Below are positions 1-64,000 of a stretch of DNA of 64,000 nt, one piece after another (position 1 is the stretch's first letter; every line of letters begins with the position of its first letter). Location: contig OZ260661.1 in assembly GCA_965285935.1 (NCBI GenBank), forward strand, positions 82,584,001-82,648,000. The letters run 5' to 3'. A program made the translations under genes and the position numbers. The notes under the pieces were generated by a model. It had not been told where the DNA came from, did not search any database, and was given only the letters and a program-made list of their open reading frames with translations. The stretch is from Ophelia neglecta (Eukaryota).

Positions 1-57
1 AAATGCTTTAAGAATTCTCCCTTCAATTAGGCGACAACCTTGCATGCCATAACAACG

Positions 58-3000
58 ATGCCCATCAAAGAGGAACCGTCGTGGATAGACATTAGGAGCA
101 AGCCACCACGGAAAGCCTCAAATCAAACCAGGGCTCAATGCACAGTTTGCGCGGACGAAGCAAGCGGCGTGTACTTCGGAGCTCTAGTCTGTCTGCCGTG
201 TAAAGTAAGTAGGCGCAATGTTACATGTAATGGGGAAAGAATCTTAATAAGTAGTAAACACATTTTTTAGTAAAAAAACAACAACAAAAAACACACGAAA
301 CTCAATGTTGTGAGAAGCAGTGATTTGTATTGCGGTAATGAAGGGGTATAACACGATAATATCATTTCAGCGACCTTTATTTTCATCTATTAGCCAAATC
401 ATGTAACACTATTATTGTGGTTCGAATATTCCCTTGATCATGATCCCCTTCTTATTAAATGGTTTACCAACTTTTATTTTGATTTGTGGCTGAAGTGCCA
501 ATATGAGGCAATTCCAGTCCAAAATGGTAGCCATGTTGGCTTTATGCAAATGAGACTGTTTGTGTCAAAGACCCATCTCTTTTATTTCGTTTTATTGCCT
601 AGTGTCCATTTAAAGAAGCTTCGCCGCTATGCTTTCCTCACGTTTAAATTGAAAATTAACAACTGTTGCTCTCTTAAGTCGAGTATGACGGTAATTTAAT
701 TTTAAGCAAACGACGTAAAGGGACATTATCCGTTTTTGTGACTTACTGCTTTTTTTATTTTTTCAACGGTCTTGTGAGTACTTATTTGCGCAATGCAATT
801 ATACATGGTTGAAAAGGGCAGCCATTGATAATGGGTACTCACGCCTTACGAACAGTTCCACTAAGGCCACAGTTTACATTGTAGCCTTTTGGTTTTCAAC
901 AGAGTTTCTTCATTCGGAGCACTAGAAATGGCCTTCCTATCTTCACGTGTCCAGAGAACCGAAAGTGTGACGTCAGTCGTCAGAACCGTTTGCGCTGCCA
1001 GAGCTGCCGTTATGACAGGTGTCTCCGCGTCGGAATGCGAAGAAAAGGTAAGCTTCAAGCAAACTACTACAATGCTTCTAATTCTGAGGCATCGTAGAAA
1101 AAACGTCTGCGGAATTGAGCTTCCCTTTTTAGTTTACCTCACCGAATGAATATATCGTATTTTTTACTTGTTTGTAATAATCTAGACTACTTTTCAAACA
1201 GTGAAATGGAAGAATATAATATTTAAAAGATCTATATACAATTTCGTAAATCTCGAGTTCACTTTTTCCTAGTTATAACACATCTAAGTTCCTAAATATT
1301 AGCGAACCGTAAGCGTATAGGCCTAATGTAGGCCAACGTGTATTTGGAGAGCAGTCAGTCTTCATTGCACAGTCTATAAGAGAAGTGAGGCTTATAGCCT
1401 ACTACCGTTTAATTATATAAGAGTACGTAGCTATTAAAACAAACTACTGTGTTTAAGTACTATAATCTTGTTTCAGAGAAGCCTGAAATAGTATATGCAA
1501 GGGAGGGCCAGGAATTGTGTAAGATTTGTGGAGACATTGCCAATGGCACCCACTTCGGTGTAGTTTCATGTGAAGGATGCAAGGTAGGTTTTTGCTTGCA
1601 ATAAGATGTATGTAAGAGATGGTTCGGAATTTGGTTGCAGGAGACATCTGGGAAAGGGGGGAAGCATAGGGTTAGGATTGGGGTTTATTGCATCCTAGAT
1701 AGGGGGTCTATAGTCCATGAGGATGTAATCTTTTCAACACATTCCTTCAGGGCGATGTTCCTCAATCCGAGCTTCGTTTAAAGTGTGCTTCCTTTGATGC
1801 AATTTTCATATAAGAGCGCAATTTCTTATCTGAGTGCCTCCTTGAGGAAGCCCTTTCTAATCTGATCGCGGTTCCTGTCGGAGGCTACCTGCTTGTCGGA
1901 CTCTGCTTTCTTTATTTGTTAACATGTCAGAGACACTTTCCTGTTCCCCTCGGACCCATCGCTATTAAGGCATGCTCCTTTGGTAGTGTACTTTCTTTGG
2001 AGCATGTTTCCTTTTCGGACATGCCTCTTGGGCTGCGATAGCCTATATTGTTGGGGAGGCTATTATCTGGCCCATAGGAGGAAAAGCTACTCCCCTCAAG
2101 ATGTGATGGTAAAAAATCATACACAACCTCTACCGCCCTCCACACAACTAGATAAGAAAAAGCTTGTTTAATAATCCATCTTATTATCATTTAGCTTATG
2201 TTTCTATTTACTGTCGTCCGTTTCTCCCCCATTAGAAGTTTTTCCGTCGAGGATTGGGTGAAGCTGATACCTATGTATGCAGATTTAACACAAAATGTGT
2301 AATCAACCCAAGAAATCGTAATGTGTGTCGTTACTGTCGATTCAGGAAATGTCTTGATGCAGGCATGTCTCGAGATGGTATGTTAAGAGTTTTTCCTCCT
2401 GCCACTAAGCATATAGTTTGATGCTCGAGGTATGGGATATTCGAATAACAGATAATTGTAACATGAGATATATCTATGCTACACTTTATACATGAATGAT
2501 AAAAATGACCAGCAATTACCATTTTTACTAGTTAGCAGTTTGTTCTGAGATAACATCGACAATACAGAAACGTGCTCTTGTTTTCAATTCACTTTTTAGC
2601 GATCCGTATGGGTAGGCCCAAAAATCCGGAAACCAATGGAAATGGCCAGCAAGGGTATAAGAAACACCAATATTTCTATGGAAAAAAGGTACAAACCGAC
2701 CAATGTATAAACATTGATGGTGGAAACATGAACGATGAAATGGAGAGCGACAAAGCGATGTTTATGCAATACGAGAAACCATCTTGTATTTATCAGTCAA
2801 TCCCGAACCCCGACTACATGAATATGCTAAATAAAAGGTTTGGAAACCACAGCGTTTGGATGGAAGATAGTGTTTTTACTTCCGGTGCCATCAGTATTGA
2901 GTCCACGTGTTATGATAATAACCAATGGCAGAACTCGCCCGGTGAGCCGGGGTATTTGTCACTGCCAGACAAAAGCACGGAAAACACACCGCCGGAGTCT

Positions 3001-5542
3001 GCCGGATGTCACGTGCTACCTACCATCGAAATAGACGAGATGGAAAGCATATTACAAAATCTAGAAAACCCTTACGCAACAACAGAACAGCCTAGAGATA
3101 TGGGAAACCCTGTGCAGCTCGTCGAACATTGTAGTATGCGACCTATTCATGGACAACTGCTTACCATGGACATCTGCTCAGGCAGGGGTCAGAGAGACAG
3201 TAGCGGATATTCCTCTTCAGACAGCCCATCTTCTCACGGCAGCCCCTTCTCAAATGACAGCCCATATCACACCCAGGACGAATACAATACAGTGTTTGAG
3301 TTTCCCAGCACTGGGAATGCATGTCGTGCAACATCCTCCCCACAGTATATGTTTGATCTGGAGGGCGCTGGCAGTATTTTCAGTCATTCTAACCGCGAAT
3401 TTCAGTTGGCGGAATGCAATATCGGGTCTTCAAGTTACCTCAATGTTAAGGAAATTCCCTCCTCCCACAACTCTCCACTCGGCTCACGGCCAAGGTCGGC
3501 AGTCGTCGACATGCTTGACACTGCCCTGCACAACTTCATCGATAACCACAGCGGTTTTATAGATGATTGCGGATCAGAGAATAAACCCAAGGAATCACTC
3601 ACTGCCAGTTCTGCCCTCAGTAAGGCCGAGCTAGTGAAGAGGAAGAAACGCCAGACACTGGAAAGAGTCAACAAGAATCTGTGCTGTTTCGACAGAAAAT
3701 ATTGGTACCGCGAATCCAAACTACCAAAAGGCAATGGGGTCTTCATACTTTCCCCAGCTCAAAAGGAAGTGGTCGACAAATTGCTTGAAAGCTACAAGGA
3801 GCTATTTGAATTATCACCTATGTTGGACAAAGTTTCGACATCCACATCTACTATTGACGACAGTAATACATCGGTTCGTTTATGACTGCTATATTCTTAT
3901 CAAACATCAAATTTCAACTTGTATACTGGATGTCGATTATCCTTTTTTCAAATTATGTAAGTTTATGCAATGCGCTTCTACTCTATAGAGAAAAAACGAT
4001 GAAGCGTATAAGACGAACAGACGACCCAAACTCGGTGTCTTTCTGAGAATGATGATCCCTTTAATACGGTACACCCTGGAATTACCAGGCATGGCACCAT
4101 TAAGGAATGTTTCGAAATGTTCCTTTAATTTGGAAATATTAAACAATGTCATTAACGATAAAAATAAATAACTGTTATATTTGAATGTTAAAGCCATTTC
4201 AACTCCTTACAAAGATATTCATCGAACCATGAAATTTTATACACTTCTTTTGAGTACGTAGCGTATTAACTCATTCTCTTTCTGTATATGCTAATGCCGT
4301 TTTATCAATGATAGGGATAAAATCTCTTTCACAAATGGACAAACATACTTTAATCCGCAAAGGAATATTTCACCTGATGATACTTTTGAAGTCCATGGAA
4401 AATTCGGGTCAAGAAAGCTCTCGGTTTGAGACAATATGGGGTCTTAGGATACCTCATAAACATCCTGCTTATCATATCAAAAAAGAATTGCAGAAAATTG
4501 GAAGAGACATAGACCAATTGGAACTTGACCGCATAGAGAAGGCCCTTATGTGTGCTCTGTCTGTCATAGCTGCAGGTAAATTTGACAGTGCCATTTTCTT
4601 TTGGGCTAATTATGAAAGGCGCTGGCGCGGCGGTCAGAGATAGAAAAGAAGAACTGTTATATAAGTGTGTCGCCAGTGTTGGGTTGAGAAGCCGCTAAGA
4701 TTAATTTTACAGTAGTGAAAGTGTAAAACAGTACTGGAATCAATCCATTGTAGGGATACTAATGTCAGGAACCGCTGTATCCATAATGCCTCTGCGCCTA
4801 CGCCTTTTATTTTCTTTGGACAAAATTCCCACTCCATAAACCTTTTTCAAAAGGGTGGAATTAATAAATTTGACTTGGCTTTGCCCAAACTCATATGGCA
4901 AATCACTGTCCTCAATGTGAAAGAATGACGAAACACATCTCAGACGTGTTGTTGATTATCAAACAAATATATTTACACGTGTATTGTTTACAGACTGGAA
5001 AAACCTGAGAGAGAAAGAGAAAGTAGCAGCTTTAAGGAAACCCATCCTTGACATCTATTATTCTTACATACAAGGTAACATTTTGCCAGCATTCTCGGAC
5101 CTATCTATTTATTAAGAACAGAAAGTCACCGGTATAGAGATGGGACTTACCATGACACCAAATAAGTAGTATCAATAAAAACAAAAACGGAAATGGATAT
5201 CCGGCAGACGGAGCAAATTCATCAAAACTGGTCCATTACTTACATAGGTCAGAAATCACCAGGAACCGTCAGCTGCAGACCCACAACTATAATTTGCATG
5301 CATCCTGAATCATGTGTTCATTGGCCTTCAGTCATTTGAACAGATATATTATTTCCTTCGTTTCGTTCTTAGGTAAATTTCCTAAGTCAGCCAAAAGGCT
5401 TGTCAGCGTAATGAAGACAATGACCAAAATCCGGGAGCTGTCGGCGTTCAGCGACCACTTTATCAGCCTTGTCCCGACCGAAGATTTTATGGACAATGAT
5501 TTGTCCCAGAGACTTGAAGAACTGGAAATAAAAGACAGCTGA
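58..5542 (+). CDS. Nuclear receptor with two tandem DNA-binding domains (2DBD-NR), ~808 aa, 9 coding exons
   Basis: Exons: 58(or 31)-204, 903-1047, 1477-1583, 2236-2377, 2600-3873, 3989-4088, 4315-4575, 4994-5074, 5373-5542; phases join into one ORF. DBD1: CTVC-x13-CLPCK|SFFIRS...CPENRKC-x9[14 protein letters not shown]. DBD2: CKIC-x13-CEGCK|KFFRRG...CRFNTKC-x9[17 protein letters not shown]|[11 protein letters not shown]: IRYTLELPG|[13 protein letters not shown] (H3-H5 signature), [19 protein letters not shown]|[17 protein letters not shown]. An AG at 29-30 suggests an upstream exon outside the window. The exon 5 donor could be 3831 or 3873. Confidence 0.93.
1685..2160 (-). mobile_element. 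Possible highly decayed non-LTR retrotransposon 3' fragment in NR intron 3
   Basis: Minus-strand reading with in-frame stops (VYDFLPS...; KGFLKEALR*...[13 protein letters not shown]...*) ends at an AATAAA. It loosely resembles the C-terminus of restriction-endonuclease-type non-LTR ORFs; similarity by eye only. Confidence 0.2.
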
Positions 5543-5934
5543 AGAGCTGATAATAAGGCAGAAACAAAATAACTGCGATATAGTATTTTGTAGGCTTTAC
5601 TTTGATTGTCAATGTAAGTTTTTCGAAAAAACCATTTGTGTGTTCGCCTATTTTGTTTCGGAACAGAGGTTTGTCAGATGTCTTATCTGTGCCTATATTG
5701 TTGCCTTTTTAACAAATATTTACGCTTGCTTAATTATAATATAAATATGCCCCACTATACATAGGTATTTGATAAGGCTCCACTGGGCATTGGTATTTGA
5801 TAAGACTGCATCATGTTCAAGTTATGGAACAAACAAATTGGAAATTTGGTCATGGTCATCCATTACTGTACAGAAACCTGTAGATAAGGGAGTTTTAAAA
5901 AAGCCTTTTAAAGCTAGATAGCCAGTCCCAGGGT

Positions 5935-6215
5935 ATCAAGAGAAGTACGGGCCCGAGGACGGGTCCCTGGGGGACCCCCCACGGAAGATGCACTGAATCT
6001 GATTGGACAGCTCCGATTCTAACAGACTGCCGGCAATACCCTTGACACTTAACATGGTTTCAATTCTAAGCAGAATGATATGGTCAATGGTGTCAAAGGC
6101 AGACCTTAAACCAAGGAGCACAAGAATAACAATGCCCTACTCATCTATGGTTGTAAGAATGCGGAGTAGACCCGTCTCCGCGGAGTGTCCAGGCTTGTAA
6201 GTTGACTGGAGGGGC
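5935..6215 (-). mobile_element. Degenerate CR1/L2-clade LINE reverse transcriptase fragment
   Basis: Minus strand carries RT motifs in the correct order, with deletions and a frameshift: QSTYKPGHSAETGLL (cf. QSAYRxxHSTETALL), LLGLRSAFDTIDHIILL (cf. LLDLSAAFDTxDHxILL) and GVPQGPVLGPVL (cf. GVPQGSVLGP). Confidence 0.85.
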
Positions 6216-7600
6216 GCATGCAGACCGCTAGTACACCTGGGAGAGTGGGAGCCGATCAGCAACCACTCTCTCGACGATTTTTGAGACGAAAGATAAATTG
6301 CTCACAGGTCTGTAATTATTTAGGTTGTTGGGGTCAGTTTCCTTCAAAAGAGGCGCTACATCAGGCCTCTTCGAATATCATAGCAGTCGGTACATCTCCA
6401 GATGCGAATAAGGAGTTTATTATAAGGGTGCACGTTGGCAATACTGCACCAATTGCTTATTTGAAAAGCCAAGAAGGCACTGGATCACGGAAGAACATGT
6501 GGATGATGGTGAAATCCCAATGAGTGAATGAGTGATGAAACGGGAAACAGGAACTAAATTGAAATCAATAAGTAAGGAGTAGGCAAAAAGGAGGCCAATT
6601 TGTCTGGAATTAAGATACGTTTATCTAGTGGTGAAGCAGGTACCTACTTGACACGAATAGGTGAGGAAGTAGGAATCAATTTCCGTTACTGTTCTGTCGC
6701 CTCTCTCGAGACAGTATTTTCGTCCCACTCACCTACCAGATTTTCATAAAATACGCTTTCCTTCTATCACCTATGCTTAACTACTTTGATCTTGTTCAAC
6801 TTTGATAGAACGTGTGAAAGGTCTCTGGTATTTTCTGATTCAATTTAAGTAGTGGTGCCACTGCCAATTGAATACCAGATATGACAGACACTTGGTTCCC
6901 CATATAGGGCCGTCTCAGGCATTTTTCCTATTGGCTTAGTAAATTCTGTCCGCCAAAACGGTTTCTTGTTTCCTTCATTTTTCTGGTATATTTATTTTTT
7001 GGTGACTGGGTTGGGAATTACATAATATATGTATCTAAACAACATAGCATTTTTATTAAACAGTTTAACTGTTTTCATGCTTATTCAATGCCTAGCGGTA
7101 ATGGCATTGCCTTCAGTGGCACCTGGTTTTGTTAGCCTAGGGTAGTGTGTCTCACAACCACAGCTTCTGTATAGGCAAGCAGGTTATCAGGGTGACTTTA
7201 TCACCATTAATTACCTATAATTTGGCCTACTATAATGGTAAAAGCGGCGTATGGCTTAATATTGAACGAATGAGATGATTGTGATAATTGTCGTCCATAC
7301 ATAGGTGTAAATGTGAATTTAATCGATTCTAAATAGCCTGAACCACACAAGCCACATAACTACTTACGTGCAAATTAAGCATAGTCTATGTATTGTTATT
7401 GTTTTAATATCATTGTTTATCAAAATTTGAAATCATAATATACACAGAAAAAAATATCCCTTTACTATTTAACTTTAGAATATTAATTCAAACCATTCTT
7501 AAGTGATTAAGTTCTGCTTTAGGATACGGAATAGATAGAGCCAATACTTGTAGAATGGTCTTAAAGTTTTAATTACTATCGAATCACAGTAATGAACATT

Positions 7601-9051
7601 TTAGTTAACTATTCCCGCGCGACTTAATTTGGTGGAGATCAAAGCATCCAGTTGAGGTTCGGCAATCTTGAATGGAAAAATATTTCTTCTGTCGGAAAAA
7701 GGCACAAATGAGATATCATTCTGATCCAGCTGCTTGAACGTTGGCTTTCCAGATAGAGGAATGAAATGATTTGCTGCTAAATTCATAATTAATTGTGGCT
7801 TCACGAATAAATTCACTTTGCTGCCAATATTAGAGGACAACCTAAACCCTCCATTCTCATCAATTGCACTTTCAAAGGAACCTGACCGAACCAGCTGCTT
7901 CAAATTGTGAAATTTCGTGCCAAATGCTGGCCACTGATCATGTGATGTTACGAGAACATAGCGATATTTCATCATATTGGTATATAGACAGTGGTTCATT
8001 GCAGCCTCATCGCTCACAATTGCTTCTGTCTGCTCGGCTACGACGGTCCAATTGGTTATGGTCAACAGTCTAAATGTCTCGTTTTGATAAAATTCAATAA
8101 CCTTCTGCAAGGTCTCGGATATATTAGTGGTGTAAAGATTTACATGATCCGCTCCTAGGAGCCGAAGATACTCGAGCCACATAGCAAAATTACGAGAGTT
8201 TCCCTCTTCGTAGTGACCAGCCATGTTATAAGGTCTTACACAAATCCCTACATCCCACATAGGAGCCATAACTCCCTGAAAAGTCAACTGATTGAGGGAT
8301 AAAAGGTTATGGCTGAATCCACATTGATCATGCGCCAACATCACCTGCACGGGGTCGTCATGTTGTTGAACAGGGCAAGAGAACGCCAGAACATCCATCA
8401 ACGACTTCCGGCTTTCAACTGAGAAAAGAAACCGAAGACATGGTAATCAAAAGCAGTATTTTGTTCACACACAAAAATGCAATATTTCTTACTGATTATA
8501 TTTTACCTACCTGGTGCATAATCTGAACCATTTCCTGCCAACAAAATGACTGAATAAGCGGGAACACTACATATATTAGCAGGCGAACTTTCACAATTGT
8601 AATTACAGTACAGTTGGGCACCTGGGTTTAATCCGATGGCGAGTAGCCTGATGAACTTTTGGTCACTTAGCCGATCGTCCACGTGACCGGATATTGCATG
8701 AACATTGGTGCTTCCAAGAGTTTGATACAATCCTACATGGCGGACTGGTAGACCACCAATGTTATGAAGTTCAAACGCAGAGCCAGAACAAATCTTACGA
8801 TCTCTACTCTTAGGTAGAATGGTGAGCTTGTATAAAAGTCCTTTTACGTAACTAGAAAACGGTATTTTTAGACTGTTTTTCCAATAGTAAAGCTCTTCGC
8901 CAACTGCCAGCTCCGTGTTATGACTTGTGTGGTAGTTTGTAAGTAATAGCTGTATCCCTAAACACATGCCAACCACGAATGCCACTTGAAAGTTACATAA
9001 AAACTTCTTGGTATACAGGATCATAGCCCTTGTTGAAATATTCCGCAACAT
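7601..9051 (-). CDS. Glycosyltransferase family 92 (DUF23, galt-1-like) type II membrane protein, ~452 aa, 2 coding exons
   Basis: Exons 9051-8511 and 8418-7601 join through a 92-bp GT-AG phase-1 intron. N-terminal signal anchor (VAFVVGMCLGIQLLL). GT92-like motifs: GICVRP, FAMWLEYLRLLGADHVNLY, LQKVIEFY, AMNHCLY..MMKYRYVLV. Confidence 0.8.
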
Positions 9052-10055
9052 ATTCTCAGAAACTTAAACCTGCATAATATTTTCGGCTATTTCGCAGTTT
9101 GTTTTGCACAGGTCGTGTCGTCCTGATAACCTTAACACAGTTGTTCTAAAAAGTATATGCACATGCAGGTGCATGGTGATTTTTCACATTTTATACGGCC
9201 AGATGCCTGGAGGCGGCGCCATATAAACGGCTGCAGTGCTACTCGATGTCAGTAACAAGCGCGTAACAGGCAGCCAGAATGTAGCAGATATAAACCTATA
9301 ACAAAATTCAGAGTTACTTCCATTGCGAACTGTCACTAGGCCTATATTCAACATATTCAGTATTAAACGGTGCCTATTTTGGTTTTTATCGGCTAGTTCG
9401 TAGTAGGTCGTTGTGCCTTTGAACAAAGAAACTTTGATCTTTGCCTAGCCTATTTCCTAAGTATGCATGAAGATATGGTCTCACAGGAAGTGAATATTTG
9501 TAAAGTGAACATTGTAAGCAATATCTACATAGGATATTATGCGTGGATTATGAAGTTTAATATCATGCTTTTACCATGCTACTAGGCGTAATTTTAGCTA
9601 CCTCGAAGGGGTCACCCAGCTTCTAAGTCAAACAGGAAAAAGTAGATGAAGATGGTATTCTTTTTCGTCTCAGTTAATTAGCTTAATAATTAAAAACAAT
9701 TTCTTATCATTCTAATTTCCCAACAAATATTTTTATATCTTACACTTCCAGAAATATTATAATGGCCGCAAACAGGAAAATTAATGACATGTGCTATCCA
9801 CTAGGATAAAACAGATCAATTATTAGCCAATCAGTCGCATGGTTCTTGATAATATGTCAAATCAATGTCTACCAATAAGAGTCCACCTCACGATCAGGTA
9901 TGATTTTAGTTTGGCCTGATTGATAAATTTCAGTACTCATTTAATTGGCCAAATCCAATAAGGAACAAGTGGTTTGTTGGAATGCAGATTAATCTAAATC
10001 GTTTCGGTTGTTGAATATATGTATTCATGAGCCTAAGTAAACGCGAAAATATCAT

Positions 10056-10293
10056 GGTAACGGAGTTGACATTGTAACGGAGTACGCTTGTGTCAAAATA
10101 CCGATACATGCAAGTAATGTATGAAATATAAGCATTTGAGAATACCATTATGACAAATGCATCTTTTACTCTATAGGTATTTTGTACTTTTTATTTAAGG
10201 AAAGCTTTAAGATGCTCTCCAATAATTGATTTTGTCCACTCCGTTACCCTTGAAGCACTAAAAGAGTGGACGGTATATGTCCACTCCGTTACC
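10056..10293. repeat. Short direct and inverted repeats of TGTCCACTCCGTTACC; probable DNA-transposon terminal remnant
   Basis: Exact 16-mer at 10233-10248 and 10278-10293; inverted near-copy GGTAACGGAGTTGACA at 10056-10071. Confidence 0.55.
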
Positions 10294-10833
10294 TAACCAG
10301 TCAATTAGATAATGGCACAGTCAAAATGTATGGATTTTAATAAAATTCAGTATAGGGGATGAATAAAAGTTTCTATTAAATAAGGTCTTCAATGTAATCA
10401 TTCACCTCTTAACTATCTAAACTTTCTACCCCGGGCATCTACTGCTGGGGCGGGTTTCTCAATAGACTTGGTGATCTGCTGAGTGATGCATGAAAATCAA
10501 AGACTATACCGCGATCCTTTTAGTGATAAATCTGCTTAAAGTCGTGTTAACAAGCACATGTTCATTATAGAAACTTATAGACCCAAATAGTCTTGATATA
10601 TGGAAATGTTTCTTGAAAAAATGAATGAATGAACTGTTAAGCCATTGTGAGCTTCAAGTACATCAACTAGTTGTTCCTCTATATAGTTGGTCTAGTTGTT
10701 TTTCTCTCGGAATGCATTACATGACCGACGCCCTACAGAACCTACAGATATACAGAATCTGATATAGGTTTAATTCCGCATTCCCAGGCACTTTGTATAC
10801 ACCGCTGTATCCATGCTATTAGTTAAGTTCAAA

Positions 10834-10904
10834 CTCTTAGAGTAGAGGCCTTCGGAATGATCACCCGTTGCGGGTGATCATTCCGAAGGCCTCTACTCTA
10901 AGAG
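10834..10904. repeat. Perfect inverted repeat: 34-bp arms, 3-nt loop
   Basis: CTCTTAGAGTAGAGGCCTTCGGAATGATCACCCG (10834-10867), loop TTG, exact reverse complement (10871-10904). Confidence 0.97.
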
Positions 10905-12527
10905 GAGGACACTGCATGGAACATTGAACGAAGTGAGAAACATTTAATTTTGTTACAAATGGTTTTTAAATAAGCAAATGGATGGGCAATGGTTATCAAG
11001 TCACAGACAAATATACTCTTAAAGGTATCATAATATGTTTAATGTACAGATTTGATCACTCCCCTCGTACAAAATTTATATCATTCACCCGATTGTCACA
11101 CACTAAAATAGACCGGAAGGTCATGAAAAACATGGAGGCAGTCGCTGTACAAACATATACGGGCGATATGGTGATTACCTTGGTGATAAAATGAATAAAT
11201 GTATGTGCTCGGTGTGTGATATGGTGCTTTTTTTTAAAAAATTCGGTGCAATCATCTACTAAAATCTATTATTTGACAAAGTATTTGCAGATATAACCTG
11301 ACATTTGAGCGAGGGAAATGTTATCTAGTGTAACTAGCCTTATTCAATGTTTGGCCCCCGTTACAATTTTAATGTCACATTGCTGTGTAATTATAATATT
11401 CTCACATAATTATAAGCTATTAAACGCGCTTTCATGTGCTTTGATGCACACACAAAGGCACACGCACACGGTACCACAAGGTACCGCCTGTGGGGGTTTA
11501 TAAAATGCACATTACATGCAACACATCAATTGCAGCTACTAGTTAACTGATTATTTCACTCATTTCATTGTCCTATTTGCCTATCACAGTGACTATAACT
11601 TCTCACATCATCCCACTGATCTGCTTCAGCGAGGACGTATAAACACTTTTATTACTTTTAAAAAAAATATCATGTTTAAATAATTGCAGCCCGAAGGCTG
11701 GAATTTACAATATCACAAGTATGCTTCAAATAAAACATTCAGGGAAAGCACAATGACTACAAAACGCAATAGGTAGAGATAATGCAACTACTTGACAAGG
11801 TTATTCATGAACTGGCTAGATTAAGACTATAGTCGATTAAATATAATGTGGCACGATGAAATGCCATAAATGTACAACAAGGCCATATTATATTACGACT
11901 TAAAGACATAGGTTTTAGTTGATAGAGACCTCTAGGCCCAACAAATGGCTAGTAGCAGTTTTGAGGAAGCAGCTCTTTGTTCAAATTAGTTAATTAATTC
12001 ATATATCATATTTATTTGTGCACTGTATGTATATACATTTCAGAGAAACAAAACAAACATAATACAGGATAGCAAGTACAGAGAGAATAAATGAAAGGAC
12101 TGAAACATATCAAGTGGTTGGCTGACAAAAGGGACTATGCTGCGTGACCCATATCCTAGGGCCATTTATGTGTAAATCATGACAAGGCCTTGTAGTATGA
12201 TTGTGTTTGCCTGCATTAAATCTAAGAATATCAACCCTTGACAAAACACCATTAAAAACTTGTCATTCTAATTTGCATGTTTTGCTAATATATATCATTA
12301 TATCTTGTTTCCCGAGATAGTGGCAACGTATGTGTAACCTGATGTCAAAATAGGAAAAAAGTCATTTACTAAGCTTGTAGCGTACACATAGTGCAAAAAG
12401 GTAAATGCCCATCCAGGGCAGTCAGTTGCAATAATATTGTCCCAGAGTTTCGAATTCATGGGCTATTTGAAGTTGGCAATATTTTTCTGGCTGTAGTTTT
12501 AATGTATCATGCATATTTGTACTGCCA

Positions 12528-13160
12528 TTTGTATCTCCTGTGGGATATGGTCCTGTCCGTCGCTGCGTCCGTCGCTGCGTCCGTCCGTCCGTTGTGCCTC
12601 CCCGTCTGTGCTTTCGTCGGTCTGTACGTCCGTCCGTCCGTCTTTCGGTTAAAGTTTTTGGTTTGAGGTAAGCATGCATTTATTTGATGAATATCAATAC
12701 CATACATGTTCAGATGGAAAGTTTGCATGTTAAACAAATTGATATTCAAACAAAGTAGTATTCATTATTAAGAATGTTAACTATATTTTGACTTTGCCAT
12801 GTTCTTTCCTTAAATAAACCCATTCTAGTTATACTGGACCGGTTAAAGTTTTTGTATCAAAACTAACACGCAGTCCTAGGAATAATATTATTACCGAACC
12901 TTTTCGGATGGAAACTACACGTGATAAACTTTGATATTAAACCCTATTTGTGCCTAATTTTTATATTTTGACAAAAATATTTGCATTACTACTTATACAT
13001 GTTACCCAATTTCAGGGTAAGATTATTTATATTAATATTTTAGTAACTTTGCTGTTTTTCCGGTCACTTAAAATACTATGCTGATGGTTATATATGGTAG
13101 CTTGCATTCTGATTCAAGATTCATGTCGTGCATGCATAAAAATACCGGGGCATCGTCTGC
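12528..13160 (+). mobile_element. Helentron-associated (HINE/DINE-1/pearl-like) non-autonomous repeat
   Basis: GTCC/GTCT microsatellite block (~12555-12645) followed by degenerate ~194-bp core repeats starting GGTTAAAGTTTTTG at 12647 and 12841, which is the usual layout of this class. Ends are approximate. Confidence 0.55.
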
Positions 13161-16074
13161 TGATATTTTAATCATGAAAACACATCAAGATGGTATAGAT
13201 ATTTTAGCGTTTATAATGGATTATCAAAAATGAACAGCCATTTCATTGTAAATTTAATTGATAAGGTATTACATAGGTGCCGTTTGGGTTGGGTTCTAGC
13301 AAGATTCCACCTTAAAACATTAGGTATTAAAGAAGGCCCAAATATTAACATCAGTGCCAACAAGGTTTTTCTTTTTGGACTAATCAGGGCGGTGCAGTAA
13401 TTGCTGCGGAGTTGACCTACATTCTTCCGGAAGCTGGCCTGATAAGGAGCCTTACCAATGAAACAAGTGAGATTTTTGTCCACGAAATCAAGACTTTTAA
13501 ATTGGTTAATTATCGCCTATTATCATAAAACTTCTTTAGATCGCTCGGATACATCTCCGGGACGAAATATGCAGCGATTTCCGTGCCGAATTCCGGGATC
13601 CGGGATTTTGAATAGCGGTGATTTGAACGAGAGTGTCTTACATTCTTGCTTCTACTTAGCTCGCCTGATAGCTCTCCCCTCCCCCGCCCGCCCCACAGGC
13701 TCAGTAACGAGTACCTGCCGTGGATAATAATAGTCTATAAATTTCACAATCTGTATTATGATTTATATAGGCCTATATTGAACTTTAGAATAAAGGTTGG
13801 TATTGCAGCACTATTAGAGTTTGCAGGTGTCGTAAAACCAACCTAGGTTCATTTATGTTCCTTGTTTTGAGTATCCACTGAGAAATGATACTCGATTATT
13901 CTATCATGCACAATATTCTCATGTTGTGGAACTCTTCTTTCCTTCTCAGCCTTACACTGACGATTCCTTATGATTCATTCACTGCCTATGTGGACTAGGT
14001 TTAGTTTTTTTTTCTGCTATGTATCAGTTCCTGTCTCAAAGTCGCTATAATTAGAAATTTATTTTACTTTTCCTCAACATTCTACATTTACTTATAGGTT
14101 TACATTGTCTAAAAATACTGGGCCGCGGAGGATGATCTAGCCATCTCTGGTGGCACTTGTTCTTCTGTGCTTTACCAACATGAGTCACCCTAGGCTTTTT
14201 TACAATGTTTCCCTGCCCTCTTCATTTGTTTCATTGCAAGTTAAGTTTGCTTCTTTTTACTCGGTGTTGTAAGCATCATCCACAAAGTTTTCGCTACGAG
14301 CATTCATGTAATGTTTAATTTAGGCATCTCTTCTGAGCTAATGGGCAAAATGTTGGCAGTCACATGGGAGCTCAGTCAAGCATATATGACCTCATTTGCC
14401 AGTTTCCGTTTCCGTCCAATTGGGTGTTCCCAGTGCGGACATATAAGTGCAGAGGATCCGGTGAAATGTTGTTGACCGAATTCCGTGGTATTTTTTCTAA
14501 CAATATTAACGATTAGAGCAGCTGTAGGCGACGTTACTATATGTATATTTAGCTTTAATTTCAACAGTAAAGAATCTTTTAGACATCTATAGACTAGATG
14601 AATGCCTTGTTAATATTGTTAAATTTAAACGCTGAAACAGTTATTGATGATTGAAAATCAATTTGATCGAGCTACGGCGTATTGGCTTTCATGTTTATAG
14701 TCCCAGTATTTTATGCATGATGGTATCATCCATTGTGTTTGTTCAATTTTTTTTCTTCTGCACATGCCGCCACGAGATCCTATTGTTTCAGCGGACACCA
14801 TTTCGACCGAGAAAGTGTGCCAACGGTTTCACAGGTGACTTTTTTTACTAAGTTCTTCCTGAAGCTTGTAATAGGAGCTGTTGGACTTGTGCAAGAATTC
14901 CCAAACAACGCTTTTCGGTTGGTTTCCATCTTTGATTGTCGTCAAAATTGTTGCCAAGCAAATACTAAGCGCCTGTGGAGAGTTGAGTCAAACCTTTCAG
15001 TCGACAACTGGCACGTGTGTGTTTCCTGGCAGAAGCATGTCGGCCAACACCGTCTATTGCTACCGGCCACTTCTACACAAGTGTATTGAGAAAATAATTA
15101 CTCGCAGCACGTGTCTCGTATCAGCTTTTCACAATTTCTCCCTGTCTGATTGTCCTGGTTGGAAATCAAAATCTTCCGACCTTCCTCTATTTCAATTGTT
15201 GTTACAACTATGCTAAATTTGACCAATTAACTCCGCTCAGATATTGTGCACACCCGGTGGGGCCCATTGGCTAGGCCTTCTTTAGGCCTGGTGAGAGCTC
15301 CCTGGCTGACTTTGATTGCCAAAACAAGTTTTAACCTTACTTGATAAAAACTTTGAGGTATTTTGGGGTATTTCTAAAAATTCTGTTCGAAGAATCACTT
15401 CATAACCAACATTTAGCGTTTATTTCAAAAGAAATATTTTTCACATGCATCCTAAGGTTGAGAATTTTAACCTCAAGTTAAATTGCAATCCAGTGAACAT
15501 AATTGAATTTTGTCTTCTTTTGATACACATTATCAGGGTTCATATTTTGTGAAAGTACCATTAATTATTCTGTATCACGTGACCACATGACCAAACCTCA
15601 TTTGTTTCAACCATAGTTTGCATGCATTTGGAAAGAAGCGATTCATCCAATGTAATGTCTTCACGTACATGAAAGAAGTGCTTGCGAAATCCACAAGCCA
15701 CCGAGACAATTGCTGAATCATGCATTCACTACGTATAAAAACATCTTTGAGTCGGACAGAGGGTGACCAGAATTCGGACTTATCCATTGTGAAACATTCT
15801 TATTACATGTACTTATAAATTATTAAGGAGTTAATTTACAATTTTTGTTAATGGTAATGTTTCTCTTAACTTTTAGTATTGTTTTCCATTTTTGTGTAAT
15901 ACTTTCATAATTCTCTTTTCGTGCTCACTTTCGAAATCAAAATCATTTCTGCCTGTTACTCTTGTTGAGATGTCGCCTGCCCTCAGAGGTGTTAATCACT
16001 GGTGTAAAAGGCGGTCGAGACATGAAGAAGCTTTCATTGTGGTCGTTTGCTACACATTTTCTTAATTGCCGGCA

Positions 16075-16320
16075 ACATTTCCCGCGTTATGCACCCCGTG
16101 GCCTTTCCACTTGGACACAGCGTTTCTCAGCTGACCGGCCGCCAGGTGGATGGTCAGGTCAAATGTCTGCCAGTCTCACCTGCTCTTACACATTGGCTCA
16201 TCAGACACCAGTCTATCAAGCCGCTTATCGCGCCAATTATCGCCAGATGATAAATCAAAACCAATCACCCGCGAAGCGTATTTATCGATAAAAACCTGGA
16301 CTGCCTGCTGTCGCTGCAGC
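16075..16320. promoter_or_regulatory. Candidate Jagged upstream enhancer (motif cluster)
   Basis: GC-richer island with CAGCTG 16128, CAGGTG 16143, CACCTG 16177, CAGATG 16244, GGTCAGGTCA 16152, TTTCCCGCG 16078 and several TTATC/GATAA. Confidence 0.3.
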
Positions 16321-16651
16321 AGAATTGTGTAGTATAAAATTGTCGTACTTATAGAAGTATTTTCTATGCCAAATAAGTCTTATATTAAAATGAAAGTACA
16401 TGTATGATTAAAAATAGCTAAAAACAATGATAAACATTACAAGCGTGTCGTTTCTTTCAACAATCACCACTACTTCTATATAAAGCAAAGTCGTGTTTTT
16501 CTTAGGCGGCAAGGATCTTCAAACGCACGATTCTCTCACACCATTAACACACCTGCACCGCTGAGCACGCGTACGGTAGATACCGTATCATTCATGACGA
16601 GCTGCAGTATTTTGGTAGATGATATCGCCAGAATTTTTACAGGTGTGGTTG

Positions 16652-16808
16652 TGGGGGCGGGGGGGGGCGGAGGGGGGTATTCCCTTACGCCGTAATTGGA
16701 CTTTTTTTCGTAATCCGTAAATAGTCATTTTTATTTACCCGTAATGCGTTCGTTGTGTTTTTATTTTACGTATTCACGTACTGGTACCTTCCCCTCCCCC
16801 TTGCCCGC
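16652..16808. repeat. Short element with G-run left end and C-run right end (MITE-like)
   Basis: GGGGGCGGGGGGGGGCGGAGGGGGG...TTCCCCTCCCCCTTGCCC enclosing repeated CCGTAA/TTACG motifs. Confidence 0.35.
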
Positions 16809-17850
16809 AGTTGCTTCTTCTATATTACCTAGAGCTTGTTTTTCTTTGTAATCTCAAGATGTTGTATATAAAAGTACTAAGTCCATTCATTTCTGCGTGT
16901 ATTTCAGATTAAAAAATAAAGAATTTTAGGAAACTGAAAACGAAAGAGACGGTTATTTTCAAGATGTGGTACCGTTTTCAAGTTCAAGTATGAATCATTG
17001 TTTTGCATCTTACTGTCACTTATCGAGTTATGGAAACTAAACACAACAAAGATGGCAACACCAACAGTTTGCTTCAAATTTACAAGATTCCAACGCATGA
17101 GAAATTCAGCTAGTTAAGAGCGTAGGCCTTAACCTATGCGTTTTGTCCGTTATCGCCCATGCACTGTATTTAAATGAATTCAATTCCCTAACCACTAAGA
17201 ACGTAATAAAAAAATAGTTGAATTTATTTGGATTCCGCGGTGTTTTCTGTCCTGGCGCAAACTCTCTCTTTTACACCCTTTCTATCTTAGAAATCTGTGT
17301 TTCTCGGGTATCTGCTAGTAAATGTATAATATGAGCATACGCTTGGCAACTATTTGTACATGATCAGAGGGATAGTTTAGTTTCAGAAGGTTATTGTTTC
17401 AATCGAAAGAAAACATGTGTGGTTAGCGTGTGTCCATGAAACATATTCGTTCAGTGTAATTGTTTGTGAATTCATAAATCCCTTGTGTTTATATTGTATG
17501 GTCTATTTTGGTTTTTTTCCCAACGTTTTAAATGTGCACATTTTTTGGCGTGTTGCTTTCAATTATTGGGGCATGCTTCCTTTATGTTTTTGATTATCTA
17601 CTATAAATCTAGCCAGCGAACCATCAGCGATATCCAGCAAATGCCATTCCAAAATGGCAGTGTACCGTGGTTTAAATCGCCCGTTGAGTCCAAAAGTAAC
17701 AGTTTAGTAAAAGTTGAGAGCAATGGTTATTGCGTGAACTGTTTGTAAGGTCCTTTTTTGATTACGCCTAGTTCTATTTGACTATTTCAGCCCCCTTTCA
17801 ACCTTAGCCATTAAGCGTTTATTTATATAACACTAACTGCAACTTAACTA

Positions 17851-18027
17851 CAGTAAAACTTGGCCTAAAGGACACCTGACAATTAGGAACACAATGACTA
17901 TTAATGACATTGATTTTAGTACAGTTGTAATACTTTACATGTAAAGTAACCTGTGAAATAAGGACAACTGAGAAAAGAGGACAGATTTACCAGTCCCTTG
18001 GCTGTCCCTAATTGTCAGGTTTCACTG
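17851..18027. mobile_element. Tc1/mariner-pogo-type MITE
   Basis: Termini TA|CAGTAAAAC...GTTTCACTG|TA. Shares the internal CCAGTCCCTTGG block with the copies at 34886 and 35142. Confidence 0.75.
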
Positions 18028-19579
18028 TATAGGTATTAAGTAGCCATAGCTTGAATTTACCAAACTTGATACGTTTTAACTTATATATATATACCCAGGT
18101 ATCACAGAGTGTTTCATTTGATTAATTTCAGTGGAATGCAGTAGATGAAAAATCCTAAACCTTCTTCGACAAAGCGGGAATATGTCCACATTTAAAGATC
18201 ATTTACTTAAAGAGCCGGTAGGTTTGAATTTTTCAAAATAAATTTACATTAAATTGTGTGCATGAATTAGAAATAATTTCTTCCGTTCTTAATTCTGACT
18301 TGTGAATTTCACCATAAACATAATATCCAATAGTTTGGTGGTATCGTTGCAATCGCATGTATCCCCTTCAGTTTTACAATCTCTATTATTCCCACTTAAA
18401 GATGCAATGCCCTCAATGGCTGTAAACTAAAGCCGAACCACAGTTCTCATGGACTTGAATTGATTTTGATTGGATGTAAACGGGAGGTCTACTGGGCCAT
18501 TGAAAAACCCCTTGAAATTGCTTCTACCCCAGAGCGTTGTTTCTGTGTTTATATTATGACAGGTTGTGAATACGCCATTAACTGGGAATCTCGAAGGTCG
18601 AGTTGAAAGAAGATCATTCTCAAATGATATGATACTTCAAAAATAAACGTCTTTGAACTTGGAGAGTGCGGTGTGGACTGTGTAGACTTGCATAAAGCAA
18701 AGCTGGGTGGGGCGTTTTTTGAGATATCTAATAGATAGTACTGACATTAATATTTGAAACGAGCAACGACCCGAAATGACCTTTAGCTCCTGTTATTTCT
18801 ATTTAATTACATTATAGGGCCGTGTATTAGTAATTCGGAAATTTTTAGGTCTTCATTTGGATATCAAACCTTTCAAGAAAGAAATGCTCGAATTATTTTT
18901 GTGGTGGTTTGCCGAGAGGGTAAATACCAGTCGGCATGGTGTCAAAGTGAACAACTGAACTTATCATTGTGTATCATGAAAGCGGCCCCCATATAATCAG
19001 AGTAAAAAGTTAGACTAAAATTTCTAGTTTGACTTTCGAAAAAGAGAAGACACTTGTTACAAAGGCGGAGCTTACCAGCATTCACCCGGTCTGACTAATT
19101 AATGTAATCAGTGTACAAGTAAAGTCAAGTCAAGGCCGCCCATCACAACTCATCTCTGTCCCGCACCCCGAATTTACATTAATGCGGAAAGATCAAAGAA
19201 TTATTGTGCGGTCACTGTTGCGTGAATGTCATGGGGTCATTGATGAATCCTTCTGTATAGCATATGGGGGCCCTACTGATTGCTGTTGTAGGTTTTAAAG
19301 AGAACAGCCATGTGCTACAGTTATGAAGTGCTTTTTCAGCGCAGCTTCGAACATTTCAATTATCGTCTGACTGACGGCTTGTAGTGAACTCTTTTGTTAG
19401 GTCTACTATCTCTCGCTTTTTTTCTATTTCGCCACCGTGTGCTAGTTAATAATAACTGATCGATTGAACTCACAGCTAAACAGATATTACGAACTTTGAT
19501 CTGAATTACTGCATGTAAGAAGCTTTTTTATCGCGGTGTCTCCGACCATGTACCTTTGGCCGTTAAGTCTTTAATGGCT

Positions 19580-19587
19580 CGTGGGAA
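19580..19587 (+). promoter_or_regulatory. CSL/Su(H) consensus site upstream of Jagged
   Basis: CGTGGGAA ~1.45 kb upstream of the Jagged ATG, at the start of a GC-richer promoter or leader-like stretch. Confidence 0.35.
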
Positions 19588-21031
19588 GCTCGTTCCTCCA
19601 CAATGTAGCGATAAACACAACAACTCTGCAGTCGTTGGAAATACACTTTAGGAGGGGAATAATAAACTCGGCTCACTTTGTAGACTTGAGACACAAGAGA
19701 GGTTGTTTAAAAATAAAGCAAAAAACAAGTTGCTTCTGCAACAGCTTGGTGGATGTTGGCAGGTTCAAGTGTTGCACGTCAATGATATTTTCCTGCGCGT
19801 TCTAGGAACTGATGTTCAGCTGATGCTTGAAGCACTTGAGTTCCCGGGCTAGTGAGATTATAAAGTATTTATTTTACGTTGTTCTGTTACCTCGGTGACG
19901 ACTCTTCTCTCAGTTAGGGTACAGAGTATAGCTTTATGCACGTCGGAGATTCGGAAACCGACACTGTAAGAGCAGTGTGGGATGTGAAAAAGCACTGGAA
20001 ACGGTGTTCCGCGAGACTTGTATACGTTGTTGTGGTATCGCACTGTCTATGGGCAGCCTGGAGGTGTGTCTCTGCTCACGAGCTCAGGCCTTCTCAGTGT
20101 ACAGTGGTATTGTTTTATCTGGTTTTGGCCACTCTATTGTTGGCCAGGAGACCCTGACAATGGCCCCACGCTGGATCTCAGGATTGACATGGGACACTTC
20201 GATGTTCTTCACTCGCATCCCGACTAAGTATAACATATGGATTGGTTTCATGTGTCCAATTTGTGCGTAGCAAATTTGAAACAGGATGATGGACGTTTCC
20301 ATTCAATGCTAGACGGGTATAGTTGATGAAGCTGTCCACTTGTTAAACAAATGACCTTAGCGTCGTAGTATCTTACGGTGGGGTCAGAGCTGGACGGTCA
20401 GTCTGATGTAAAAGAATGGGTTTCAAGTCGAAAGGAAGCTTGTCAAGGGTGCCTTGTCGTGAGGTCGAATATTTATAGGACCACTTTGCTCTGGTGGGTA
20501 AAATCCCGAGCAGCGTGAAGGGGATGATGTCGACCTGGGAACGGCCACACATGGCGAGAGATTGTTGTTGCTCGAGGCCTGGGGCTGTTCTGTCCGTGCT
20601 CACGCGTGCTGCCTCTCTGGCAAACGACAACTGATCGCCTGCCAGGTATTGGCCGGGTCTCCATCGATCTGAGCATGCGCACATCGGTCGTATACTCTAC
20701 GGACAAGTCTCACGTCTCATGTGCAACAACAACACACCGTGCCTTATTTGCAGCCAGCTTCAATGAATGGCAACTGCCAATTGCGGACAAGGAACTTTAT
20801 ATGGGATAACAAATTGTAATTGTCTTTGCGTTTCACTACGTTGAAAAATAAGTGTTGACTTTCAAAAGTAAACATTTGGATCAATAATGTGAAGCGCTGC
20901 TGAGGATTAATTTGTTTACAACTGACGAGTAATGATTCTTTATAATAATTAACCGAAGCTGGGATCTTTGTAGGTTAAACAATTGTGGATTATCGCGGGT
21001 TGATGTCAGGATTTGGACAGTAACTGATGAC

Positions 21032-54518
<33,487 letters not shown>

Positions 54519-56062
54519 TATTGAGTTCAAGGGTAGAGGCCCTTTTTTAAAAAAATCTATATTGTAGAGAACATAATATGCATCAATGCATGTACTTCTG
54601 TCAGTCTTTTAGTGTCAAATACCTACAAACAGCAGGAAACTAGTGATATCATTTGATAAATGTAATTTTTTATATATTAAGTGTAAATATTTTGTTTACT
54701 TTTTATTTAATGAATCATGTACCAAATGTTGTTGTAAGCTTTGTTACATTTGTTTGAGTATATGATGTAATAAACTAGTCAGCCATTTTAAACTACCTAA
54801 AGTGTATATAGTCCTAGCATAAAGATTGCATGTGAGTACAATGAAAACTACAGTAAAACCATTATCATTTTCTCTGGAATGAGCGCCTGGTATGCTTAAA
54901 ATAAATGAGCCAAGAAAAGATGAACCAAAACCCACTTCTATTTGATTAATAAAATAACCCCAAAAACATGGAAATTCAGGCAAATATAGTGCAAAAAATA
55001 CCAGAAAAAGACGAGTGGTCGCTATTAGGGCATCCATGTAGGCGCTTATTTATAACAGGGAATTCTGTAAACTATATTGTTTGCTGTTGTAATTATTGCC
55101 AGTGTATTCATAGTATAAGCCACCATCCAGCAACCCTGGTCACAATTATAATGATCTTACAATATAGGCCTAGGGCATCTTTTTTATCTGTTTGTTGCAA
55201 AAGATTTTGGAAGAAATTTGGATTAGATAGAACAACAAAAATTCAATTCAATTGCTTTTTGCTGATTTTTCAACATTAATTGGCAATTTCATAAAAAAGT
55301 AAAGCAAATTGTTTTTTATAAAGTACAATAACAATGGATATTGATAATTAATATTGGGGTAGTTTAGGACCTACGAACCTCTGCTGGTCAGGGTATCACT
55401 GATTATGTTTTCTGGGGGTAGAAATCAAATGAATGATTTCTGCATTTTAATCTTAATCCATTTTACCAAAATGCTGGCCAGGGCAGTCTTCTTAACCAAC
55501 AGCTAAATAACTGGTGGCCTGGAGAGAGATTTATTCAGTACAGTTAACTTGACCCAGTTCTACACAATTAAACCCATGTACTTGTAGTACACAGTGACTA
55601 GATATCCAATGTTATCATTGTGGTCAATGTTGAACACGGATACATTACTGTTTTCTCTATGGATATAAGGCTTGTATTGGGAGCTAGATGGGTACATTGA
55701 GACAACACACAATGTACCATGTGACATCTGACAAATTACTTTTTTTGTTACCGTATGACGTCAAATCAAAGATGTCACAATGAACACCATCTAGTCCAAA
55801 AACAAAGACTCTTGGACACGGAGTAGTTGTTTTCAAATACCATAGGAACATATGAAGTACACTTATAGCATTTAATTTATTCAGTGGTGTGTATATAGCT
55901 CTGTTCTGAACAGAGAGCTCATAAACACGGGAAAATGAATGGTCCTGAAGAGTTGGACCCTGATTGAAAGAATTTACAGTGATTTTTGTGTTGGTGTGAT
56001 TTATAAGCAAATGAATCAAATGATTTTGTTGTATCACTGTATGTCGCAATGATTTTAAATGT

Positions 56063-56068
56063 AATAAA
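56063..56068 (+). terminator. Candidate Jagged polyadenylation signal (3' UTR ~1.55 kb)
   Basis: AATAAA followed by T-rich sequence. Earlier AATAAA hexamers also occur in the UTR, so the site used is uncertain. Confidence 0.4.
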
Positions 56069-58210
56069 AATGTTCAAAATTAAATACAGTGCTTTTCTTA
56101 CATCCTTTTCTTCCCCTAATGGTGATTTATATGGTAGCTTAAATAAGACAAGTCATAAAAAATGTGCATTTACTGGGCAGAACAAAAGGTAAAAAGTATG
56201 GGTTTTTAGAAATGAAGTCACCAGTACATACAAATTGCAATTTTTATTTTTGCCACTCTATTTTTAATCCATTAGGCCACACAAAATTGATTTCTTGGTT
56301 AATGGTTTTCTGCATGCCATTCTTCTCTTTTAACTTAATAAAAAATAAACAATCCAGCATCCATTTTGATATTGACATAAATCCAAAATTTATATTTATC
56401 CATTAACTAACATGAGCGATTAGGTTTTAAGTAATTTAGACTATAAGAGGGTGAATTGCCAATTCTATATTCAATTCTCTTACCCTATCTAAGGTTATAA
56501 CAATACTTGGTACACAGTTTATTTATATATAAATATATGTAGAGAAACTCCCAGTTTTTGGTACTGTGCTGTTGGAGGGAACAATAGAAAACCTATACCC
56601 TACGTCCAATACAGCAACGCCGGTCTATGTGCATAATATAAATATTGTATACGTATATGTATATATATATACCCCTGTATATTAATGCTTAAAAAAATAT
56701 ATATTAAAGCATTAAAATGTATAAATTCCAAATGCATTATTTTTTAGGCAAAATTAAAATGTATTTTATACTCTAATTTCATTTTAGGCAAATTAATTTT
56801 ATTACATTATTTTGCAAGTTAGATGTATTTATTATAAAAATATCTATAAACATATTTAAATCTATATATTTTTATTTACTAAAGTACATTATTATTTTGG
56901 CCAATCCAAATCCATTTAAAAAAAACATTAAATAAATATTTTTTGACAATTATACAGTAGATATATTAGAATAGCTTGCTTTAACGCAATGGCTTATCTG
57001 AACTCTCGAGCTCTCCGGGGTTTGGAGTCAACCAACAGAGGGTAAAAATCACTTCCGGGTTCGAAAGCGGTCACGGCCTCCGACGAATGGTATGTCTCAT
57101 AATTAACGTATTCCAGCCACTGTTAGTTTAAGAATAGTATTGATATTGATGTGTCATGGACATAATACCCCATTCTCCCGGTTGTGTTTGCTGAAAGGTC
57201 GTGACAACGCCGTCGGTCTGCTAAAAAAGAAGTTTTTTTAGCGTCGAGGAGCGGTCTTGCATGACTGCGTGAATTTCGCGACTGCTCTGGCTCTACCAGA
57301 GCTGTCAATTACGGGGCAGACGAAACACCGGAATAACCATTGAAATGCCGAAATAACCCGGAATATCCTCTTAAAAGTATTAATTGTGTCGAAATAAGCT
57401 CTCCATTATGTTCGGAACTTACAATATAGTTTGTTTAGACCGTTTTTAAATCTCCGTTGCCCAGCGCTCGGTGAAGTTTCCGTTTAGTTGCTATCTTTTT
57501 TAAGAGTCAAATAGGAATCGCTCTGTAAGCTCTAAACTCGATCAAAATCGAATATGTTTTCGTCCGTCATGTTCGTTTCATCACAAAGAATCGGAAACCC
57601 ATAACATTCCCTTTATGTAAAAGATAGTTAAATGACAATTGAGCCTTGAAAACGCTGATTTAAGCATGTAACAAGTGCTGAGTCTGTGGTGTTTTCACAA
57701 AGTGAATTAGTAAAAAATCAGCGTAGGGGACGTTACCCCAAATGCTCCAATGCCTGGTTGCCAAGTAGTATAACCACATCTTAAACATGTTTTTTTGTTT
57801 AAGTTGATGGCCAAGATGCAGGACAAAAGGATGTGCAGATGAGCTGGCACAGTCTAAACTAATTGTCCCTCGTCCCACTTTTCACTTAATATTATTCATC
57901 ACTACATTATATCTTTGAAGACAATGAGCCCCGTTCATGGGGTAGGGATGAGTCTGATTACATATTCAGCCTGATTACTGAAGGCCTCCATCCTTTGCAA
58001 AATAATTTTAATTAAGAATCCTCCAGTGATTCCGATCCCCAGCCATCATCAAGAATAACACTTACTGTACATGGCAATTTATGCATCACAAAAATTGACC
58101 TTCACATCTCACGCACGACAGTCTTTTGATGAACCTTTTGTTTTTCATTTAAATAAACAAAAGGAAAGACTAGATCAGACTAGAACATCTGATTGGTTAA
58201 ACACAGGAGT

Positions 58211-58372
58211 TGTGTACACCCCTCTTCTGAGAGTAGCATTTAACCATACTACTGGTAATGACTTAATGTGTACACCCTATACTGAGAGTAGCATTTAACC
58301 ATACTACTGGTAATGACTTAATGTGTACACCCTCTACTGAGAGTAGCATTTAACCATACTACTAGTAATGAC
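58211..58372 (+). repeat. Minisatellite, 3 copies of a ~55-bp unit
   Basis: TGTGTACACCC..CTGAGAGTAGCATTTAACCATACTACTGGTAATGAC at 58211, 58267 and 58322. Confidence 0.93.
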
Positions 58373-61300
58373 AGAATACTTGGTCAAACAAACATCTTAT
58401 ATCCGAGTTTTATTATCACTGTCTGGTTGGTTGTACATGTACATGATTATTTTAGATGGTAATATAATTAATATTACATAGAAACAACATTGGTACTCTT
58501 CAATAGGTAATAACAAAAAGGCAATGACCATAGAGAATAAACTAACATTGTTAATACAAGACTGCCAGGGAATGTATTAATTCCACCAATGTATGTTTTC
58601 AACTTTTTTTGCTGGACAATCTTATTGGCTTCTTTCACTACCAACAATCAAATTGTATATTAAAGATCAAATTGTGGAAGGATCAAATGGCAGGATGAGC
58701 CATGACAATATATACATACATGTATAGACACAATGTATTATAGTACAAACAGTAATACCTAAACATATGTTTCTATCACAACGTAGCGAACTGAAATAAT
58801 AATCAACTTGAGCAATCCATACATGAACAATACATTCAGATACTGATAATCCTCTGGATGGCACTCTTCAATGAAACATATTCTATTGGTACATGCTAGC
58901 TGCCCATGAAATTATACTAAATAAACTCTTCTCTATAATCATTTGTCTTTAATTAATTGGTGAAAAAATAGCTCTTTTTGCTTATTTACTCATTCAGTCG
59001 ATTAAAAAAAACACAAACAAATAAAAATAAAATAAACTAATACCAATTATTAAAAGTAAGGATCCATGTTGAAAACAGGTAGAAAACAGAACAGGATGAC
59101 CAGATAATATTGGAGAATTCCAAAAAAAAATCATTGGAGACAAAGTACGAGTATACTCCAAAGAAACATACCTTGTTTGAAGCATTATGAAATCAAGATC
59201 TTGGGTGTATGGGATACTATCTTTTTAATTGGTTGCCTAGCAACCAACACAAGCAAGTCTACTTTTCCGTATGCTTGTGCTACGTTTGAGCCAATCATGC
59301 AGGTGTAGTAATTTGGTAGCAATTTGGGGGCCAAATATGTATGCAGATTTGATGGAAAAATAAATATCCCTAAAATTATATATTTCTGGAAAGAACCTCA
59401 GATATAAAACAAACTTCAGTGTAATATAGAATGTTATGGTGTCATAACAAAATGACAAATATTTACTGATAATATTTAACTAAGAAGTTAAAGTACAAGT
59501 ATCAGGTATTTTGTTATAACTTAATATTAATCAAGCATCCAACCAGATAAATTGCCAAAGGTAAATACAACATGCAAGATATTTGTAAATTCTAATATGA
59601 AATTTATTTTTATTGGAAAATCCTCAGAACACTTCCAGTGATCTGAACTTATATATTTCTTAGTATATTGTCCATGAAGATTTAATAGTTTAGGTTACAA
59701 ATGTACATTAACATGTATATAGTCTTATTTTGGTAAGATATGTAGCCACTGTTTATACATTAACTTGTTATGTTATACTTATAAATGTTGTAAGATGCAC
59801 ATAACAGTTTTTCAAAGCAGAATGTTATATAAAGATTTCTTGAAACAAACTTGTTTTAAATGGATAAGTGAAGACATTTGCAGCTTTGCTGGTTATTAAA
59901 TCTAAATCCTATAAAGTATTTGATTTTAGTGTCATTTCTCCCTTCAGCAGTGTATTGAAATTACATCACAATCATATGTCGTCATTGATGCATTTACGGA
60001 ACAGCCAAGCATTCATTTTTTTATTAAAAACTTCCACAGCACTATGCCTCAAGTTTAAAATGGGAGTAGACGGGGAGATTAAACCATTATTTACTTAAAT
60101 AATTTGTTCTTGCACGGACAATCACCCCCTAAGCTGAAAATACCATTGTGCGATTTGGAGCGAATTATAATGGCACAAAATTGATTCACGTAGCCAATAA
60201 CTGGCATGCATGCTTCAATGAACCAGAGTACTGAGAATGGGGAGTTGGTGTCATTGTTATGTCCAACATTCACATGTTTACTGACATTTATATGACATAT
60301 TTTATCATAGTTAACTATCTACAGTATTAATGTAAATTCCCTCCAAATCAGCAAGTTCTTAATGTTAAGGCCATATATATATATCACTTATCCACTAACA
60401 GATATCACAAACTTTACACCAATGGAACTGGTAGGTTTAATAAGAACAACTCTCTACTGAGAGCACGCAATTACAAAAATTGTTATCATGCTTTTGCAAA
60501 CAGAGAGCAGTAAGACAGGCATTGAAGTCATTTTTCCTCATGAGATTATTCAGGCCTAAGGCCCCAGTCTTAGTCCATCTACTTATGAACAAAATTTAAT
60601 GTAAGTAGTTACTTTAGCAGGGCTGGCCAATTCTTTACTAGACTTGGTCAGACAGTTGAACCTTATTGTTTTACCTGCCAATGTATAACACTGTACGACA
60701 TAATGGCTAGTTTGGTGCAACATGAAATTCAAAGTGGTGAAGACATTGTTTACCTATCAAGTCTTAAACCAGAAAGCCCAAGATATAATCAAAGATTATG
60801 TGCCCAATATTTTAAGAATTATAACCACAGTAATAGTAATTAGGCATAACAAATAAATCAAATATCAAGATGGAAATTGGTTCATTTTAAATGTCCTTTT
60901 CAATGTCTAAATGGCAAGAGTATTCCTGAGAGGCCAGATTTAAAACCAGTTATATACAAGTACAGAGTCTTTTATAAAGCATTCAAAAGATGTTTACTCC
61001 TGTATGGCACAGGTAAGATAAAAAATGTACAATAACGCTTGTTCTAAACATATTTTTATTGGGATTGGCCAAAAAAATATGTTTAAACAAATTGTTACAA
61101 AAAGACTTAAAATGAGAAGCAAGACAGGATGCCTACCATGTGATTCACTTATTGAGTTTTCAAACAAGGAATCTGAGCATGTTTCTTAGACTTTATAAAT
61201 ACTTGGGACTACTAAACCTAATTGAAAAATTAATGTGTTCACAATTAGAGACCTGTAATTTGCCTTTCATTTTAAGTCAAGATCAAGATTATATATTTAC

Positions 61301-61925
61301 AACTTTTATTACAGATTAACAATTATATAACAAACTATACAATAGAATTAAAATAACAAAATGTGGGCAGATGAAATTTCCACTGATTATCAAGTGTCAG
61401 GTTTAACAGCAAGTACCGTAAGTGTTGCTAATTGCACATAAAGTTTTGAGTAAAAAATGGCATGCCCAAACACAATATATTGAGGTTAGTCAGGGACAGA
61501 TATAACATGAATGAACATTCTACTCTCAGATATGACACAATAATCTACTTCACAACATGCTACTATTAGCACCTGATTATTACCCACAAAACACTCCCGT
61601 AATTGTGGACAGTAGGACCAGAGACATCTTGGACAATAACAAACAGCAATGTTTTCTCATAGAAGGGACCCAACAATTTGTTTCAGTTGCAAATATGCAC
61701 GGCATGGCCAAGAGCAATTAAGCCAACCTGCTAAGTAGTAACTGAGTGATGCGAGTAGTATGGGCCTATTTGAGCTGTCCCCTATTATTCCTCTGCAGCA
61801 CCTGTGTAGGCCAAGGGATTAATGTATGTGTATGTAGGACCTTGTTAGGACCAAATCCATACCAAATGAATAGTTTCTCAGGCACTACTTTCAAGACGGC
61901 AAGCCTGGGATTCTCAGAGACTATA

Positions 61926-62095
61926 CAGTGGTCCCTGTGATGAAGGGACCCTCTGATGAATGGACTCCCTCCAACCACAGGACATTTTTCAATACCCATG
62001 TCCTATCTTTCCTATGTTGATGTCCCTCTGACAAAGGGACACCTGCCTCCCTTTTGCTTGGATTTAGAGGTGTGCCAACATCACAGGGGCCACTG
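61926..62095. mobile_element. Tc1/mariner-type MITE
   Basis: TIRs CAGTGGTCCCTGTGATG and CATCACAGGGGCCACTG (16/17 match) flanked by TA on both sides. Confidence 0.8.
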
Positions 62096-63421
62096 TATAT
62101 GCCTTAGTGGTGAGAGAATGCAATTTTGCCCCTAAATCTTTAAAAAAAACTCCTTTGGACCAATTTCATCCTAAAGTAGTTGTTTTCTTTAATAAAGTAT
62201 AAATAAAAGCCTTGACTGGCCGGTCTGGAATAAGGCGGGTGGGGCCTGAGGAACACTCTGTAATTGTGTTGTGCCCTAATGGATATTGTTTCCAGTGTTT
62301 CCCATATTTAAAAGTAGTATGGCATGTTTTTTAACATACTTTCACCAGGTATATGAAAATAATTATTCATACAAAAGCAGCCTCTAGGGCATATGTATAG
62401 CATTCAAACAATCTGAACGACACTAGCATAATATCAAGTCAGCCAAATACCCAAAACAACATCAAAGTTACAAGGTGCAAGATATATATCTTAACAGCAT
62501 TCTGTACCTTTTAATCCAGGTAATAAAAAAAATTGCCCAATCATTAAAATGGTCAACCTATTTTGATTCTCTGATGTTTTCATCTATATTCCTGTCTAAA
62601 CAGAAACATATTCATTAAACAACCAGTGAAATGCCAATGTTAGAACTGACTAAAGGTGTACACAGGAACTTGATCTTGCTTCTCATGTTAAATCATCATT
62701 AAATTTGTTCATCTCAGTTCGTTTTCAATCCTGCTCTAGCATCATTTGTGTATGTGTGTGAAGAATTATTTGGCAAACATTCTGTACAATCTGAGCTAAC
62801 GATTAAAATCCTCAAACCCATATTATTTTCCATAAATAATTATTTTCCTACCTCGTGTGTATGATCGTTTCTTAACTGCCTGGTTAGAAAATATATAACT
62901 ATCAGGTTTTTATTAGCACATAGCCCTAGCAGCCTTTGCAGATCTTATATATAAAGAGACCCATACTGGTATCTTCTGGCATTTAGCACTTCTTTTAATA
63001 TAATTCATAAAAAACAATCAAAGAGTTATGTGAAGTTTCAATACACGGTTGATATTCACCATTTTGCCTGTATACCAGCATGTGGAATTGGGAGAGGGAA
63101 ATTTAGTCTTCTATATACACATATATATATTTACTAACTTCCTGTATCCTTTATAAACATACATGTGTGCGCATGAAAATAAATTTAAATATGGACATGA
63201 ATACTGCACATAGAAATTCAATGACATCTATAAAATAGATCTACTGGACATATTTACAAACCATTCAGACATGTGTACAACATGGTGTTTTTCTGTAATG
63301 CCCAGCATGTGTACATCTTATACTAAAATTCAGCTAAACTAAAATCTGCTACTTAGTGACTTTGCTAATGAACTGAGGTTTCAAAGCACTCAGATACCAC
63401 ACATTGCAGACTTAAATTGTG

Positions 63422-63594
63422 TTATGTATTGATGAACGTTTCCTGAAACAGCTGGGGAATTGTAATGCCTTTGTACGTGACTGGGTCAGACATGATCTGA
63501 CTGACTGCCTTATGGTGGACTAGGTTGGCCTTTACCAGCTCGCTTAGCCGCAGTAGTATGAGACCATGTCGATTGGTGGTTTCTCCATATGTTT
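63422..63594 (-). CDS. Terminal coding exon of a second nuclear receptor (LBD helices 10-12); the rest of the gene lies beyond the window
   Basis: Pyrimidine-rich acceptor TTTTATCATTTTAG, then xTYGETTNRHGLILLRLSELVKANLVHH...ITIPQLFQETFINT*. This matches the H10/11 pattern RFxxLLLxLxELRxxN and the AF-2 pattern PxLFxExF. Confidence 0.75.
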
Positions 63595-64000
63595 CTAAAA
63601 TGATAAAAGCAAACAAGGTTGACAAAAAGTAATCACAAGAAAGCTTCAGGTACACAATCGTGTGACTACAAATAAATTGCGTTTGGCTGCTGAGAACACA
63701 CAAACTTTTATGAATTTATTTTAGTAACTGAGGTAGTAGTGTCCTATATACTACTTGGAAAAAATTGACCGGCTTAAACACACCATGCACTCAATATAAA
63801 GTCTGAGGCTTAAAGGTTTTGGAATTTAAAGCCATTGAGTGGTGGTGGCACTGGCAGCAGACGACAAGGCCCAATTTATTTTAGACTTGCAGGATATAAC
63901 ATATCTGTCTATAAGATTATCTATGAGTAGAAAAGTGCCCTTATACTAGTGCCTGCCAATCTAATGCAAAATTTTATGGGGTAGGGGGCAGCACTGCTGA

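Follow-up and report, generated by a model that had tools for sequence, protein, structure and literature searches.

Nuclear receptors that possess a pair of DNA-binding domains (2DBD-NRs, NR7) are, to our knowledge, a little-studied subfamily, and we know of no member whose DNA element or ligand has been described. We take planarian nhr-1 to be one of them, of the group 2DBD-NRA described below. In worms in which nhr-1 is knocked down the reproductive organs fail to develop (PMC12654950). Since 2023, 2DBD-NRs have been known across Spiralia and in echinoderms, amphioxus and some nematodes. The group 2DBD-NRA (NR7A) includes Schistosoma mansoni 2DBD-alpha, -beta and -gamma and Echinococcus Eg2DBD-alpha, with two DNA-binding domains (DBDs), one ligand-binding domain (LBD) and the P-boxes CEACKK-CEGCKG. 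In flatworm members the LBD forms homodimers, and it does not pair with RXR. The signature of the group 2DBD-NRB is the P-P module LPCKS-EGCKK, and the spacer between the two DBDs of NR7 receptors is 17–22 amino acids long (Wu & LoVerde 2023, PMC10497141). The prototype in which this group was first encountered is Cg2DBD-delta of the oyster Crassostrea (Magallana) gigas, and the motif CLPCKS has been reported in its first DBD (Vogeler 2014, PMC4070562).

The window analysed here is a stretch of 64 000 nucleotides of the Ophelia neglecta genome. On its forward strand, positions 58–5542 very probably (we estimate about 85 per cent) constitute a single protein-coding gene with nine exons and about 808 codons, encoding a nuclear receptor of the 2DBD-NRB (NR7B) type. 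The domain order is a short N-terminus, DBD1 (CLPCKS), a linker of 17 residues, DBD2 (CEGCKK), the G-box RMGRP, a disordered hinge of about 400 residues and a divergent LBD. The nine exons join into a frame that is open over all 808 codons, and all junctions are GT–AG and in phase, with the exception of one tentative GC–AG. Database, family and structure searches were conducted exon by exon, and joined translations were used for local profile scoring, alignment and trees.

The two DBDs are encoded by the first four exons. In exon 1 (58–204) translation probably starts at 58, and a short A/B region precedes zinc finger 1 of DBD1 (139–204, up to CLPCK); the exon matches Pfam zf-C4 positions 2–24 (E 1.5e-4, window 40–204) and is followed by the donor GTAAGT at 205. 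The 5' end is putative: an in-frame stop is located at 28–30, the ATG at 58 has an A at −3, and paralogue D of the same genome likewise has an ATG 21 codons ahead of the first Cys. Exon 2 (903–1047; acceptor cag, donor G/GTAAGC in phase 1) supplies what remains of DBD1's recognition helix (SFFIRS), followed by zinc finger 2 and GMRRK, and matches zf-C4 25–70 (E 1.4e-12, 903–1046). Exon 3 (1477–1583) starts at a phase-1 acceptor, the split codon G/AG coding for Glu, and runs through the linker into zinc finger 1 of DBD2, with CEGCK as its P-box (zf-C4 2–24, E 9.9e-9, 1479–1583). Zinc finger 2 of DBD2 is encoded, together with KFFRRG, by exon 4 (2236–2377), which ends in GMSRD (zf-C4 26–70, E 4.3e-14, 2236–2376) and closes with the phase-1 donor G/GTATGT. 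The junctions 204/903, 1047/1477 and 1583/2236 are all GT...AG, with matching phases 0, 1 and 0.

The zf-C4 family (PF00105) is defined by C-X2-C-X13-C-X2-C followed by C-X5-C-X9-C-X2-C and by a Pfam match above the cut-off. The four exons match the two halves of the domain in the order half 1, half 2, half 1, half 2, with scores of 22.6, 48.3, 36.0 and 53.2 bits (cut-off 21.1). A motif scan located the first pattern at 139–204 and 1518–1583 and the second at 948–1007 and 2278–2337, so that all 16 zinc cysteines are present with exact spacing in both domains. The P-box CLPCKS (190–204/903–905) is followed by FFIRS, and CEGCKK (1569–1583/2236–2238) by FFRRG. The spliced linker, counted from the GM at the end of DBD1 up to the initial Cys of DBD2, measures 17 residues, within the range of NR7 spacers. 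A preliminary description of this locus, made from the letters alone, had proposed four small exons encoding two complete C4 domains of eight cysteines each, separated by 17 residues; the motif scan and the spliced sequence agree with it, and the zf-C4 scan that it suggested, run exon by exon, placed all four exons above the cut-off. The conservation of Leu-Pro-Cys-Lys-Ser, with F(F/Y)IR directly after it, from bivalves to the Ophelia neglecta genome argues that DBD1 is under selection.

The gene is an additional member of 2DBD-NRB, a rare family already catalogued in molluscs, annelids and brachiopods. Its P-P module (CLPCKS/CEGCKK) matches the signature of this group exactly. Quick IQ-TREE searches on the DBD region placed it, on a long branch, inside the spiralian NRB (CLPCKS) clade for DBD1 plus DBD2, with SH-aLRT values of 85 and 98. 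The preliminary description had likened the module to that of oyster 2DBD-delta and had proposed a DBD phylogeny; the former agrees with PMC4070562 (CLPCKS) and PMC10497141 (LPCKS-EGCKK), and the latter gives the position just described. It had also regarded the architecture as a rare one of flatworms and a few other lophotrochozoans; the two-DBD architecture stands, and it is less rare than that, given the present distribution across Spiralia and in echinoderms, amphioxus and some nematodes. The gene contributes a divergent, intact NRB member, and the architecture itself no longer surprises specialists.

Mollusc 2DBD-NRB proteins (M. gigas XP_011428801 and those of Pecten, Mytilus, Solemya and others) are colinear with the four DBD exons and exon 7: in Mytilus P0009, residues 84, 106, 155 and 190 correspond to exons 1–4 and residues 744–839 to exon 7. 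When exon 2 was used as the query, most of the retrieved proteins had two matched stretches. In Mytilus and oyster, full-length two-DBD open reading frames are found on intron-less Logan contigs of 3–4 kb, and cloned cDNAs exist for flatworm 2DBD members (PMC6844482), which shows that homologues carry both DBDs in one mRNA. From the gene structure and these homologue transcripts we infer that both DBDs of the Ophelia neglecta gene are probably encoded by one transcript.

The gene shares with 2DBD-NRB and Cg2DBD-delta the two tandem C4 domains, the single LBD, the CLPCKS-CEGCKK module, a G-box after DBD2, the 17-residue linker starting with (K/R)EKPE and a divergent LBD with an NR1-like pattern. 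Over the DBD region, identity to the best bivalve NRB member is 68 per cent. There are also differences from the group. The D-box of DBD1 is a canonical C-X5-C and its P-box is followed by FFIRS, whereas FYIRC and one additional Cys occur in bivalve NRB proteins. The G-box RMGRP fits the general RXGRZP grip box, but its first residue is R where the NRB definition, KXGR(P/H), has K. The LBD signature and the AF-2 region are also more degenerate. The gene is not a member of 2DBD-NRA, which differs in its P-boxes and forms a separate clade (SH-aLRT 99), although it has two DBDs and one LBD in common with that group and its intron positions are the same as those of two NRA genes, B and G, of the Ophelia neglecta genome.

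Exon 5 (2600–3873) lies within an open frame of 437 codons, 424 of which make up the exon. It encodes the C-terminal extension with the G-box, the long Ser/Asn-rich hinge and, at about 3700–3820, helix 1 of the LBD, where its tail aligns with the NRB profile at the YW...Y region of helix 1. Its donor, GTTCGT after 3873, is tentative, with an alternative at 3831. The hinge exon matched no Pfam family, and a word search for relatives among proteins of 235–747 residues, the range which that search covers, was empty.

A single divergent LBD lies downstream of both DBDs. Pfam Hormone_recep (PF00104) gave no match to the five open reading frames of the LBD region, nor to the locus in a whole-genome scan. 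Several accepted mollusc NRB proteins, including that of oyster, also fail this model, so that a weak LBD is a trait of the family. The single LBD claimed by the preliminary description, to which Pfam is blind, is recognized by a profile of mollusc NRB C-termini: exon 7 (4315–4575), which encodes helices 3/4–8 including the core of the LBD signature, scores 67 bits on its own (E 4e-21), and the joined model 116 bits. Tblastn matches to exon 7 from the NRB proteins of Mytilus, Haliotis and Biomphalaria have E-values from 2e-9 to 1.5e-8, and the aligned part of Mytilus P0009 lies within the PF00104 match of that protein. The AlphaFold model of exon 7 consists of a helix, a beta-hairpin and two further helices. 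All of its top 50 structural matches are nuclear-receptor LBDs, aligned over the H4–H8 segment with modest Z-scores of 4.3–5.4. The Foldseek E-values for this 86-residue model are all above 1 and the hit list is uniformly nuclear-receptor (VIA Z of about 5), which gives modest support. A phmmer search with the LBD exon as query yielded nothing beyond a chance match among PDB sequences.

The match to exon 7 continues directly across the junction into exon 8 (4994–5074; helices 8–9), which covers profile positions 249–278 (E 1e-3) and is bounded by GT–AG sites in phase 1 at both ends. Exon 9 (5373–5542), in phase with exon 8, encodes helices 10–11 and a degenerate AF-2 region and ends with TGA at 5540–5542; it aligns to the NRB profile only inside the joined model, up to position 313. 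The NRB AF-2 core is defined as hydrophobic-hydrophobic-x-(E/K)-hydrophobic-hydrophilic at the C-terminus. The C-terminal decapeptide aligns with oyster LFDKLD, its second hydrophobic position is occupied by Glu, and an AF-2 core is not clearly recognizable.

The part of the gene model from helix 1 to helix 3 is provisional because two of its splice sites, GTTCGT and a GC donor, are weak or non-canonical. Exon 6 (3989–4088) is tentative; it would encode helix 3, ends with ...YTLELP(G), and has the acceptor tag and the phase-compatible GC donor CAG/GCATGG. Alone, it gave no significant match to the NRB C-terminus profile. With exon 6 included, the joined model forms one continuous match of 116 bits, compared with 104 bits in two pieces for the join 3821/4262 and 100 bits for 3862/4315. 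Paralogue E has a separate exon ending with ...SLPG at the same position. A start of exon 7 at 4262, to which the profile alignment ran upstream, was rejected, as paralogues E and F have the acceptor exactly at the PG/F position, and a mini-exon in another frame (EKTMKRIRR...) was dropped because it required two weak donors. The 20-residue LBD signature (Ti motif) is (F,W,Y)(A,S,I)(K,R,E,G)x4(F,L)x2(L,V,I)x3(D,S)(Q,K)x2(L,V)(L,I,F). Of its nine constrained positions, six agree with the gene when the tentative exon 6 is in place; the exceptions are positions 2, 3 and 8.

The Ophelia neglecta genome contains at least five NRB-type and two NRA-type genes; the published survey lists at most three NRB genes per species, compared with five here, and none of its species reaches the five NRB plus two NRA genes of this genome (PMC10497141). 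The intron positions and phases of the six paralogues are identical to those of the gene in the window, whose terminal branch is longer than those of the other four NRB genes (0.61–0.91, against 0.35–0.43 for paralogue D).

Single-DBD receptors could be made besides or instead of the two-DBD chain, by skipping of exons 3 and 4 (DBD1 only) or from a downstream start (DBD2 only). Exons 3 and 4 add up to 249 nt and are bounded by phase 1 on either side, exon 2 joins exon 5 in frame (...GMRRK-A-IRMGRP), and the RefSeq-predicted isoform X5 of Biomphalaria (P0184) begins at the linker and has DBD2 only. However, the prediction for the latter, with the Met of the GM motif as its first residue, may be truncated, and oyster open reading frames of 587 residues have the appearance of read-through of the intron before the hinge exon; we judged both to be weak evidence for single-DBD or DBD-less isoforms. 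Both DBDs are intact in all seven two-DBD genes of this genome and across phyla, and the full-length contigs and cDNAs of homologues carry both, so we regard this possibility as unlikely. It is far less probable still that exons 1 and 2 constitute a separate upstream gene and that the receptor consists of exons 3–9. The 5' end is putative and exon 1 has the weakest Pfam match of the four, but exon 2 ends in phase 1 with no stop, the same phase opens exon 3 along with the E(K/R)P linker that the family conserves, homologues align free of gaps across this junction, and a two-exon, DBD-only gene has no counterpart among the matches.

Alternatively, the locus could be a duplicate, decaying or unexpressed, of an NRB gene that is more conservative, for instance paralogue D (C1:88.755 Mb); its frame would then be open through recency and no longer functional. 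The long terminal branch, the LBD invisible to Pfam with its degenerate AF-2 and signature, and the weak splice sites around exon 6 are compatible with such decay, as is the result of a search among 1.84 billion representatives, in which a close orthologue was not found and the best match was 60 per cent over exon 2. Against it, the nine-exon frame has no internal stop, none of the 16 zinc cysteines is lost and the P-boxes specific to the family are intact, neutral sequence of 40 per cent GC would not be expected to keep 437 codons open in an unconserved hinge, and the weak LBD is shared with mollusc NRB proteins. We therefore consider decay quite improbable and retain the reading of a single intact two-DBD receptor gene.

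The DNA specificity, dimerisation and ligand dependence of this receptor are inferred. DBD2 resembles the Rev-erb/ROR/E75 (NR1D/F) receptors in its motifs, namely an EGCK-type P-box with FFRR and a C-terminal RxGRxP grip box; the likeness is confined to DBD2, and those receptors have a single DBD and bind as monomers. These motifs suggest that DBD2 may recognize an extended half-site. With a canonical NR1-type set of base-contacting residues and a Rev-erb/ROR-like minor-groove grip, it would fix the protein to a half-site that resembles AGGTCA and is extended 5'. DBD1, tethered 17 residues upstream, has hydrophobic Leu and Ile in its recognition helix where canonical receptors have Glu and Lys/Arg, and because of this replacement it would read a second, non-canonical site beside the anchor. 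If the LBD homodimerises as in flatworm members, four DBDs would be available in the dimer. The idea of the preliminary description, a single chain on two half-sites or a dimer on four, is likewise a proposal of the 2DBD-NR literature. The binding model is drawn from the structures of canonical receptors.

All five NRB genes of the genome have CEGCKK-FFRR in DBD2, with a mean identity of 68 per cent for this domain. The P-box of DBD1 varies (CLPCKS, CLPCKT, CVPCKT and CIPCKA), and the mean identity of DBD1 is 53 per cent, lower than that of DBD2 in all 10 pairs. Across the gene and its six paralogues DBD1 varies naturally beside a constant DBD2, a series that would be useful for studying the function of the second DBD. 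An NRA gene lies about 58 kb away in convergent orientation, with its last exon inside the window and the rest beyond the window end. A tentative, and rather doubtful, reading is that the five NRB and two NRA genes reflect a lineage-specific radiation with DBD2 as the constant anchor and DBD1 as the variable second reader, the 58-kb NRB/NRA pair being a remnant of an ancient tandem pair ancestral to both groups. In Haliotis rubra the scaffolds that encode P0045 (NRA) and P0018 (one of the NRB proteins) differ in length, so this linkage is not universal. Elsewhere in the Ophelia neglecta genome, three DBDs spaced 8 kb apart at C9:48.17–48.19 Mb look like tandem single-DBD genes and not like a multi-DBD gene.

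Gene A, modelled as nine exons at 58–5542 (+) of the window (C1:82584001–82648000 of the genome), is a genuine and apparently intact gene for a nuclear receptor with two DBDs and belongs to the known group NRB. When window positions 1–3000 are read, its four proposed small exons translate as alternating halves of the zinc-finger DNA-binding domain (DBD). Search, family, library and structure tools were run exon by exon; joined translations served for trees, alignments and the local scoring against profiles. Pfam zf-C4 matches all four exons by alternate profile halves: DBD1 at 40–204 (+; positions 2–24, E 1.5e-4) and 903–1046 (+; positions 25–70, E 1.4e-12), and DBD2 at 1479–1583 (+; positions 2–24, E 9.9e-9) and 2236–2376 (+; positions 26–70, E 4.3e-14). 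The motif scan finds 16 of 16 zinc cysteines, with exact spacing in C-X2-C-X13-C-X2-C (139–204 and 1518–1583) and C-X5-C-X9-C-X2-C (948–1007 and 2278–2337). The splice phases are consistent: phase 0 at junction 204/903 (GTAAGT...cag), phase 1 at 1047/1477 (G/GTAAGC...cag) and phase 0 at 1583/2236 (GTAGGT...tag). The two complete C4 domains of the preliminary description are thus borne out, and the linker in the spliced gene is the same 17 residues that it quoted.

The introns cut both DBDs alike, in phase 0 after CK and in phase 1 thirteen residues past the last Cys, and exons 3 and 4 (linker plus DBD2, 1477–2377), 249 nt together, make up a cassette that is symmetric, with phase 1 at both ends. 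These features are consistent with the second DBD having arisen as a duplicate of a two-exon cassette. Introns and synteny of such receptors are not discussed in the 2023 review (PMC10497141).

Indirect evidence favours both DBDs of gene A lying in one predicted chain. Phases agree at every junction, no stop codon occurs in exon 2, and in all five NRB paralogues an intron interrupts the E(K/R)P motif of the linker identically. Full-length two-DBD ORFs occur on intron-less 3–4 kb Logan contigs of Mytilus and oyster, and flatworm two-DBD members have been cloned as cDNA (PMC6844482). A minor single-DBD product may nevertheless be made, since skipping the exon 3 + 4 cassette preserves the frame and a DBD2-only isoform is predicted by RefSeq in Biomphalaria.

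Beyond the DBDs, the phase-1 donor at 2377 is followed by a frame that resumes at 2600 with AIRMGRPKN. The hinge comprises 424 Ser/Asn-rich codons; neither a Pfam scan nor a word search found a family or relatives for it. Pfam Hormone_recep gave no match downstream of the DBDs, in ORFs or in the genome-wide scan. To look for the ligand-binding domain (LBD), a profile was therefore built from the C-terminal 330 residues of 11 two-DBD proteins of molluscs, homologues taken from a single library search with exon 2 as query, and was searched against the stop-to-stop frames of the window. It matches frame 4254–4640 (67 bits, E 4e-21), is carried onward by frame 4921–5112 (E 1e-3) and identifies a helix-1 motif near the end of the hinge exon. 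Alignment to paralogues E and F sets the acceptor of exon 7 at 4314/4315, a conserved PG/F position. Helix 3 is supplied by a tentative 100-nt exon 6 at 3989–4088 (donor CAG/GCATGG); the model including it scores 116 bits in a single unbroken match that spans helices 1–11, against 100–104 bits for two alternative joins. This best model requires a predicted GC-AG intron at 4088/4089 (CAG/GCATGG ... gatag/GG). Exons 7, 8 and 9 are joined by GT-AG introns in phase 1, with the stop at 5540–5542. The complete model has 2427 nt (808 codons) and no internal stops; its 5′ end (ATG at 58) and both junctions flanking exon 6 are provisional.

Residues 744–839 of the Mytilus homologue (P0009), the counterpart of exon 7, fall within its PF00104 match (725–902). 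Two gastropod homologues also pass PF00104; the oyster protein and two other accepted members fail it, and weakness of the LBD is therefore a usual feature of the NRB group. Exon 7, folded with an alignment of 20 homologues, gives a helix, a beta-hairpin and two further helices (mean pLDDT 74). Foldseek returned only E-values >1 for this 86-residue model, yet almost all of the matches are nuclear-receptor LBDs. In VIA-align, all 50 of the top 50 entries match over 83–86 residues with Z 4.3–5.4, always in the H4–H8 segment (RXR-alpha 289–378, GR 584–674, AR 725–815). As these Z values are modest, the modelled structure supports the LBD identity of exon 7, short of proof. Six of nine constrained positions of the LBD signature fit in gene A, and the AF-2 core is not clear.

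Two-DBD receptors are split into groups A, B and C, with a spacer of 17–22 aa and a G-box after DBD2; the group B P-box pair LPCKS-EGCKK is known from Mollusca, Annelida, Brachiopoda and Phoronida (Wu & LoVerde 2023, PMC10497141). CLPCKS was first reported in oyster Cg2DBD-delta (Vogeler 2014, PMC4070562). Together these reports bear out the assignment of CLPCKS/CEGCKK to the oyster 2DBD-delta type in the preliminary description. The best library matches, annotated proteins of Solemya, Pecten, Magallana gigas, Pinctada, Mytilus, unionids and gastropods, share this pair, and the mollusc proteins align contiguously and in order with exons 1, 2, 3, 4 and 7. In the phylogeny of the DBD1-to-DBD2 part, based on quick searches, gene A falls within the spiralian NRB clade (SH-aLRT 85 and 98); its subgroup in these quick trees is non-mollusc, comprising Lingula and four paralogues from the same genome, and its branch is long. 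The best identity in the DBD region is 68%, and the library search with exon 2 found no close orthologue among 1.84 billion representatives. Gene A is a new, rather divergent NRB member of an architecture already known.

The DBDs of ER and NR1 receptors contact bases through P-box residues 1 and 4 and the two basic residues that follow FF. The complete contact set (E, K, R, R) is present in DBD2, which also has an RxGRxP grip box and, by analogy with canonical receptor structures, would bind an extended AGGTCA-type half-site. DBD1 retains K and the second R; Leu replaces Glu, Ile replaces the first basic residue, and Pro stands at the helix start. Since bivalves and Ophelia share this unusual helix, DBD1 is probably functional, with a different specificity. 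We know of no DNA element for any two-DBD receptor. The LBDs of flatworm two-DBD receptors form homodimers, not heterodimers with RXR (PMC10497141).

A whole-genome zf-C4 scan, followed by locus fetching and motif reading, revealed seven two-DBD genes, each with 16 cysteines and identical intron positions and phases. There are five NRB genes, here with their DBD1 P-boxes: A (contig C1, 82.584 Mb, +; CLPCKS), C (C1:52890448–52892257, 52.890 Mb, +; CVPCKT), D (C1:88755360–88760248, 88.755 Mb, +; CLPCKS), E (C8:31860479–31880557, 31.860 Mb, +; CLPCKT) and F (C12:36369061–36392242, 36.392 Mb, −; CIPCKA). The NRA genes (CEACKK-CEGCKG, DBD1 P-box CEACKK) are B (C1, 82.653 Mb, −) and G (C5:51874003–51881085, 51.881 Mb, −). 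Genes C to G are intact. The total exceeds that of any species in the 2023 tables, which list at most six two-DBD and three NRB genes per species (PMC10497141). DBD1 identity is lower than DBD2 identity in 10 of 10 pairs of NRB genes (means 53% versus 68%). Gene G groups with a Capitella teleta fragment in quick trees (SH-aLRT 99–100). More original than gene A itself are two by-products, this series of paralogues and the neighbouring NRA gene.

That neighbour, gene B, lies about 58 kb from gene A in convergent orientation. It continues beyond the window end at C1:82648219–82653750 (219–5750 of locus L002), with its four DBD exons 2.7–5.7 kb past that end and its last LBD exon inside the window at 63431–63631 (−; profile E 4e-12). 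The chance of any two of the seven genes lying within 70 kb in this 762 Mb genome is about 0.004. Such NRA–NRB linkage was not seen in Haliotis rubra, where one gene of each group lies on different scaffolds. Between genes A and B lie a GT92 glycosyltransferase gene (7601–9051, −; two adjacent ORFs, the 266-aa one matching Glycosyltransferase family 92, E 1.2e-16) and a gene for a Delta/Serrate-type Notch ligand (21032–45134, +; MNNL 21032–21430, DSL 39548–39943, EGF repeats 44664–45134). Just past the gene A stop codon, short ORFs at about 5895–6350 (−) resemble, by eye, part of the reverse transcriptase of a non-LTR retroelement. Elsewhere in the genome, three receptor DBDs about 8 kb apart at C9:48176039–48192848 (+), the first with an unusual P-box CDPCK, probably belong to single-DBD receptor genes arranged in tandem.
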